64,000 nucleotides of DNA from an uncultured Chloroflexia bacterium (GTDB lineage: Bacteria > Chloroflexota > Dehalococcoidia > DSTF01 > JALHUB01): contig OY969814.1 in assembly GCA_963703345.1 (NCBI GenBank), positions 896,001 to 960,000 on the forward strand, read 5' to 3'. Under the pieces are notes generated by a model that was not told the DNA's origin, made no database searches, and saw only the letters and a program-made list of their open reading frames with translations. The position numbers and the translations under genes were made by a program. This document shows, one piece after another, positions 1-64,000 of this stretch (within the stretch, counting starts at the first letter, position 1; each line of letters opens with the position of its first letter).

Positions 1-493
1 GGCGATTATCCTCAACCTCCTGTCGGTCGGCGCGACCTACGGGCTGCTGGTGCTGGTGTTCCAGAAGGGCTGGTTCCTGGAACGAGTCCTGAGCTACAAG
101 GCGACCGGCATCATCGAGTCGTGGTTGCCGCTGTTCCTGTTCACGATTCTGTTCGGGCTGTCGATGGACTACCACATGTTCGTGCTCAGCCGCATAAAGG
201 AGGCGCACGAGCGCGGCGCCAGCAGCGACGAGGCGGTCTCGATCGGCATCAAGGCGACGGCGGGAACGATCACCAGCGCGGCGATAATAATGGTCGCGGT
301 CGCCATGATCTTCGCGTTCACGCGCTTCATCGGGCTCAAGCAGTTCGGCTTCGGGCTGGCGATTGCCATTCTGATCGACGCGACGGTCATCCGCTCCATC
401 CTGCTGCCCGCGAGTATGAAGCTCCTAGGCGACTACAACTGGTACTTGCCGAAGTGGCTGGAGTGGCTTCCCCGCGTCCGCATGGCCGAATAG
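1..493 (+). CDS. MMPL/RND-family membrane transporter, C-terminal part (runs off window start)
   Basis: LFGLSMDYHMFVLSRIKE, ITSAAIIMVAV and DATVIRSILLPASMKLLG..NWYLP are typical MmpL C-terminal TM motifs. Confidence 0.9.
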   Translation, partial: AIILNLLSVGATYGLLVLVFQKGWFLERVLSYKATGIIESWLPLFLFTILFGLSMDYHMFVLSRIKEAHERGASSDEAVSIGIKATAGTITSAAIIMVAVAMIFAFTRFIGLKQFGFGLAIAILIDATVIRSILLPASMKLLGDYNWYLPKWLEWLPRVRMAE

Positions 494-513
494 GTGCGCG
501 GCCCAGCCGGTGG

Positions 514-2085
514 CTAGTCGGCGGCCGCTTCGCCTTCCATCGGCGGTGCCTCCTCTTTCCCCACGTGGGCGTACTCGCGCAGGGGGATGTCCTGCAGCAG
601 CCACGAGACCAGGAACGCCACGAACATCATCGGGACTGCCCAGAGGAAGACCGTATCCAGCGATAGGGAAAAGGCGTGAATGACGCCGGCATGGACCGCC
701 GCCGGCAGAGCCTTGAGCTGCGCGGGACTGGCCGTCAGCATGTCGGGATTGAGCTGCCCGAGCACCTGCGGCGGGACGGTCTGCTTCAGCTCGGAAGTCA
801 GCCGGTTGCTGAGGATGGCGCCGAAGATGGCGACGCCGAAGGCCGACCCCAGCGATCGGAACAGGTTGACGCTGGCGGTCCCCGCGCCCAGGTCCTTGTG
901 CATCACGGCGTTCTGCACGGCCAGGATAGGCACCTGCATCACCATACCGAGGCCGATGCCGAGCACCGCCATGAAGAGCGCGGCATGAAGCGATGAAGTC
1001 GCATCGTTCATCCTCGAGAGCAGGTACATGCCGACGATCATGATCGCGGTGCCGATGATCGGGAACATCCGGTAGCGTCCGATCTTGCTGATGATTCGTC
1101 CGCCTCCCACCGCACCGAGGAGCACCGTCGCCATCAACGGCAGCATCGACAGCCCGGACAGCGTGGCGCTCGTGCCGCGCACGACCTGGAAGTAGATCGG
1201 CAGGTACGATACCGATCCCAGAAAACCGATGCCGACGATGAACGAAAGGGCGGTGGCTACGGCAAAGACCTTGTTCCGGAAAAGCCGTAGCGGCAGCAGG
1301 GGTTCCGACACCCGGGCTTCGTTCAGAAGGAAGAATCCGAGAAGGACGATGCCTACGACTCCGAGGCCGATTATCAACGGCGAGAGCCAGGCGTATTCGA
1401 TGCCCCCCAGGGACGTCAGCAACAGCAGCGCGCTGATACCCGAAACCATCAGCAGCGAGCCCGAGTAGTCGATGCGCTGTTCGAAGCGGCGGACGGGCAT
1501 CCGCAGGACAAAGGACGTCACTATCAGCGCCATTATACCGATGGGAAGGTTCACATAGAACACCCAGCGCCAGGTGAGGTTGTCGGTAAAGAAGCCGCCG
1601 ATGAGCGGGCCGGCGACGGCAGCGACCGCGAATATCGAACCCATGTAGCCCTGGTAGCGACCCCTTTCCCGAGGGGCGATGATATCGCCGACGATCGTCT
1701 GCGACAGGATCATGATGCCGCCGGCGCCGAGGCCCTGGATGCCACGGCAGGCGATTAGCTCTGCCATGTTCTGCGATAGGCCGCATAGCAATGAGCCGAT
1801 GAGAAAGACCACTATCGCCGCCTGGAAGAGGATCTTCCGGCCGTATAGATCGCTCAGCTTGCCATAGAGCGGCATGGAGGCGGTCGAGGTCAGGAGGTAG
1901 GCGGTGATGACCCAGGAAAGGTGCTCCAGCCCGCCCAATTCGCCGACGATGGTGGGCATGGCGGTGGCGACGACCGTCTGGTCGAGGGAAGACACCAGCA
2001 TCCCGGCCATCAGACCGAGGAAGACGATCTGTATCTGTCGGTGCGAAAGCTGCACCGGGGGCCGAAACTCGCCGTTCCCGTTCAT
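514..2085 (-). CDS. MFS drug:H+ antiporter, DHA2 (EmrB/QacA) family
   Basis: LDQTVVATAMPTI, YGKLSDLYGRK, RGIQGLGAGG and WRWVFYVNLPIG motifs; about 14 hydrophobic segments. Confidence 0.93.
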   Translation of the reverse strand: MNGNGEFRPPVQLSHRQIQIVFLGLMAGMLVSSLDQTVVATAMPTIVGELGGLEHLSWVITAYLLTSTASMPLYGKLSDLYGRKILFQAAIVVFLIGSLLCGLSQNMAELIACRGIQGLGAGGIMILSQTIVGDIIAPRERGRYQGYMGSIFAVAAVAGPLIGGFFTDNLTWRWVFYVNLPIGIMALIVTSFVLRMPVRRFEQRIDYSGSLLMVSGISALLLLTSLGGIEYAWLSPLIIGLGVVGIVLLGFFLLNEARVSEPLLPLRLFRNKVFAVATALSFIVGIGFLGSVSYLPIYFQVVRGTSATLSGLSMLPLMATVLLGAVGGGRIISKIGRYRMFPIIGTAIMIVGMYLLSRMNDATSSLHAALFMAVLGIGLGMVMQVPILAVQNAVMHKDLGAGTASVNLFRSLGSAFGVAIFGAILSNRLTSELKQTVPPQVLGQLNPDMLTASPAQLKALPAAVHAGVIHAFSLSLDTVFLWAVPMMFVAFLVSWLLQDIPLREYAHVGKEEAPPMEGEAAAD

Positions 2086-2206
2086 TTGCTGTCTGCCACG
2101 CCTATCGAGAGTCTGCGCCGTCGCACAAAAGTACCATGCGTCGATTCTTCATGGAACAGCTTCTACTTTATGTCGGCCGCGTGATTGAGGCAACACGGTC
2201 GAGCGA

Positions 2207-2235
2207 TTGACCGGGCCTCGCGGCGATGATAACTT
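2207..2235 (+). promoter_or_regulatory. Putative sigma70 promoter for the two-component pair
   Basis: TTGACC-N17-TAACTT with an extended TG, just upstream of the kinase start. Confidence 0.35.
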
Positions 2236-2241
2236 CATAGC

Positions 2242-3936
2242 TTGAAAATGGACAGCATACGAGACGGAAACGTGCCCGCGCTCGACGCCGGAGCGGCGCC
2301 GGAAGGCCAACGCGAGGAGCTGGCGAGGGTCCTGCCGTTTCTCTACGCCGTTCGCTGGGGAGCCTGGGCCATAGCCTGGATCGTCATCTGGGTCGGCCAC
2401 CTGTCGAAGGACAACGGCGCCCACGAGCCCGTTCTCCTCGGCGTCACCTTCGTCCAGATCCTGGCCGCGACGCTCTACGTCCCGCTGCTGCGCTCGCGCG
2501 TGCGAGAGGCCTGGGGCAGGCGCTGGGGCCCCCGCGACGACCTCATCGTCATCGGGCTGGCGGACATCGCGCTGGTGCTGGTCGTCATCTACTTCAGCGG
2601 CGGCTGGAGCAGCCCCTACTACCACTACGCCCTTGCTTCGCTGCTCGTGCCGGCGTTCCTCGTCGGCTGGCGGCGCTCCGCGCTGCTGCTGGTCGGCTTC
2701 CTCGGCGCCTACTTCGCCGTGCTGATGACCGCTGGCAGAGGCCTCGACGGCACGTGGGTCAACGAGAGCATCGCGGCGATAATCCTCACGCCCGCGCTCG
2801 TGGTCGTCGTCGTGCAGTACATGGCGCAACTGGTGCGTCGGCTCGACGAGCGGCGCGAGCAGGCGCAGGCGGCGCTTCGCGAGACGTCGGCGCTCTACAA
2901 AGTCGCGCAGACGGTCGCCGGCGTCGACCAGCCGGAGGCCCTGCTGGAACGCGTCGTCGAAAGCCTGCAAGCGCTGGCGCGATTCCGCGGCCTGGCCGTC
3001 TTCGGCCTGAAGGAAGACGGGCGCCTCTCGCAGGAGGTTGGATTCGGCGAGACGGAGGTCACGCAGTCCTCCCTTTCGCCGGACGAGCGGCAGGCGCTGG
3101 CATCGGCGGAGGGCGTCATACGGCTGGAGGCGCGACAGGGCGCGACGACGGCGCTGGCGGTGCCGCTGCACGTCCAGGAGTGGCTCTGGGGCGTCGTTGT
3201 CTTCAGCAGCCGCGGCGCTGGGCCCGCGGATCTGCGTCTGGTGCAGACGGTCGCCGGCCAGCTTTCGCTTGGGCTTACGAAGATCGCGCTCAGCCGACAG
3301 AAGGAGGAACTGGCGGCCCAGGAGGAGCGAAGCCGCATCGCCAGGGAGATCCACGACGGCATAGCGCAGTCGATCTATATGCTGTCGCTCAACCTGGAGA
3401 AGGCGGCGGAAGTGGCGCGCGACGACGAGCGCTTGGGACAGCGCCTGGGAGGGCTTGTCGGCCTGGCGAAGGAAGCGCTGCTGGAGGTGCGTCACTACAT
3501 CTTCGACCTCAAGCCGCTGCTCGCCGGCGACGCGAGCCTTGCCGGCACAATCCGCGCCCAGATGCGCGAGTTCAGCGCGGTGTCCGGCCTCCCCGTCGAT
3601 CTGCGCCTTGACGGGACGGAGCGGACGGTCTCGCCGGCCGTCGGCAGCGCTCTCTATCGCATCACCCAGGAGGCGCTGGCCAACGTCTTCCGCCACGCCG
3701 GCGCGAAAAGCATCGAGGCGCGGCTGGCGTTCAACGGCGACGGCCTCTTGCTGGAGATAAAGGACGACGGCCGCGGCTTCGGCGTGGCCGGGGACAGCGC
3801 AGCATCGCAAGGACGCGGGCTGCGCAACATCCATCAACGCGCGACGGAAGCCGGGGGCGCGGCGGAGATACTGAGCACGCCGGGCCGGGGCACCACCGTC
3901 AGGGTCAATCTGCCGCTTGGAGGTAGGATGCCATGA
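2242..3936 (+). CDS. Membrane sensor histidine kinase (TM region, GAF, HisKA_3, HATPase)
   Basis: EERSRIAREIHDGIAQ H-box, QEALANVFRHA N-box, IKDDGRGF, GRGLRNI. Confidence 0.92.
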   Translation: MKMDSIRDGNVPALDAGAAPEGQREELARVLPFLYAVRWGAWAIAWIVIWVGHLSKDNGAHEPVLLGVTFVQILAATLYVPLLRSRVREAWGRRWGPRDDLIVIGLADIALVLVVIYFSGGWSSPYYHYALASLLVPAFLVGWRRSALLLVGFLGAYFAVLMTAGRGLDGTWVNESIAAIILTPALVVVVVQYMAQLVRRLDERREQAQAALRETSALYKVAQTVAGVDQPEALLERVVESLQALARFRGLAVFGLKEDGRLSQEVGFGETEVTQSSLSPDERQALASAEGVIRLEARQGATTALAVPLHVQEWLWGVVVFSSRGAGPADLRLVQTVAGQLSLGLTKIALSRQKEELAAQEERSRIAREIHDGIAQSIYMLSLNLEKAAEVARDDERLGQRLGGLVGLAKEALLEVRHYIFDLKPLLAGDASLAGTIRAQMREFSAVSGLPVDLRLDGTERTVSPAVGSALYRITQEALANVFRHAGAKSIEARLAFNGDGLLLEIKDDGRGFGVAGDSAASQGRGLRNIHQRATEAGGAAEILSTPGRGTTVRVNLPLGGRMP

Positions 3937-4610
3937 GCGACATCAATCTGCGTGTGCTTCTCGTCGACGATCACGCCATCGTCCGCAAAGGATTACAGGC
4001 GGTGCTGGCCGACGAAGAGGGGATCGAAGTCGTCGGCGAAGCGGCGAACGCGGGCGAGTCCGTTGACAAGGCGCGGGTGCTGCGGCCGGACGTTGTCCTG
4101 ATGGACATCCGCATGGGCGACGGCGACGACGCCAGCGGCATCGACGCCTGCCGGCGCATCCGCAGCGAGCTCGCGGAGACGCAAGTCATCATGTTCACCT
4201 CGTTTGGTGAGCGCGAGGCCGTCCTGTCGTCCATCGTCGCCGGCGCCACCGGCTTCCTGACCAAGAACGTCAGTCACGCGCGCCTCGTGGAAGCGATTCG
4301 CGCCGCCGGCCGCGGCGAGTCGCTCCTCGACCCCAGCGTCACCCGCGACGTGATCAACTCGCTCGCAAAGCTGAGCAAGACGCCCGCGAAGACCGACGAC
4401 GACCTTTCCCAGCGGGAGAAAGAGGTGCTGTCGCTGATAGCGCAGGGCTACACCAACAAAGAGATAGCGGCCAAGCTGATGGTCAGCCCGTTCACGGCAC
4501 GGAACCACGTGATCCGCATCCTCGACAAGATGGGGCTGTCGCGCCGCTCTGAGGCGGCGGCCGAGGCGGTGAAGCTGGGCATCGTCCCCGCCGAAGAGGA
4601 GGCAGGCTAA
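3933..4610 (+). CDS. NarL/LuxR-family response regulator
   Basis: LLVDDH, DVVLMDIRM receiver; LSQREKEVL..GYTNKEIA HTH; ATGA overlap with the kinase. Confidence 0.95.
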   Translation: MSDINLRVLLVDDHAIVRKGLQAVLADEEGIEVVGEAANAGESVDKARVLRPDVVLMDIRMGDGDDASGIDACRRIRSELAETQVIMFTSFGEREAVLSSIVAGATGFLTKNVSHARLVEAIRAAGRGESLLDPSVTRDVINSLAKLSKTPAKTDDDLSQREKEVLSLIAQGYTNKEIAAKLMVSPFTARNHVIRILDKMGLSRRSEAAAEAVKLGIVPAEEEAG

Positions 4611-4767
4611 TCCTCCCAGGCCATCCGAGGCCGTCGTCGTCCAATCAAACGCCCATCGTCCCCTCATAGCCGAAGCAGTGGTAGAATTATCTTGACAGGC
4701 CCGCCTGTCCGGCGACGAGGCGTCGCTTCGGATGCCAATCCCCATCAGTCTCAGGGAGGAGACGCCG

Positions 4768-6807
4768 TTGACGGAAGACCCCAGCATGGAGCTCAGGCCG
4801 GACGTCACAGTCCGCGCTCACGACGCCGCGAAGCACGGCCATCCCGCCAGCCAGATCGACCAGCTCTGCATCAACACCATCCGCACGCTCGCCATGGACG
4901 CGGTGCAGAAGGCGAACTCCGGCCACCCGGGCACGCCGATGGGACTGGCGCCGCTCGCCTACGTCCTCTGGCGCAAGTATCTGCGATACAATCCGCGCAA
5001 TCCCGCCTGGCCGAACCGCGACCGCTTCGTCCTCTCCGCCGGGCACGCGTCGATGCTGCTGTATTCTCTCCTCTATCTCACGGGCTACGACCTGACGCTC
5101 GACGACATCAAGCAGTTCCGCCAGTGGGACTCGAAGACGCCGGGCCACCCGGAGCGCGGCCGCACGCCGGGCGTGGAAGTGACCACCGGACCGCTGGGAC
5201 AGGGCATATCCAACGCCGTCGGCTTCGCAATTGCGGAGCACATGCTGGCGGAGCGCTTCAACCGCCCGGACGGCGAGATCGTCGACCACTACACCTACGT
5301 CATCGCCAGCGACGGCGACATGATGGAGGGCGTCTCGTCCGAAGTCTGTTCGCTGGCGGGCGGCATGCGCCTGGGCAAGCTCATCGTCTTCTACGACGAC
5401 AACCACATCACCATCGAGGGCTCGACCGACCTGGCGTTCCTGGAGAGCGTTGGCGACCGGTTTCGCGCCTACGGCTGGCACGTCCTGGAGCTCCCCGACG
5501 GCAACGACCTGGAGGCGATTGACAGCGTCATCGCCGAGGCTCGCGCCGAGCGGGAAAGGCCGGTGCTCGTCGTCGTCCGCACACACATCGCCTATGGCTC
5601 GCCGAATAAGCAGGACACGGCGGCGGCGCACGGGGCTCCGTTGGGCGAGGAAGAGGTGCGGCTGACGAAGAAGAACCTCGGCTGGCCGTATGAAGAGCCC
5701 TTCACGGTGCCGGACGAAGTGCTCGCCGTCTTCCGCGAGGCCGTCGAGAAAGGGCTCGTGGCCGAAGAGGCGTGGCGACGGCTGTTCGACGAATACAACG
5801 TCACTCATCCCGAGGAAGCGGCGGAGTTCCAGCGAGTACTCTCGCGCCGCCTTCCCGACGGCTGGGAGAAGGCGCTGCCGTCCTTCAACGAAGGCGAGAA
5901 GATGGCGACGCGCTCGGCTTCCGGCGCCGTGCTCAACGCCCTCGCTCCCCTCATGCCCGAGCTCGTCGGCGGCTCCGCGGATCTTGCGCCTTCCACCGAC
6001 ACGTACCTGAAGGGCTACGCCGACGTCATGAGCGGCAGCTTCTCCGGGCGCAACTTCCACTTCGGTGTGCGGGAGCATGCGATGGCGGCCGTGCTCAACG
6101 GCATGGCGGCCCATAGCGGCTTTCGCGTCTACGGCGGCACCTTCCTCATCTTCTCCGACTACATGCGTCCGGCGATCCGGCTGGCGGCGCTGCAGTCGCT
6201 GCCGGTCGTCTTCGTCTACAGCCACGACTCCATCGGCCTCGGCGAGGACGGACCGACGCATCAGCCGATAGAGCACCTGGCCAGCCTCCGCGCCATACCA
6301 AACCTGCTGCTGCTGCGACCCGCCGACGCCAACGAGACGGTCTCTGCTTGGCGGCTGGCGCTGGAGCGTGACGACGGCCCGACGGCGCTGATCCTGACGC
6401 GTCAGAAGCTGCCGGTGCTCCGGCCCGGCGGCGCCGTGGAGCGTGGCGCCTATGTGATGGAGGACGGCTCGGGTGTCGTGCTCATCGGTACCGGCTCCGA
6501 AGTGTGGCTCTGCCTGGCGGCGCGAAGGTTGCTCGCCGAGGAGGGCATCTCGGCGCGCGTCGTTTCCATGCCTTCGTGGAAGCTCTTCCGGGAGCAGCCG
6601 TCGGCCTACCGCGACGCGGTGCTGCCACCGGGCGTGCCGCGTCTCGCCGTCGAGGCGGCGGCGACGTTCGGCTGGCGCGAGTGGGCGGACGACGTGATAG
6701 GAATCGATCATTTCGGCGAGTCGGCGCCGGGAGAGGTGCTGTTCGAGAAGTTCGGCTTCACGCCGGAGAACGTCGCCGCGCGGGCGAAGAAGCTGGTGCG
6801 ACGATGA
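4768..6807 (+). CDS. tkt: Transketolase
   Basis: [44 protein letters not shown]; TTG start chosen after GGAGGAG SD. Confidence 0.97.
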
Positions 6808-7253
6808 GAGTCGCCGTTGCTGCCGACCACGGTGGATTCGAGCTGAAGCAGCGTCTGGCCGCGTCCCTGCGCGATTGGGGCCATGACGTGCTGGACCTAG
6901 GCACCGATTCGCTCCAGCCCGTTGACTACCCGGACTTCGCGCTTGCCCTCGGGCGCGCCGTCATTGATGGACGCGCCGAACGCGGCGTCCTCGTCTGCGG
7001 CTCGGGTGCCGGCGCCGCCGTTGCCGCCAATAAGATACGGGGAATCCGCGCCGCCCTCGCCCATGACTGCTACACGGCGCATCAGATGGTGGAGCACGAC
7101 GACGTCAACGTCTGCTGCCTGGGAGCGCGTGTCATCGGGCCGGAGCTTGCCGTCGAGATCGTGCGCACCTTCATAGGCGCCACATTCAGCGGCGAGGAGC
7201 GGCACGTGCGAAGGCTGGCAAAGGTTGCGGCTATGGAGAAGGATAAGCTATGA
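6804..7253 (+). CDS. rpiB: Ribose-5-phosphate isomerase B
   Basis: [39 protein letters not shown]; ATGA overlap with tkt. Confidence 0.95.
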
Positions 7254-9868
7254 ACCCCCCTCACGCGTTGAGAGAGCTCGGGCAAAGCGTCTGGCTGGAC
7301 TATCTCCGGCGCGGCCTCGTCGAATCGGGCGAGCTCAAGCGTCTCATGGACGAATTCGCTGTTGCCGGCATTACTTCGAACCCCACCATCTTCAACAAGG
7401 CGATCTCCGGCTCCACCGACTACGACCAGGCCTTGCGCGCCCTCGTCGAGAGCGGCGAGCGCGACCCGAAGGCGTTGTTTTGGCGCCTCGCGGTTGACGA
7501 CATCGCGATGGCGGCGGATGTGTTCCGCCCGCTCTTCGACAGCCAGGACGGCGGCGACGGCTTCGTTAGCCTGGAGGCGTCGCCGGGGCTTGCCCACGAC
7601 ACCGCGGGCACCGTCGCCGAGGTCAAGGAGCTATGGCGTCGGCTGGGGCGCCCGAACGTCATGATCAAGGTGCCCGGCACGCCGGAAGGCGTCCCCGCCA
7701 TCGAAGAGCTGACGGCGCTAGGCATCAATATCAACGTCACGCTGCTCTTCAGCGTGACGGCCTACGAGCAGGTCGCGCTGGCCTACGTCAAGGCGCTGGA
7801 GCGGCGGCTGGAAGCAGGGCAGTCGCTGAAGGGCATCAGCAGTGTCGCCTCTTTCTTCGTCTCGCGCGTTGACACCGCGGTGGATGCGCTCCTGCCGAAC
7901 GATTCGCCGCTACGGGGCAAAGTCGCCATCGCCAACGCGAAGACCGCCTACCAGCTCTTCAAGCGTCTCTTCTCCGGCGAGCGCTGGGAGCGGCTGGCGG
8001 CGGCGGGCGCGCGGGTGCAGCGGCCTCTATGGGCCTCCACCGGCACTAAGAATCCCGCCTACTCCGACGTCCTCTACGTCGAAGAGCTCATCGGGCCGGA
8101 CACGGTGAACACGCTGCCCGAAGCGACCCTGCGGGCTTTCGCCGACCACGGGCGCGTCGCCCCGACGCTGGAGAAAGGCGTCGACGAGGCGGAACGCGTC
8201 ATCGCCTCGCTTCCTGCGGCCGGCGTCGACCTCGACGCGGCAACCGCCAAGCTGCTGGACGACGGCGTGGCCGCCTTTACGGGAGACTTTGAGAAGTTGC
8301 TGGAGACGATCGACAAGAAGTGCGGCGCGATCCTGGAAGAGGAGCGGCGGCCGCTGGTCAGCCTCGGTGCGCTGGGGCCCGCCGTCGAGGTGCGGCTGGC
8401 GCAACTGGCACGCGAGGACGTGCCGCGACGCATCTGGGGCAGAGACCACACCGTCTGGAAGCTGGACCCGAAGGAGATCAGTGACCGCCTCGGCTGGCTG
8501 ACTGTCGCGGAGCAGATGACCGACGCCGTGTCGGAACTGACCGCGTTCGGCCGCCGCGTTGCCGACGAGGGTTTCCAGGACGCGGTGCTCATGGGCATGG
8601 GCGGCTCCAGCCTCGCGCCGGAGGTCATTCACGCCACCTTCGGCGCAATGCCCGCATTCCCTCGCCTGCACGTCCTCGACACGACGGACCCGAGCAGTAT
8701 CCTGGCGCTGGAGCGCTCGCTCGACCTCAATCGGACGCTGTTCATCGTCGCCAGCAAGTCCGGCGGCACCGTCGAGACGGCCTGCCAGTGCGCCTATTTC
8801 TATGGCAAAGTGCCGCGCGGCGACCAGTTCGTCGCCATCACCGACGCCGGCTCTTCGCTTGACGATTTCGCGCGGGAGAAGCGCTTCCGACGGGTCTTTC
8901 TCAATCCGACCGACATTGGCGGGCGCTACTCGGCGCTCTCCTACTTCGGCCTAGCGCCGGCGGCGATCGTCGGCGCGCCCATCGGCGAGCTCATCGAACA
9001 GGCGACGGAGATGGCCTGTGCCTGCGCCTCCTACGTCCCGGTCGCGGACAACCCGGGGCTGTGGCTCGGCGCCGTCATGGCGGAGGCGGCGCTGGCAGGT
9101 CGCGACAAGCTGACGCTGGTCCTGCCGCCCGCCATCTCGACATTCGGGACGTGGGTGGAGCAGCTCGTGGCGGAATCGACGGGCAAGGAGGGCAAAGGCA
9201 TTCTGCCCGTGGAAGGCGAGCCGCTGGGGCCGGCCGGCGTCTACGGCGACGACCGCCTCTTCGTCTCGTTGGGCGAGTCAATCGACCTGCGCCCGCTCGC
9301 CACTCTCAAGTTCGACGGCCCAACGCGGCTGGGAGCGGAGTTCTTCCGCTGGGAGTTCGCGACAGCCGTCGCCGGCGCCATCCTCGGTATCAATCCCTTC
9401 GACCAGCCGAACGTCCAGGAGGCGAAAGATGCCACTAATCGCATTCTTTCGGCTTCCGACGACGTACTGCCGGAGGTCACGAACGACGACCTCGCGACGC
9501 TCCTCAGCCATGTCCGGCCCGGCGACTACATCGCAATTACCGCCTTCATCCCGCGCAACGCGGAGAGCGAAGAGGCGCTGCGGAGCGTGCGCGTTCGCCT
9601 GCGCGGTCACTTCAAGGTCGCGACCACGGTCGGCTTCGGGCCGCGCTACCTCCATTCGACGGGCCAGCTCCACAAGGGCGGCCCCAACAAGGGCCTCTTC
9701 ATCCAGGTCGTCTCGCCCGACGCCGAAGACGTGCCTATACCAGGCCGTCCGTACACTTTCGGAAAGCTGAAGGCGGCGCAGGCGCTCGGCGACCTGGAAT
9801 CGCTGCGAGCGCACGGGCGTCGCGCCGGCCGCGTGCCCCTCGATGCGCTGCTTAGCTGGAGGGCATGA
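7250..9868 (+). CDS. tal-pgi: Bifunctional transaldolase / glucose-6-phosphate isomerase
   Basis: N-half GITSNPTIF, MIKVPGT, NVTLLFS, RPLWASTGTK; C-half GMGGSSL, SKSGGTVET, GGRYSALS, EQLVAESTGK, NPFDQPNV. Confidence 0.95.
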   Translation: MNPPHALRELGQSVWLDYLRRGLVESGELKRLMDEFAVAGITSNPTIFNKAISGSTDYDQALRALVESGERDPKALFWRLAVDDIAMAADVFRPLFDSQDGGDGFVSLEASPGLAHDTAGTVAEVKELWRRLGRPNVMIKVPGTPEGVPAIEELTALGININVTLLFSVTAYEQVALAYVKALERRLEAGQSLKGISSVASFFVSRVDTAVDALLPNDSPLRGKVAIANAKTAYQLFKRLFSGERWERLAAAGARVQRPLWASTGTKNPAYSDVLYVEELIGPDTVNTLPEATLRAFADHGRVAPTLEKGVDEAERVIASLPAAGVDLDAATAKLLDDGVAAFTGDFEKLLETIDKKCGAILEEERRPLVSLGALGPAVEVRLAQLAREDVPRRIWGRDHTVWKLDPKEISDRLGWLTVAEQMTDAVSELTAFGRRVADEGFQDAVLMGMGGSSLAPEVIHATFGAMPAFPRLHVLDTTDPSSILALERSLDLNRTLFIVASKSGGTVETACQCAYFYGKVPRGDQFVAITDAGSSLDDFAREKRFRRVFLNPTDIGGRYSALSYFGLAPAAIVGAPIGELIEQATEMACACASYVPVADNPGLWLGAVMAEAALAGRDKLTLVLPPAISTFGTWVEQLVAESTGKEGKGILPVEGEPLGPAGVYGDDRLFVSLGESIDLRPLATLKFDGPTRLGAEFFRWEFATAVAGAILGINPFDQPNVQEAKDATNRILSASDDVLPEVTNDDLATLLSHVRPGDYIAITAFIPRNAESEEALRSVRVRLRGHFKVATTVGFGPRYLHSTGQLHKGGPNKGLFIQVVSPDAEDVPIPGRPYTFGKLKAAQALGDLESLRAHGRRAGRVPLDALLSWRA

Positions 9869-10738
9869 TGCAGATCGGCATGGTCGGTCTTGGCCGCATG
9901 GGCGGCAACATGGCGGAGCGACTGCGTCGCGGCGGCCACGACGTCATCGGCTACGACAACGACCCGGCGAAGTCCCAGGCGGCATCGCTTTCAGAGCTTG
10001 TCGCCAAGCTCCAGGCGCCACGAGCCGTCTGGCTGATGGTTCCGGCCGGCGAAGTGACCGAGCAGAGTATCAAGGAGATCGCCGGCCTCCTTCAACCGGG
10101 CGACTTCAGTCGTCGACGGCGGCAACTCCTACTTCCGCGACAGTATCCGACGCGGCGGCGAGCTGGCGGAGCGCGGTTTTCTCTTCGTCGACGCCGGCGT
10201 CTCCGGCGGCATCTGGGGGCTGGAGATCGGCTACTGCCTCATGGTCGGCGGCAGCGACGAGGCCTTCCAGCGCATCGAGCCCGCGCTGAAGACGCTCGCG
10301 CCTCCAGACGGCTACGCCCGCGTCGGTCCCGTTGGTGCCGGGCATTTCGCTAAGATGGTGCACAACGGCATCGAATACGCGATGCTGGAAGCCTACGCGG
10401 AGGGCTTCGACGTCCTGGCGGCATCGCAGTTCGACTTCGACCTCCACGAACTGGCGCGGCTCTGGAATCAGGGCAGCGTCGTGCGGTCCTGGCTGCTGGA
10501 ACTGGCGGAGCGCGCCTTCGCCGCCGACCCGCGCCTGGCCGACATCCGCGGCTACGTCGAGGACTCCGGCGAAGGGCGTTGGACCGTGCTGGAAGCGATC
10601 GGCGAGAGCGTTCCCGCTCCGGCAATCACGCTGAGCCTGTTCCGTCGTTTCGCCTCGCGGCAGGAGGACTCATTCGCCATGAAAGTCATCGCCGCGCTGC
10701 GCAAGGAGTTCGGCGGCCACGCGGTGAAGACGGAGTAG
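9865..10738 (+). CDS. gnd: 6-phosphogluconate dehydrogenase (short YqeC/GntZ type); one +1 indel near 10105-10108
   Basis: GLGRMGGNM; after the frameshift VVDGGNS, DAGVSGG, KMVHNGIEY, DSGEGRW, FGGHAV. Confidence 0.92.
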
Positions 10739-10759
10739 CGGCTGGCAGAGGCGGCCGCC

Positions 10760-11386
10760 ATGAGACGTGAGCTGGTCGTGACGGACGACATCCCCGAGGC
10801 GGCGGTGCGGCTGTTCCGCGAGGCTAGGCCGCGAACGCTCGTGCTTGCCGGCGGCGAGACGCCTCGACCGACCTATCGGCGCCTCGCGCGGGAAAAGTAC
10901 TGCTGGAATGAGGTGGACGTGTTCTTCGGCGATGAGCGCTGCGTGCCGCCGGACCATCCCGACTCCAATTACCGCATGGCAAACGAAGCGCTTCTTTCCT
11001 CCGTCGCGGCGCGCGTCCACCGCATGCCCGGCGAGAGCTGCGACGCCGAATCGTACGAGCGGGAGTTGCGCGAGATCTTCGGCGACATGCCGCGCTTCGA
11101 CCTTGCTTTCCTGGGACTCGGGCCGGAAGGCCACACCGCGTCGCTCTTCTCGGGAGATCCGGCCCTCGATGAGAAGGAGAGTTGGGTGGTCCGCGTGTCG
11201 CGCCCGGACCATGAGCGCCTGACGCTCACGCCGCCGGTGCTCTCAGCGGTGCGACTGGCTGTCTTCCTGGTCGCCGGCGCGGAAAAGCGCGACGCGTTGC
11301 GACGAATGATGGCCGGCGAAGACATACCGGCGAATCGGGTCGCGGCCGAGCGCGTTATCGTGCTGGCGGACGCCGCGGCGTCGTGA
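10760..11386 (+). CDS. pgl: 6-phosphogluconolactonase
   Basis: LAGGETP, FFGDERCVPPDHPDSNY, LGLGPEGHTASLF. Confidence 0.93.
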   Translation: MRRELVVTDDIPEAAVRLFREARPRTLVLAGGETPRPTYRRLAREKYCWNEVDVFFGDERCVPPDHPDSNYRMANEALLSSVAARVHRMPGESCDAESYERELREIFGDMPRFDLAFLGLGPEGHTASLFSGDPALDEKESWVVRVSRPDHERLTLTPPVLSAVRLAVFLVAGAEKRDALRRMMAGEDIPANRVAAERVIVLADAAAS

Positions 11387-11601
11387 AGCTGGTCCGATCC
11401 CTGCTCGCACGTCGCGGAGGCGGTGGCGCTTCTGGGAGAGAGCGTGCGCAAGGCGGAGCCGCTGCCTTGAGACCGGACGATCCTATTGCCTTATTAGCCC
11501 ACTCGTTTTACTGTCGTAGACGGAGGAGGGACCCATCGCCGATGACTCCCATGGTTCGAAGGGAGCGAGCGTGAGACGGGCCGCGGCGGGCTTCCTTCCG
11601 C

Positions 11602-11631
11602 TTGCATTTTAATTCACGAGGCCGCTATGCT
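11602..11631 (+). promoter_or_regulatory. Putative sigma70 promoter of the nuo operon
   Basis: TTGCAT-N18-TATGCT, about 64 nt upstream of nuoA. Confidence 0.4.
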
Positions 11632-11694
11632 CGCACTGGCATAGCGGCCTTGCTGCGCGGAGTCCTGTCGTCAGGGAGCGTGAATCGAGGGTAG

Positions 11695-12084
11695 ATGAGG
11701 ACTGATCTCTGGCCCTTTTTCGTCTACCTCGGCGCCAGCCTTGTTGTGCTGGGCGGTATGCTGGTCTTCTCCTTCCTGCTCGGGCAGCGCCATCGTGAGC
11801 CGGCCACCGGGACCCCCTACGAGTCGGGAATCCTGCCCACGGGCACGGCGCGCGTCCGCTACGATGTCCTCTACTACCTGGTCGCCATGTTCTTCGTCAT
11901 CTTCGACCTAGAGGCGGTCTTTATCTTCCTCTGGGCCGTTGCCCTGCGAAGCGCCGGCTGGACCGGCTACATCGACGCCGCCGTCTTCATAGGCGTCCTA
12001 GTCGCCGGCCTGGCCTATCTGTGGCGACTGGGCGCGCTGGATTGGGGAGGCCTTGGTCAGGGAGGGCAGCGACTTGACAGATAG
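11695..12084 (+). CDS. nuoA: NADH-quinone oxidoreductase subunit A
   Basis: [28 protein letters not shown]. Confidence 0.95.
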
Positions 12085-12724
12085 CAACGCGACGCGGTTC
12101 CCCGACGCGATCGAACGCCCAGGCGAAGGCGGCGGCCGGGGCGCGCTCGACGCCCTGGTCTCGCGCATCGTCGTCCTGTCGCGCGTTCAGGACCTCATCG
12201 CCTGGGGCCGCAAGAACTCCCTTTGGCCCTTTAACTTCGGCCTTTCCTGCTGCTACGTCGAGATGGCGACCAGCCTCACCAGCCGGTTCGACCTCGCCCG
12301 CTTCGGCGCCGAGGTGATCCGCGGCACGCCCCGCGAGGCCGACGTGATGATCGTCGCCGGCACCGTCTTCCGGAAGATGGCGCCCTCTATCAAACGACTT
12401 TACGAGCAGATGATGGAGCCGCGCTGGATCATTTCGATGGGGTCCTGCGCCAACTCCGGCGGGATGTATGACATCTACAGCGTCGTGCAGGGCGTCGACA
12501 AGTTCATGCCGGTGGATGTGTACGTGCCCGGTTGTCCGCCGCGGCCCGACGCGTTCTTGGAAGGGCTGATCCTGCTGCAGAAAGCGGTGGGCAACGAGAA
12601 GCGCCCGCTGAGCTGGGTTGTCGGCGACCAGCGCGTCTACAGGCAGACGCCGCCCTCGCTGCGGGACCTCAAGCGGTCGGAGCGGCAGGCGATGGAGACG
12701 TATCACCCCATGAACGAAGTTTAG
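12074..12724 (+). CDS. nuoB: NADH-quinone oxidoreductase subunit B
   Basis: [27 protein letters not shown] (N2 ligands); TTG start after GGAGG. Confidence 0.95.
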
Positions 12725-12735
12725 AGACAGACCGA

Positions 12736-14518
12736 ATGCCGGAAGCTGAAGTTCAGACGCAACAGGACGCCGCCGCCGAGCCCGGCATCGCCCGGGAGCT
12801 GCGCGCGCGCTTCCCCGGCGCCGCCTTCACCCTCCAGCAGACCCGCGACGGCATTCCGACGCTCTGGACGGCAAAGGAGGACGTCGTTCAAGTCCTGCGC
12901 TTCCTAAAGTCCGAGGCGGCTCGCCCTTATGCCCAGCTCTACGACTTAACGGCGATCGACGAGCGCCTCCGTGGGCACCGCGAGGGCCAGCCGCCGAGCG
13001 ATTTCACCGTCGTCTACCACCTCATCTCCTACGAGCGCAACGAAGACGTGCGGATCAAGGTCGCGCTCACCGGCGACAAGCTGTCGATGCCCAGCGCAGT
13101 GGGAGTCTTCCCGAACGCCAACTGGTACGAACGCGAGGCCTGGGACATGTTCGGCGTCACCTTCGAGGGGCATCCAAACCTTCGACGCATCCTCATGCCG
13201 AACACCTGGAAGGGCCATCCCCTGCGCAAGGATTACCCCGCTCGCGCTACTGAGCTGCCGCCGTTCAGCCTGTCGGACGCGCAGGAGGAGGAAGAGCAGA
13301 AGGCGATGCAGTTCCGCCCCGAGGACTGGGGCATGCAGCGCCAGACCGAAGACGCCGATCTCATCTTCCTCAACCTGGGGCCGCAGCATCCCGGGACGCA
13401 CGGCATACTGCGCGTCGTCCTCCAGCTTGACGGCGAGCGGATCGTCGATGCAGTGCCCGACATCGGCTACCACCATCGCGGCGCCGAGAAGATGGGCGAG
13501 CGGCAATCCTGGCATAGCTACATCCCCTATACCGACCGCGTGGAGTATCTGGGCGGCGTGATGAACAACCTGCCTTACGTGATGGCCGTCGAGAAGCTGG
13601 CGGGCATCGAGGTGCCGGACAGGGTGAAGGTCATCCGCGTGATGATGTGCGAGCTTTTCCGTATTATGAGCCACCTCGTCTGGTACGGAACCTTCGCCGG
13701 CGACGTCGGCGCCCTTTCGCCCGTCTTCTACATGTTCAGCGACCGCGAGCGCGCCTTCGAAATCATCCAGGCCGTGTGTGGCGCCCGCATGCACCCGAGC
13801 TGGTTCCGCATCGGCGGCGTCGCCCATGACCTGCCGAACGGCTGGGACCAGATGATGCGCGACTTCGTCGCCTCGATGCCGCCGCGCCTCACCGAATATG
13901 ACAACCTTGTGATGAAGAACCCCATCTTTAAGGCCCGCACGCAGGGAATCGGCGCTTACACGCTGCGGGACGCCATCGAATGGGGCGTGACCGGCCCCGG
14001 CCTGCGCGCCTGCGGATTCAAGTGGGACTGGCGCAAGAACCGACCCTACTCCGGCTATGACCAGTTTGATTTCGAGATTCCGACGGCGACGAAGGGCGAC
14101 TGCTACGACCGCGCCGTCGTCCGCGTCGAGGAGATGCGGCAGAGCCTGCGCATCATTCGAGCAGTGCATCGACAACATGCCGTCCGGCCCCTACAAGTCG
14201 GACCATCCGCTGGCGACGCCGCCGCTCAAAGAGCGCACGATGCACGACATCGAGACGCTGATCACCCACTTCCTCGGCGTGAGCTGGGGCCCGGTGATTC
14301 CGCCGGGCGAGGCGTGCGTCGGCGTCGAGGCGACGAAGGGGAACAACAGCTATTACCTGATCAGCGATGGGAACACCATGTCCTATCGCACCCGCATCCG
14401 GACGCCGACGTTCCCGCACATGCAGATGGTGCCGCTGATGTCGCGCGGCGCCCTGATCCCGGACCTGATGGCGATCCTGGGCAGCATCGACTATGTGCTT
14501 TCGGACGTGGACCGTTGA
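12736..14518 (+). CDS. nuoCD: Fused NADH-quinone oxidoreductase subunit C/D; one +1 indel near 14156-14160
   Basis: [40 protein letters not shown]; C-terminus [16 protein letters not shown] lies in the next frame. Confidence 0.93.
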
Positions 14519-14527
14519 GGTGACAGT

Positions 14528-14993
14528 TTGCTGACGCAAGAGGAGCGAGAGGAGATAGACGCCGCGGTCGCCATGTCGGGGCGAAACCGCGCCGCCTGCA
14601 TCGATGCCATGATGGCGGTGCAGCAGCATCGTGGCTGGCTCTCCGACGAGACGCTCGCCGACCTCGCCGACTACCTGCGCCTGACAACGGCGGAGCTTGA
14701 CTCCGTCGCGACGTTCTACAATCTGATCTTCCGCAAGCCGGTGGGCCGGCACGTCATTCTCGTCTGCGACAGCGTGAGCTGCTGGCTCCTGGACTACGAG
14801 ACGCTGCTGGACCACCTGAAGTCGCGCCTGGGCGTCGAAGTCGGCGGGACGACGGAGGACGGGCGCTTCACGCTGCTGCCGTCGGTTTGCCTGGGCGCCT
14901 GCGACCACGCGCCGGCGATGATGGTCGACGGCGACGCAGTACGGGAACCTGACGCCGGAGAAGATCGACGCGATCCTCGGGGAGTGCAAGTGA
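14528..14993 (+). CDS. nuoE: NADH-quinone oxidoreductase subunit E; indel near 14935-14940
   Basis: VATFYN, CDSVSC, CLGACDHAP; shifted tail YGNLTPEKIDAILGECK ends in a TGATG overlap. Confidence 0.9.
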
Positions 14994-16274
14994 TGGACGA
15001 GAAGCCGCTGACCGGTCGCATCCGTTCCGGCGAAGGCCCGGTCGACCCTCGCCGAGTACGAGCGCACGGGCGGCTATCAGGGCCTGCGCAAGGCGCTCAA
15101 GATGCCGCCCAGCGACGTCATCGACATGGTGAAGGCCTCGACCCTCAAGGGACGCGGCGGCGCCGGCTTCCTGACGGGCATGAAGTGGAGCTTTGTCCCA
15201 ATGGGCGCGGACGCCCCGCAGCCCAAGTACGTCGTCGCCAACGCCGACGAGATGGAGCCGGGCACGTTCAAGGACCGCGTCCTAATGGAAGGCGACCCGC
15301 ACATGCTCATCGAGGGCATGATCATCGCCGCCTACGCCATCGAGGCGGAAGCGGCCTATATCTTCCTGCGCCGCGAGTACGGGCCATCCGCCGCGGCGCC
15401 TCAAGAAAGCTATCGCCGAGGCTTACGCCGCCGGTTATCTCGGCAAGAACATCCTCGGCTCGGGCCTCAACCTGGAGATGCACCTCCATCTCAGCGCCGG
15501 ACGCTACATGTGCGGCGAGGAAACAGGTCTCATCAACTCGCTGGAAGGGAAGCGCGCCAACCCGCGCGACAAACCGCCCTTCCCCGCCGTCGTCGGCCTC
15601 TGGGGCAAGCCGACCATCGTCAACAACGTCGAGACGTTCTGCAACGTGCCGCACATCATCGACAAAGGCGCCGAATGGTATCGCGGTCTCAGCAAGACGA
15701 ACGACGGCGGCACCAAGCTCTACGGCGTCAGCGGCAGGGTCAAGCGCCCCGGCTGCTGGGAGCTGCCCATGGGCACGACGATGCGCGAGCTCCTGGAAGA
15801 GCATGCCGGCGGCATGCAGGATGGCTATCGCTTCCGCGGCGCTCCTGCCGGGCGGCGCCTCGACGGACTTTCTCCTGGAAGAACACCTGGATACGCCGCT
15901 GGACTTCAGTTCGCTTCAGCAGCACGGCAGCCGCCTGGGCACCGGCACGATGATCGTCCTCGACGACAAGACCTGTCCCGTCGCGATGCAGCGTGAACCT
16001 CGAGCACTTCTTCGCCCAGGAGTCCTGCGGCTGGTGCACGCCCTGCTGGGGTGGACTGCACTGGGCCGAGCACACTCTGCGCAAGATCGAAGCGGGCAGC
16101 GGCACGCCCGCCGATCTCGAGATACTCGAAAAGCATCTCGCGTCGCCTGCAGCCCGGGCAACACCTTCTGCGCCCTGGCGCCCGGCGCCAATGGAGCCGC
16201 TCCAGAGCGCTCTGGTGCACTTCCGCGACGATTTCGAGCAGCACGTTCGCGAGCAGCGGTGCCCCTGGAGATAG
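14993..16274 (+). CDS. nuoF: NADH-quinone oxidoreductase subunit F; about 7 single-base insertions
   Basis: Pieces across frames: [66 protein letters not shown]. Confidence 0.88.
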
Positions 16275-16275
16275 C

Positions 16276-19004
16276 ATGGCGACGATTAGTCATCGACGAG
16301 CGCGAGTACGAGGTGCGGGACGGCCAGAACCTGCTCCAGGCAGCCTGTCGCTGGGGCTCGACATGCCGTACTTCTGCTGGCACCCGGCCATGGGCTCCGT
16401 CGGCGCCTGCCGTCAGTGCGCGGTCAAGCAGTTCAGAGACGAGAACGACACCCAGGGCCGGATCGTGATGGCCTGCATGACTCCCGCGACCGACGGCATG
16501 CCGCATCTCCATCGACGACCCGGAGGCGCGCGATTTCCGCGCCGGCGTCATCGAGCTGGCTCATGATCAACCACCCGCACGACTGCCCGGTCTGCGACGA
16601 GGGCGGCGAGTGCCATCTCCAGGACATGACGGTCATGACCGGCCACAACTATCGCCGCTACCGCGGCAAGAAGCGCACCTTCCGCAATCAGGACCTCGGC
16701 CCGCTCGTCAACCACGAGATGAACCGCTGCATCCAGTGCTATCGCTGCGTGCGCTTCTACCGCGACTACGCCGGCGGCCGCGACTTCGACGTCTTCGGCC
16801 TGCGCAGACCGCGTCTACTTCGGCCGCCAGGACGACGGCGTGCTGGAGAGCGAGTTCAGCGGCAACCTGGTGGAGGTCTGCCCCACCGGCGTCTTCACCG
16901 ACAAGACGCTTAAGGAGCACTACACGCGCAAGTGGGACCTGCAGACCGCGCCGTCCGATCTGCGTGCACTGCAGCCTCGGCTGCAACACCATCCCCGGCG
17001 AGCGCTACGGCATGCTGCGGCGCATCCGCAATCGCTACAACGGCGAGGTGAACGGCTACTTCCTCTGCGACCGCGGCCGCTACGGCTACGAGTTCGTCAA
17101 CGGCGACCGCCGCCTCCGCAGCGCCCTCGTCCGCGAGAAGCGCGGCGATGAGGCGACGCCGGTGGAAAGCGGCCAAGCGCTGCGTGCGGCGGCCTCGGCG
17201 CTCAAGGCAAGGGAAGCGCCTGATCGGGATCGGCTCGCCGCGGGCGTCGCTGGAGGCGAACTTCGCGCTGCGCACGCTCGTCGGGCCCGACAACTTCTAC
17301 GCCGGCGTCTCGGCGCTCGAACAGCGACTCGCCCGGCTCACACTCGACATAATACAAAGTGGCCCCGCTCGATCACCCTCGCTCGCCGACGTGGCCCGTT
17401 GCGATGCCGCTCTCGTCCTCGGCGAAGACGTGACGCAAACAGCGCCGAGACTGGCGCTCGCTCTCCGTCAGTCGCAGAAGCGGGCGCCCCTCCGGGAAGC
17501 AGCGAAGCTGCGCGTGCCGGAATGGGACGCCGCCGGCGTTCGCAACTCCACACAGGAAGCGCGCGGGCCGCTCTACATTGCCGCAACGCAGGGAACGCGA
17601 CTGGACGAGGTGGCGACGCGAAGCTATCGCGCCGCGCCGGAAGAGATAGCGCGGCTGGGGTTCGCTGTCGCCCACGCCATCGATGACGCGTCGCCCGCCG
17701 TGCCCGGCCCGCCAGCGGATGTCGCGGCGCTGGCAGCCGAGATCGCGGCTTCGCTCGTCGCCGCTGAGGCGCCGCTCGTCGTCAGCGGCGGCGGTTGCGG
17801 CAGCGAGGACATCTTGCGCGCGGCCGCGAACGTCGCCCGGGCGCTGCGACGCAAAGGACGCCCCGCGCAGCTTTGCCTGACTGTCCCCGAGTGCGACAGC
17901 CTCGGCCTGTCGCTCCTGGGCGGCGGAAGCCTGGCCGACGCGCTCGCCGCCGCACCGGACATGGTCGTCATTCTGGAGAACGACCTCTATCGGCGTGCCG
18001 ACGCGGCTTCCGTCAATGCGTTCCTGGGCGCGGCCAAGCGCGTCATCGTCGTCGACCACACCGCGAACGCGACGACCGCGCGCGCCGACATCCTCCTGCC
18101 CGCGGCGACCTTCGCGGAGAGCGATGGCACTCTCGTGAACAACGAGGGCCGGGCTCAACGCTCCTACCAGGTGTTCCCGCCGCCCGGCGACGTGTCCGAG
18201 AGCTGGCGCTGGCTCCGGGATCTGGGGGTCGAGGCCGGGCGTCGCGAGTTCGAAAGCTGGGCGAATATCGACGCCGTTGGCGCCGCGCTGGCGACGGCCG
18301 TGCCCGTCCTCGCGCCCATCACGGAAATCGGGCCGCCAGCCGAATTCCTCATCGTTGGCCGGCCCATCGCCCGACAACCCGGTCGCTACAGTGGTCGCAC
18401 GGCCATGAACGCCAACGCCAACGTGAGTGAGTCGCCGCCGCCGGAGGACGGCGATTCGCCGTTCGTGTTCTCCATGGAGGGCTATCAGGGGCAGCCGCCG
18501 TCGCCGCTTATCCCGCGCTTCTGGGCGCCCGGCTGGAACTCCGTGCAGGCGCTGAACAAGTTCCAGGAGGAGATTGCCGGCCCTCTGCGCGGCGGCGATC
18601 CGGGACGTCGACTCATCGAGGCACCGGAGAACGCCGAAACGCCCTATTACGGCGATGTCCCCGAAGCGCGCGCGCCCCCAAGCGGCAACTATCGCGTCGT
18701 TGCGGCGCACCACATCTTCGGCTCCGAGGAGCTGAGCGCTCTCGCGCCGGGAATCGCGAAGCTGGCGCCGCAGCCTTACGCCGGCCTCAGCCCCGACGAC
18801 GCCAATGACATGTCCTTGAGCCCTGGCCAGGAGGTCGAAGTGACGCTGGCCGGCCAGACGTTGCGCCTGCCGGTGCGCATCCTCCAAGGCCTGCCGAGGG
18901 GGATGGTCGCGCTGCCGGTTGGGCTGGAGCGCATGGAGTCGTTTGAGCTTCCGGCATTTGGCCGGCTTGGAAACCCGCGCGATGAGAAGGAGTCGGCGTC
19001 TTGA
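16276..19004 (+). CDS. nuoG: NADH-quinone oxidoreductase subunit G (long form); several indels between about 16290 and 17220
   Basis: [72 protein letters not shown]. Confidence 0.88.
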
Positions 19005-19954
19005 ACGAAATCATACGCTCGCTCCTCATCGTCTTCGGTCTACTCTTCGCGGCGCTCACGGTTGCCGCCATGTCCACCTGGCTGGAGCGGCGAATGCTGG
19101 GACTCTGGCAGGACCGCTACGGGCCGAACCGCGTTGGTCCCTTCGGGCTGTTGCAGGTGGCTGCGGACGCGATCAAGATGTTCATGAAGGAGGACTGGGT
19201 CCCGCCCTACGCCGACAAGGTGGTCTTCATCCTCGCGCCGGCGGTCATCATGCTGGCGGTGCTGATGTCCTTTACCGTTATCCCCTTCTCGGCGAGCCTG
19301 GGCGTCATCGACCTGAACGTAGGACTTCTCTTCTTCCTCGGCATGTCGTCGATGGGCGTCTACAGCGTCGTCCTTGGCGGCTGGGCATCCAACAACAAGT
19401 ACTCGCTGCTCGGCGGCCTGCGGGCGTCTGCCCAGATGTTGAGCTACGAGGTGTTCATGGGTCTTTCCATAACCGGCGTCGTGATGCTGGCCGGCTCCTT
19501 CAACCTGCGGGCGATAGTTGAGTCGCAGAAAGCGGTCTGGTATTGCGTCCCACAGGTGCTCGGGTTCCTCGTCTTCATGGTGGCCGGCGTCGCCGAGACA
19601 CGGCGCATCCCCTTCGACCTGCCGGAGGCGGACAGCGAGCTTGTCGCCGGCTTCCACTCTGAGTACTCGGCGATGAAGTTCGGCATGTTCTTCGTCGGCG
19701 AATACTTGGGCGTCGCCCTCATCTCGGTCATGATCGCAACGCTCTTCTTCGGCGGCTGGCTCGGTCCGATCCTGCCGCCGCCGATGTGGCTGGCGCTCAA
19801 GATGTTCGTCTTCATCTGCTTCTTCATACTGTTGCGTGCCACCTTGCCGCGGCTGCGCTACGACCAGCTCATGTCTTTCGGCTGGAAAGTCATGCTGCCG
19901 CTGGCGTTGTTGAACCTGCTGGTCACCGGCGCGGTTCGGCTGGGAATGGGTTAG
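19001..19954 (+). CDS. nuoH: NADH-quinone oxidoreductase subunit H
   Basis: [36 protein letters not shown]. Confidence 0.96.
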
Positions 19955-19965
19955 GACAGGAACGA

Positions 19966-20478
19966 ATGCTGGGCATACTGAAAGGGTTGTGGATCGTCTT
20001 CCTGCACGCTTTTCGGAAGCGCGTCACGGTCCAGTATCCGGAGCAGCGGCCCTACCTGGCGCCGCGGTGGCGCGGCCGGATCATCCTGTCGCGCCTCAAC
20101 GGCGAAGAGCGCTGCGTCGCCTGCAATCTCTGCGCCGCCGTCTGCCCGGTCGACTGCATTGCCCTTCAGGCGACGGAGGACGAGACGGGCCGCCGCTATC
20201 CCGCCTTCTTCCGCATCAACTTCTCGCGCTGCATCTTCTGCGGCTTCTGCGAGGAAGCCTGCCCGACATACGCTATCCAGCTCACCCCCGACTTCGAGAT
20301 GGGCGAGTACGTGCGGCAGAACCTGGTCTATGAGAAGGAGGACCTTCTGATCAGCGGGCCGGGCAAGTATCCTGATCACGATTTCTACCGCGTCGCCGGC
20401 CTGGCGATCGGCGGCAAAGACAAAGGAGAGGCAGAGAACGAAGAAGCGCCGCGGGACGTGCGCACGCTGCTGCCCTGA
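19966..20478 (+). CDS. nuoI: NADH-quinone oxidoreductase subunit I
   Basis: [12 protein letters not shown] and [12 protein letters not shown]. Confidence 0.96.
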
Positions 20479-20493
20479 CGCTACGAGGCTGAT

Positions 20494-21084
20494 ATGAACG
20501 ATGTCTACTACATATCATCCGTGGTGGCGGTAATCGCCACGGCGGCCGCGATTACCGGCCTCAACGCCGTGCATTCGCTGCTGTACCTGATCGTCTCCTT
20601 CCTGGCGATTGCGCTCGTATTCTTCACGCTCGGCGCGCCGGTCATCGCGGCGCTGGAGGTGATAATCTACGCCGGCGCCATCATCGTCCTGTTCATCTTC
20701 GTCGTTATGATCCTGAATCTCGGCAACGAAGCCGTCGAGCAGGAGAAGCGCTGGACGCTGGGAAAGGCGTGGATCGGCCCCGGGTTCCTGGCCTTCGTGC
20801 TCATCGCGGAGGTCGTGTACGTCCTCTTCCAGAACAGCAGCCACCTTGTGGGCGGGGGCGCGATCGAGCCCGGTGAGCTGGGCGCCACGCTGTTCGGGCC
20901 GTACATGCTGGGAGTGGAGCTGGCGTCGATGGTGCTGCTGGCCGGCCTGATAGGCGCCTATCACCTGGGGCGACGCCGCCAGCCCGACGAGACGCAACAG
21001 AAGCGGGAGGAGCCTCCGGTGGATAGCCCGGCCGGCGGCGGACCCGAGCAACAGGAGCCGGTCGATGCGAGCCTTGCGCGGTAA
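20494..21084 (+). CDS. nuoJ: NADH-quinone oxidoreductase subunit J
   Basis: NAVHSLLYL, YAGAIIVLFIFVVMIL; operon position. Confidence 0.93.
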   Translation: MNDVYYISSVVAVIATAAAITGLNAVHSLLYLIVSFLAIALVFFTLGAPVIAALEVIIYAGAIIVLFIFVVMILNLGNEAVEQEKRWTLGKAWIGPGFLAFVLIAEVVYVLFQNSSHLVGGGAIEPGELGATLFGPYMLGVELASMVLLAGLIGAYHLGRRRQPDETQQKREEPPVDSPAGGGPEQQEPVDASLAR

Positions 21085-21100
21085 GAAGAGGGAGGACTGA

Positions 21101-21409
21101 ATGGCCTCTATACCGATGGAACAGGGTCTTCTCCTGGCCACGGTGCTCTTCGCCCTCGGCCTGATCGGCGTGCTCGTGCGACGCAACATCATCTTCGTGC
21201 TCCTGTCCCTGGAGGTGATGCTGAACGCTTCCGGGCTGGCCTTCATCGTCGCCGGCTATCGCTGGTCGCAGCCGGATGGCCAGATACTGTTCCTCTTCGT
21301 CCTGACGATGGCCGCGGCGGAGGTTTCGGTGGGCCTGGCGCTGGTGCTGCAGCTCCACCGCCTGTTCAAGACGCTCGACATCGACGTAGCCAGCAGAATG
21401 AGAGGCTGA
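21101..21409 (+). CDS. nuoK: NADH-quinone oxidoreductase subunit K
   Basis: [23 protein letters not shown]. Confidence 0.95.
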
Positions 21410-21410
21410 T

Positions 21411-23303
21411 TTGCTGCATCTCCTCTTCCTGGTGCCTATCCTGCCGTTCTGCGGCTTTGTCGTCCTGGCGCTTGGCGGGCGCTGGCTGACGAAGACCCAG
21501 ATCGCTCTGGTCGGCGTCGGTTCCGTTGGGCTGTCGGCGGTCATCGCTGTGGCTATCAGTCTGAACTTCGTCGCGGACGCGCCGCCAGGCAACGCCTTCT
21601 CGCAGTCGATCTGGACGTGGATAAATGTGGACGGCTTCTCGCCCCACATCGCTTTCTACCTCGATTCGCTCTCCGTGATCATGATCCTGGTCGTGACCGT
21701 CGTCGGCTTCCTTATCCACCTCTACTCCGCCGAGTACATGGAGGACGAGCCGGACGGCTACGCGCGCTTCTTCGCCTGCATGAACCTGTTCGTCGGCTCC
21801 ATGCTCACGCTCGTCCTTGCCGACAACCTGCTGCTCCTCTACCTCGGCTGGGAAGGCGTGGGCCTGTGCAGCTACCTGCTCATCGGCTTCTGGTACACCG
21901 ACCCCGTGAACGGCCGGGCGGCGCGCAAAGCCTTCACCGTCACCCGCGTCGGCGACACGGCGATGCTCGTCGGCTTGCTGCTGCTGTTCACCAAGCTGGG
22001 GACGCTCCAGATCCAGCCGCTGATGCAGGCCGCTCAGACGCACTGGGTCGTCGGCTCCAGCATCACCGTTGCTGCCGCCGGGCTGCTTCTCGGCGGCGCC
22101 CTGGGGAAGTCGGCGCAGTTGCCGCTCCAGACGTGGCTCCCGGACGCCATGGCCGGTCCGACGCCCGTGAGCGCGCTCATCCACGCCGCGACGATGGTCA
22201 CTGCCGGCGTCTACCTGATAGCCCGCATGAACGTCCTGTTCACTATCTCGCCGGTCATCCACACGACCGTTGCGGCCGTCGGCGCCGGGACGCTCATCCT
22301 CGCCGGCTTCAGCGCCCTTGTCCAGCGCGACATCAAGCGCGTCCTGGCCTACTCGACGATCAGCCAGATCGGCTACATGTTCCTGGCCGTCGGCGTCGGC
22401 GCCTGGTCGGCGGCGATGTTCCACTTCATGACGCACGCCTTCTTCAAGGCCCTCCTCTTCATGGGCGCGGGCGTCGTCATCCTGGGGCTGCACCACGAGC
22501 AGGACATGTTCAAGATGGGCGGCCTCCGGAAGCAGGCGCCCCTGGTCTTCTGGACGTTTCTTGCCGGGTCCGTGTCGCTGGCCGCGCTGCCGCTTGTCAC
22601 CGCCGGCTTCTACAGCAAGGACGCCATCCTTGCCGGAGCGTGGGCGTCGGATGCAGGCGGGCGCTGGCTGTGGGCGGCAGGCTTCGGTGGCGCGCTGCTG
22701 ACCTCGCTATACACGTTCCGCATGGTCTTCTATGTGTTCTTCGGAGAGGTGCGGACGCCGTTCCACCTGAAGCCGGGCCTGCGGTTGATGCTGCCGCTGG
22801 TCGTGCTCGCCTGCCTGTCCATCGTCGCGGGCTATCTCGACCTGCCGGGCACGCTCGGCAACCACCTGTGGTTCTCCGACTTCATGCACACCTCCCTGCC
22901 GGAGACGAAGGAGTTGGCCACAAGCACGGAGCGCAACCTTCAGATTGGCGCTTCGCTGATATCGCTCATCGGCATTCTCTTCGCCTATTACTTCTTCCTG
23001 CGTGAGCCCGGACTGGTGCGCAGGCTGGTGGCGACGCCGGTGGGCGCGGCGCTGCACCGCTTCTGGTTCCTGGGCTGGGGCTTCGACTGGGTCTACGACA
23101 ACTTCATCGTCGGCACGTACGTCAAGGTGTCGCGCGCCAACCGCAGCGACGCGTTCGACCAGCCGATTCGGGCGGTCGCGCTTATCAGTCAGGCAGCCAA
23201 CATCGTCCTCAGTTGGTCGGAGACGGGGCGATTGCGCTGGTACGCGGCGAGCGTGGTGGCAGGCGCCATCGTCGCCGTAGGAATCGTGGTGTTCTTCGCA
23301 TGA
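21411..23303 (+). CDS. nuoL: NADH-quinone oxidoreductase subunit L
   Basis: GWEGVGLCSY, KSAQLPLQTWLPDAMAGPTPVSALIHAATMV, THAFFKA. Confidence 0.96.
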   Translation: MLHLLFLVPILPFCGFVVLALGGRWLTKTQIALVGVGSVGLSAVIAVAISLNFVADAPPGNAFSQSIWTWINVDGFSPHIAFYLDSLSVIMILVVTVVGFLIHLYSAEYMEDEPDGYARFFACMNLFVGSMLTLVLADNLLLLYLGWEGVGLCSYLLIGFWYTDPVNGRAARKAFTVTRVGDTAMLVGLLLLFTKLGTLQIQPLMQAAQTHWVVGSSITVAAAGLLLGGALGKSAQLPLQTWLPDAMAGPTPVSALIHAATMVTAGVYLIARMNVLFTISPVIHTTVAAVGAGTLILAGFSALVQRDIKRVLAYSTISQIGYMFLAVGVGAWSAAMFHFMTHAFFKALLFMGAGVVILGLHHEQDMFKMGGLRKQAPLVFWTFLAGSVSLAALPLVTAGFYSKDAILAGAWASDAGGRWLWAAGFGGALLTSLYTFRMVFYVFFGEVRTPFHLKPGLRLMLPLVVLACLSIVAGYLDLPGTLGNHLWFSDFMHTSLPETKELATSTERNLQIGASLISLIGILFAYYFFLREPGLVRRLVATPVGAALHRFWFLGWGFDWVYDNFIVGTYVKVSRANRSDAFDQPIRAVALISQAANIVLSWSETGRLRWYAASVVAGAIVAVGIVVFFA

Positions 23304-24862
23304 TACTGACCTGGCTTATCATCTGGGCGTTTGCCGGCGGCATGCTGGCCTGGATATCCGGTCGCTGGAGTCAGCTCTGGCCGCGAGTCATATCGCTGGT
23401 GACGCTGGCTATCAACATGGTCGTTCTCATCGTTATGTGGGTGCACTACTTCGGGCCGAGCAGCCCGGTCCCCAACGGCTCCTACGTCATCGAGACGAGC
23501 CATTCGTGGATCCCGCAGCTCGGCATCAGCTTCCATCTGGCGCTGGACGGCCTGAGCATGCTGCTGGTCATTCTGACGAACTTCCTCGGCATCATGTCCG
23601 TCGCGACGTCCTGGAACGCGATCAAGGTGCGAGTCGGTTTCTTCCACTTCAACCTCCTCTGGATCGTCGCCTCTATTATGGGGGTCTTCCTGGCCCTCGA
23701 CCTTTTCCTGTTCTACTTCTTCTGGGAGATGATGCTCGTCCCACTGTACTTCCTCATCGCCTTCTGGGGCTACGAGAACCGCATCTACGCCTCCATCAAG
23801 TTCTTCATCTTTACCCAGGCGGGCGGTTTGCTGATGCTTCTCTCCATCCTGGGGCTGTACTTCGTCCACGGCCGTGCGACCGGCGTCTACACGTTCAACT
23901 ACACGGAGCTCCTCGGCACGCCGATGGCCGAGTCGACGGCGCGCTGGCTGATGCTGGGCTTCTTCGCCGCCTTCGCCGTCAAGCTGCCGGTGGTGCCGCT
24001 CCACACGTGGTTGCCCGATGCCCATACGCAGGCGCCGACGGCCGGAAGCGTGAACCTGGCGGGACTGGTGCTGAAGGTCGGCGCGTACGGGATGATCCGC
24101 TTCCTGGTGCCGCTCTTCCCGAAGGCCGCCCTCGACTTCTCCGGCGTAGCGATGGGCCTGGCCGTCGCCAGCATTCTGTACGGCGCCGTGCTCGCCTTCG
24201 CCCAGACGGACATCAAGCGACTGGTTGCCTATACCAGCGTCAGCCACATGGGCTTCGTGCTGCTGGGCATCTTCGCCTGGAACCAGTTGGCGCTCGAGGG
24301 CGCGATCATGATTATGCTGGCACATGCCATCACCACGGGCGCCCTCTTCATGCTCTGCGGCGACCTGAACGAGCGGATGCACACGCGCGACATGGGGAGA
24401 ATGGGAGGACTGTGGCAGACGATACCGAAAATGGGGGCCGTGGGTATGTTCTTCGCCGTGGCCTCACTGGGCCTGCCCGGCCTCGGCAACTTCGTCGGCG
24501 AGTTCCTGGTAGTGCTTGGCACCTTCCATGCGAATACGACGATGGCGGTGGTTGCGACGCTGGGACTCATCGTCTCCGCCGTCTACTCGCTGTGGATGCT
24601 GCAGGTCGCCTTCCAGGGGCCGAACGCTCACGGCTGGAAGCTGCCGGACATGTCGCGGCGTGAGGCGGCGATCATGGGCACTATGATAGCGGTCATCGCC
24701 TGGTTCGGGCTGTACCCGCAGAGCGTTCTCTCAACCGCCAGGCAGTCGCTGGACAACTTGCAGCAGATTGTGACGACGACGAAGCCGGCCGAGACGCAGG
24801 GCTACAGCCTCGACCAGCACCAGGCTATGGCCCCGCCGGTCGACGAAGGGAACACGCAATGA
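23300..24862 (+). CDS. nuoM: NADH-quinone oxidoreductase subunit M
   Basis: FWEMMLVP, HTWLPDAHTQAPTAGS, AYTSVSHMG, GLGNFVGE. Confidence 0.96.
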   Translation: MILTWLIIWAFAGGMLAWISGRWSQLWPRVISLVTLAINMVVLIVMWVHYFGPSSPVPNGSYVIETSHSWIPQLGISFHLALDGLSMLLVILTNFLGIMSVATSWNAIKVRVGFFHFNLLWIVASIMGVFLALDLFLFYFFWEMMLVPLYFLIAFWGYENRIYASIKFFIFTQAGGLLMLLSILGLYFVHGRATGVYTFNYTELLGTPMAESTARWLMLGFFAAFAVKLPVVPLHTWLPDAHTQAPTAGSVNLAGLVLKVGAYGMIRFLVPLFPKAALDFSGVAMGLAVASILYGAVLAFAQTDIKRLVAYTSVSHMGFVLLGIFAWNQLALEGAIMIMLAHAITTGALFMLCGDLNERMHTRDMGRMGGLWQTIPKMGAVGMFFAVASLGLPGLGNFVGEFLVVLGTFHANTTMAVVATLGLIVSAVYSLWMLQVAFQGPNAHGWKLPDMSRREAAIMGTMIAVIAWFGLYPQSVLSTARQSLDNLQQIVTTTKPAETQGYSLDQHQAMAPPVDEGNTQ

Positions 24863-26295
24863 CCCGCAGCGGCTGGATCGACATCCTCCCTCTGATCGTC
24901 CTGGCGGCGACGCCGGTGGCCGTGATGATAGCCGTCGCGGTGCGGCGCAACATGACCGTCTCCACCGCCATAACGCTCATCGGGCTCGTGGCGTCGTTCG
25001 CAATGCTGCCCATCGTCCGGACGCAAGACAATCGCCAGGCGACGCCGCTGATCGTGATGGACAACTACGCGCTCTTCTACATTGGGCTGCTGCTGGCGTT
25101 GACGCTGATTCTAGTGTTTCTCTCCTACCGCTACCTGAACTCGCATCCCGGCAACAAGGACGAATACTGGATCCTGCTCCTCCTGGCGACGCTCGGTTCA
25201 TCGGTGCTCGTGGCCAGCACGCACTTCGCCTCATTCTTCCTGGGGCTGGAGATACTGAGCATCTCGCTCTACGCGCTCATCGGCTACAATCGGACGAGCG
25301 CGATCGGCGTCGAGGCCGCGATCAAATACCTTGTGCTTGCGGCCGCTTCCACGGGTTTTCTCCTGTTCGGTATGGCGCTGGTGTACGGCGAGATCGGCTC
25401 GATGGAGTTCGGGCAGATCGCCTCCCTGCACGGCGCCCTCGACGATGGACAGCGCGTCTTCTTCCTGGCGGGCCTTGGGCTGATGACCGTCGGCTTCGGC
25501 TACAAGCTGGCGGTCGTGCCGTTCCACATGTGGGCGCCGGACGTCTACCAGGGCGCCCCGGCTCCGGTGACGGCGTTTATCGCGTCGGTGTCCAAAGGGG
25601 GCGTGTTCGCGCTGCTGCTCCGCTTCTTCACCCAGATCAATTTCCGAGCTGACGACACGCTCTTCTGGATATTCTTCGCCGTCGCCGTCGCCTCGATGCT
25701 GGCGGGCAACCTGCTGGCGCTGCTGCAGAACAACGTGAAGCGCATCCTGGCCTACTCGTCGATCGCTCACTTCGGTTATCTCCTCGTCGCGTTCCTGGCG
25801 AGCGGCAATCTGCGCGTCACCGCGGTCACGCTCTATCTGATAGCCTACTTCATCGCCAGCACCGGCTGCTTCGGCGTCATCACCGTCCTCTCCGGCCCGG
25901 AGCGCGACGCCGACCGCCTCGAGGACTACCGCGGCCTGTTCTGGACGCGCCCGTGGTTGGCGGGCGTGTTCACGGGCATGCTCCTGTCACTGGCCGGCAT
26001 TCCGCTGACGGCCGGCTTCATCGGCAAGTTCTACCTCGTGGCGGCGGGAGCGCAGGACTCGCTGTGGGCGCTCATCATCATCCTCGTGACGGCGAGCGTC
26101 ATCTCGCTCTTCTACTACATCCGCATCATCGTGACCATGTACTCGCGGCCCGAAGGCGAGCCGGAGTCGGCGCCCGTCCCGCCGCTGGCCTCGCCGTCGG
26201 AGGGCTTTGTCCTCGTCGCCACGTCGCTGCTGGCGCTGTGGCTGGGGATCTATCCCGCGGCGCTCATCCACATCATCCCGTCCGTCGTCCACTAG
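24859..26295 (+). CDS. nuoN: NADH-quinone oxidoreductase subunit N
   Basis: EAAIKY, PFHMWAPDVYQGAP, KRILAYSSIAH, GIPLTAGF. Confidence 0.96.
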   Translation: MTRSGWIDILPLIVLAATPVAVMIAVAVRRNMTVSTAITLIGLVASFAMLPIVRTQDNRQATPLIVMDNYALFYIGLLLALTLILVFLSYRYLNSHPGNKDEYWILLLLATLGSSVLVASTHFASFFLGLEILSISLYALIGYNRTSAIGVEAAIKYLVLAAASTGFLLFGMALVYGEIGSMEFGQIASLHGALDDGQRVFFLAGLGLMTVGFGYKLAVVPFHMWAPDVYQGAPAPVTAFIASVSKGGVFALLLRFFTQINFRADDTLFWIFFAVAVASMLAGNLLALLQNNVKRILAYSSIAHFGYLLVAFLASGNLRVTAVTLYLIAYFIASTGCFGVITVLSGPERDADRLEDYRGLFWTRPWLAGVFTGMLLSLAGIPLTAGFIGKFYLVAAGAQDSLWALIIILVTASVISLFYYIRIIVTMYSRPEGEPESAPVPPLASPSEGFVLVATSLLALWLGIYPAALIHIIPSVVH

Positions 26296-26419
26296 CGATC
26301 GGACGTGCGGTCCCTCTCTTCACGGATCTGGCACGGCAGTCGCTTCGGTCTTCATGCTCCACACATCGCCAATAGGTTAATATCGGAGCGGTTCGACGAC
26401 GACCACGGAAAGGACTGCC

Positions 26420-27835
26420 ATGGCCCTCAAAGCACCGTCGCCACAAGACATCGTTATCATGGGTGCGTCCGGCGACCTTTCGCAGCGCAAGCTCATACCC
26501 GCGCTCTACAATCTAGCCGCCGTGAGTCTACTGCCGCCGAGAGGGTCGATCGTCGGCTTCGCCCGCACCGAGCTCAACGAGCAAGAATTCCGCGACCTTG
26601 CCCGGCGCGCGGTGCAGCAGTACTCCCGTACCGGCTTCGATGAGACCGTTTGGGCGGAGCTCGTCCCGCGGCTGACCTACGTCCGCCACGAGGAGGACGG
26701 CTTCGGTTTGCTGGCGCAGAAACTGCACGAGAAGGAGCGGCTGGTATACCTGGCGATCCCTCCCTCCGTGATCCCGGACAGGGTCAACGGCCTGAAGGAA
26801 GCCGACCTCGTTGCTGGCACGCGCGTCGTTGTGGAGAAGCCGTTTGGTCACGACCTGGAGTCGGCCCGCGAGCTGAACCGAATCATCCACCGCGTATTCC
26901 ACGAATCGCAGGTCTTTCGGATCGATCACTACCTGGGCAAAGAGACCGTCCAGAACATCCTCGTATTCCGCTTCGGCAACTCGGTCTTCGAGCGAGTGTG
27001 GAACCGCGATGCCGTTGACCACGTGCAGATGACCGTCGCTGAGTCAATCGGCATCGAAAACAGGGGCGCCTACTTCGAAGAAGCGGGCATTCTACGCGAC
27101 ATGGTCCAGAACCACGTCCTCCAGGTCCTCAGTCTTCTAACGATGGAGCCGCCCTCGAGCGTAGCGCCGGAGTCGATCCGCGACGAGAAGATAAAGGTCC
27201 TGCGCTCCATGCGGCCGCTGAACCCCGCTCGGACAGTGCGCGGCCAGTACGCCGCCGGCGCCGTCGACGGTGTCGGCGTGCCGGGCTATCGCGAGGAGAA
27301 AGACGTGGCACCGCAGTCGATGACAGAGACGTTCTTCGCGGCGGAACTGGAGATCGACTCCTGGCGCTGGGCCGGCGTGCCCTTCTACCTGCGCGCGGGC
27401 AAGCGGCTGGCAACGCGGGCGACAGAGATAACGGTCGATTTTCGCGAGCCGCCACTCTGCTTCTTCGAAGGTACGGCTGTCAAGCACCTGACCTCCGACC
27501 ACCTTGTCATCCGCATCCAGCCGGACGAAGGCATTCGCTTCGCCTTTCTGGCCAAGCGCCCGGGGCCGGAGATCAACGTGCAGCAGGTCAGGATGGAGTT
27601 CTCCTACAGCAGCTCGTTCATGACGAGCCCGCCGGAAGCCTACGAGCGCCTCCTCCACGACGTGATGGTCGGCGACCACACGCTCTTTATGCGCGAGGAC
27701 GCTGCGGAGCGGGCGTGGGAGGTAGTGCAGCCCGCGCTCGAGCAGCCGGCGCCTCTCTGCACGTACCCCGCCGGAAGCTGGGGGCCGGAAGACGCGGACA
27801 AGCTCATCGCGCCGCGGGCCTGGCATCTGCACTAG
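26420..27835 (+). CDS. zwf: Glucose-6-phosphate 1-dehydrogenase
   Basis: GASGDL, EKPFG, RIDHYLGKE, DMVQNH, AYERLL. Confidence 0.97.
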   Translation: MALKAPSPQDIVIMGASGDLSQRKLIPALYNLAAVSLLPPRGSIVGFARTELNEQEFRDLARRAVQQYSRTGFDETVWAELVPRLTYVRHEEDGFGLLAQKLHEKERLVYLAIPPSVIPDRVNGLKEADLVAGTRVVVEKPFGHDLESARELNRIIHRVFHESQVFRIDHYLGKETVQNILVFRFGNSVFERVWNRDAVDHVQMTVAESIGIENRGAYFEEAGILRDMVQNHVLQVLSLLTMEPPSSVAPESIRDEKIKVLRSMRPLNPARTVRGQYAAGAVDGVGVPGYREEKDVAPQSMTETFFAAELEIDSWRWAGVPFYLRAGKRLATRATEITVDFREPPLCFFEGTAVKHLTSDHLVIRIQPDEGIRFAFLAKRPGPEINVQQVRMEFSYSSSFMTSPPEAYERLLHDVMVGDHTLFMREDAAERAWEVVQPALEQPAPLCTYPAGSWGPEDADKLIAPRAWHLH

Positions 27836-27845
27836 CGGGGAACGA

Positions 27846-28847
27846 CTAGGGAGCGCATCTGAGGACCGCCGCGCCGCTGATCTCGCCGGCGGCAAGACGC
27901 CGCAGCGCCTCGTTCGCGTCCTCTAGGTCAAACACGTCGGTCTCCGTCCGAATCGGTATCTCCGCCGCCAGGTCCAGAAACTCGCGGGCGTCGGCGCGGG
28001 TGTAGTTCGCGACGCTGCAAAGATTGCGCTCCCACCACAGGAGCTCGTAGGGGAACTCCGGCACCTTGTCGAGATGGATGGCGTTGATGGCGACGGTGCC
28101 GCCGCGGTCAACCGCTCGCAAGGCGTCGACGACGACCTGCCCCGCCGGCGTGAAGGTTATCGCCCCATCGAGCGGCGCGGGCGGCAGATCGTCGTAGCCG
28201 CCGGCCCACGTCGCCCCGAAGCTCCGTGCCCGCTCCTGCTCGCGTGCCGAGCGAGTGCAAACGTAGACCTCGCAACCCCAATGCAGCGCGACCTGAATCG
28301 TCAGCAGGGCAGACGCCCCAAAGCCGTACAGGCCGAGCCGCTCGCCGGGCTTCACGCCCGATCGCTTCAGCGAGCGGTAGCCGATGACGCCGCCGCAGAG
28401 GAGAGGCGACGCCTGTAGGTCGCCGAAGCCGTCGGGAAGGCGGAACGCGAAGTCAGCGCGCACCGTAACGTACTCCCCGTAGCCGCCGTCGCGGTCCCAG
28501 CCCGTGAAGCGCGCCTCCGCGCAGAGGTTCTCCCGTCCGGAGCGGCAGAAAGAGCAGCGGCCGCAGCTTCCCGCCAACCAGCCGATTCCCGCCCGCTCGC
28601 CCACGTGCCAGCCCTCGACGCCTCCGCCCACCGCCTCGACGCGCCCGACGATCTGGTGGCCCGGAACGACGGGCAGCTTTCGGGCCGCGATGTCGCCCTC
28701 GCAGATCTGCAGATCGGTGCGACAGATGCCGCAGGCCGCGACGCGCAGCAGGAGCTCGCCGGCGGCCGGTTCGGGCACGGGAAGGTCGGTTAGCTTCAGC
28801 GGCTTCTCGTCGATGGGCGCGGCCTTCTCCAGCAGCATCGCCTTCAC
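27846..28847 (-). CDS. Zinc-dependent alcohol dehydrogenase (MDR family)
   Basis: CGICRTD, PGHQIVG, CGRCSFC..ENLC, LLCGG, GFGAS; GTG start overlaps the YihY stop. Confidence 0.9.
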   Translation of the reverse strand: MKAMLLEKAAPIDEKPLKLTDLPVPEPAAGELLLRVAACGICRTDLQICEGDIAARKLPVVPGHQIVGRVEAVGGGVEGWHVGERAGIGWLAGSCGRCSFCRSGRENLCAEARFTGWDRDGGYGEYVTVRADFAFRLPDGFGDLQASPLLCGGVIGYRSLKRSGVKPGERLGLYGFGASALLTIQVALHWGCEVYVCTRSAREQERARSFGATWAGGYDDLPPAPLDGAITFTPAGQVVVDALRAVDRGGTVAINAIHLDKVPEFPYELLWWERNLCSVANYTRADAREFLDLAAEIPIRTETDVFDLEDANEALRRLAAGEISGAAVLRCAP

Positions 28848-29722
28848 GGGCTCACGCTCGCTCTCTGGTCGAGCACCGCATTCAACTCGCCTCCGAGGAT
28901 AAGGATGAAGGCCGTCAGGTAGAACCACACCAGCAGGATCACCACGCCTCCCAGCGTGCCGTAGGTCGAGTTGTAGGAAGCGAAGTGGGCGATATATAGA
29001 CCGAACAGGTACGTGGCGATCAGCCAGACGCCGGTGAACATTACTGTGCCGGGGAGAATGCGCTTGACCGAGAGCTTCGCGTTCGGACCCACACGGTAGA
29101 GGACGCCGACTGCGACAAGGATCATCACTATCGATATGGGCCAGCTCACGAGCGGTAGAAGCGCGGCCGTGGCGCCGCCCAGGCCGATCTTGTCGGCGAT
29201 CTTCGTGCCGGCGGCCTGCGAGATGACGAGCAGCAAGAAGGAGGCGATGATGAGGATCCCGGCGAAGACCGTCAACCCGATGGCGAGCAGGTACCTCTCC
29301 CAGAGCGGTCGCGTCTCGCGAACGCCGTAGGCCCGGTTGAGAATCCTGGTGGTCGCCAGGACGCCGGTAGCGGATGCCCACAGGGTGCCGGCGGCGCCCG
29401 CCGACAGCAGCGCAGCGTTGCGGGAGCTGATGACGGACTCGAGCTGCGTGCGAATGACGCTGATCACGTCGGAAGGGAGCGTGTCGCCGAGAGTGTTGAT
29501 TATCCGGTCGGTCGGATTTTGGACGTTGAACAACTGCGTGATGAAGCCCGAGAGAGCTGCCAGGAAGATGACGAAAGGGAACAGCGCGAGAAAGAATCGA
29601 TAAGCCAGGGCCGCCGCCAGGTTGCCGAGGTCGTCTTCGCCGATTTCCTTGGCGAGTTGCTTGCCTACTCCGGCCGGTCCGCTGTCGGGGATATTGACTC
29701 GCGGCAGGCTCAGCCGTCGCAT
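28844..29722 (-). CDS. YihY/BrkB-family inner membrane protein
   Basis: AAALAYRFFLALFP, LNRAY, YNSTYGTLGGVVILLVWFY..GGELN. Confidence 0.92.
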   Translation of the reverse strand: MRRLSLPRVNIPDSGPAGVGKQLAKEIGEDDLGNLAAALAYRFFLALFPFVIFLAALSGFITQLFNVQNPTDRIINTLGDTLPSDVISVIRTQLESVISSRNAALLSAGAAGTLWASATGVLATTRILNRAYGVRETRPLWERYLLAIGLTVFAGILIIASFLLLVISQAAGTKIADKIGLGGATAALLPLVSWPISIVMILVAVGVLYRVGPNAKLSVKRILPGTVMFTGVWLIATYLFGLYIAHFASYNSTYGTLGGVVILLVWFYLTAFILILGGELNAVLDQRASVSP

Positions 29723-29747
29723 CGTCCCGGACCCGGCCGCCGCGATC

Positions 29748-30575
29748 TCACGAGAGGATGTCCTTCCGATGGAACCACCACCAGGTGAAAATGAGGAAGG
29801 CCAGCGCGTAGGGAAGCTGGATGAGGATGCCGCGCCATACGTCGCCGGTGGCCATGGGCTGCTGGAAAAGGCCGTTCCAGGACTGGAAGTAGTGCGTGGG
29901 CAGGAAGTTGCGACTCGTCTTCAGCGGGGGAATGGCGTCGAGTATCCCCGATACGATCGTGAAGCCGACGCCGCCGAAGACGGCACCGAGAGCGGCGTCG
30001 GTGACGGTGGAAAGCATGAACGCAAAGCAGAGCAGCCCCGCCATGCACCAGGCGACGTAGAAGGTTGAGGCGACGAGACGCCCGAACGCTTCGCCGGGTG
30101 ATAGCGTCGCCACAAGCAGTCCCCCGTTCACTACTGGAATTACGACCGGATGCCAGCCGAAAGCGGCCACTCCGCTCATCAGGCCGATGACGACGATAGC
30201 CAGAGTCGCCACGACCGCGAGAATGGCCGTCACGGCAAGTTTGTTGGCAAGCAGGCGGCTGCGCGATACCGGCCGGACGAGGAGGTAGCGCAGGGTGCCC
30301 CAGTTCGCCTCTTCGGCGATGGCGCCACCGGCAAAGACGGAGACGACGACAGGTAGAAGAAAGCCGGTCATCAGCACGAGCGCGGCGATCGGCAGGTTGA
30401 TACCAGAGCGCGTCACCAGAAGAAAGAGACCCTCCTGCGTTTGGTTGCGCTCGCCGTGCGGCGGGCCGCCAAGCTTGGTGGCCAGCGTTATGATGATGGG
30501 AATGGCGGCCATGAGGCCGAGGGCAAGATAGGTACGAAGCCGCCACACCTGCTTTCGGATTTCGACGCCGATCAT
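29748..30575 (-). CDS. ABC-2 type exporter permease
   Basis: IAEEANWGTLRYLLVRPVSR; about 6 TM segments; coupled to the ATPase. Confidence 0.85.
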   Translation of the reverse strand: MIGVEIRKQVWRLRTYLALGLMAAIPIIITLATKLGGPPHGERNQTQEGLFLLVTRSGINLPIAALVLMTGFLLPVVVSVFAGGAIAEEANWGTLRYLLVRPVSRSRLLANKLAVTAILAVVATLAIVVIGLMSGVAAFGWHPVVIPVVNGGLLVATLSPGEAFGRLVASTFYVAWCMAGLLCFAFMLSTVTDAALGAVFGGVGFTIVSGILDAIPPLKTSRNFLPTHYFQSWNGLFQQPMATGDVWRGILIQLPYALAFLIFTWWWFHRKDILS

Positions 30576-31486
30576 CTCTCCTCCGTCGCCAGCATCTGCA
30601 GGAATGCGTCCTCAAGCCGGTGGCGCGAGGTGATCGTCTCGACGCCGACGCCGGCGTGCACTAACGCGGCGACGATGTCCTTCCGCAGCACGCCGTTTAG
30701 CGTGACGGACAGGCCCGGCGGCTCCAGTTCCACCGGCCCGATGCCCTGGAAGCCCTCCAGCACCTTTCTCGCCTTCTCCAGGTCGTCCACTTCCAGGTAG
30801 GCGGTCTGAGCGGCGCCCACCAGCTCGTTGACCGTGCCCGCCGCGACGAGATGCCCCCGGTCCATCACCGCGACGTGGCTGCACACCTGCTCGACCTCGG
30901 CCAGGATGTGGCTGGACAGGAAGACTGTGGCGCCCCGCTGCGACACGTCGCGCAGCACGTTCCGCGTCTCGCGCATCTCCTCCGGGTCCAGGCCGACCGT
31001 CGGCTCGTCGAGCAGCAGGAGGTCGGTCTGTCCCAGTAGCGCCTGCGCGATGCCGAGTCGCTGCCGCATGCCGGTGGAGTAAGTGCGCACCTTGCGGCGG
31101 ATCGCCTTGCCCAGGTCGGCGATGGCCAGCGCCTCCTCCATGTGCGCCTCGCGCAATGGCTGGCCGCCGGCGCGCCAGAACAGCTTGAGGTTATCGAGGC
31201 CGGACATATGGGGCACGAAAGCCGGTCGCTCCACCAGCGCGCCAACGCGGCGCAGCGTCGGATACCCGGGCCGCACCGGCAGCCCGAAGAGTCGCGCCTC
31301 GCCGGCCGTCGGGTGCACGAGGCCGAGGAGCATGCGAAGGACAGTCGTCTTGCCGGCGCCGTTGGGGCCGAGGAGTCCGAAGACCTGGCCGCTCTCGACC
31401 TTCAGGCTGAGGTTATCCACCACCATGCCGGCGTTCGCGAAGCTCTTGCTCAGGCCGGCAAGCTCGATGGGAAAGGCATCGCTCAC
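30572..31486 (-). CDS. ABC exporter ATP-binding protein
   Basis: GPNGAGKTT, YSTGMRQR, LLLDEPT, SSH. Confidence 0.93.
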   Translation of the reverse strand: MSDAFPIELAGLSKSFANAGMVVDNLSLKVESGQVFGLLGPNGAGKTTVLRMLLGLVHPTAGEARLFGLPVRPGYPTLRRVGALVERPAFVPHMSGLDNLKLFWRAGGQPLREAHMEEALAIADLGKAIRRKVRTYSTGMRQRLGIAQALLGQTDLLLLDEPTVGLDPEEMRETRNVLRDVSQRGATVFLSSHILAEVEQVCSHVAVMDRGHLVAAGTVNELVGAAQTAYLEVDDLEKARKVLEGFQGIGPVELEPPGLSVTLNGVLRKDIVAALVHAGVGVETITSRHRLEDAFLQMLATEER

Positions 31487-31589
31487 AATGGCAACGTCTC
31501 TGTTCCAGTTCGTAACAGCGAAAGTCGTAGCGCTCGGTTCAATCCGAGGCGTTCTTCTCTTATTCTACGACATTGGCGGGCGCTGCGTG

Positions 31590-31913
31590 TTACAGCCTCA
31601 GTTTGCAAGTGATCATGCCGTCCCACTCGCCGACGGGGTGGTCGGAGGTCAGGACGAAGGACTCGGCATCCGGCTTGTAGCGGATGCTGATCTCGCCGGC
31701 AAGCTCCTGCGCCTGCTGGTCGATGACGAAGGTCAGGCCGTCGACCTCTTCGACGAGGTCCGATTCGTGCCCCTCGTCGACGAGCAGACCCAGCGAGGGG
31801 TCGCAGCAGCCGGTGAACTGCAACTCGATGCGGATGGGCTTCTGCGTCCCCGTTTCGGATAGCAGCGATTTCATTGCCGCAGATGCCGCGGGATCTACTT
31901 TGACTATCGCCAT
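31590..31913 (-). CDS. HesB/IscA-like small protein
   Basis: IRIELQFTGCCDPSLGLLVDE..DLVEEVDGLTFVID pattern; C-terminal Cys. Confidence 0.7.
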   Translation of the reverse strand: MAIVKVDPAASAAMKSLLSETGTQKPIRIELQFTGCCDPSLGLLVDEGHESDLVEEVDGLTFVIDQQAQELAGEISIRYKPDAESFVLTSDHPVGEWDGMITCKLRL

Positions 31914-31967
31914 GAAGTTGAGGGGACGGGACAAAACGCCCCGTCTCCGTTCTCCCTTCGAATTCAG

Positions 31968-34631
31968 CTAGTATGCCTGCGTGTAGAGATTCAAGATCTC
32001 TCCCGGGTCGGCGACCGGGCGGGCGTTGAACATCGTGTTCGAATCCGCCAGCGCGTGGAAAGCGCAGAGGCCCAGGCCATCCTGCGGCACGCCGACTTCG
32101 CGTAGCCCCATCGGGTGGCCTACCTTCTTCATCAGCGCCTCCACCGCGTCGGCTGCCGCCAGCGCCGCCTCGCGCTCCTCCATTCCCCTCGTGTCGACGC
32201 CCATGGCCTGCGCGACTTGAGAGAGCTTGTTGGCGGCGTAGTCTACGTTAAAGCGCATCACCTTCGGCAGGACGATGCCGCAGGCCATGCCGTGCGGAAC
32301 GTTGTGCAGCGTCCCCACGGTGTGCGCCATCGCGTGCGCCAGGCCGACCTGAGCGATGGTGAACGACCAGCCGGCGACCGTGGCGGCTATCTGCATGTTC
32401 AGCCGCGCCTTCTCGTTGCTGCCGTCCTCCGCGACGATCGGCAGGTTCTCGTTGATCAGGCGAATCGCATGCAGGGCCAAGCCGTCGCAAATGGGGTTCG
32501 CCATGATGCTCGTCATCGCCTCGACGGCGTGGGTCATCGCGTCCATGGCGCTGCCGACGGTCATGCCCTTGGGCAACGTCATCGTCATGCGCGGATCGAG
32601 GATGGCGACGTTCGGGGATATTCGCGGGTCGGCGATGAAGAGCTTGCGGCCGGCCATCTTGTTGGTGATGACGGCGGCGTTCGTCACTTCGCTGCCGGTG
32701 CCCGCCGTCGTCGGGACGACGATGTGCGGCGTCTGCGGCTCATCGAGCGTCCACCAGCGGTTGATGTAGTCGTTGGCCTTGCCGCCGTTCTTGAGCGTCA
32801 CGCAGACGGCCTTGCCGGCATCGATGACGCTGCCGCCGCCGACGCTGACGATGCAGTCGGCCTGGAGCTGGCGCGCCATCTCCGTCGCGGCGTCAACGCA
32901 CTCAAGATCCGGGTCCTGGGGAATGGCGTCGAACATGCCCACGCAAAAATCGGCGAGGCTGTTCTTCACGAGGTCGGCCAGGCCGGCCTGCCGCACGCCC
33001 GGGTCGGTCAGGACAAGGGCGTGGCGGCCGCCGAGGTCAACCGCCATCTTGCCAATCGAAGACAGGGTACCGTGCCCCGCTATCACCGCCGTCGGGCAGT
33101 TGTAGGCGAAGCCTTCGATCTTCTTGTCGTCCCGCATGATTGTGAACGGGAAGTTCGTCTTGGCGTCCGAGTAGTACGGCACGTGGATGCGCTTGACCTG
33201 CGTGTACTCCTCCAGGCCCCACTTGCCCAGCTCGCGGCCGACGCCCGACTGCTTGTAGCCGCCGAACGGAACGTACTCGGCGAACACGTGGTAGTTGTTG
33301 ATCCACATCGTGCCGGTGCGGACGCCACGCGCCACCTTTTCGGCGCGGGCGATGTTGGTGGAGAAGACACCGCCGGCCAGGCCGTAGATGGAGTCGTTGG
33401 CGATGGCGATCGCCTCTTCGTCACCGTCGTACTTGATGACGCAGACGACGGGGCCGAAGATCTCCTCCTGGGCGATGCGCGTCTTATTGTCGACGTTGGC
33501 GAAGATGGTCGGCTGGTAGTAGTAGCCGCCTTCCATTCCCTGCACCTCGGCGCGCTTGCCGCCGGTAACGACCTGTGCGCCCTCTTCCTTGCCCAACTGG
33601 ACGTAGTGCTCGATAGTAGCCAGTTGTTCTTTGCTGACCACCGGGCCCATATGCGACGTCGGATCGAGCTGATAGCCGATGCGCATCTCTTCGGCGCGCT
33701 TCTTCATCCGCTCGACGAACTCGTCGTGGATCTTGGAAGGAACGAGGACGCGGGTGCCGGACTCGCAGATCTGCCCCTGGTGGAGGAACGTGCCGAAGCA
33801 GGCGCCCTCGACGGCGAGTTCCATGTCGGCGTCGTCGAGGATGATGTTGGCGGACTTGCCGCCGAGCTCCAGGGTCACCTTCTTCACCGTGCCGGACGCC
33901 AGTCGCATGATCTCGCGTCCCACCTCGGTGCTGCCGGTGAAGGCGATCTTGTCGACGGCGGGATGCGTGCAGATTGTGTTGCCCAGCGAGCCGCCGGGCC
34001 CGGGAATGACGTTGAACACGCCGTTAGGGATGCCGGCCGCCTTGGCGCACTCCGCGAGAATAAGAGCTGTCAGCGGCGTATTCGAGGCCGGCTTGATGAC
34101 GATGGTGTTGCCCATGAGCAGGGCCGGCACGATCTTCCACATCGCCAGCGCCGTCGGGAAGTTCCAGGGGACGATCCCGACGCAGACGCCGATGGGCTCG
34201 CGGCGCACGAACTCGCGTCCGGGGGAGAAGGCGTTTCCGGAGGCGAAGACCTCCTCTTCCATGGGGAACTTGGTCAGCGCATAGGTGGCCAGGTTGCGGG
34301 TAAGCAGGCTGGCCCACAGGCTGATGACCTTGGCGTAGTTGATGATCTGACCGGCATCCATGCACTCTGCCAGGACCAGGCGTATGCCCTGCTGCGAGAT
34401 CTGGTCAGCGAAGTCCTGGAGCAGCGCCGCGCGCTTAGTCAGCTCCATGCCGCTCCAGTCGCCCTTGTCGAAGGCGCGCTTGGCCGCGGCAATTGCGGCC
34501 TCGGCGTCAGCAGTTCCGGCCTTGGCGACCCTGGCGAAGGGAAGGCCGGTCCCGGGGTCGATGGTCTCGAAAGTCGCGCCGTCCTGGGCGTCGACAAATT
34601 CACCGTCTATGAACAGTTTGTATTCATCCAT
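31968..34631 (-). CDS. Fusion of NAD(P)-dependent aldehyde dehydrogenase and iron-containing alcohol dehydrogenase
   Basis: PWNFP, FTGSTEVG, ELGGKS, GQICESG, EEIFGPV, FGGYKQSG; then GGGSVID, PTTAGTGSE, DAMTHAVE, HAMAH, PHG; GAGGAG SD. Confidence 0.92.
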   Translation of the reverse strand: MDEYKLFIDGEFVDAQDGATFETIDPGTGLPFARVAKAGTADAEAAIAAAKRAFDKGDWSGMELTKRAALLQDFADQISQQGIRLVLAECMDAGQIINYAKVISLWASLLTRNLATYALTKFPMEEEVFASGNAFSPGREFVRREPIGVCVGIVPWNFPTALAMWKIVPALLMGNTIVIKPASNTPLTALILAECAKAAGIPNGVFNVIPGPGGSLGNTICTHPAVDKIAFTGSTEVGREIMRLASGTVKKVTLELGGKSANIILDDADMELAVEGACFGTFLHQGQICESGTRVLVPSKIHDEFVERMKKRAEEMRIGYQLDPTSHMGPVVSKEQLATIEHYVQLGKEEGAQVVTGGKRAEVQGMEGGYYYQPTIFANVDNKTRIAQEEIFGPVVCVIKYDGDEEAIAIANDSIYGLAGGVFSTNIARAEKVARGVRTGTMWINNYHVFAEYVPFGGYKQSGVGRELGKWGLEEYTQVKRIHVPYYSDAKTNFPFTIMRDDKKIEGFAYNCPTAVIAGHGTLSSIGKMAVDLGGRHALVLTDPGVRQAGLADLVKNSLADFCVGMFDAIPQDPDLECVDAATEMARQLQADCIVSVGGGSVIDAGKAVCVTLKNGGKANDYINRWWTLDEPQTPHIVVPTTAGTGSEVTNAAVITNKMAGRKLFIADPRISPNVAILDPRMTMTLPKGMTVGSAMDAMTHAVEAMTSIMANPICDGLALHAIRLINENLPIVAEDGSNEKARLNMQIAATVAGWSFTIAQVGLAHAMAHTVGTLHNVPHGMACGIVLPKVMRFNVDYAANKLSQVAQAMGVDTRGMEEREAALAAADAVEALMKKVGHPMGLREVGVPQDGLGLCAFHALADSNTMFNARPVADPGEILNLYTQAY

Positions 34632-35058
34632 TTGGAATTCCTCCTCTCGCACTCGTTGGTGCGGGGACTCGTCAGACTTGGCCGTCGAAGAGTCTTTGAG
34701 TGTCTACGATTGCATTCCTCCTTAGCATATCTTGCCGCTTCAAGAGGTAATAGCAGCATATCACCGGCCAATGATGTCGGGAAGAGGCGCGGGCGATGCG
34801 AGGGTGGACGTGAGGAGCAAGGACCTTCTTCTAGCGACGTGGTGTCGGGGCCGTTCGGGTTGCCGAACGGCCCCCACGGCGCGCCCGCTCGCACGCAGTG
34901 CCGTCGTCTCGAACCGTCCATGGCCGACCCACGTCGCGCCCCGACGAGCGATCTGCTGGGGCCGGCATTTTGCCCGGAAAAGAAGGCCATCTTGTCACGA
35001 ATTCCGGTTGCCTTTTTCCCGAGCCCTGTGATACAAAGGCTGAGGGGTTAGTGACAGA

Positions 35059-36021
35059 ATGTACAAATTACAGAAAGCCGACCTGAACAACCTAATAGCA
35101 TCACTGGCCGGACAGTACCACGTCCTCGCTCCCGTACGCACGGACGCGGTACGATTCCAGGAGGTCAAAAGCGCCGATGCGATTGACCTCAGCGGCAACA
35201 CCTATCTACCCATCAAGCAGTTCTTCTTTCCCCAGCAGGAGACCCTGTTCGAGTTCGCGGGCGACAAGATAAACGTGCCGCTGCCGGAGTCGGAGAAGCG
35301 AGTCTTCTTCGGCGTCCGGCGCTGCGACCTCAACGGTGTCGCCCACCAGGACCGCGTCTACCTGGAAGAGCCGCAGAACCCGTACTACGCGGCGCGACGC
35401 AAGAATGCCGTCCTCATCGGCCTTCACTGCGCTCAACCCTGCAACCAGTACGCCTTCTGCGGTAGCATGGACCTCAAGGACCACCATGACCTGTGGATGG
35501 CGGACCGCGGCGACCACTTCCTCGTAGAAGCGGGCAGCGAGGAGGGCGAAAACCTGGCCAAGCAGCTCTCGTCCTACCTCAAGCCGACGGACGAAGGCCC
35601 GGCGGAGCGCACGACTCCCGGCACCGACAAGCTCAAGACCACGAAGATAGCCGCCCTCTACGGCAACCCGGAGTGGGAGAGCGGCGTCAAATGGTGCCTG
35701 AGCTGCGCCGCCTGCACCACCACCTGCCCGACCTGCTACTGCCACGAGATCGCCGACACCGTCGAGTCCTCCGATACGTCGAAGGGGCAACGGGTCCGCA
35801 ACTGGTCGAGCTGCCAGCTCAAGGAGTTCAGCCGCGTCGCCGGCGATCTCTTCTTCCGCGACGCGCGCAGCGAGCGCTTCCGCTTCCGCATCTACCACCA
35901 GATCGAGTACTACCGCGAACGCTACGGCGTGACGATGTGCGTCGGCTGCGGGCGTTGCATCTCCAACTGCCCCACGCGAATCGACTGGGTAAGCATCGTG
36001 AACCGGATGGTGGCGCAATGA
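35059..36021 (+). CDS. hydB: Group 3b hydrogenase beta subunit (AsrA-like, 4Fe-4S)
   Basis: GVRRCD, CLSCAACTTTCPTCYC, CVGCGRCISNCP. Confidence 0.88.
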   Translation: MYKLQKADLNNLIASLAGQYHVLAPVRTDAVRFQEVKSADAIDLSGNTYLPIKQFFFPQQETLFEFAGDKINVPLPESEKRVFFGVRRCDLNGVAHQDRVYLEEPQNPYYAARRKNAVLIGLHCAQPCNQYAFCGSMDLKDHHDLWMADRGDHFLVEAGSEEGENLAKQLSSYLKPTDEGPAERTTPGTDKLKTTKIAALYGNPEWESGVKWCLSCAACTTTCPTCYCHEIADTVESSDTSKGQRVRNWSSCQLKEFSRVAGDLFFRDARSERFRFRIYHQIEYYRERYGVTMCVGCGRCISNCPTRIDWVSIVNRMVAQ

Positions 36022-36818
36022 CAAACACAAACGTTTACCTACCGCAGCCCGTAAAGGTGCTGGAGAACCTGCGTGAGACCAAAGAGAATTTCCGCCTTAT
36101 CCTGGACATACCCTTCGAGAACGACCCCGGCCAGTTCGTCCAGATTTCGCGGCTGGGCATTGGCGAAGCGCCAATCTCCATCGCCTCCTGGCATCGGGAC
36201 TACCTGATGCTCCACATCCGCGAGGTAGGCACCGTCACCCGCGCCCTCGGGCGCTGCGAGCCCGGCGACACGGTCTTCATCCGCGGCCCCTACGGCAAGG
36301 GCTACCCGATGAAAGAGGCGGAGGGCCTCAACATGGTAATCGTGGCCGGCGGCTGCGGCGTCGCCTCCGTGAAGGGTGTCTTCGACTACGTCGAGAAGAA
36401 CCGCGAGAAGTACAACGAGGTCTACGCCTACGTCGGCTACCGCAACTCGAAGGAGGTCATCTTTGAGGACTTCGTCGAGCAATGGAAGAAGGACATGCGC
36501 GTCCTCGTGTCGCTGGACACGCTGAGCGAGGGGACCTGCTTCGACGCCAGCGAGAGCTTCGTCAGCGACCTCGTGAAGGCGACGAACCTGCCGGCAGGCG
36601 ATACGGTCGCCATGCTCTGCGGCCCGCCGATCATGATGAAGCTCTCCGGCCAGGCGCTGCTGGACAAGGGCCTACGCGAAGACCACGTCTACGTGTCCGA
36701 AGAGCGGCTCATGTACTGCGCTACCGGCACCTGCTGTCACTGCATGATCGGCTCCACATTCACCTGCAAAGACGGACCGGTGTTCCGTTGGGACCAACTG
36801 AAGGAGCACACGCCGTGA
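36018..36818 (+). CDS. hydG: Group 3b hydrogenase gamma subunit (FAD/NAD(P), 2Fe-2S; AsrB-like)
   Basis: PGQFVQ..GEAPISI, RGPYGKGY, AGGCG, CGPPIMM, CATGTCCHC..CKDGP; ATGA coupling. Confidence 0.88.
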   Translation: MTNTNVYLPQPVKVLENLRETKENFRLILDIPFENDPGQFVQISRLGIGEAPISIASWHRDYLMLHIREVGTVTRALGRCEPGDTVFIRGPYGKGYPMKEAEGLNMVIVAGGCGVASVKGVFDYVEKNREKYNEVYAYVGYRNSKEVIFEDFVEQWKKDMRVLVSLDTLSEGTCFDASESFVSDLVKATNLPAGDTVAMLCGPPIMMKLSGQALLDKGLREDHVYVSEERLMYCATGTCCHCMIGSTFTCKDGPVFRWDQLKEHTP

Positions 36819-37576
36819 GTGAGAAACTGAAAGTCGGAGTCCTGGACATTACCGGTTGCAACGGTTGCGTGCTCTCCGTTGCTTTCAACGAGGACGAAGT
36901 GCTCGACATCTTCGACCTGGTCGACGTGCTCGAATACCGCTTCGTCTCCGACCCGGCGGAAGAGAAGCCGGAGTTGGACATCGTTCTCCTGGAGGGCATG
37001 GTCGCCTCGGCGCGCGACCTTGAGTTTCTGAAAGACATCCGCGCCCGCACGAAGATCCTCGTTGCCCTCGGCACTTGCGCTCACACCGGCTGTATTCCCG
37101 CCTACAAGAAGTGGGCGCCGAAAGAGAACCTCGCCCGCCTGCAGTTCCCGAAGACCGACGACATCGCCGACGTCGAAGTGACGGCGCAGGACGAGCACGT
37201 CAAGGTCGACGCCGTTATCCCCGGCTGCCCGCCGAACCGACGCGAAGTGCTTGAAGTCATCAAGAACCTCGTCATCGGCAAGGGCTACCGGCCCTACACC
37301 CTGCCCGTCTGCGTCGAATGCCGGCGCAACAACAATCAGTGCCTACTTGAGTCCAACAAGCCTTGCCTCGGCTCGATTACGACCGGCGGCTGCTTTGCCA
37401 TCTGCGTCAACGCCGGCCTCGAGTGCTGGGGTTGCCGTGGCCAGACGGCCGACGCCAACCTCGACGCCTTCATGAAAATGCTCGAGGGCAAGGGCTTTAG
37501 CCGCGACTTTATCCTGGAACGAATGCGCACTTTCGTCGGCCGTAAGATTCCTGCGCTAGAAGCAACAGCGGGGTAA
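36815..37576 (+). CDS. hydD: Group 3b hydrogenase small (delta) subunit
   Basis: TGCNGC, GTCAHTG, PGCPP, VCVEC..C..CLG..C..C..CWGCRG; GTGA coupling. Confidence 0.9.
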   Translation: MSEKLKVGVLDITGCNGCVLSVAFNEDEVLDIFDLVDVLEYRFVSDPAEEKPELDIVLLEGMVASARDLEFLKDIRARTKILVALGTCAHTGCIPAYKKWAPKENLARLQFPKTDDIADVEVTAQDEHVKVDAVIPGCPPNRREVLEVIKNLVIGKGYRPYTLPVCVECRRNNNQCLLESNKPCLGSITTGGCFAICVNAGLECWGCRGQTADANLDAFMKMLEGKGFSRDFILERMRTFVGRKIPALEATAG

Positions 37577-37581
37577 GCCTG

Positions 37582-38859
37582 ATGACGACTACGAACCTGA
37601 CACTGGACGAAATCACCAAGATCGAAGGGCATGCCGTCCTCGAGCTGAAGATCACGGACGGCAAGATCGAGGACTGCCACCTGAGGGACGTCGAGGGCAG
37701 CCGCTACTTCGAGGGGCTGCTCGTCGGCCGCCGCTACGACGAGGCGTACTGGATCTCCAGCCGCATATGAGGCATCTGTAGCTGCGGCCACGTTGTGGCT
37801 GCCGTAACCGCAATGGAGAGCGCGCTGGGCATCGAGCCCAGCCAACAGACGCACGACCTGCGCGTCCTTCTGACGATGGGCGAGCGCATTCGTAGCCATG
37901 CTGCCCACCTCTACTTCCTCGCCCTGCCGGACTACCTGGGCGCGCCCAACGCCGTCGCCATCGCGGCGGACAAGCCGGATGCGGTGAAAATGGCCGTCGC
38001 CCTTATGAAGGCCGGCAATGACATGGTGAGGGTAATCGGCGGACGCGACATGCACCCCGAGTCGGCGACAGTCGGCGGCTGGTTGCACTTCCCGTCGCAG
38101 GAACAGGTTGACGGCCTGCGGGCGCGGCTGGAAGAGCTCCGACCCGGCGCCGTCGCCACCGCTCAGCTATTCAACAGCCTGCCGTACCCGGACTTCCACC
38201 ACGGCGCCGAGCACTTCTCGCTGCACAACGACAAGGAGTACGTCTCCCTGCGGGGCACGATCAAGAGCGCGAATCACGAGTTCGAGCGCCGCGACTACCT
38301 GAAGTTCGTGCAGGAGTACCACGAGCCGGACATGACCGCCAACTTCGTGGTCCGCGAAGGCCACGCGTACATGGTCGGCGCGCTTCCGCGCATCAACAAT
38401 AACTTCGACCAGCTTTCGCCGGAAGCCAAGCAACTGGCGAAGGCCGGAAAGCTGATGGACAATCTGGACAACCCGTACTACAACAACGTCGCCCAGGCCG
38501 TGGAGCTCGTCGCCGCTGTGGACCAGGCGATCGAGATGCTGGGTAGGGTCAAGCCGCGCCCCGAGCCGCTGATGGAGATCAAACCGCACGCCTGCCGGGG
38601 CGTTGGGACCGTCGAGGTGCCGCGCGGCACGCTCTGGCACGAATACGAGCTGGACGATACCGGCCACGTGAAGCACGCCAACATCATCACGCCGACGGCC
38701 CAGAACCTGCGCAGCATCGAAGACGACATCCGCCAGTTCCTGCCGGCGATAGTGCACCTGTCGCGCGGGCAAATGGCGGACGCGCTGGAGAAGCTCATTC
38801 GCTCCTATGACCCCTGCCTCTCCTGCGCCGCTCACTTCCTGCGCATCGAAGACATCTAG
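37582..38859 (+). CDS. hydA: Group 3b [NiFe(Se)] hydrogenase large subunit, read through the in-frame TGA at 37768-37770 as probable selenocysteine
   Basis: ORFs 37582-37770 and 37795-38859 share a frame; joined they give TKIEGH, R-I-(TGA)-G-I-C-S-C-G-H (L1), EVPRGTLWH and YDPCLSCAAH (L2) plus a cleavable tail. Confidence 0.88.
37784..37802 (+). promoter_or_regulatory. Candidate bacterial SECIS element of hydA
   Basis: Stem GCGGCCAC/GTGGCTGC (8 bp, one G-U); apical loop GUU with 21 nt between it and the TGA. Confidence 0.7.
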
Positions 38860-38879
38860 AGCGTCCCAACGACATCCCC

Positions 38880-38918
38880 AGGCCCGTCTCGGCTTCCGCC
38901 AGGCGGGCCTTTCCTTTC
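38880..38918 (+). terminator. Intrinsic terminator after hydA
   Basis: AGGCCCGTCT-c-GGC(TTCC)GCC-AGGCGGGCCT followed by TTCCTTT. Confidence 0.7.
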
Positions 38919-38940
38919 CCGTCGCGTATGATTGACAGCG

Positions 38941-39569
38941 ATGCCGGAAGAGAAGCGCCTGTCCGCTATCATCCTCGTCGGCGGCCTCAGCCGGCGCCTG
39001 GGAGGAAACAAGGCGTCGGAGGTCGTCGGCGGGCGATCTCTCCTGCAGCACGTCGTTGACGCCGTGTCGCCGCTTGCGGGCGAGATCGTCGTCGTCGGCG
39101 CGCGCGGCGGTCCGTTTCCCGAAGTGGAGTCGGTCTTGCCGGTTCGCAGGGTCGAAGACGTGCGCGAACGAGCGGGCGCGCTCGGCGGGCTGTACACCGG
39201 CCTGCTTGCCGCCGAACACAGCGAAGCCGCCGCCCTCGCTGCGACATGCCTCTGCTCTCTCTGCCGCTCTTGCGCCACCTTCGCGGCCTGCTGACCGACG
39301 AGTGGGACGTGGTGATGCCGCTTTGGCACGGTCGCGAGGAGCCGCTGCACTCCTTCTACCGACGCACCTGCGTCCCGGCTATCGAGCGACTGCTCGACCG
39401 CGGCGGCCGGCGCTTCGTCGATTTCCTGCCAGAGGTGCGCGTGCGCTACGTTTCCGAGGAAGAAGTAAAGCGATTCGATCCGGAAGGGCGGAGCTTCTGG
39501 AACGTCAACAACGAAGACGACCTGCGGCGGCTGCGCCCCCTTCTGGAGAGCAAGAGCCGAGGCGGCTAG
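38941..39569 (+). CDS. mobA: MobA-like molybdenum cofactor guanylyltransferase; 1-nt deletion near 39240
   Basis: IILVGGLSRRLGGNKA, GALGGLYTGL, CDMP restored across the frameshift, EPLHSFY, FWNVN. Confidence 0.8.
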
Positions 39570-39976
39570 TCTGGCGTCGCCCCGTTGCGCCGCGAGTGCA
39601 TTCTGTCCGGCAGGCCCGTTAGCAACCGCAACAACTGCTCTCGCACGACATCGACGCCGACGCCCATGGGCAGCGCGATAACCGGCACGCTGACGCCGTA
39701 GAGCTTCTGGACGACCTTCAGGAAGACGGCGGGGTCGAGATCGTGCGCGGTGACGCGCGGCGGCGGCAGAAAGCGCTCCGGCTCCGTGATCAGGGTCACT
39801 TCGCCCACGCCTTCCGCCACATCCATCACGTACAGATCTTCCTCCAGATACTCAATCATCTCCTCCGGTGAAGAGCTCGTGATGAACGTGACCCCCGGGA
39901 CCTCGAGCGAAAGGCCCAGCTCCACCGCCACCGAGTCTTCGGGAATAGCGCGGTTGCCGAAACAGAGAACAATCAT
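39566..39976 (-). CDS. Divergent, short hydrogenase maturation endopeptidase (HycI/HybD-like)
   Basis: VLCFGN..PEDS, VMDV and TAHD match the GN..D(D/E), DA and (S/T)xH pattern; close to hydA, which has a C-terminal extension. Confidence 0.6.
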   Translation of the reverse strand: MIVLCFGNRAIPEDSVAVELGLSLEVPGVTFITSSSPEEMIEYLEEDLYVMDVAEGVGEVTLITEPERFLPPPRVTAHDLDPAVFLKVVQKLYGVSVPVIALPMGVGVDVVREQLLRLLTGLPDRMHSRRNGATPD

Positions 39977-40157
39977 CCCAATCCCATCATAGGGCCTGCG
40001 GCTCTGCCTGAGAAGTCGAATGCTTGCTGTTCGCACATTTTGCTCTAGAAAGGGGGTGCAGCTACGCTCTATTCCTAGTACCATACCCGCATTGGAATTC
40101 GCACTACTGACGTCCGCGCTCGCTGACCGCCGTGGGCGACGTTCAGGAGGCATCGCT

Positions 40158-40616
40158 ATGAGGCACGAAACGAACGCAAAACAGGATGAAATTATCATGT
40201 CAGACGGCCGGCTCGTATATGCTGTGTCGGCGATTATGCGAAAAGCCTCCGACAGGGCACTGGCGCCCTGGGGTGTCAGTATATCCCAGGCGCCGGTCCT
40301 CGTCGTTCTCCGTGAGGCCGGCTATCCCCTGACGGTAAGTGAAATGGCCCGGCACCTCTATCTGGAGACCCCCAGCATCACGACGATGGTCGACCGGCTG
40401 GCAGAGCGCGGTTTCGTGGAGCGACTAAAGGACCGCGAGGATCGGCGCAAGACGCTTGTGCAACTCACCAAATCGGGAAAGAAGTTGGTGGACAGCATCC
40501 GTGAACCGGGAGAGCAGTTGCAGGAAGAGATGTTCGCCGTGCTGGGTCGCAAAGAGCGGGAGACGCTTCGGGTCATCCTGCAGAAGCTCCGCGACGGCAA
40601 CGCGAGCCGCATCTAG
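40158..40616 (+). CDS. MarR-family transcriptional regulator
   Basis: SITTMVDRLAERGFVER..DREDRRKTLVQLT..G; AGGAGG SD. Confidence 0.92.
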   Translation: MRHETNAKQDEIIMSDGRLVYAVSAIMRKASDRALAPWGVSISQAPVLVVLREAGYPLTVSEMARHLYLETPSITTMVDRLAERGFVERLKDREDRRKTLVQLTKSGKKLVDSIREPGEQLQEEMFAVLGRKERETLRVILQKLRDGNASRI

Positions 40617-40654
40617 AGCCAAATAATTCTTTTTGATCCTCCCCTCGCCGCCTC

Positions 40655-40682
40655 TTGACAAAACCGTTATTATAGGTAAAAT
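40655..40682 (+). promoter_or_regulatory. sigma70 promoter for the VWA surface-protein gene
   Basis: TTGACA-N16-TAAAAT in an AT-rich patch. Confidence 0.65.
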
Positions 40683-40799
40683 GCGATTACAGATCATATT
40701 GTTCTCCCCGCCGCGTCCTTGTCCTCCAGACGAGTGTCGTCTGGGCTAGCTTCGTCGTAACTCCCTGCTGTTGCGGCGCGGATAAAGGGGGCTGTAGCC

Positions 40800-42347
40800 A
40801 TGAGACGGATCTTCGCTATCCTGGCCATACTTGCGGCGCTCGGTTGTCTCGTGTTTCTTGCGACCAGACAGGGAGGAGGCGACAGCTCCGTCCGCGCCGT
40901 CGGCGCCGCCACGACGCTGGATCCGCCCGCGACGTGCATGGTCCCGGCTGATCTGGACGTGGTCATCGTCATCGACCGGACGGGCAGCATGATCACTAAC
41001 ACCAGCGGCATCCCGGCCGAGACCCGCCTGTACTGGGCGAAACTCGCCGCCCTGAGGCTTGTCAACGGCATGGCGGGCGGCGAGACGGAACCCAGCTTGA
41101 GCCCCCACCACGTCGAAGTCATAACGTTCGACGGGGGGCCGACTGCCGATCTTGTCATTGGCTTCAGCGGTGACGCGGTCGCCCTTCGCGCCGCCATCAA
41201 CGGCATCAGCAACCCTTCGGAGCAAACCGACACCTACATCGCTCCCGCCCTCACGAGGGCGACGACCGACCTGAACGCGCACGTCCATGGCGGCCCTAAC
41301 GGCTCCTACAAGGCCGTCGTCCTCCTCTCAGACGGCAGAAACTACGCCGACGGCGATCCCACTACCGGCACTACCTGCGGCCCAACTCATCAACGACGAT
41401 TGGACACGGAGAACGCCATCCCGGGCCTTGACGCCGCCGCCGACACCGTCTACACGATCGGCATCGGCAGCCCGACATGCGGCGCCTATCACCTGCCCTG
41501 CGACCCTATGTCGTGCGACCCGAATGAGCTTGACACCTCCCTTCTCACGGACATCGCCAAAGGCCCGCCCGGCGACTCGACGATCGCGCAGGACGCCTAC
41601 ACGCTGCCGGACATCTACGGCGAGATTTCGCAGGAAATGGTGAACATCTGCGTCAACTTCACCGGCCACAAGTACGACGACCTGGCCTGCGATGGCACCG
41701 CCGGCAGCAATCCTCCTCTCGGGGGGGTCAATATGGTGCTCTTGCAGGGAGGCAGCATCGTTGGCCAAAAGACGACCGACCAGGGCGGCGCCTACATCTT
41801 CGTCGATGAGGCGCCTGGAACCTACACAATTTGCGAAGACCTGTCCTCGGACCGTGTAGAGACCGTACCCCTGTCGGGAAGCGGCACAGTCTCGCAGCCG
41901 CCCTACGGCGTCTGCTACGAGCGCACTCTATTGACAGCCGGCGGGATCGAGTCCGGGCTGGACTTCTACAACTGTGTTCCACCCACTCCGACTCCGACTC
42001 CGACGCCGACATCCACGTTCACGCCGACGCCCACGTCTACTTTCACGTCAACGCCCACAGCGACATCCACATCCACGCCCACGCGGACGCCAACGCAAAC
42101 GTCCACGGCCACCCGCACGCCCACCTCGACCTGGACAAGCACGCCGACGTCTACGCCAACAATATCCCACCAGGGGGTCGGCGGAATAGTCAGGCTGCCA
42201 CCTGCCGCCATCGCTGCTGAATCCGCCTCCGACCCGCAGCCTTCCGCGCGTCTCGCCTCCGTCTGGATGGCAGTCGTCGGCGCCACGGCCGGCATTGTGG
42301 CAATTTGCTTTGTAGGCTGGCATACTAGAAGGCGTCGGTTGCCATAG
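40800..42347 (+). CDS. Secreted/surface VWA-domain protein with SdrD-B/Cna-like domain, Pro/Thr linker and C-terminal TM anchor
   Basis: Signal peptide; DRTGSM (MIDAS-like), T, LSDG; [22 protein letters not shown]; VGG..TM..RRRR tail. Confidence 0.8.
41979..42162 (+). repeat. Coding Pro/Thr/Ser low-complexity tandem repeat
   Basis: ACTCCG/ACGCCG/ACGTCC units encoding [11 protein letters not shown]... Confidence 0.85.
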
Positions 42348-42365
42348 CCTAGGAAAGGCGTTCCA

Positions 42366-43244
42366 GTGGGACGCAAGAAGACAAAGAAACGCCATCGAAT
42401 AGCGGAAGGGCCTCGTCCCGGTAGGGGCGGGGCCCGCCGTTCCAGGCTTTATCTGGCAACTGCCGTCGTTGTCGTCGTGGCAGCTGCTTTCGCCTCGATT
42501 GCTGGGTTCTTCGCCGTCCGCGGGCAGGGAGGGGAGCAAGCATCGCACCGGGCGGCTATCGTCGACCAGCTAAGCGTCAGAATCCCCAATCCTTCCTTCG
42601 TTGAGACCGCAACCACGACGCTCGAGCAGGCAGGGTACGCCGTCGATTATTACGACGCCGACAAAGTGACAGTGGACTTCTTCCGCGATCTGCCCACCCA
42701 CGGATATGACCTTATCATCCTCCGTGCCCACTCCGCGATTCCCAGGAAGGACCTGGGCCTTCCCGTGGACGTCTCTCAGACCGTGCTCGACAGGGTGATG
42801 GCGAAGATCGGCGACGACGTCCTCCTCTTCACCTCCCAGCCTTACGACAGCTCGGCCTACGTCGATGACCAGAAGTCCATGAGGTTGTTCCCCGTCGTCT
42901 ACGCCGGCGACACTGCAGACAATGCTTACTTCGCCGTCTCGTCCTTCTTCGTCGAGTCGAGCATGCGCGGGCGGTTCAACGGCACGACAATCATCCTGAT
43001 GGGTTGCAGTAGCCTCGCGTCCGACAAGACCGCCGCCGCCCTGGTCGATAAAGGCGCAAAGGGCGTCACCGGCTGGACCGACATGGTAACGCCTGAACAT
43101 ACGGACAAGGCAACCGCCCAGTTGCTCCGTCACCTGTTGGAGGACAAGCTGCCGTTGTCGAAGGCAGTAGACATAACAATGTCCGACGTGGGCCAGGATC
43201 CGACTTATGGGTCCAGCATGCGCGCCTACCCGCCGGCCGGATAG
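42366..43244 (+). CDS. N-terminally membrane-anchored protein with a putative clan CD (CHAT/caspase/gingipain-like) His-Cys peptidase domain
   Basis: Basic N-terminus plus TM; LIILRAHS and [23 protein letters not shown]. Confidence 0.5.
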
Positions 43245-43335
43245 TCACCCCTTTCGAATCCGGACCGGTCCTCCCGCCTTCCTGGCCGAAAGACGGTTTG
43301 ACCGGAAAAGGCAGGATTCTTATGTCCAGAAACTA

Positions 43336-43364
43336 TTGCGCATGGTGCTTCCGCCGAGTATTAT
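43336..43364 (+). promoter_or_regulatory. Putative sigma70 promoter
   Basis: TTGCGC-N17-TATTAT upstream of the gene at 43473. Confidence 0.45.
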
Positions 43365-43472
43365 CGATGGAAAGGCTGGGCCTTGGTGGTCCTCTGGGGG
43401 GAGTGAGGCTCCCCAAGCAAGTCCTGATAATCGCACCCCGCCCGTTCTCACGACTTTATAGGAGGCGTTAGT

Positions 43473-44837
43473 ATGAGACGTTGGCTTCGTGCACCCCTTA
43501 TTCTCTTCGGGTTTGCCCTCGCGATGACGTTGGCTGTTCTCGTCGTTGGCAGCCACGGTTCCCCGACCTATGCCCACATCGTCGACTTGGACGGGACCCC
43601 CCCCATCGACGCGGGCGACGTTCACATGGAAATCGACATGGACATCTCGGACGGCAACCCCTGCAACCCGGTCGATACGGTGGCCTACCACAAGGCTGGT
43701 GACACCTATGTCGTCGCTATCTGTCTGACCAGCGCCGGCACTGCGGTGGGCGGCGCCAACGGACCGCCGGCCGCCTTCGACTTCCAGGTGATGTACGACA
43801 GAAGTCTGGACCAGTGCGTTCCGGGAGCCGTGGATGCCAATCTCGACGGCAACCCGGACGCCAACACCGGTACGACGTCATTCACGACGCCCAACCTGGG
43901 CGATCCCGCCAGGTGGGACTGCACTGCCTCCGGCAACGCGTATCCGACCTGTGACTATGACCCCAGCAACCCGACTCAAGGCACGGCCTATCTCGGCTGC
44001 TTCTTGGGGAGCGGCACCGCGACCCTGCCCGCCGGCGACACAGTCTCAGCGCCCCTCGCCGAAATCACGTTCACAGCCCTGGCAGATGGCACTGATTCCT
44101 TGACCTTCGCTGAAGCCACCGAGGCGGACAAGGGCACGAACCAGAACATAAGCTGCCCGCCCAACGGAGCTGAGTTGAACCGGTGCTTCGACGGGACCAG
44201 CATCATCGAAGAGCCCACGAGTACGCCGACGAACACGCCGACGAATACGCCCACAAACACGCCGACTAACATGCCGACTAACACGCCGACGAACACGCCG
44301 ACGAACACGCCGATGAACGCAGCGACGAATACGCCGACAAACACGCCGACGAATACGCCGACAAACACGCCGACAAATACGCCGACGAGGACGCCGACGA
44401 ACACGCCGACGAATACGCCGACGAATACGCCGACGAGGACGCCGACGAACACGCCGACGAACACGCCGACGGCCACAAACACGACGCCGCCGATATTCAC
44501 AAACACACCCACGCCGACGGCCACAAACACGACGCCGCCGATAGCCACAAACACGCCAACGTCGACGGCCACAAACACACCCACGTCGTCCCCAACGACA
44601 ACCCGAACACCCACGTCCACTGCGACGTCCGCCGCGGGCCCGACAGCGACTTCGACGCCTACGCCGGCGGGAACGGCCCGGGCTACGCCCTTCGACAGGG
44701 TCATCGCGAACATCGAACAGCTGGTCGACCGCTTCTGCGACGATGGCCACAACCGGGGATTCCAATGCAGAAGCTTGGAGTCCGTCCTTGGGCTGCTGGA
44801 AAGGCTGCGCGACAACTGGCTGTCGCGCAAGGGCTAG
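43473..44837 (+). CDS. Secreted protein with a Cys-rich cohesin-like beta domain and long PTNT-repeat stalk
   Basis: Signal peptide; [29 protein letters not shown]; (TPTN)n; AGGAGG SD. Confidence 0.7.
44214..44665 (+). repeat. Coding 12-bp tandem repeat (ACGCCGACGAAC-like) encoding TPTN
   Basis: About 20 near-identical 12-bp units, decaying into TATNT/TPTS units. Confidence 0.9.
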
Positions 44838-44879
44838 GGACTGATCGAGTAGCCCGACAGGCAAAAGCCTCGAATTGAG

Positions 44880-44914
44880 AGTGACGCCCGCAACCGCGGG
44901 CGTCACTTCTTATT
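44880..44914. terminator. Hairpin terminator between convergent genes
   Basis: Perfect 12-bp stem AGTGACGCCCGC-AACC-GCGGGCGTCACT followed by TCTTATT. Confidence 0.75.
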
Positions 44915-44941
44915 CATGCGGTGGCTGGCTGGGGAAGGAGT

Positions 44942-46465
44942 TCAGACTGGAGGAGCGGACGCCGGAAGCGTCATCCGAAACGTTATCGTGCTATCCGTTA
45001 GTTGCGCTTCGAGCTTGCCGCCGTGCAGCTCCACCAGGTCGCGGGCAATGGGCAGGCCGAGGCCGCTTCCCGCCGAGGGTCCGGTCCGGGCGCGGTCGCG
45101 ACGGTAAAAACGCTCGAACAGTCGCGGCAGCTCCTCCGCTTCGACGTCCGTCACCGCATTCGCCACCTCAACGCATACTTGCTGTTCCCCGTCGTTGAAG
45201 GCGCGAACCCGGACTTCGCCGCCCGCGGGCGTGAACTTGCGAGAGTTGTCCAGAAGGTTCTCCAGCGCCCGTTCCAGCTTAGCCCGGTCGACGTATGCGC
45301 GAACGCCGGATGGGACGTCGCAGGTGATGGCGACGCTTCGCTCCGCGGCTGCAGGCGTCGTCCGCTCAACCGCCTTCGCCGCAAGCGCCGACAGGTCAAC
45401 GTCCTCCCGCTGCACAAGCGCCTGCCCCGCCTCGATTTCCGACAGGAACAGCAGGTCGTTGAGGCGTTCCGACAGCTTCGTGACCTCATCGTAGATCACG
45501 TCGCCGGCGTGCTTCGATTCCTCTTCGCCCGTGATGACGCCGCCTCGAAGCGCCTGCGCGAATCCCAGTATCGACGTCAGCGGCGTCCGCATGTCATGCG
45601 ACACGTTGGCCAGCAGGGCGCGCATCTGGACCTGAGTCTCCCCCACGCTCCTCGCCATGGACGAGAACGCGCGCGACAACTGCCCGACTTCGTCGCCGCG
45701 GTCCGCCGGCACGTCGATGTCGAATGCGCCCTGCGCCATCTGGTCGGCGGCCACGGTAAGCTTGCTCAGAGGACGGGTGATGTTCCGACTGATCACTATC
45801 GCCGAGGCGATGGCTACGGGAAGAGCGATTACGGCCGCCAGGGCCAGCCACGGCAAGAGGTGCAGCCAGGCACGGGCGAAGGTATCGTCCGGGATGACGA
45901 TTGCCAGGCGGTAGGGCGCAACCTCCGTCCCGCTAACTGAAGGATCTGCGACCGCGGAGTTGCCCGGCGGCGGAATTGTGATCCGCTGCCCTCGGCTCGT
46001 CAACGGGGGAGAGACCGCCGCCAGGATCACGCTGCCCCCGGTTCCCCCTTCGAGCTGCCAGGTACGATAGTAATCGTGGCGAGCCGGCGGCGAGACACCG
46101 TCAGCCGGCGGCGAGCTCTCCTGAACCTGCAGTTGCGCGCCCGACAGTCCTCCGTCCGTGTCCTCGACGACGACGCCGGAGTAATCGAACAACAAGATCC
46201 GCTCATTGTAGTTGGCCGCCGCGGTGCGAGTGTACTGCTGAAGTTGAGAAAGCGAAGCGCCGTCCAGCAGGAGCTGCAGGAATTCGCCGTGGATCACCGG
46301 CGCGGTCGCTTCGGTATGGTCCAGCTCCCGCTGCTTCTCCTGGCCGTGCGTCAGGGCAACGAAAATGCCGCTGGCCAGCACGAGTGAGCCTATCACGAGC
46401 AGAATGCTGGCGGTCACCAGCTTGCCGCGCAAAGTGCGGGGGTTGAAGGCGGAGAGCGGCGCCAT
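44942..46465 (-). CDS. HAMP-domain sensor histidine kinase (BaeS-like)
   Basis: Two TM segments, HAMP, ANVSHDMRTPLTSI, ENLLDNS, GSGLGLPI. Confidence 0.93.
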   Translation of the reverse strand: MAPLSAFNPRTLRGKLVTASILLVIGSLVLASGIFVALTHGQEKQRELDHTEATAPVIHGEFLQLLLDGASLSQLQQYTRTAAANYNERILLFDYSGVVVEDTDGGLSGAQLQVQESSPPADGVSPPARHDYYRTWQLEGGTGGSVILAAVSPPLTSRGQRITIPPPGNSAVADPSVSGTEVAPYRLAIVIPDDTFARAWLHLLPWLALAAVIALPVAIASAIVISRNITRPLSKLTVAADQMAQGAFDIDVPADRGDEVGQLSRAFSSMARSVGETQVQMRALLANVSHDMRTPLTSILGFAQALRGGVITGEEESKHAGDVIYDEVTKLSERLNDLLFLSEIEAGQALVQREDVDLSALAAKAVERTTPAAAERSVAITCDVPSGVRAYVDRAKLERALENLLDNSRKFTPAGGEVRVRAFNDGEQQVCVEVANAVTDVEAEELPRLFERFYRRDRARTGPSAGSGLGLPIARDLVELHGGKLEAQLTDSTITFRMTLPASAPPV

Positions 46466-46466
46466 G

Positions 46467-47141
46467 CTAGTTCTCCGGCACGAGCCGATAGCCCGTGCCC
46501 CAGGCCGTCTCTATGTGTACGCCGCGGTGGGCCAGCTTCTCGCGCAGCCGCGCCACGTGCACGTCCACGGTCCTGTGGCCGTAAAACGAGGTCCCCCATG
46601 CAAGGTCGAGCAGGCGATCCCTGTCGAGCACGACGTTGGGGAAGTGAGCGAACGCGAGCAGCAAGTCGAACTCCCGCGGAGTGAGCGGCACGACCGTCCC
46701 GCCCACGCGCGCCTCGCGGCAGTCGATGTCCATCGAAAGCGGCCCGACCTGCACCCGCTCTATCCGGGCAGTCGCGCCGGAGTTGGCCCGCCGGAGCACC
46801 GCCGCCACGCGCGCGACGAGTTCATCCGGATTGAACGGCTTCGTGACGTAGTCGTCCGCGCCCAGACGAAGCCCGGCAATCCTGTCTATGTCCGAAGCCC
46901 GCGCCGTCAAGAGCAAGATGGGCATCTGGCCGCGCAGCTTCCGACAGATCTGCAGCCCGTCCGGTCCCGGCATCATGATGTCGAGGACGATCAGCGCCGG
47001 CAGCGACTCTCGCGCCTTGCGCAGCGTCTCCTCGCCGTCACAGGCGGTCTCGACGCGATAGCCCGCGCGCCGCAGGTACAGCGACACGAGCTCCACCGTG
47101 TGCGCGTCATCGTCTGCTACCAGGATCGGCTTTTCGTCCAT
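46467..47141 (-). CDS. OmpR/PhoB-family response regulator
   Basis: ILVADDD, LDIMMP, GADDYVTKPF, RTVDVHVARLR..TAWGTGY. Confidence 0.95.
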   Translation of the reverse strand: MDEKPILVADDDAHTVELVSLYLRRAGYRVETACDGEETLRKARESLPALIVLDIMMPGPDGLQICRKLRGQMPILLLTARASDIDRIAGLRLGADDYVTKPFNPDELVARVAAVLRRANSGATARIERVQVGPLSMDIDCREARVGGTVVPLTPREFDLLLAFAHFPNVVLDRDRLLDLAWGTSFYGHRTVDVHVARLREKLAHRGVHIETAWGTGYRLVPEN

Positions 47142-47193
47142 ATCCTCATCGCACCTTATTCCATTTTGCAGCGCTGGCGATTCTACCAGCAAC

Positions 47194-47820
47194 TCAAGGC
47201 GTTGCCGGAGGGGTCCCTTGCGCCTCCGGCGTCCCTCCGGCGCCGGGCGGTCGCCCGAACCCTCCGAACCCATTCCCGTCGATCATGTTATCGATGCGGC
47301 TCGACAGGTTCTGCATCTCCGTATTCGCCTGGTCCTGGGTCATTTGCTCGTTCGCCACCGCCTGGTCCGCGCTCGCCTGGATCTGCTGCGTCAGGAACGC
47401 CTTCAGGTCGTCGCGCGACTTTCCGTGCGCCTGGGCGACCGTCGCCATCGTTGCGCCCTCGGCCGAAAGCTCGGATTGGAGCTGGTCCTGGGAGATGCCG
47501 AGGAAGCCGGCTAAGGATGAGTTGAGATTTCCGAGGAACATACCGCCCCCACGGGCGCCAGGCGTGCCGAATGCGCCCGGCGTTCCGAACGGAAGCGGTG
47601 TGCCTAACGCGCGCGCCGTCTCGAAAGCGCCCGGCGTGCCGTTGCCGCGAGAGCGCGGCGTCCCCTGACCGGCGACGCCGGAGGGCAGCGGCTTTGCGGT
47701 TGGTGTCGCGCTCGCCGCGTTCGACCCTCCGCCGCAGGCCGTCGACACCGCGGCGACTCCGGCGACCAGCGCAAGAAGCGCCGCCGCGATAAGTCCCGAT
47801 TGGATGCGTCCCCTGTTCAC
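47194..47820 (-). CDS. Putative lipoprotein with a helical domain and Gly/Pro-rich segments
   Basis: Signal peptide ending STAC-GG; LAGFLGISQDQLQSEL..TMATVAQAHG. Confidence 0.6.
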   Translation of the reverse strand: MNRGRIQSGLIAAALLALVAGVAAVSTACGGGSNAASATPTAKPLPSGVAGQGTPRSRGNGTPGAFETARALGTPLPFGTPGAFGTPGARGGGMFLGNLNSSLAGFLGISQDQLQSELSAEGATMATVAQAHGKSRDDLKAFLTQQIQASADQAVANEQMTQDQANTEMQNLSSRIDNMIDGNGFGGFGRPPGAGGTPEAQGTPPATP

Positions 47821-47844
47821 CCTCGCTACCTCCCTTTCTTGCTG

Positions 47845-49137
47845 TTACTCGCTGCGTAGCGCCTCTATCGGGTCAAGGCGAGAAGCGCGGAACGCCGGGT
47901 AGATGCCGAAGAACAGGCCGATGGCGGCCGAGACCGTGAAGGCGACGACGATGCTAAACGGCGTCACCAGCGTCGTGACCGAAGAGCTCGTTCCGAACGA
48001 GGCGCCGTTGGCGAGCCTCGCCGCCAGCACTCCGACGATCACTCCAATAGCGCCGCCGACCAGCGTGACCAGCAGCGCCTCGATGATGAACTGGATGAGA
48101 ATGTCCTGTCGCTTGGCGCCGACCGCCTTGCGGATGCCGATCTCCCGCGTCCGCTCCGTCACTGACACGAGCATGATGTTCATCGTGCCGATGCCGCCGA
48201 CGATCAGCGAGATGCCGGCGATGGCGCCCAGCAGGATGGTTAGCGTGCGGCTGACGCTCCTGGCTGCCGACGTCAGGTCGCTCTGCGTTTGCGCCACGAA
48301 GTCCTCGGTCTGGTGGCGGTCCAGCATGACCTGCGTGATGGCGGTCTTGGTCTGGTCAACCTTGTCGCTGGAGGTGACCTTGACGACGATCTCCTGGATG
48401 TTCGATTGGCCGGTCGGGCTGCGGCCGAAGGGCACCCTCTGCTGGAACGTCGTGAGCGGCACGATTATCGTCGTGTCGTCGGTGCCGGTGCCGGCCGCCC
48501 CGCGCGGTTCCATGACGCCTTCGACGGTAAGGTTCAGAGAGAACGGACCAAAGCTGAGGCGCACGTCCTGGCCGATGGCGTTCGCCGGCGTGTCGAAGAG
48601 GGCTTGCGCCACCTGCGCGCCCAGCACTACGTTCGTCGCCTTGGTCGTCATGTCCTCGTCGGTGATGAAGCTGCCCGTCGCAACCTTGTAGCTGCGGACG
48701 GACTGGAAATCGGGCTGGGTCGCGGTCATCGCCGTCGCCGTCGTCGAGCGCCCGTTGCCTGTGAGCTGTGTGCTGAGGCTCAGGCTGTACTGGGCGACTA
48801 CTGCGCTGACGTATGGCAGTTGCGGGTTGTTCTTCAGGGCGGCGGCGTCGTCAGTCGTCAGAGAAAAGGGGTTGAACGATCTGGTGTTTCTGCTACTGCT
48901 GCTGCTGCTGCTACCGCTGCTGCTGGTGCTCTGGCTCTGCTGCGACTGAATGAAGATGAGGTTGCTGCCGAGGCCGCTGACCTCCTTCGTTACGCCCTGC
49001 TTCGCGCCCTGGCCCGCCGCCATGAGGGCGATGACCGCGCCCACACCGATAACAATTCCGAGCATCGTAAGAATGGTCCGCAGCTTGTTGGTGGTTAGCG
49101 CCATCACCGCTGCCTGGATCATGCTGAAGACGATCAT
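47845..49137 (-). CDS. MacB/YknZ-like ABC permease
   Basis: NKLRTILTMLGIVIGV, GGIGTMNIMLVSVTERTREIGIRKAVGA, LDPIEALR. Confidence 0.93.
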   Translation of the reverse strand: MIVFSMIQAAVMALTTNKLRTILTMLGIVIGVGAVIALMAAGQGAKQGVTKEVSGLGSNLIFIQSQQSQSTSSSGSSSSSSSRNTRSFNPFSLTTDDAAALKNNPQLPYVSAVVAQYSLSLSTQLTGNGRSTTATAMTATQPDFQSVRSYKVATGSFITDEDMTTKATNVVLGAQVAQALFDTPANAIGQDVRLSFGPFSLNLTVEGVMEPRGAAGTGTDDTTIIVPLTTFQQRVPFGRSPTGQSNIQEIVVKVTSSDKVDQTKTAITQVMLDRHQTEDFVAQTQSDLTSAARSVSRTLTILLGAIAGISLIVGGIGTMNIMLVSVTERTREIGIRKAVGAKRQDILIQFIIEALLVTLVGGAIGVIVGVLAARLANGASFGTSSSVTTLVTPFSIVVAFTVSAAIGLFFGIYPAFRASRLDPIEALRSE

Positions 49138-49883
49138 GCCTTCGCCTCCTCTCGCGCCGTGGAGGGGGCCGACTCTCCGAACTTGGGGGCAACGTGCTCT
49201 GGAATAATCTCCCGCGTCGGCCCGTCGAATACGATGCGCCCGTCGAGCATCTGGATAACGCGGTGCGCGTAAGCCGCGACCTCCAGCTCGTGCGTCACCA
49301 GCGCAATCGTCATGCCGCGCTGGCTGTTGAGGCGCACGAACATCTCCATCAGGTCGACCGTCGTCTTCGAATCGAGGGCCCCCGTGGGCTCGTCCGCCAG
49401 GATCAGCGCCGGATTCGTCACCAGTGCCCGCGCGATGGCAACGCGCTGCTGCTCGCCGCCGGAGAGCTGCGTCGGCCGGTGGTGCGCCCGATGGCGCAAT
49501 CCCACTTCCGACAGCGCCCGCAGCGCCATCTGCTTTCGATGGTTGGAGCCGCGGTAGATAAGAGGCAACTCCACCTGGGCGGCTGCCGGCCAGCGCGACA
49601 GCAGGTTGAACGACTGGAAGACGAAGCCGATGCGACGGTTGCGTATCATCGCGAGTTGAGCGTCTGTCATCCGGTGCACGTCATGGCCCTCGAATCGGTA
49701 CGTTCCGCGGGTCGGCCGATCCAGGCAGCCGAGGATGTGCATCAGTGTCGACTTGCCGGAGCCGGATGCCCCGACGATCGCCAGGAATTCGCCGCGCTGT
49801 ATCTCCAGGTCGATGCCGCGCAGGGCGGGGACCGGCACGTCACCGGCGCGATAGATCTTGTAGATCCCGTGAAGCTGGATCAT
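49134..49883 (-). CDS. MacB/LolD-like ABC ATPase
   Basis: GASGSGKST, LSGGEQQRVAIARAL, ADEPTGALD. Confidence 0.95.
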   Translation of the reverse strand: MIQLHGIYKIYRAGDVPVPALRGIDLEIQRGEFLAIVGASGSGKSTLMHILGCLDRPTRGTYRFEGHDVHRMTDAQLAMIRNRRIGFVFQSFNLLSRWPAAAQVELPLIYRGSNHRKQMALRALSEVGLRHRAHHRPTQLSGGEQQRVAIARALVTNPALILADEPTGALDSKTTVDLMEMFVRLNSQRGMTIALVTHELEVAAYAHRVIQMLDGRIVFDGPTREIIPEHVAPKFGESAPSTAREEAKA

Positions 49884-49885
49884 CT

Positions 49886-51901
49886 TCAGTCGCCTCCGCG
49901 ACCCGCGCCGCCGGCTCCGGGGATAACGCCTCCACCTCCACCAAAGAACGCCCCCCCGCTCCCGGTTCGAGAAGGCGTGGCCTGGCTCGACGCCGTCGTC
50001 GACGTTGTCGTCGCGCCCGGGATGATTATCGTCTGTCCTTCTTCTAGGCCAGCCGTTATCTCGGTGTTCGTGCCGTTCGTGAGGCCGGTCTCTACCGTCT
50101 GACGGCCCGTGGAACCGTCGTCGTTCTGGACGTTGACGACCTCATTCCGGCCGTCGCGCTGGATTGCCGCGCTGGGCACCATGAGCACGTTCTGCGCCTG
50201 GTCGACGATGATTGTGACCGAGGCGTTCATGCCCGGCACCGGCTGCGGGCTGGCGGTCGCCTGGGCGCCCGGGGTAGCCTGTGCCTGGGGCTGCGACCCG
50301 GGTGTGGACGAAGCGGTCGGGCCCCCGGACTGCCCGTTCGCTGTCGCCCTGGCGCTCTGGCCGCTGACGATGTGCGCCTTCGCCTGGTAGGTCACTACGC
50401 CCTGCGTCGTCGTCGCGTTCGTGCCTACGGAGTCGATGACGATGGGGAAGATCGTTCCCGTGATGGCATCGAATGTGGCGGTGCCACTCTGGCCAACCTT
50501 GACGTTGGGCAGATCCGACTCGCCGACGCTCACGTTCAGTACGAGAGCGTTCGGTGTGTTAAGGACGATCGCCGAGGTCGAACTGCTGGATGCGCTGGAC
50601 GTTCCCCCCGATCCTACCGTATCCCCCACATTGATGTTCAGGGCGGCGACGGTCCCGTCGAACGGCGCGACGATCTGCGCGTTTTGCAGGTTCTTCTCCG
50701 CTTCGTTGACGCCGATCCGGGCCAGCGTGACCTGGTCGTTCTGCGACGCAATGTCCTCCGGCGTGGAGCCCTGGTACGTGGTGTCACGCTTCGACTGGGC
50801 CGCGGTCAGCGCGCTGTTGGCCGAGTCAACGGCTTGCTGCGCCTGGTTCACGTCGTCAGCCGCGGGATTGGTGAGCGCCGCCAGCTTGCTATTTGCCGTC
50901 TGGAGCCCGAGTTGCGCCGACTGGACGCTGGCATCCGCTACAGACACGTCGTTGCTGTCGGGGCCGCTGCCAAGCTTGTCGAGATTGTCTCTGGCGGTCT
51001 GAAGAGTGTTGCTGGACGTCACGTAAGCCGAATTCGCCGTCAGAATAGCGGACGCAGCAGATGGCGTGCATCCCGCCGGCGTCTCGGTAGGGGAACCCGA
51101 AGACGGACCGCTTGCAACGATGTCGTTCAGGTCGTTCCGCTCCGACGAGGAAATTGGCACCGAGTTTGCCGAGGGGAAGATGTCTGGACAGGCCGTCTCC
51201 GCTCCCTCCAGCTTGGCTTCGGCCGAAGACAGGTCGTTCTTCGCGTTGTCGACTGCTTTCTGGGCGGCGCTCTTGCTGTCGCTCCAGTTCGTGTCGAGCG
51301 CCGATCGGGCCTGCTGCGCCTTCGTCAACTGCGACTGAGCCGAGAGCACCGCCTGTTGCGCTGCGCTCACGGCGTCGCTGGTCGGATTGTACAGGTCTTG
51401 CAGAGCGGTGTTGGCCTTGTCCAGGTTCGATTGCGCCTGGATGACCGCTTGGTCGGCGGAAGCGAGTTCATCGGCGGTGCTGCCCTGGAGCATCGTGTTC
51501 AGCTTCGTCTGAGCCTCGTTCAGGCTCACCTGCGCCCGCGTGACGGCGTCCTTGAGCGTCTGCGAGTCCATCTGCGCCACCACGTCGCCTTGCTTGACCG
51601 CCTGGCCGACTTTGACGTTCACGGCGGTGACGAGCCCCGACTGGCCGAAGGAAAGGTTGGCGGTCGACTGCGAAGCTGCCGTCGCGCTGGTGCTTATCGT
51701 CTTCGTGATCGTGCCGCGCGTCACCTTGGCCGTCTGCGTCTGCGCCGCCGTCGACCCGCCGTCGCGCAGCATGGTCGCCCACAGCGTCGCAACGACGGCG
51801 ATGACCAGCGCTGCGGCCACCGCGAGCAGTATGAGTCGCCTGCGCCAGCGATGGCCGCCTTCGTCGAGGAAGTCGTCATAGTCTTCAGTTGCGTTCGTCA
51901 T
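49886..51901 (-). CDS. HlyD/MacA-family membrane fusion (adaptor) protein with long coiled coil
   Basis: TM; VNVKVGQAVKQGDV and IVAPFDGTV lipoyl halves; PGMNASV, VETGL. Confidence 0.88.
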   Translation of the reverse strand: MTNATEDYDDFLDEGGHRWRRRLILLAVAAALVIAVVATLWATMLRDGGSTAAQTQTAKVTRGTITKTISTSATAASQSTANLSFGQSGLVTAVNVKVGQAVKQGDVVAQMDSQTLKDAVTRAQVSLNEAQTKLNTMLQGSTADELASADQAVIQAQSNLDKANTALQDLYNPTSDAVSAAQQAVLSAQSQLTKAQQARSALDTNWSDSKSAAQKAVDNAKNDLSSAEAKLEGAETACPDIFPSANSVPISSSERNDLNDIVASGPSSGSPTETPAGCTPSAASAILTANSAYVTSSNTLQTARDNLDKLGSGPDSNDVSVADASVQSAQLGLQTANSKLAALTNPAADDVNQAQQAVDSANSALTAAQSKRDTTYQGSTPEDIASQNDQVTLARIGVNEAEKNLQNAQIVAPFDGTVAALNINVGDTVGSGGTSSASSSSTSAIVLNTPNALVLNVSVGESDLPNVKVGQSGTATFDAITGTIFPIVIDSVGTNATTTQGVVTYQAKAHIVSGQSARATANGQSGGPTASSTPGSQPQAQATPGAQATASPQPVPGMNASVTIIVDQAQNVLMVPSAAIQRDGRNEVVNVQNDDGSTGRQTVETGLTNGTNTEITAGLEEGQTIIIPGATTTSTTASSQATPSRTGSGGAFFGGGGGVIPGAGGAGRGGD

Positions 51902-51994
51902 CGTTGAATCCTCCTTGCGTGCGGGCCCCTCCGCCCGCTGCTAACGCTGAGGCCTGCCATCTAAGAGAAGGTTAGCGCCGAGTCGGATGCGAAG

Positions 51995-52012
51995 GTGTTG
52001 CCAAAATGTAAC
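51995..52012 (-). promoter_or_regulatory. Direct-repeat operator GTTACA-N5-GCAACAC, copy 1 (upstream of the adaptor/ABC operon)
   Basis: Same motif at 54163-54180; followed after 20 nt by TAACCT (-10-like). Confidence 0.6.
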
Positions 52013-52014
52013 AA

Positions 52015-54093
52015 TTAGCCGGCGGGAGCTAGCTGACGAAGCGCGTCCCCTTTGCCAGCGCAATCGTAGAGGACGCCCTGGTAACCGGAAGGCGCGTTGC
52101 TGACCGCCGTGCAGACGTCCTGGACCGCGGCCACAACCGCGTTAGGTCCCGTCGTTGCTCCAAAGAATCCGTTGGGGAGCGCACCTGCCCCGCCGTTTGC
52201 GGACCGTCCGTCGCGCTGGTTGGGAGGCGCTGCGCCAAACGACCGGCCGGCAAACTCGCCGGAGCCGCTGGTCAGCACGTAGCGAACCGCGTCGGAGCGC
52301 ACCAGGTCAGAGAAGCTGGCGATGGAGATCGCGTTGTCCGTCCCCATGAACCCGCCCATCGCCATCACGGACACGTTGTACTGGGCAATGAGGCGCGACG
52401 CGTTCTGCGAGCTCGTTACCGCCAGTTGCCAGGTCGCCGAGGGGTCGCGATGCGCCTGCAGCCATGCCGCAAGCTGAGCCGCGCCGCTGTCGAATGCCTG
52501 CGAACCGAAGGTGCCGCCGGACGCCCCTTGCTGCGGTCCCGCCTGCGGCAACGTTGTGTTGAGGGATGGGTTCACTGCCGCGCTCACCGACCAGGCCGCC
52601 GGCAGGAGCAGGAGCCCGACCAGGCTCAGGGCCATGCCCGCAACGACGGGAAGTCGACGGAACGCGAGGACGGCGACGACCGCCACTCCGGCAAGCGCGG
52701 TGACGACGGTCAGAGGCCGGACCCAGCCGTAGAAGTCCGGCGTGCGTCCTTCGATGTGTAGCTGCGTCCAGAGCGTCAGGGCAACCAGGCCGATCGCAAT
52801 TAGCAGCCAGCGTCGATCGCGGCGGACGGCTCTTGCCGTCGCGACGGCGCCCACGCCGACTGCTGCTGCAACGCCGGGCGCCAGCGCGGAAGTGTAGTAG
52901 CTGTGGTAGGTCCCCTGCGCATAGGAGAAGACGCCTCCATACAGGAGGACCCAGCCCAGGAACAACGCCGCGAAGGCGCGTCGGACGGGATCGCGACGCC
53001 AGTGCCAGAACGCGACCAGCCCGCCGCCGAGCGCGAACGGCAGCAGCCAGCCGATCTGGCCGCCGTTCGCAGTGTCGAACATTCTCAGCGAGCTGGGAAT
53101 GCCGCCGATGATCCCGCCGGCGCCGCGGAAAGCGCCGAACGCGCCGCCGTTTCCATTACGCGACGGCTGATTCGTCGGCATTTGTGGCTGCCTGCCGGCG
53201 TTGAACACTGGCCCGGCTCGTCCTCCTCCTCCCTGGTTCGCGCCATCGACCCGCCCGAAACCGTTGTAGCCCAGGGCAAGGTCCAGCACGGTATTGTTGG
53301 TGCTGCCGCCGATGTACGGCCGCTGCGACGCCGGCCAGGCATCGACTACAACCATCCAGGAAGCAGAGACGACCAGCGTTACAGCTCCTAGTACCGCCAG
53401 TTGACCCCCCAGCCGTCGAATCGATGTGCGGGAGACGGCCGAAACGCCCACGACGAGGGCCAGCGGGAGCGCCGGTCCCGGAATCCAGCCGTCGAGCATC
53501 TTGATGTTGAAGGCGACACCGGCGAGAAAGCCGGCGAGCGCCGTCCAGGCCCACCAGCGCCGGCTCTCCAGCGATCGCAGCGTCGCGCCCGCCGCGCCGA
53601 TCAGGGCGAGCATGAGGAACGGCTCGGGAAGGTTCAGCCGGTTGACAGCGACCGATATCGGCGTCAGCGCCAGGACCAGGCCGGCTATCGTCGCTGCCAT
53701 CAGGCCGAAGTAGCGGCGCACGATCAGCCATAGCAGCCCCACGCTCGCGATGCCGGCCACGGCGCTGGGAAGAAGGATTGACCAGCTCGAATAGCCGAAG
53801 ACGCGGGCGGAAAGAGCTCCTACCCACAGGAACACGGGCGGCTTGTCGACCGTGATGAACCCGCCCGGATCGTACGAGGCGAAGAAGAAGTTGCGCCAGC
53901 TTTGCGTCATGCTGCGAACGGCGGCGGCGTAGAAAGTGTTGCCGTAGCCGTTGTCGGTCAGATTCCAGACGTAGAGGACCGTAGCCAGGGCGAGAACGCT
54001 GGCCAGCGCCCCCACGTCGAGCGATATCGCCGGAATCCAGGCGGCTTTCTCGACGGCCCGTTTGCGTTCGTATGGTTCGTCTATCGCGGACAT
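52015..54093 (-). CDS. GT39/ArnT-like (YkcB-type) polytopic glycosyltransferase
   Basis: GNTFYAAAVRSM, ITVDKPP, FNIKML, RPYIGGS..GYNG, HSYYT, MAMGGFMG. Confidence 0.88.
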   Translation of the reverse strand: MSAIDEPYERKRAVEKAAWIPAISLDVGALASVLALATVLYVWNLTDNGYGNTFYAAAVRSMTQSWRNFFFASYDPGGFITVDKPPVFLWVGALSARVFGYSSWSILLPSAVAGIASVGLLWLIVRRYFGLMAATIAGLVLALTPISVAVNRLNLPEPFLMLALIGAAGATLRSLESRRWWAWTALAGFLAGVAFNIKMLDGWIPGPALPLALVVGVSAVSRTSIRRLGGQLAVLGAVTLVVSASWMVVVDAWPASQRPYIGGSTNNTVLDLALGYNGFGRVDGANQGGGGRAGPVFNAGRQPQMPTNQPSRNGNGGAFGAFRGAGGIIGGIPSSLRMFDTANGGQIGWLLPFALGGGLVAFWHWRRDPVRRAFAALFLGWVLLYGGVFSYAQGTYHSYYTSALAPGVAAAVGVGAVATARAVRRDRRWLLIAIGLVALTLWTQLHIEGRTPDFYGWVRPLTVVTALAGVAVVAVLAFRRLPVVAGMALSLVGLLLLPAAWSVSAAVNPSLNTTLPQAGPQQGASGGTFGSQAFDSGAAQLAAWLQAHRDPSATWQLAVTSSQNASRLIAQYNVSVMAMGGFMGTDNAISIASFSDLVRSDAVRYVLTSGSGEFAGRSFGAAPPNQRDGRSANGGAGALPNGFFGATTGPNAVVAAVQDVCTAVSNAPSGYQGVLYDCAGKGDALRQLAPAG

Positions 54094-54162
54094 AGCTCGA
54101 ATCTCCGCTCGTCGTGTCCCTGCCGGGTTCGATCTCATTATCGCGGGCGACTCTCAGCCAAT

Positions 54163-54180
54163 GTGTTGCGAGATTGTAAC
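54163..54180 (-). promoter_or_regulatory. Direct-repeat operator GTTACA-N5-GCAACAC, copy 2 (upstream of GT39)
   Basis: Same motif at 51995-52012; followed after 20 nt by GATAAT. Confidence 0.6.
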
Positions 54181-54276
54181 GATACGCCGAGTCCGCTGCG
54201 CCTAACATGACTGAGGGTGTATTATCTGCCGGAGGCGGCGCCTCAGACTCGTATCGCCATCGAGGAGGAAATCGCA

Positions 54277-55752
54277 TTGCGGATAAAGACCGGACTAGTC
54301 GTCCCGATTCTCGCGCTTCTTGCCCTCTTCCTTCCCGGCTGCATGTGGGGCGTCGTCCGCGACGCCGGTACTGGTGTCGGCATCGAGGGCGCGACGGTAT
54401 CGTACACCGATTCGCAAGGCAACACGGGCTCGACGACGAGCACGACCTTCGGCCTCTACCTCCTCAACGCTTCGACGGGCTTCCCGGTAATCGGGTCGTC
54501 GCAGTTCGACGTCAGCGCTCCCGGTTACTCGACGCTCACAACTACCCGATCCGTCCTCTACGACGACAACCCCAACGCCACGCTGGCCGACCTGTCGAGC
54601 TTCTGGGAAGTGCAGTCCTTCGATCTCAATGTGGGAAACGGGGCGGGAATCATCAATAGTCTCGCCAGCGGCCTTCATTTCCCGGTCGGCGCCGTATATG
54701 ACAGCCATGGCAACCTCTACTTCAGCGAACGCGACACTTGCAGCGTGCGCAGGATAGGCGCCAGCAGCGGCAGGATCACGACCGTCGCCGGCGACGGGAC
54801 CTGCGGCTTCTCCGGCGACGGCGGTCCCGCGACTGACGCCGAACTGGCCGACCCCAGCGGCCTCGCCATCGCGCCCAACGGCGATATCGCCATCGCCGAC
54901 ACCACCAACTGCCGTGTGCGTCGGGTCAACATGGCCACGGGCACTATTAGCACGGTCGCCGGCAACGGTACCTGCGGCTTCAGCGGCGACGGCGGCGACG
55001 TCACGCTCGCCCAGATCGCGCTTTCCGCTGCCGCCGTTCCCAGCTTGTTCGTCTGGTCGGACGTCGCCTTCGATTCCGGCGGCAACCTTTACATCGCCGA
55101 TATCTTCAACTGCCGCATCCGCGAAGTTGCGGGCGGCACGATCTCGACGATCGCCGGCTCGGGTGCCACGGGTTTCACTTGCGGCGCCTTCTCCGGCGAC
55201 GGCGGCCCGGCCACCAGCGCCCGCCTCGACCAGCCAAGCGGCGTCGCCGTCAACGCCGACGGCGACGTGTTCATCGGCGAGCTGGGCGGCTGCCGGGTGC
55301 GCAAGGTCTTGCATAATCGCGCCCACATGATTCAGACGATTGCCGGCGGCGCCATTTGCGCGTCGTCGGGTGACGGCGGTCCTGCAGCGGATGCCGGCCT
55401 CGCCAACGTCCGCGGCCTTGCCCTCGACGCTGCGGACAACGTCTACATCTCCCAATTCCGCTTCAACACCAGCGACCCAACGCAAATGCTCGACTGCGAA
55501 GTGCGCAAGATCGACGAGAATGACGGAAAAATCAGGCGTGTCGCGGGCAACGGCGCCTGCGGCGCCAGCGGCGATGGCGGCGCGGCGATAACGGCGCAGA
55601 TCAACGTGCCGGGCGACGTCGCGCTGGCCTGCAACGGCGACGTCGCCTTCACCGACGCGCTGGATGGCCGCGTCCGCGTGGTGAAGGACGTCAACGACGG
55701 TGGCCCGGCGCCTGACGCCGACGGCAACGGCACCGGCGACATCTGCGAATAG
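54277..55752 (+). CDS. NHL-repeat (teneurin-like beta-propeller) lipoprotein
   Basis: TTG start after GAGGAGG; lipobox LPGC; repeated TVAGxGTCGFSGDGGPA..L..P.G.A and IAD..NCRVR; C-terminal DADGNG. Confidence 0.82.
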   Translation: MRIKTGLVVPILALLALFLPGCMWGVVRDAGTGVGIEGATVSYTDSQGNTGSTTSTTFGLYLLNASTGFPVIGSSQFDVSAPGYSTLTTTRSVLYDDNPNATLADLSSFWEVQSFDLNVGNGAGIINSLASGLHFPVGAVYDSHGNLYFSERDTCSVRRIGASSGRITTVAGDGTCGFSGDGGPATDAELADPSGLAIAPNGDIAIADTTNCRVRRVNMATGTISTVAGNGTCGFSGDGGDVTLAQIALSAAAVPSLFVWSDVAFDSGGNLYIADIFNCRIREVAGGTISTIAGSGATGFTCGAFSGDGGPATSARLDQPSGVAVNADGDVFIGELGGCRVRKVLHNRAHMIQTIAGGAICASSGDGGPAADAGLANVRGLALDAADNVYISQFRFNTSDPTQMLDCEVRKIDENDGKIRRVAGNGACGASGDGGAAITAQINVPGDVALACNGDVAFTDALDGRVRVVKDVNDGGPAPDADGNGTGDICE

Positions 55753-55780
55753 GCTTTCCTTGTCCTGTCCCCCGACCCCT

Positions 55781-55809
55781 TTGCCTCCTTCGGGCTTCGA
55801 TGCTAAGAT
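55781..55809 (+). promoter_or_regulatory. Putative sigma70 promoter of the uORF-DCCP operon
   Basis: TTGCCT-N17-TAAGAT with an extended TG; implies a leader of about 355 nt. Confidence 0.5.
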
Positions 55810-55919
55810 GAGCGCACGTCAGAGCGATTCGAGGACAAGCGTTGCCTCTATTGACTGCCTCCGACGACATGACAAACGTCGCTCTAACCCCGCAACGGAT
55901 AGGGAAGGGGGTGAAGCCA

Positions 55920-56024
55920 ATGACCTCATTGCGCGGCTTCACCTGAGTCTGCCCGGACGTGGCACAGGTTCTGCGCCCGTCATCGCTCACGCCGCACCCT
56001 GTCCGTAGGCCTCACTCCCGCTAA
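55920..56024 (+). CDS. Candidate 34-aa selenocysteine-containing leader peptide MTSLRGFTUVCPDVAQVLRPSSLTPHPVRRPHSR
   Basis: SD AAGGGGGTGA, ATG 55920, in-frame TGA 55944-55946 in a U-x-C context, SECIS-like hairpin, TAA 56022-56024. Confidence 0.55.
55956..55981 (+). promoter_or_regulatory. Candidate bacterial SECIS element of the leader ORF
   Basis: GACG(U bulge)GGC-A-CAG[GUU]CUG-C-GCC-CGUC; 21 nt between TGA and loop; CAGGUUCUG resembles the E. coli fdhF SECIS apex CAGGUCUG. Confidence 0.55.
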
Positions 56025-56170
56025 CCTCCCGCTTCCCAGGGTCGGTCGAGCCACTTAGCGAGACAGCCTGCTCTCACTGGGTTGAGCGCTGCTGTCCAGC
56101 GCGGCACTGTCACGCTCCGGCAAGAACGCCATCCATCCGCTTCCAGCATTCGCTATTAAGGAGGATTATC

Positions 56171-57445
56171 GTGGTCGATTATCGAGAAATGTGGTCGGGT
56201 CTCGGCCTTAACCTGCAAAGGCACGATGAGCTGCTCGCCGGCCTCTCGGCCATGTACGGCGAGATGTTCCTCAGTCAGCGCGCGCGTCCCAAGGCCATGG
56301 ACTACTTCGACTTCGTCGTCAGTGAGATACACGGCCTGAGAGTGAAAGAGCTGGTGGACTATCGCGCGGCCGGCGGCAAGGTCGTCGGGCTCTACTGCGT
56401 GTTCGTCCCGGAGGATGTTGTGCTGGCCGCGAGCGCCGTGCCCATCGGCCTGTGCGCGGGTGCCCAATTCGCCGTCCCCGACGCGGAGGAAGTCCTGCCC
56501 CGCAACAGTTGCCCGCTCGTCAAGTCGTCCTTCGGCTTCAAAGTGAACCGGACCTGCCCTTACATCCAGGCCAGCGACTTCGTCGTCGGGGAGACGACCT
56601 GCGACGGCAAGAAGAAGATGTATGAGTTGCTTTCCGAGCTGCATCCCATGCACGTCATGGAGGTGCCGCAGAAGAAGACGGCGTTCGGCCGCGCGCTCTT
56701 CCTCGATGAGCTGAAGGCGTTCGTGCTTCGGCTGGAGGAAGAGACGGGCCGAAAGATCACCGCCGAGGGACTCGCGAAGGCTACGAGTGTCACCGAGGGC
56801 AAACGCCGCGCCCTGAAGCGCCTACAGGCCGTCCGAAAGGCCCGCCCGGCACCCATCAGCGGCCTCGACGCCCTGCTTATCACCCAGATCGCTTTCTACG
56901 ATGACAATGTTCGCTTCACCGAGAAGGTCAACGTCCTCTGCGACGAGCTGGAGGCCCGCGTCGCTGCGGGAGAGGGCGTGGCGCCGGCGAACGCGCCGCG
57001 CATCCTCGCGAGCGGCAGCCCGATGGCCGTGCCCAACTGGAAGCTCCACCACATCCTGGAGCAGAGCGGCGCCGTCGTCGTCGGCGAGGAGTCATGCACC
57101 GGAACGCGCTACTTCGATCGCCTGACGCCTTCCCACGACGGCACGCTCGACGGTCAGCTTGCGGCCATCGCGGACCGACAGCTCGACGTCCACTGCGCCT
57201 GCTTCACGCCCAACAGCGAGCGGCTGGATGACATCGTCAACCTGGCGCGCGGGTGGTCGGCCGACAGCGTGGTGCACTACGCGCTCCAGTTCTGCCACAC
57301 CTTCGCCAACGAAGCGGTGAAGGTGGAGCGGCGACTGGCGTCGGAAGGAATCCCGCTCCTGCGCATCGAGACCGACTACAGCGACGAGGATATCGGCCCG
57401 CTTCAGACGCGGGTGGACGCGTTCCTGGAGATGATCCGGAGGTGA
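56171..57445 (+). CDS. Double-cubane cluster-containing anaerobic reductase (DCCP; 2-hydroxyacyl-CoA dehydratase-like fold)
   Basis: YREMW..L.L..HD N-terminus, RPKAMDYFDFVVSEIHGLRVKEL, YCVFVPE, GLCAG, RNSCPL, GETTCDGKKK, EESCTG, HCACF, QFCH. Confidence 0.88.
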   Translation: MVDYREMWSGLGLNLQRHDELLAGLSAMYGEMFLSQRARPKAMDYFDFVVSEIHGLRVKELVDYRAAGGKVVGLYCVFVPEDVVLAASAVPIGLCAGAQFAVPDAEEVLPRNSCPLVKSSFGFKVNRTCPYIQASDFVVGETTCDGKKKMYELLSELHPMHVMEVPQKKTAFGRALFLDELKAFVLRLEEETGRKITAEGLAKATSVTEGKRRALKRLQAVRKARPAPISGLDALLITQIAFYDDNVRFTEKVNVLCDELEARVAAGEGVAPANAPRILASGSPMAVPNWKLHHILEQSGAVVVGEESCTGTRYFDRLTPSHDGTLDGQLAAIADRQLDVHCACFTPNSERLDDIVNLARGWSADSVVHYALQFCHTFANEAVKVERRLASEGIPLLRIETDYSDEDIGPLQTRVDAFLEMIRR

Positions 57446-58203
57446 CTTACGCAGGGCTGGACATCGGGTCGCGCACGATCGTCCTGACCGAGCTGACGGG
57501 CGGATCGGTACGCTCGCGCATCATCGACACGGGTCCCGACCCGTTGGAGCGCTGTCGCCGCCTGCTGGACGGCGCGAGCTATCGTCGCCTTGTCGCCACC
57601 GGCTACGGGCGTCATCTCGCAAAAGGGGTCCTCGCCGATTCCGCTGTCTCTGAGATCACCGCTTATGCCGTCGGCGCGCGTCACCTGTACGCCGACTGCC
57701 ATGCGGTGGTCGACGTCGGCGGCCAGGACTGCAAGGTCGCGCTCATGGCGAGCGACGGGACGGTGCAGAAATTCGAGATGAACGACCGCTGCGCCGCCGG
57801 CACGGGCCGCTTCCTTGAGGTGATGGCGCGGGCGCTGGACGTGGACATCGCTTCCCTCGGCGGGCTGGCGCTCGGAGCCACGACGAAGGTTGCGATAAGC
57901 AGCCTCTGCACCGTCTTCGCCGAGTCGGAAGTCGTCTCCCTCATCGCCCGTGGCGAGGACAGCGCCGCGATTGCCCTCGGGCTGCACGAGTCTATCGCCC
58001 AACGAATCGGCGGCATGTGCCGAAGGGTTGGGATAAGGGACCGAGTCATTTTCGCCGGCGGGGGCGCGCTGAACGTGTGCCTGCGGGAGCTGCTGGGACG
58101 CAGGCTCGGCGTCGAGCTGACCGTGCCGGACGAGCCGCAGGCGGTCGGAGCGCTGGGGGCGGCCCTAATCGCTAAGGCGCAGGACGGCCGGGAAGGCGGC
58201 TGA
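57442..58203 (+). CDS. ATP-dependent [4Fe-4S] activator (DCCP reductase / HgdC-BadF ASKHA family)
   Basis: GLDIGSRT, TGYGR, DVGGQD, MNDRCAAGTGRFLE, SSLCTVFAESE; GTGA coupling. Confidence 0.92.
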   Translation: MTYAGLDIGSRTIVLTELTGGSVRSRIIDTGPDPLERCRRLLDGASYRRLVATGYGRHLAKGVLADSAVSEITAYAVGARHLYADCHAVVDVGGQDCKVALMASDGTVQKFEMNDRCAAGTGRFLEVMARALDVDIASLGGLALGATTKVAISSLCTVFAESEVVSLIARGEDSAAIALGLHESIAQRIGGMCRRVGIRDRVIFAGGGALNVCLRELLGRRLGVELTVPDEPQAVGALGAALIAKAQDGREGG

Positions 58204-58205
58204 AC

Positions 58206-58487
58206 TCAGGACCGGGCGACACCGGCCTCGGAGAGCAGGACTCGCGCCTTGTCCGTGAGCTGCCAGATGGTCGGGCCGGACGCTTCGTCGCAGGCTGGTG
58301 TGCGCATCGAGCAGCGGGCGCAGACGCTCGACGCCGCGCGGGAGGCGCAGCTCAGGTAGCCCTCGCTGCCGAGTCGCGCCAGCAGGTCGCCGACCAGCGG
58401 CGACGGGACGTTCAGTTCGCGTGCCAGCGTCTCGCTGGACCACGTCCGGTCGCCGTCGGCAAGGAGCGCGAGCAATCGCTTGAGCAT
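58206..58487 (-). CDS. feoC: FeoC-like winged-helix protein
   Basis: LARELNVPSPLVGDLLARL..EGYL plus C..CARC..C; directly downstream of feoB. Confidence 0.7.
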   Translation of the reverse strand: MLKRLLALLADGDRTWSSETLARELNVPSPLVGDLLARLGSEGYLSCASRAASSVCARCSMRTPACDEASGPTIWQLTDKARVLLSEAGVARS

Positions 58488-58489
58488 CG

Positions 58490-60493
58490 TCAGACTCCCA
58501 GGCCGAAAAGGCGCGCCGTCTGGTAGATCGCTATCGCGACGCCGAACGACACGACGAGCATGTAGCCCACCGCGAAGCCCGTCCAACGCCAGCTTCGCGT
58601 CTCACGGTAGAGCGTCACGGTGGACGCGGCGCAAGGGATGAACAGCATCTGCAGGGCGATGAAGGCCAGCGCCGCGGCCGGCGTCATGATGCCGGTCAGC
58701 GAAGTGCGCAGCGCGGAGTCGCCGTTGGCGCCGAGGAGGACGCCGAAGGTGGCGATGGTCTGCTCCTTGGCGACGAAGCTGGTGAGCAGGGCGACCATCG
58801 CCCGCCAGTCCAGCCCCATCATGCCGCCGATCGGCGCCAACCCCCGCCCGATGTGGCCGAGGAAGCTCGCCTCGATGCCGCTGCCGGGGAAGGTGGCAAG
58901 CGCCCACACGACCAGCGACACGGCGAGGATGACGGTGCCGGTCAGCGTAACGAAATGGCGCAGCCGCGTCAGCGTCGTCAGTAGGACGGAGCGCAAGTCG
59001 GGGACGTGATAGCGTGGCAGCTCCATGACGAACGACGACTCGCGTCCTCGAAACAGGAGCCGGCTTATGAGCAGCGCGACAACAGCGAGCACCGCGAGAT
59101 TGACCATCACCATGCCCCAGGCGACGAACGCCGCCGCGCTGCCGAAGAAGGCCGCGGTGAACAGAGCGATCACAACCATGCGCGCCGAGCAGGGCACCAG
59201 CGGCGCGACGAGGATCGTCGTCAGGCGGGCGCTCGGCGATTCGACGATGCGACTGCCGGTGATGGCCGGCACGTTGCATCCCCAGCCCACGAACAGTGGC
59301 AGGAATGACTTGCCGCGCAGGCCGATGAGGTTCATGAACCGGTCCATGACGAACGCGGCCCGCGCCATGTAGCCGACGTCCTCCAGAATGGTCAAGGCGA
59401 AGAAGAGGAGCGCCAGGATAGGAAGAAAGGTGAGCACGGTGCCCACACCGCCGATGACGCCGTCGCTAAGAAGGCTCACGCTCCAGTGCGGCCAGCCAGC
59501 AAGGAGGCTTTGCACTCTCGTTGCGCTCCCGCCCACCAGTTTGTCGTCCAGGAAGCGCTGCATCGGCACTGCGACGCTGAACATCAGCCAGTAGACGCCG
59601 AAGACCACGCCGACGAACGCCAGCACACCGCCGAGCGGATGCATCAGCAGGTGGTCGGCGCGCTTTGCCCAGGACGGCTCGCCCTTCTCGCGGCGCACGG
59701 CCTGATGGTAGACGGCGGCGGCCCAATCATAGCGGGCGCCGGCAATCTCTATCGCCGCGCCGTCGCGATGCCGGAGCACGTCTTCTATACGAAGCCGGAC
59801 GTCGGCCGAGGTCTCGGCTTTGACCGCCTCCGCCAGCGCGCGGTCGCCTTCGAGGAGCTTGACGAGCAACCAGTCGCGCGGATAGGGCAGGCTGAGAGCA
59901 GCGGGAAGGGTCTGGTCGAGGGCGTCGAGAAGGCCTTCCGTGTCGGGCTCCAGCGGCGGGTGAGCGACGGCTGGCGACGCTCCCGCTTCCGCAACGCGCT
60001 CGACGGCTTCGATAAGTTCCGAGATGCCCTTCCCCTGCCTGGCGACCAGCGGGACAACCGGCACAGCCAGCACCGACTCCAGCCGCTCGACGTCGACGCT
60101 GAGGCCGGCCGCCTGCGCGACGTCCATCATATTCAGGGCGATGACGGTGGGAAGGCCCAGCTCCAGGAGCTCGCGGACAAGGTAGAGGTTGCGCTCCAGG
60201 CTCGCAGCGTCAACAACGGCAACCACGACGTCGGGTCTCTCCATCGCCAGGAAATCGCGCGCGGTCTTCTCTTCGACCGAGTTGGCGGACAGGCTGTAGC
60301 TGCCCGGCAGGTCGATGAGCGAAAAGACGGTTCCATTGCGCCGGTGGACGCCGGTCTTTTTCTCTACCGTCTTCCCCGGCCAGTTCCCCGTGTGCTGTCT
60401 GAGGCCTGTCAGGGCGTTGAAGACCGTGCTCTTGCCGGTGTTGGGCGCGCCAGCAAGCGCCACGGTCAGCGTAGAGACCGGCCTGGCGATCAT
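58490..60493 (-). CDS. feoB: Ferrous iron transporter B
   Basis: GAPNTGKS, GNWPGKTVE, DLPGSY, NMMD, GYMARAAF, GCNVPA, PCSAR, FVAKE. Confidence 0.96.
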   Translation of the reverse strand: MIARPVSTLTVALAGAPNTGKSTVFNALTGLRQHTGNWPGKTVEKKTGVHRRNGTVFSLIDLPGSYSLSANSVEEKTARDFLAMERPDVVVAVVDAASLERNLYLVRELLELGLPTVIALNMMDVAQAAGLSVDVERLESVLAVPVVPLVARQGKGISELIEAVERVAEAGASPAVAHPPLEPDTEGLLDALDQTLPAALSLPYPRDWLLVKLLEGDRALAEAVKAETSADVRLRIEDVLRHRDGAAIEIAGARYDWAAAVYHQAVRREKGEPSWAKRADHLLMHPLGGVLAFVGVVFGVYWLMFSVAVPMQRFLDDKLVGGSATRVQSLLAGWPHWSVSLLSDGVIGGVGTVLTFLPILALLFFALTILEDVGYMARAAFVMDRFMNLIGLRGKSFLPLFVGWGCNVPAITGSRIVESPSARLTTILVAPLVPCSARMVVIALFTAAFFGSAAAFVAWGMVMVNLAVLAVVALLISRLLFRGRESSFVMELPRYHVPDLRSVLLTTLTRLRHFVTLTGTVILAVSLVVWALATFPGSGIEASFLGHIGRGLAPIGGMMGLDWRAMVALLTSFVAKEQTIATFGVLLGANGDSALRTSLTGIMTPAAALAFIALQMLFIPCAASTVTLYRETRSWRWTGFAVGYMLVVSFGVAIAIYQTARLFGLGV

Positions 60494-60744
60494 GTTCCCG
60501 ATTCCGATGCCGCTACTGTCAGCCGCATCGATTCGGCGCGACCAAGCGCCAGGCGCACGCCCCGGATCACAACGACCACGGGGCCGCGGCCGGCGTTCCG
60601 TTCCATCTCGATCCTGGTGCCCGGGATGCAGCCGAGCGCCAGACAACGCGCCGTGAACGTCCTTCCGCCCGAAAGACCGACGATCGTCCCCGTTTCGCCC
60701 GGCTTCAGCGATCCCACCGGCATTACGGTTTCAGCCGCTTTCAC
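60490..60744 (-). CDS. feoA: Ferrous iron transport protein A
   Basis: LKPGETGTIV..RCLALGCIPGTRI..GPVVV.IRG.RLALGR. Confidence 0.88.
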   Translation of the reverse strand: MKAAETVMPVGSLKPGETGTIVGLSGGRTFTARCLALGCIPGTRIEMERNAGRGPVVVVIRGVRLALGRAESMRLTVAASESGT

Positions 60745-61427
60745 TGTGTTGCTCCCAGGTTGGCCGTCGCGTCCGGCAGGCGTTCCACCATAACGCTTCC
60801 TGCCAGGTCGCTGGCCACTTCTTTCAGCTTGCCGTCGACGCGCACCCACACGGAGCCGTCCTCGGCGCTTACGCCTTCGACTTCGACGATGCGGTCGGGC
60901 CGCACGTCCAGGCGGGCGAGGCGTCGCAGGAACTCCGGCGTCTCGTCGTAGATGCGTACGATGCGCGCCGTCCCCGCCGGCTCGAAGCGGCTGAGCGGTA
61001 GGATCTGCGTCGAACTAACATCGTGCTTGCGGCCGGGTATCGCGTGGCCATGCGGGCAGGACGCCAGGTCGCCCAGGAAGTCGACGAGACGTTCCTCAAG
61101 CGCCGGTGACGTGGCGTGCTCCAGCCGGCCCGCTTCGTCGTGAACTTCATCCCAGGAAAAGCCGAGGAAGCGGACGAGGAAGCTCTCCCACAGGCGATGC
61201 CGCCGGATGAGCGAGTTGGCGAGCCGCTGCCCTTCGGGCGTGAGCCGGACCGGACGGCGCGGCACGTGCTCGATCAGTCCTCTGGCGGAGAGCCGTTGCA
61301 GCATCTGCGTTATCGACGGCATGGAGAGGCCAAGCCGCGCCGCCAGGTAGGAGGTGGTGACCTCATCGCCGTGCTCGGCGGCCAGGCCGATTATCTTGAG
61401 GTATTCCTCTGGTCGTTCTTCAATCAT
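60741..61427 (-). CDS. DtxR/MntR-family metal-dependent repressor with a C-terminal FeoA domain
   Basis: EEYLK, SMPSITQML, RRHRLWESFL, EAGRLEH, CPHGHAIP. Confidence 0.93.
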   Translation of the reverse strand: MIEERPEEYLKIIGLAAEHGDEVTTSYLAARLGLSMPSITQMLQRLSARGLIEHVPRRPVRLTPEGQRLANSLIRRHRLWESFLVRFLGFSWDEVHDEAGRLEHATSPALEERLVDFLGDLASCPHGHAIPGRKHDVSSTQILPLSRFEPAGTARIVRIYDETPEFLRRLARLDVRPDRIVEVEGVSAEDGSVWVRVDGKLKEVASDLAGSVMVERLPDATANLGATQ

Positions 61428-61438
61428 TGCCGTCTCAT

Positions 61439-61458
61439 CAATTAGGACATCCTAATTG
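61439..61458. promoter_or_regulatory. DtxR-type operator 1, overlapping the -10 region of the dtxR-feo promoter
   Basis: Palindrome CAATTAGGA-CA-TCCTAATTG; minus-strand TTGACT(61484-61479)-N18-GACAAT. Confidence 0.8.
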
Positions 61459-61516
61459 TCGCCCGAAACGCTCGAATAAGTCAAGCGACGCGTTGGAGTG
61501 GGAAGACGGGCGATAG

Positions 61517-61530
61517 TTAGGCCATCCTAA
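61517..61530. promoter_or_regulatory. DtxR-type operator 2
   Basis: TTAGG-CCAT-CCTAA, same TTAGG-N4-CCTAA core as operator 1. Confidence 0.7.
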
Positions 61531-61613
61531 TAGAATAGTCGGCAGGAGTTGCGGGAAGTAAAGGGTTCGGTGCGGCGAGATGAAGATCGCGGCGCCGGTT
61601 CGCGACGAGCGGC

Positions 61614-62312
61614 CTATTCGGTGACCAGGCGGTAGCCGACGCCCGGCTCCGTCAGAAGATGCCGCGGCTTCTGCGGGTCGGCCTCGATCTTGCGCCGCAG
61701 CCTGGCGACGTAGACGTGGAGGTAGTGCGCCTCCGACCCGTATTCCGGCCCCCATACCGCCTGGAGGAGCATCCGGTCTGTCAGCACCCTGTCCGGCTGA
61801 GCGGCTAGCGCCTTCAGGAGGTCGTATTCCGTCGGCGTCAGGTGGACCTCCTCGCCGGCGACGCTGACCCGACGGCGCGCTACATCGATCTCCAGATCGC
61901 CGCTTCGGAACTGCGGTTCGGCGCCGGAAGAAGGGCGAGCGGCGTGTCGCAGCGCCACCCTCACCCGCGCCAGCAGCTCTTCGACGCCGAACGGCTTCGT
62001 CAGGTAATCGTCGGCCCCGAGGTCCAGCGCCGACACCTTGTCGCGCTCCGCTCCGCGCACGGAGAGCACGACGATCGGCGTGCCGGCCCGCGCTCTGACC
62101 TCTCGGATGACCTCCGTTCCGTCGATGTCCGGCAAGCCGAGATCGAGGAGGATCAGGTCCGGCGGCCGCAGCACGTAGCTGTCGATGGCGTCGCCGCCGG
62201 TCTCCGCCGTCTCCACGTCGAAGCCGTGGCGGCTGAGGTTGGTCTTGAGCGCCCGCAAGATTCCCGGGTCGTCCTCGACGACGAGGATTCGCGCGCCCCT
62301 TCCCTGTGTCAT
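61614..62312 (-). CDS. kdpE: KdpE-like response regulator
   Basis: LDLGLPDIDG, KVSALDLGADDYLTKPFG, HYLHVYVARLRRKIE.DP..P..LLTEPGVGYR. Confidence 0.9.
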   Translation of the reverse strand: MTQGRGARILVVEDDPGILRALKTNLSRHGFDVETAETGGDAIDSYVLRPPDLILLDLGLPDIDGTEVIREVRARAGTPIVVLSVRGAERDKVSALDLGADDYLTKPFGVEELLARVRVALRHAARPSSGAEPQFRSGDLEIDVARRRVSVAGEEVHLTPTEYDLLKALAAQPDRVLTDRMLLQAVWGPEYGSEAHYLHVYVARLRRKIEADPQKPRHLLTEPGVGYRLVTE

Positions 62313-63892
62313 TCGCGGCTCTCCCTGGGCGCGGCGTCCAGCGGCAGCGTAAAGGCGAAGCGCGCGCCGCCCCCGTTGACGTTCTCCGCCCAGATGCGGC
62401 CGCCGTTGGCTTCCACCAGCCCCTTCGCGACGGCCAGGCCCAGGCCCATGCCCTTCGAGCGCGAGTCCCGCCGGTGCGCCCTGAAGAACGGATCGAAGAT
62501 GCGCTGAAGCTCCGCCGGCGGGACCCCGGGCCCCTTGTCGACGACCTCCACCTGTACTTCGCCGCCGATCCGCCGCGCCGAGACGCGGATCTCGGTCTCT
62601 GCCGGCGTGTGCTTGGCGGCGTTTTCGATGAGGTTGAACAGGACGTCGGCGATCTGCAGGTAGTCGACTGGCACCGGCGGCATGTCCTCTGGAACGATCG
62701 TCGCGATAGGATGCCCGGCGGTGAGTGGTCGCAGCCGGCCCAGCACGTCCTCGATTAGCGCGCCGATGTCGTGCCACTCCTTGTCGGGGCGGAGCGCGCC
62801 CGCTTCGATCCGCGACAGGTCGAGCAGGTTCGTGACCAGCCGGTTGAGGTAGCCCGCGTCCTCCTCGATGGCGTGCGCGAACTGGCGCCGCTCTTCCACC
62901 GTCCAGGCCACGTCCTCCTGCAAGAGGCTACCTGCCGAGGCTAGGATCGAGGCCAGCGGCGTCTTGAGGTCATGCGAAACGGCGTTCAGGAGCGCCGTCT
63001 TGAGCTCGTCGGTGCGCTGAAGGACCTCCGCTTCCGTCGCGACCTCTCGCAGCCGTGACCGCTCGACGGCGAGGCCTAGCTGGTTCGTCACGGCGAGCAG
63101 CAGGCGGTCGTCGGCGCTGCTCAGAGGATCGGCATCCGGCTCACTGACCAGGGTGAGATTGCCAACCTGACGCTCCTGCAACTGAATCGGCACTCTCTTC
63201 AGCCGGTCCTGCAGTGCGGACGACACGAACAGTCGCGGCGGCACCACCCGAACCCATCTTCCGCGCGGCGTCGTTCGTCCTTCCGCGACGCCCTGACTGA
63301 GAATGTGCGCGGGCGACGCCGCAGAGGAGTCCGCAATCCGCAGCGCCTCCGCTTCGCCGGCCTCCGCGCGTAGCGTCAACGGCGCCTGCGGGCCAAAGTC
63401 GACGACGACGGCCGCGACGCCGAGCTCCTCGCGCAGCCGCCCGGCAACCGAAATGAGCGCCTCGCGGATGTCGGGCGTCTGCATAAGGCGCACAACGTCG
63501 TAGAGGACCACCGCCTCCCTTCGCCGGCGCTCCGCCTCGCGCGCTCTTCGGCGCAGGGCCGCCGCCAGCTCGCCGGTAATGACGCCGGTCACCAGCAGCA
63601 CGCCCAGCGCCACCCACTCCTCGGCGTTCGACACGGTCAGCCGGTGGGTCGGAGCGATGAAAAAGTAGTCGAAGGCGAGAAAGGATGCGACGGACGCGAA
63701 TATGGCCGGCAAGCTGCCGAAGGCGATCGCCGTCAATAGCACCGCGAGCAGGTAGAGCATCGAGATGTTGCCGACGCTGGCTGCCTGCCTGACGAGCGCG
63801 ATGACGCTCGTCACGAGCGCTGTTAGGAGCAGCGCGACGGCATAGCCCACCCAGGCCCGTCGCGTGAGATAGTAGGACAGCCGCGCAGCCAT
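62309..63892 (-). CDS. kdpD: KdpD-like sensor kinase (DUF4118 TM, GAF, HK) lacking the N-terminal KdpD/Usp domains
   Basis: MLYLLAV..FDYFFIAP TM block, ALLNAVSHDLKTPLASI, NLLDLSRIEAG, GMGLGLAV. Confidence 0.82.
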   Translation of the reverse strand: MAARLSYYLTRRAWVGYAVALLLTALVTSVIALVRQAASVGNISMLYLLAVLLTAIAFGSLPAIFASVASFLAFDYFFIAPTHRLTVSNAEEWVALGVLLVTGVITGELAAALRRRAREAERRRREAVVLYDVVRLMQTPDIREALISVAGRLREELGVAAVVVDFGPQAPLTLRAEAGEAEALRIADSSAASPAHILSQGVAEGRTTPRGRWVRVVPPRLFVSSALQDRLKRVPIQLQERQVGNLTLVSEPDADPLSSADDRLLLAVTNQLGLAVERSRLREVATEAEVLQRTDELKTALLNAVSHDLKTPLASILASAGSLLQEDVAWTVEERRQFAHAIEEDAGYLNRLVTNLLDLSRIEAGALRPDKEWHDIGALIEDVLGRLRPLTAGHPIATIVPEDMPPVPVDYLQIADVLFNLIENAAKHTPAETEIRVSARRIGGEVQVEVVDKGPGVPPAELQRIFDPFFRAHRRDSRSKGMGLGLAVAKGLVEANGGRIWAENVNGGGARFAFTLPLDAAPRESRE

Positions 63893-64000
63893 GGCGATCT
63901 ACAGTATATTCCTGGCGTTTTTCCTGAGGAAATCGCCGAGAAGGAGAACGCTACCGAGGCGTCATTCGAAGCTACTCGGGGCCGGTGTCCGCGACGACGA

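Follow-up and report, generated by a model that had tools for sequence, protein, structure and literature searches.

The hydrogenase operon and its large-subunit gene

The window analysed here is a 64,000-nt stretch of DNA (G000:C1:896001-960000) from a single contig of 2.28 Mb, and it carries a four-gene hydrogenase operon whose large-subunit gene, hydA, contains an in-frame TGA. The genes and features concerned are the following.

35059..36021, + strand: hydB-like beta subunit (AsrA/ShyB/HydB-like, 4Fe-4S dicluster; TIGR02910, NF040829, NF040833; PF17179), syntenic in relatives
36018..36818, + strand: hydG-like gamma subunit (NAD(P)-binding flavoprotein with a 2Fe-2S motif; TIGR02911, NF040835; PF00175, PF10418)
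36815..37576, + strand: hydD-like delta (small) subunit, without in-frame stop (NF040831, NF040836; PF01058)
37582..38859, + strand: hydA, putative group 3b [NiFe(Se)] large subunit, 425 aa with the TGA read as Sec
37765..37767, + strand: rare Ile codon ATA immediately 5' of the UGA, invariant in TGA forms
37768..37770, + strand: in-frame TGA, codon 63, at the first Cys of RxCxxC; predicted Sec63 (terminal Ni ligand)
37786..37800, + strand: SECIS-like hairpin core GGCCAC-GTT-GTGGCT, conserved in TGA forms
38809..38835, + strand: L2 motif DPCLSCAAH, both ligands Cys, without the canonical C-terminal Sec
39566..39976, - strand: divergent hydrogenase maturation protease (predicted HycI/HybD fold), 136 aa, from fold match and synteny

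An earlier reading of this DNA, made from the letters alone and referred to here as the sequence-only reading, had placed the TGA on the first Cys of RxCxxC in a frame that stays open to an intact DPCLSCAAH. Both statements hold: hydA runs from the ATG at 37582 to the TAG at 38859, with a single in-frame TGA in the context SRI-U-GICSCGH, and the end of the ORF (DPCLSCAAHFLRIEDI) encodes DPCLSCAAH plus FLRIEDI. The read-through protein contains E15 and R348, the L1 pair U63/C66, the L2 residues C412/C415/H418 and a C-terminal tail of 7 residues. Gene calling with table 11 returns hydA as two products of 62 aa (37582-37770) and 354 aa (37795-38859). In alignment, residue 63 falls on the first of the two Cys in RICSFC of the Pyrococcus furiosus SHI alpha subunit, and E15, R61, position 63, C66, R348, C412, C415 and H418 are invariant across 27 rows when U is taken as C. 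It is established that the leading Cys of the N-terminal motif binds Ni as a terminal ligand.

The assignment of hydA to group 3b as a large subunit, already made in the sequence-only reading, is supported by profile scores, by SHI-like sequence and modelled fold, and by the operon. Against NCBIfam the read-through HydA scores 260 and 253 bits with the HydA and ShyA models, 157 with VhuA and 141 with FrhA, the HydA and ShyA scores both lying under their equivalog cut-offs (259.8 vs 880 bits). The top four PDB sequence matches are SHI alpha or Thermococcales-type cytosolic alpha subunits, the best being P. furiosus SHI alpha (E 3e-71, ~32% identity), and the folds closest to the HydA model (pLDDT 84.6) are SHI alpha, with TM 0.89-0.90. 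The subunit order beta-gamma-delta-alpha is that of SHI and gives the four-subunit operon by which group 3b is recognised; membrane or antiporter subunits as in Group 4 were not called beside it. The rest of the operon is intact, as had been claimed, with no internal stop in the beta, gamma and delta matches of the 22 loci examined. A scan for promoters and terminators gave signals at chance level only.

Among the maturation genes, hypA, hypC, hypD, hypE and hypF are present in the genome, and no canonical hypB scored over the cut-off in it or in 5/5 relatives, Cys-type ones included. The 136-aa protein encoded beside the operon found no match in Pfam, NCBIfam or PDB sequence and profile searches. 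The best fold match to its model is HycI of Thermococcus kodakarensis (5ZBY, E 3.4e-4), with maturation proteases at fold ranks 1, 2 and 4-7, and a maturation-protease-like gene was matched beside the operon in 16/22 loci.

Recurrence of the TGA

Homologs with a TGA at the same column, which the sequence-only reading had proposed to look for, were found both in genomes of the genus and in metagenome contigs. Five of nine genus genomes (G000, G003, G005, G006 and G008) have TGA at the hydA codon 63 column, and the hydA genes of the TGA genomes are 86-88% identical to the window. G001, G002 and G004 have TGC there and are 73-75% identical to it, and in G007 the gene is cut off before the motif. 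All of the more distant orthologs examined have Cys. Among 401 genomes of the class, 40 gave a 3b-like match and an L1 TGA occurred only in G000, G006 and G008; the other nine stop-containing 3b-like matches were set aside as natural ends just after the L2 His. In a scan of 401 Chloroflexota genomes with exact N-terminal UxxC patterns only two other matches appeared, both in stop-rich frames.

A metagenome scan with R-I-UGA-G-[IV]-C-x-x-[GA]-H, an exact pattern that misses other spellings of the motif, returned 92 loci, nine of which are hydrogenases of the hydA clade with the TGA; the other 83 are not hydrogenases (three gave merely chance BLAST matches of 11-29 residues). The set of TGA sequences comprises 12 distinct members at 68-91% nucleotide identity, L124 and L136 having been left out because they match L091 and L017, respectively, without a difference where they overlap; L124 was also too short for the first tree, and L140 and L028 were left out of alignment A4. 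Two further contigs from other runs bridge codon 63 and show no difference from TGA. In the 10 TGA forms whose contig includes the C-terminus, L2 reads DPC(L/I)SC with Cys, leaving no Sec at the leading Cys of the C-terminal DPxxxC. Beyond the UGA the protein is under purifying selection (dN/dS = 0.13 for residues 64-425, 36 pairs).

In the protein collection the TGA-type hydA genes are represented as two fragments, which constitutes an annotation gap: the gene appears only as pieces of 61-62 aa and 343-348 aa, and one of the 61-62-aa fragments is named 'hypothetical protein' in GenBank. All 18 clusters of the N-terminal piece end exactly at ...RI, the stop codon itself being confirmed only in the loci examined as nucleotide sequence. 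Thirteen of the best 120 homologs are pieces of 343-348 aa that begin past the motif, and the 107 with the L1 motif have Cys. Twelve of the 13 short pieces were placed on the tree, all among TGA forms, and the thirteenth is the window's own.

A frozen hairpin downstream of the UGA

A hairpin with 21 nt between the TGA and the loop had been described from the window, and it lies where it was reported: 8 bp at 37784-37802 (GCGGCCAC-GTT-GTGGCTGC), with a GTT loop at 37792-37794 that begins with G, 21 nt past the TGA. The folding z of the 45 nt after the UGA is an unremarkable -0.58 (-0.58 and -0.01 in windows of 45-53 nt), and -3.78 was reached only by a 21-mer that was hand-picked. Since the hairpin energy is unremarkable by itself, the case rests on comparison between sequences. 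There, GGCCACGTTGTGGC is kept in 12/12 distinct TGA sequences, and the hairpin stands above chance because of this conservation. All 12 share CGC ATA TGA GGN and GGC CAC GTT GTG GCY, which makes GGCCAC-GUU-GUGGCY invariant in TGA forms, and the GUU-loop hairpin accompanies the TGA forms only (12/12 vs 0/9 Cys forms).

Folding and pairing separate the two types as well. The hairpin 3' of the codon has a probability of 0.86-0.99 in 11/12 TGA forms vs at most 0.08 in 8/9 Cys forms; the window's own value is 0.41 with the downstream part folded alone and 0.96 with upstream context, and the Cys form L024 folds the hairpin at 0.99 but without the loop G. Stem positions pair in 100% of 66 cells in TGA forms vs 67% of 54 cells in Cys forms. 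The expectation that the stem would covary was not borne out, however: two-sided changes occur in 0/6 pairs of the TGA forms, five of the six pairs never vary and one alternates between G-C and G-U, so that the stem is frozen instead and its invariant pairs are uninformative either way on compensation. A helix around the UGA suggested upstream by RNAalifold was discounted, as it rests on third-position C/T changes, which are nearly all that the code permits.

The freezing is clearest at synonymous sites. Among 356 windows, the four with the lowest synonymous divergence in TGA forms start at residues 69, 60, 68 and 61 and cover the hairpin and the UGA context (pS 0.11-0.14 vs a median of 0.48); the same four windows of the Cys forms have an ordinary pS of 0.42-0.61 and rank 51 (residue 60), 63 (61), 254 (68) and 169 (69). 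Of the 83 fourfold columns in which the residue never changes, only seven also keep one codon, G69, V71 and V72 among them, and the GTT of V71, a codon used for 47/351 Val residues in the genes compared, is the sole A/T-ending one of the seven. The loop G accompanies a change from Thr to Val, residue 71 being V in 12/12 TGA forms and T (8) or C (1) in the nine Cys forms. The ATA before codon 63 is present in 12/12 TGA forms vs 1/9 Cys forms and makes up 29/230 Ile codons in the genes compared. The earlier remark on unusually A/T-ending codons around the TGA therefore stands for ATA and GTT, both conserved in 12/12, but not for TGT (8/12, and also in 7/9 Cys orthologs), GTA (7), GCT (4) or GCA (3). 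Two causes considered for the invariant ATA were rejected: hairpin stability, whose mean probability is 0.77, 0.72 and 0.81 with the three Ile codons, and a -1 ORF, which is not conserved.

A loose SECIS filter was dropped as evidence, as 3,681/12,393 TGAs pass it. A GU-loop hairpin at a suitable distance follows 632/55,104 TGA triplets in six frames of the genome (1.1%) and 43/3,651 Cys codons. When the TGAs with such a hairpin are ordered by coding potential on both sides, the hydA UGA ranks first and that of selD second, under a filter designed after the hydA and selD hairpins had been seen. The selD hairpin has a similar stem and a GUC loop.

The selenocysteine machinery

The genome contains all four genes of the Sec machinery that the sequence-only reading had proposed to look for. 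Its selA (561.9 bits), selB (357.3) and selD (353.9) are all above cut-off, and selD has an in-frame TGA of its own. The single tRNA with a UCA anticodon is 98 nt long, ends GCCA and has a G discriminator. According to Takano et al. (2026; PMC13582414) a G discriminator denotes tRNA-Sec and a U denotes tRNA-ReC, and under these criteria the tRNA is therefore tRNA-Sec and not tRNA-ReC. A relaxed ARAGORN scan of the genome gave no credible extra UCA or GCA tRNA. The genes selA, selB and selD and the tRNA-Sec are present in 5/5 TGA genomes; since Sec genes are likewise found in Cys-type members of the genus, the machinery does not discriminate Sec from Cys hydA.

Further UGA genes of selenoprotein families were observed in the same genome (FtrB-like, SelW-like and PrdB-like), as were two MerB-like genes, each with two UGAs.

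Phylogeny and apparent allele exchange

The TGA clade sits within a set of Cys-type group 3b genes that come from the same family and order, and the next relatives after these are Woesearchaeota/Nanoarchaeota proteins (52-56%). With the motif columns masked, the TGA sequence L119 falls outside a group of 11 TGA and 4 Cys sequences, and monophyly of the Sec forms was rejected (AU p = 0.007), L119 being a partial sequence of only 216 aa. Because L119 has exactly the codons of the other TGA forms, the simpler history would be that Sec was gained once and later lost within the clade.

In the gamma and delta trees Sec and Cys genomes are intermixed. Most windows flanking hydA on both sides are 97-100% identical between G001 (Cys) and L056 (Sec), whose gamma subunits are identical, but within hydA the two are only 69-85% identical. 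Likewise, most beta-gamma windows of G002 (Cys) and G003 (Sec) are 93-98% identical, but over delta-alpha the identity is 63-93%. Near-identical flanks around a divergent hydA suggest that whole alleles were exchanged in place, at least twice. We read these identities, which come from assemblies that might themselves be chimeric, as a whole-gene swap of Sec and Cys hydA alleles, perhaps by recombination within the genus, and the direction was probably Cys replacing Sec.

Probable selenocysteine at the N-terminal terminal ligand

We consider it very probable that the UGA at codon 63 is read as Sec; the enzyme, soluble and likely NAD(P)-linked, would then carry selenium at its N-terminal terminal Ni ligand. 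None of the three findings named as refuting the sequence-only reading was made: the Sec genes are there, homologs share the TGA, and conservation of the hairpin is limited to the TGA forms. SelB carrying Sec-tRNA(Sec) would bind the GUU loop and recode the UGA, so that cells short of selenium would produce no full-length HydA. Removal of the 7-residue tail would fall to the HycI-like protein encoded beside the operon, and the finished active site would read Ni(Sec63, Cys412 terminal; Cys66, Cys415 bridging)-Fe(CN)2CO. In Hyd-1 the C-terminal terminal ligand has been tied to proton transfer with a conserved Glu; in HydA the corresponding proton-relay ligand, Cys412, next to Glu15, would remain sulfur.

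Some observations could be taken as signs of a nonsense mutation, a pseudogene or an assembly error, namely a 1-nt deletion in nearby mobA relative to G001 and the fact that the near-identical contigs of run X1, the genome's own sample, do not span codon 63. Such an origin is nevertheless most improbable, for 12 distinct sequences, assembled separately, share this TGA and two more contigs agree with it, the part downstream of the UGA evolves at dN/dS 0.13, and a dead gene would not keep the synonymous freezing of the hairpin. It is scarcely credible, too, that hydA is truly split into a 62-aa product and a re-initiated polypeptide of 348-354 aa, although gene callers give these two products and ATA-TGA makes an ATGA overlap in 12/12: both N-terminal Ni ligands would be lost, yet the G-I-C-S-C-G-H codons before the next start are conserved, and the ATG of ATGA opens a -1-frame ORF of 4, 22 or 42 codons that is not conserved. 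Taken together, recurrence of the TGA, synonymous freezing and purifying selection speak for Sec recoding as the likely reading and leave very little room for a lesion or a split gene. The UGA might also be recoded via the SECIS with cysteine, by a system of the tRNA-ReC/SelC* type, which would yield an ordinary [NiFe] enzyme whose translation is gated. Takano et al. (2026; PMC13582414) point out that cysteine recoding limits sequence-only calls where tRNA-ReC is present, and Cys is the residue at this site in all 107 L1-bearing homologs among the best 120; the sole UCA tRNA of the genome, however, is of 98 nt with a G discriminator and has no credible second, and selA and selD are intact, which leaves cysteine recoding improbable.

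What the selenium is for is a separate matter, and here the Sec reading divides. Sec may be inserted and yet be near-neutral, or only tie expression to selenium, with no new catalytic design; this differs from our preferred explanation in purpose only, and we give it close to an even chance. It would accord with the coexistence of Sec and Cys alleles that replace each other in place within one genus, with the Sec genes retained by Cys-type genomes, and with the alignment, in which no L1- or L2-adjacent residue besides V71 separates Sec from Cys forms. Against it, the UGA and the frozen hairpin have been kept in 12 sequences over 68-91% identity, despite the change from T to V and the dependence on Se. 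The other purpose, and a speculative one, is that Se protects an oxidation-prone terminal ligand and eases the repair of damage. Cys75 of the D. vulgaris [NiFeSe] enzyme is, we take it, the equivalent first N-terminal ligand. An O2 path in that enzyme converges near Cys75, which was found oxidised, and sulfinates form at its non-Sec cysteines (PMC7324405); in model chemistry over-oxidation reverses more readily for Se than for S (PMC8161538). An oxidised Cys75 and the reversibility of Se oxidation thus tentatively suggest protection of this ligand. A benefit from Se is opposed by the apparent displacement of the Sec allele by Cys alleles at least twice and by the engineered C76U variant of Hyd-1, which had 3% of native activity, kept 5% on O2 injection and showed no gain in O2 tolerance (PMC8020662). 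A near-neutral or Se-gating role, for which the chances seem only a little short of balanced, is at least as likely as protection. The full form of the protective explanation, a natural soluble NAD(P)-linked [NiFeSe] enzyme in which Se guards the N-terminal ligand as a selected second design that arose once in the Dehalococcoidia 3b lineage and is balanced with Cys alleles swapped by selenium or oxidant regime, is accordingly put forward as a possibility that we ourselves hold to be doubtful. In near-identical operons the natural Sec and Cys alleles (L056 vs G001) make the role of Se at this ligand directly testable.

Comparison with known selenium-containing hydrogenases

In the canonical [NiFeSe] hydrogenases (HysA of D. 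vulgaris and Dm. baculatum, group 1a; Vhu, 3c, and Fru, 3a, of Methanococcus) Sec is also a terminal Ni ligand, but it lies in the C-terminal UxxC, where hydA has DPCLSC. In Table 1 of HydDB groups 1a, 3a and 3c have [NiFeSe] variants, but group 3b has none (PMC5037454). A selenoproteome review of 2026 lists FrhA, FrhD, MvhA/VhuA/VhuU and MvhD/VhuD (PMC13188914), and no report of a group 3b selenoenzyme was found in the open-access literature searched. The premise of the sequence-only reading that natural Sec is confined to the C-terminal motif is nonetheless out of date, as all of UXXC, CXXU and UXXU have been reported for the N-terminal motif in Group 4 (Takano et al., 2026; PMC13582414). 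Takano et al. describe 47 Group 4 sequences with N-terminal Sec, four of them UXXC in Group 4e, and they too describe the first N-terminal Cys as a non-bridging Ni ligand. UXXC is termed previously unrecognised in a survey that excluded Groups 1-3, and only CXXU is cited there as an N-terminal exception in Groups 1 and 3.

The Group 4e UXXC sequences, from Desulfobacterota, resemble hydA in having the UGA at the first N-terminal Cys, predicted as a non-bridging ligand, and in a SECIS whose apical-loop G is the first base of a Val codon, both from in silico work (Takano et al., 2026). They differ in being four sequences of membrane-bound energy-converting complexes, whereas hydA belongs to a soluble group 3b enzyme of Dehalococcoidia. 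Nested as it is among Cys-type 3b relatives, hydA would therefore have an origin independent of Group 4e UXXC. The N-terminal CXXU of Groups 1 and 3 (Baltazar, 2011, as cited by Takano et al., 2026) shares with hydA a Sec in the N-terminal motif, but at the second, Ni-Fe bridging Cys in place of the first. Genes of the CXXU type were also observed in group 3c of the same class, Dehalococcoidia. The ligand position is thus already known in silico, and its occurrence in group 3b appears unreported; in the literature examined no characterised natural enzyme with Sec at the first N-terminal ligand was found.

SHI of P. furiosus (PDB 9NEZ, 9NF0, 9E15) matches the hydA operon in its four subunit families and in their order, and in the alignment it has Cys at all four ligands, unlike hydA with its predicted U63. 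The predicted enzyme is thus a four-subunit, SHI-like and probably cytoplasmic one, in contrast to the published multi-subunit membrane examples of Group 4e. Sec has been placed at the equivalent ligand in Escherichia coli, in Hyd-1 C76U (Evans, 2021; PMC8020662), which matures and oxidises H2 with a lower O2 tolerance than the native enzyme, and in Hyd-2 Cys61-to-Sec (Evans, 2024; PMC11212049), which matures and is active. These variants are artificial and built on group 1 scaffolds, unlike the natural group 3b hydA. From them it was concluded that, of the two terminal positions, selenium has a special effect at the C-terminal one only (PMC8020662, PMC11212049), and it is with this conclusion from engineering that hydA contrasts, as a gene in which a predicted Sec has been kept in nature at the other terminal ligand.

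Other in-frame UGA genes of the class and genome

Some hydrogenase large subunits of a second type in the same class, group 3c (MvhA/VhuA-like), were found to carry a UGA within the N-terminal L1 motif.

874-1704 of L217, on contig C178 of G005: Group 3c large subunit with N-terminal RICGV-UGA
L219, L228, L231 and L234-L240: other Group 3c large subunits with RICGV-UGA

This motif corresponds to CxxU, with the UGA at the bridging ligand. Such genes are present in G005, a further genome of the same genus, and in 10 places in 8 of the 401 class genomes (85 genomes with a match). All 11 of the 3c UGA genes are of the CxxU type, and each has a hairpin-forming sequence 3' of the UGA. For 10 of them the contig includes the C-terminal motif, and all 10 have Cys there. 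Because a 3c CxxU gene was found in G005, this genome has both gene types, 3b UxxC and 3c CxxU.

The source genome itself (G000) encodes other predicted selenoproteins.

L207, 118-585, + strand: FtrB-like (CH-U)
L208, 221-1189, - strand: MerB-like paralog, two in-frame UGAs
L209, 240-965, - strand: MerB-like paralog, two in-frame UGAs
L210, 206-478, - strand: SelW/Rdx (CxxU)
L211, 210-1088, - strand: PrdB-like (UxxC)

In each MerB-like paralog one UGA lies in the context GQ-U-GF and the other in S-U-S. At least three of these four UGAs are followed by a GGUC-loop hairpin. The rare ATA codon directly 5' of the hydA UGA (window 37765-37767), invariant in all 12 TGA forms, is not shared by the other Sec genes of G000; folding was considered as a reason, and does not explain the conservation of this codon.

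Neighbouring and maturation genes

31590-34652, - strand: fused aldehyde/Fe-alcohol dehydrogenase and HesB-like gene, divergent, upstream of the operon
38932-39569, + strand: mobA, with a 1-nt deletion near 39243 (compared with G001) that splits it
39566-39976, - strand: divergent candidate maturation protease of HycI/HybD fold, adjoining the 3b operon

The fused dehydrogenase, which adjoins the operon in three related loci, could plausibly serve as an NAD(P)H partner; several relatives are without mobA at this spot. Pfam and NCBIfam searches returned nothing for the protease candidate. No hypB scored over the cut-off in any of six whole genomes (G000, G002, G003, G006, G008 and G010; 90-97% complete), the best result being a weak GTPase match, although hypA, C, D, E and F are present in G000.

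Relatives of the 3b lineage

One group 3b lineage without C-terminal extension, whose proteins stop right at the L2 His, occurs in nine genomes of one genus and in G336 (L144, L145, L147, L150 and L153-L158). Among the matches listed, the next-closest relatives of the Dehalococcoidia 3b lineage of the window (P0039-P0121) are proteins named from Woesearchaeota/Nanoarchaeota, which share the motif RICGICSCAH, with an extra Cys. These archaeal-named proteins show 50-56% identity, against 35-41% for the other 3b genes of Dehalococcoidia, and the comparison hints at archaeal-bacterial transfer, in either direction.

Follow-up and report, generated by a model that had tools for sequence, protein, structure and literature searches.

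Amino-acid operon attenuators of the trpL and hisL type use the 1:2/2:3/3:4 helix logic. A short upstream ORF (uORF) contains a sensing codon, the position of the ribosome selects the protector, antiterminator or terminator helix, and the operon is ON when the charged tRNA is in short supply. Among the attenuators covered in the available part of PMC12360218, hisL is listed in Table 2, and the Rho-dependent tnaC and speFL have a uORF in a C-rich leader, with a ribosome that is held at the stop by the nascent peptide together with a ligand in the exit tunnel and directly masks the rut site. The SECIS elements of selenoprotein genes (E. coli fdhF type, accessible portion of PMC7026636) are hairpins with a small G-led loop located right after the UGA, and a SECIS-like element in the 5' UTR of E. 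coli selAB, 3 nt from the Shine-Dalgarno (SD) sequence, acts by binding: it reports SelB-GTP-Sec-tRNA and confers repression when Sec is plentiful (PMC13449736, as excerpted). Selenium regulators of the LysR family are also known, in particular HrsM of Methanococcus and the family NF040786, and cellular selenium sensing is described as an open question with respect to HrsM (PMC11097638, in the portion at hand).

The leader analysed here precedes the gene for a double-cubane-cluster protein (DCCP) in an uncultured Chloroflexia bacterium (contig OY969814.1; the window, i.e. the whole stretch of DNA analysed, spans 64 kb). With a probability of about 0.6, its conserved uORF with an in-frame UGA and a SECIS-type hairpin is a ribosome-driven attenuator that senses selenocysteinyl-tRNA, so that the DCCP operon is ON when Sec is scarce.

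As in trpL and hisL, a short uORF with its own ribosome-binding site (RBS) and a conserved sensing codon lies 5' of an operon, but here a recoded stop, dependent on SelB and a SECIS, serves as the sensing codon, and failure therefore amounts to termination by RF2 rather than to a plain stall; furthermore, the 5' strand of the protector is the uORF's own RBS and start, and an intrinsic terminator is absent from the window. The likeness to tnaC and speFL extends to a uORF, a ribosome that would be held at the stop, a C-rich leader and a rho gene in the genome, but a conserved arrest peptide of the tnaC type is absent, the peptide and its frame varying among the leaders. Unlike the selAB element, the hairpin lies 3' of an in-frame UGA, within a uORF that looks translated; its sequence is nearly that of the SECIS in this genome's selD, but it lies in a 34-codon ORF without a conserved protein product. 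The LysR regulators perform the same physiological job on overlapping types of targets (yedE, tusA/tusD-like and probably DCCP, as far as the available part of PMC11097638 goes), with a protein instead of RNA and a ribosome, and are found at DCCP loci that lack the leader. The literature search turned up no description of such a UGA/SECIS uORF leader, and the available parts of PMC3428693 and PMC8124441 contain nothing on leaders of this kind.

Anatomy and recurrence of the leader

The features of the locus are as follows.

55781-55809 (+): putative promoter chosen by eye, -35 TTGCCT (55781-55786) and extended -10 TG-n-TAAGAT (55804-55809), 17-nt spacer
55895-55925 (+): segment 1, with the RBS (55905-55914) and start codon of the uORF and their flank; would form the 5' strand of helix 1:2
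55920-56024 (+): leader ORF MTSLRGFT-U-VCPDVAQVLRPSSLTPHPVRRPHSR, 8 codons, UGA, 25 codons and TAA; homologous uORFs occur elsewhere
55944-55946 (+): UGA, predicted to be read as Sec or as a stop by RF2; no variation in alignments A4 and A5
55956-55981 (+): SECIS-type hairpin, loop GUU at 55968-55970; from folding, SelD likeness and covariation
55979-56006 (+): segment 2, switch strand 3' of the SECIS; predicted to pair with segment 1 when there is no ribosome and with segment 3 when one is at the UGA
56007-56036 (+): C-rich, poorly conserved loop round the uORF stop; candidate Rho loading site, containing the proposed anti-SD
56037-56054 (+): segment 3, predicted partner of segment 2 (2:3 helix); invariant in the genus (3/3)
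56160-56164 (+): SD GGAGG of the DCCP gene
56171-57445 (+): DCCP, 424 aa, GTG start (NF040772, 473.7 bits vs cut-off 350)
57442-58203 (+): ATP-dependent activase of the DCCP-R type, overlapping the DCCP stop (TIGR00241, 210 bits vs cut-off 125)

The first-pass annotation of this DNA had assembled the uORF from the SD-like AAGGGGGTGA (55905-55914), ATG (55920), TGA (55944-55946) and TAA (56022-56024), and had named four complementary pairs of leader segments; all these elements are found at the positions given, and the 55895-56006 domain folds as claimed (z -2.97; 1/200 shuffles). The SECIS-like hairpin that it drew also folds (-13.8 kcal/mol, z -1.81, 10/200 shuffles as good); it has a bulged U and an A.C mismatch, and CAG/CUG closes its GUU loop; the fold of the 57 nt from the UGA onward is unremarkable (z 0.22). 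Distances between the UGA and the loop that are compatible with Sec insertion range from 16 to 37 nt. Counted from the U of the UGA, the first G of the loop is at position 25 here and at position 37 in both SelD and the long leaders. Hexamers similar to the promoter-like ones are aligned in G007 and G008, and TTGACT-N17 boxes are present 5' of the G011 and G021 leaders; a consensus promoter/terminator scan of 55700-56250 yielded no site. No model of Rfam 15 reached the gathering score in the window, or an E value up to 5 in 55700-56250.

The DCCP assignment is based on the HMM score, the adjoining activase and seven Cys residues (76, 95, 114, 144, 309, 342 and 375), with a spacing that is close to the published motif but does not match it exactly (X18 and X164 instead of X19 and X166-170). 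Proteins of this type are 8Fe-9S enzymes with an unknown natural substrate and a purely phylogenetic link to selenium (bioRxiv 10.1101/2022.07.06.499078). A lack of sel genes, which the first-pass annotation counted against its own reading, does not apply to this genome, which encodes selA, selB, tRNA-Sec (selC) and a Sec-containing SelD with a near-identical SECIS. The leader model finds one leader in the genome, and tblastn, which recovered DCCP as a control, finds no homologues of yedE, yedF or ArsP-type genes in it.

As a single sequence, the leader motif is at chance level. The genome contains 446 occurrences of SD-ATG-4 to 12 codons-TGA, and 67 of these pass a loose hairpin filter, which this leader itself does not. 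The motif is real because it is conserved among relatives, not by virtue of single-sequence statistics: the SD-start-UGA-hairpin arrangement, the conservation of which the first-pass annotation had made decisive, recurs in DCCP relatives, and the SECIS covaries (13 cells changed on both sides; 0/500 shuffles; 0-2 in slid controls). With a covarying hairpin, a G-led loop, an in-frame UGA and selA, selB and selC in the genome, the leader hairpin is a predicted SECIS that would bind SelB and direct Sec insertion.

The leader is present in 4/4 DCCP orthologues among 60 relatives and at 16 of 27 further class-level DCCP loci. A metagenome search with a pattern that held neither the UGA nor the start codon gave 28 matches, of which 25 are leaders (23 with the full SD-start-UGA and 2 cut by contig ends) and three (L189-L191) are due to chance. 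The 45 parsed leaders, located 5' of DCCP, yedE, yedF/tusD-like and ArsP-type genes, all have 7-10 codons between the start and the UGA that precedes the hairpin, and in 44 of them an in-frame read-through stop occurs 66-108 nt past the UGA, compared with 5/45 and 9/45 for the other two frames. At DCCP loci of other phyla (79 of 80 named; L062, which is missing its 5' end, was omitted), only L050 and L104 appear similar, by eye; model R1 matches 45 of 47 sources, these two being unscored. The dropped matches comprise weak ones at selD starts (L142, L153, L200), antisense within a conserved gene (L139, L160 and L167, as judged by translating them, and L154 of the same sequence) and in a partial sequence (L155), as well as coding or unrelated ones (L140, L141, L143, L152, L165, L199, L201-L204). 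All 25 leader genomes tested have selA, compared with 96/151 in the class, an association that is confounded by the presence of selA in 11 of 12 further DCCP genomes.

Competing helices, output and direction of control

Helix 1:2 is stronger than in at least 95% of shuffled sequences for 38 of the 45 leaders; in this window, 8/200 shuffles do as well, or 32/300 with a shorter partner. The 2:3 duplex is worth about -20 kcal/mol here (segment 3 fold, z -2.24), and with a ribosome placed at the UGA, it forms under 5 of 6 boundary choices, compared with 6/6 in both G007 and G008, where it forms even without a ribosome. By computation, the two conserved helices are mutually exclusive and overlap the uORF.

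Neither the scanner nor folding detects an intrinsic terminator before DCCP in this window. Such terminators are found in 20 homologous leaders, where the equivalent of segment 2 pairs with the terminator 5' arm; since segment 3 corresponds to that arm, helix 2:3 would be the antiterminator. The same 95% level against shuffles is reached by the antiterminator duplex in 14 of the 20, with the sequences involved differing between leaders. When truncated transcripts are folded, with terminator arms set by hand (the automatic finder caught 12/21), the antiterminator has 1.6-12 bp with the ribosome at the UGA and 0-5 bp during read-through, a state that blocks segment 2 by construction. It is already strong (>7 bp) without a ribosome in 8/20 of the terminator leaders, and for L104 and L161 folding gives the reverse direction. 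At full-length equilibrium, there is no discrimination, the terminators mostly forming in every state, so the switch must be kinetic.

According to the preferred reading, segment 1, with the uORF RBS and start, would pair with segment 2 when no ribosome is present, leaving the operon OFF. Without Sec-tRNA or SelB, ribosomes would load, get to codon 9, dwell or terminate, and reload; because segment 1 would be occupied and segment 2 never crossed, segment 2 would pair with segment 3, turning the operon ON. With Sec-tRNA, read-through would strip segment 2 and the ribosome would halt just past it, resulting in the OFF state. The 20 relatives with terminators would be trp-type 1:2/2:3/3:4 switches. 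As regards the Sec-sensing leader of the first-pass annotation, its core, a Sec-codon uORF with competing helices, is well supported by the comparative data, unlike its output and its direction: it had DCCP expressed when selenium is available, and the terminator-bearing homologues predict the opposite, i.e. ON in Sec shortage. In this window there is no terminator, and its direction is therefore carried over from the homologues. Since RF2 ends translation if Sec is not inserted (PMC4513850, section 21), ribosomes may not dwell long at the UGA during starvation; the pause could instead come from slow insertion of Sec when selenium is present.

For the output in this window, the most probable candidate is termination by Rho in the C-rich stretch that helix 2:3 would close, or else an effect on the RBS that equilibrium folding would not show. 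We infer the involvement of Rho from base skew alone. 3' of segment 2, the C-over-G skew ranges from 0.16 to 0.41 among 23 terminator-less leaders and from -0.19 to 0.16 among the 20 terminator leaders, in a measuring window that was chosen post hoc and with confounding by lineage; the value for this leader, 0.23, lies at the 93rd percentile of genome windows. A C-rich, G-poor stretch together with a rho gene is a weak criterion.

The same Sec-sensing uORF might work in the opposite direction within the genus, with read-through or a slow Sec-insertion pause freeing the DCCP RBS, so that DCCP is made with selenium; we consider this unlikely. It draws on the anti-SD UAACCUCC, which overlaps the uORF stop and is, as the first-pass annotation claimed, complementary to GGAGG-A-UUA. 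The pairing energies in the four genus-level leaders are -9.1, -7.8, -7.8 and -5.1 kcal/mol, and both strands have changed at one place (UAA:UUA here, but UAG:CUA for G007 and L192); but the helix itself is hardly populated, having at most 2.4 expected bp in 72 folding conditions across these four leaders, and in 17 other terminator-less leaders the pairing is weak or absent (-4.2 kcal/mol or weaker). In L104, a clear anti-SD hairpin lies 5 nt past the stop, and opening the SD costs 1.9 kcal/mol when the ribosome is at the stop, down from 7.2 kcal/mol. Across 21 terminator-less leaders, there is no consistent shift in the opening of the DCCP RBS between ribosome states: a shift of 2.6-2.9 kcal/mol appears in three genus leaders with one boundary set (span 200) and disappears with others. 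Four test designs gave no robust evidence of translational switching at the DCCP RBS, and segment 3 pairs with the start of DCCP no better than with random coding windows (83, 23 and 26 of 246). In favour of expression with selenium, RF2 is blocked by SECIS-bound SelB-Sec-tRNA (PMC4513850), and selenium may be a requirement of DCCPs, 955 of 970 being found in genomes with SelD (bioRxiv 10.1101/2022.07.06.499078, section 24); against it, the DCCP leaders that do have terminators predict OFF upon read-through, and co-regulated types of genes go up in selenium-depleted Methanococcus.

Other readings of the hairpin and the peptide

An element of the E. coli selAB type, in which SelB-GTP-Sec-tRNA would bind the hairpin and alter folding or termination without translation of the uORF, is a rather improbable explanation. 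Such control is known for selAB itself (PMC13449736, as excerpted), and because the 3' foot of the SECIS shares nucleotides with the switch strand, binding of SelB could shift helix 1:2. However, the SD-like site, the start 7-10 codons 5' of the UGA, the UGA and the open frame past segment 2 are all conserved, and the hairpin ends ~180 nt before the DCCP SD instead of abutting it as in selAB.

A stand-alone small selenopeptide (U-x-C or U-x-U), co-transcribed with DCCP as a functional product, was the alternative offered by the first-pass annotation in its U-x-C form, and is very improbable. The U-x-C motif is indeed present here, but among the 45 leaders codon +2 is Cys in just 4, a second UGA in 22, and neither U nor C in 19. 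The residue before the UGA is Thr in 38/45, which would suit a peptide, but the underlying ACC codon (33/45) may reflect pairing with the uORF SD; this local helix with codons 6-8 is present here (13/300 shuffles) and beats shuffles in just 5/45. The peptide is disfavoured because the same nucleotides after the UGA are read in different frames across genomes (QVLRQSS vs GAGSASVICS). What selection maintains is the RNA and the length of the frame rather than the peptide, as seen in the codon count before the UGA and the distance from it to the in-frame stop.

It is hardly credible that the leader is a product of chance or a functionless remnant of a duplicated 5' end of selD: the hairpin is nearly identical to SelD SECIS elements, the model scores selD starts weakly and loose UGA-hairpin matches are common in the genome, but the leader is conserved over many families 5' of unrelated selenium genes, its long-range helices covary, it is coupled to terminators and its read-through length is fixed.

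Genes under the leader

Apart from DCCP, the genes found behind the leader are yedE, YedE/FdhT-like, YedF-like, SaoE/ArsP-like and TusD-like. Expression in Methanococcus maripaludis goes up on selenium depletion by 39-42-fold for yedE, 22-24-fold for tusA/tusD and 57-fold for a gene annotated as HgdB (PMC11097638, in the portion at hand). The leader ties DCCP to the same control as yedE, yedF/tusA and ArsP-type transporters, and this shared control makes a role of DCCP in selenium acquisition testable.

The leader is a concrete candidate for a cis-acting selenium sensor. The odds are about even that it represents a widespread, previously undescribed class of attenuators, in which the ribosome would test Sec recoding on a dummy UGA and SECIS, a single sensor would be coupled to varied outputs (intrinsic terminator, Rho or RBS sequestration) in place of a selenium LysR, and the starvation regulon would include the orphan DCCP as a selenium-scavenging enzyme. 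A genetically encoded sensor of Sec-tRNA would also be a useful tool. The LysR_Sec_metab family (NF040786) has no match in this genome; at the class DCCP loci without the leader, 5 of 11 have a divergent LysR gene, the best match of which is this family.

The leader in the window and its occurrence elsewhere

The leader upstream of the gene for the double-cubane-cluster protein (DCCP) is real and probably represents leader-peptide attenuation with a new input. All the leader elements named in the first-pass annotation are found in the window at the positions proposed there, and an activase gene comes next after the DCCP gene.

Main features of the leader and its target in the window
55920-56024, + strand: leader ORF (uORF), reading MTSLRGFT-UGA-25 codons-UAA
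55956-55981, + strand: SECIS-type hairpin with a bulged U, an A.C mismatch and a GUU loop (folding z -1.81)
56171-57445, + strand: double-cubane reductase gene (NF040772, above cut-off)

Judged from this single sequence alone, the motif is within chance expectation: a loose hairpin filter passes 67 of the 446 SD-ATG-short-TGA sites in the genome (G000) and fails the window leader itself, and no Rfam model matches the leader in the window. Convergent with the DCCP-activase pair lie a DtxR/MntR-like regulator, feoA, feoB and a small ORF without a family match, FeoC-like by eye (58206-61427, - strand); feoB-like sequence is also found downstream in G007 and G008, two genomes of the same genus. 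Immediately 5' of the leader region is a gene for a secreted-looking NHL-repeat protein (54217-55752, + strand) that is not kept 5' of DCCP in either.

Close DCCP orthologues occur in 4 of 60 relatives, and the arrangement SD-ATG-8 to 10 codons-TGA-hairpin, whose conservation the first-pass annotation had proposed to examine, precedes all four. The class is probably Dehalococcoidia, judging by L026, the closest DCCP match that carries a name. In the class sample, DCCP is above cut-off in 31 of 401 genomes; among 27 new loci, the leader is present in 16, absent in 10 and represented by a doubtful variant in one (L129:1243-1360, MLLQT-UGA plus hairpin), where the read-through frame would run into the DCCP start and translational coupling is possible. 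A sequence-only search model, trained on 19 leaders, finds further matches before a YedF-like gene, two ArsP/SaoE-like permeases and a YedE/FdhT-like gene, before yedE at two loci of the window's own family (L161, with yedF adjacent, and L162, where yedE was assigned from sequence), and, outside the class, before one DCCP gene (L197). A metagenome pattern comprising only the SECIS top and the following 6 bases has 28 matches (23 complete leaders, 2 truncated at contig ends and 3 by chance), with DCCP, yedE (3) or a TusD-like gene (1) downstream. Among 79 DCCP loci of other phyla, only two appear similar by eye, and the model scores neither; these leader-like elements before DCCP (L104:2315-2491 and L050:2250-2497) come from Ca. 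Eisenbacteria and Syntrophales records. G007 carries a second, slightly differing leader copy at a contig end (L156, G007:C133:6082-6184).

Conserved structure, variable peptide and the selenocysteine machinery

The comparison covers 45 parsed leaders, 30 from genomes (G000 included) and 15 non-redundant metagenomic ones. The SECIS stem covaries (pairing holds in 94.7%, and changes on both sides are seen in 13 cells, matched by 0 of 500 shuffles and compared with 0-2 such cells in controls slid along the alignment), with a similar outcome on the 45-row alignment, these covariation and conservation counts being inflated by relatedness of the leaders. In the consensus fold, the uORF ribosome-binding site and start (segment 1) pair with the strand after the SECIS (segment 2), and in 38 of the 45 leaders this 1:2 duplex is stronger than 95% or more of its shuffled counterparts. 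The UGA is preceded by 7-10 codons in all 45 leaders and followed by an in-frame stop 66-108 nt away in 44 of 45, compared with 5 and 9 in the other two frames (any UGA up to 3 codons after the first was treated as read through). The frame of the residues past the UGA differs among leader groups. The U-x-C motif holds for the window but not in general: Cys occupies position +2 in only 4 of 45 leaders, and a second UGA does so in 22. Thus, in the sequence comparison, RNA structure and translated span are conserved and the leader peptide is not. At L161:192-410 and L162:1520-1737, a second leader subtype before yedE (FQRRT-UGA, distinct SECIS) forms helix 1:2 from other sequence and is without a terminator.

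The machinery that selenocysteine (Sec) sensing presupposes is present in G000 (2.28 Mb, 96% complete), with selA, selB and tRNA-Sec. Among the leader genomes tested, selA is found in 25 of 25, compared with 96 of 151 genomes of the class, but also in 11 of 12 comparison DCCP genomes, so that its association with the leader is confounded; tRNA-Sec is detected in 24 of 25 leader genomes. A scan of G000 for TGA followed by a CAG-G..-CTG hairpin yields 58 sites, including the window leader and a Sec-containing SelD identified from sequence, without an HMM, whose SECIS is nearly identical to that of the leader, both encoding AQVLRP. The 5' ends of this selD (minus strand, UGA at 800123) and of the selD at locus L153, with U plus 9 codons to AQVLRP, closely match the leader SECIS and its spacing, a resemblance that makes a selD start a possible origin of the sensor. 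A DCCP-SelD link is described in a preprint (bioRxiv 10.1101/2022.07.06.499078).

Output in relatives and in the window

In 20 leaders, a hairpin and U-tract precede the gene (arms placed by hand; an automatic finder recovers 12 of 21). Pairing of segment 2 with the terminator 5' arm, the antiterminator, is stronger than 95% or more of shuffles in 14 of the 20 and is built from differing sequences in different leaders. When transcripts ended before the 3' arm are folded, a ribosome placed at the UGA leaves the antiterminator with 1.6-12 base pairs and one crossing segment 2 leaves it with 0-5, the low value being partly imposed by the constraint; in 8 of 20 it is strong even without a ribosome, and in full-length folding the terminators form mostly in every state. 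The layout is that of trp-type attenuators, and by their switching logic these leaders are predicted to be ON when Sec read-through fails. At L150:1630-1850, tandem short palindromic repeats are inserted between antiterminator and terminator, the pairing nonetheless being kept. Two high-GC leaders (L168, L169), which keep a terminator-like hairpin ~130-180 nt past the UGA with the U-tract shortened or lost, may be shifting from an intrinsic to a Rho-dependent output.

The window leader has no terminator. In folding without a ribosome, the helix 55895-55904:55997-56006 of the first-pass annotation serves as 1:2 (~10 bp, whichever of the 6 boundary choices is used). Once a ribosome occupies the UGA, 55985-56001 is predicted to pair with 56037-56051, part of segment 3 (56037-56054). 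This stretch is invariant within the genus while the loop between the pairing arms diverges, and in G007 and G008 helix 2:3 is predicted even without a ribosome. Opening of the ribosome-binding site shows no consistent shift between states across 21 terminator-less leaders, and segment 3 pairs with the DCCP start no more strongly than expected from random windows. The anti-SD helix proposed earlier fares poorly, populated at most 2.4 bp despite one two-sided change within the genus. Past segment 2, the C-over-G skew is 0.16-0.41 in terminator-less leaders (n=23) and -0.19 to 0.16 in terminator leaders (n=20), L050 and L104 excluded, in a region picked after inspection and with lineage as a confounder; G000 carries rho, as do 25 of the 27 leader genomes. 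The C-rich stretch together with rho favours Rho-dependent termination as the window output.

Direction of the response

Our preferred reading, with a probability of about 0.6, is a Sec-sensing attenuator that is ON in Sec shortage. Thus, the sensing proposed by the first-pass annotation is retained and its direction, expression with selenium, is reversed in the light of the terminator-bearing relatives. Where Sec insertion fails, RF2 terminates, and SECIS-bound SelB-Sec-tRNA keeps RF2 out (PMC4513850, PMC7026636); hence, the ON state in starvation would require only that ribosomes load repeatedly on segment 1 and never cross segment 2. The opposite direction is unlikely, although slow Sec insertion pausing the ribosome could in principle produce it and an anti-SD hairpin immediately after the uORF stop suggests such polarity in L104; against it, the conserved open frame stops just past segment 2, which points to read-through as the signal. 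An element of the selAB type, acting by binding only, is improbable, and a stand-alone selenopeptide distinctly more so, given that the post-UGA residues lie in differing frames and the peptide is not conserved. That the leader is a relic is the least credible alternative.

Shortage-induced expression has outside support: when Methanococcus maripaludis is depleted of selenium, expression of yedE, tusA, tusD and a gene annotated as HgdB goes up 22- to 57-fold (PMC11097638). The full-text literature covered, which leaves out most subscription papers, describes no Sec-codon leader attenuator; the nearest described systems are amino-acid leader attenuators, tnaC/speFL (PMC12360218) and the selAB SECIS-like element (PMC13449736). 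Divergent LysR genes with LysR_Sec_metab as best match (3 above cut-off, the others below, two of the latter ending at the locus edge) lie upstream of DCCP at 5 of 11 class loci without a clear leader (L106, L107, L108, L109, L116) and at leaderless L026, which suggests that RNA and protein selenium regulators may replace one another at DCCP loci; G000 has no match to this family.
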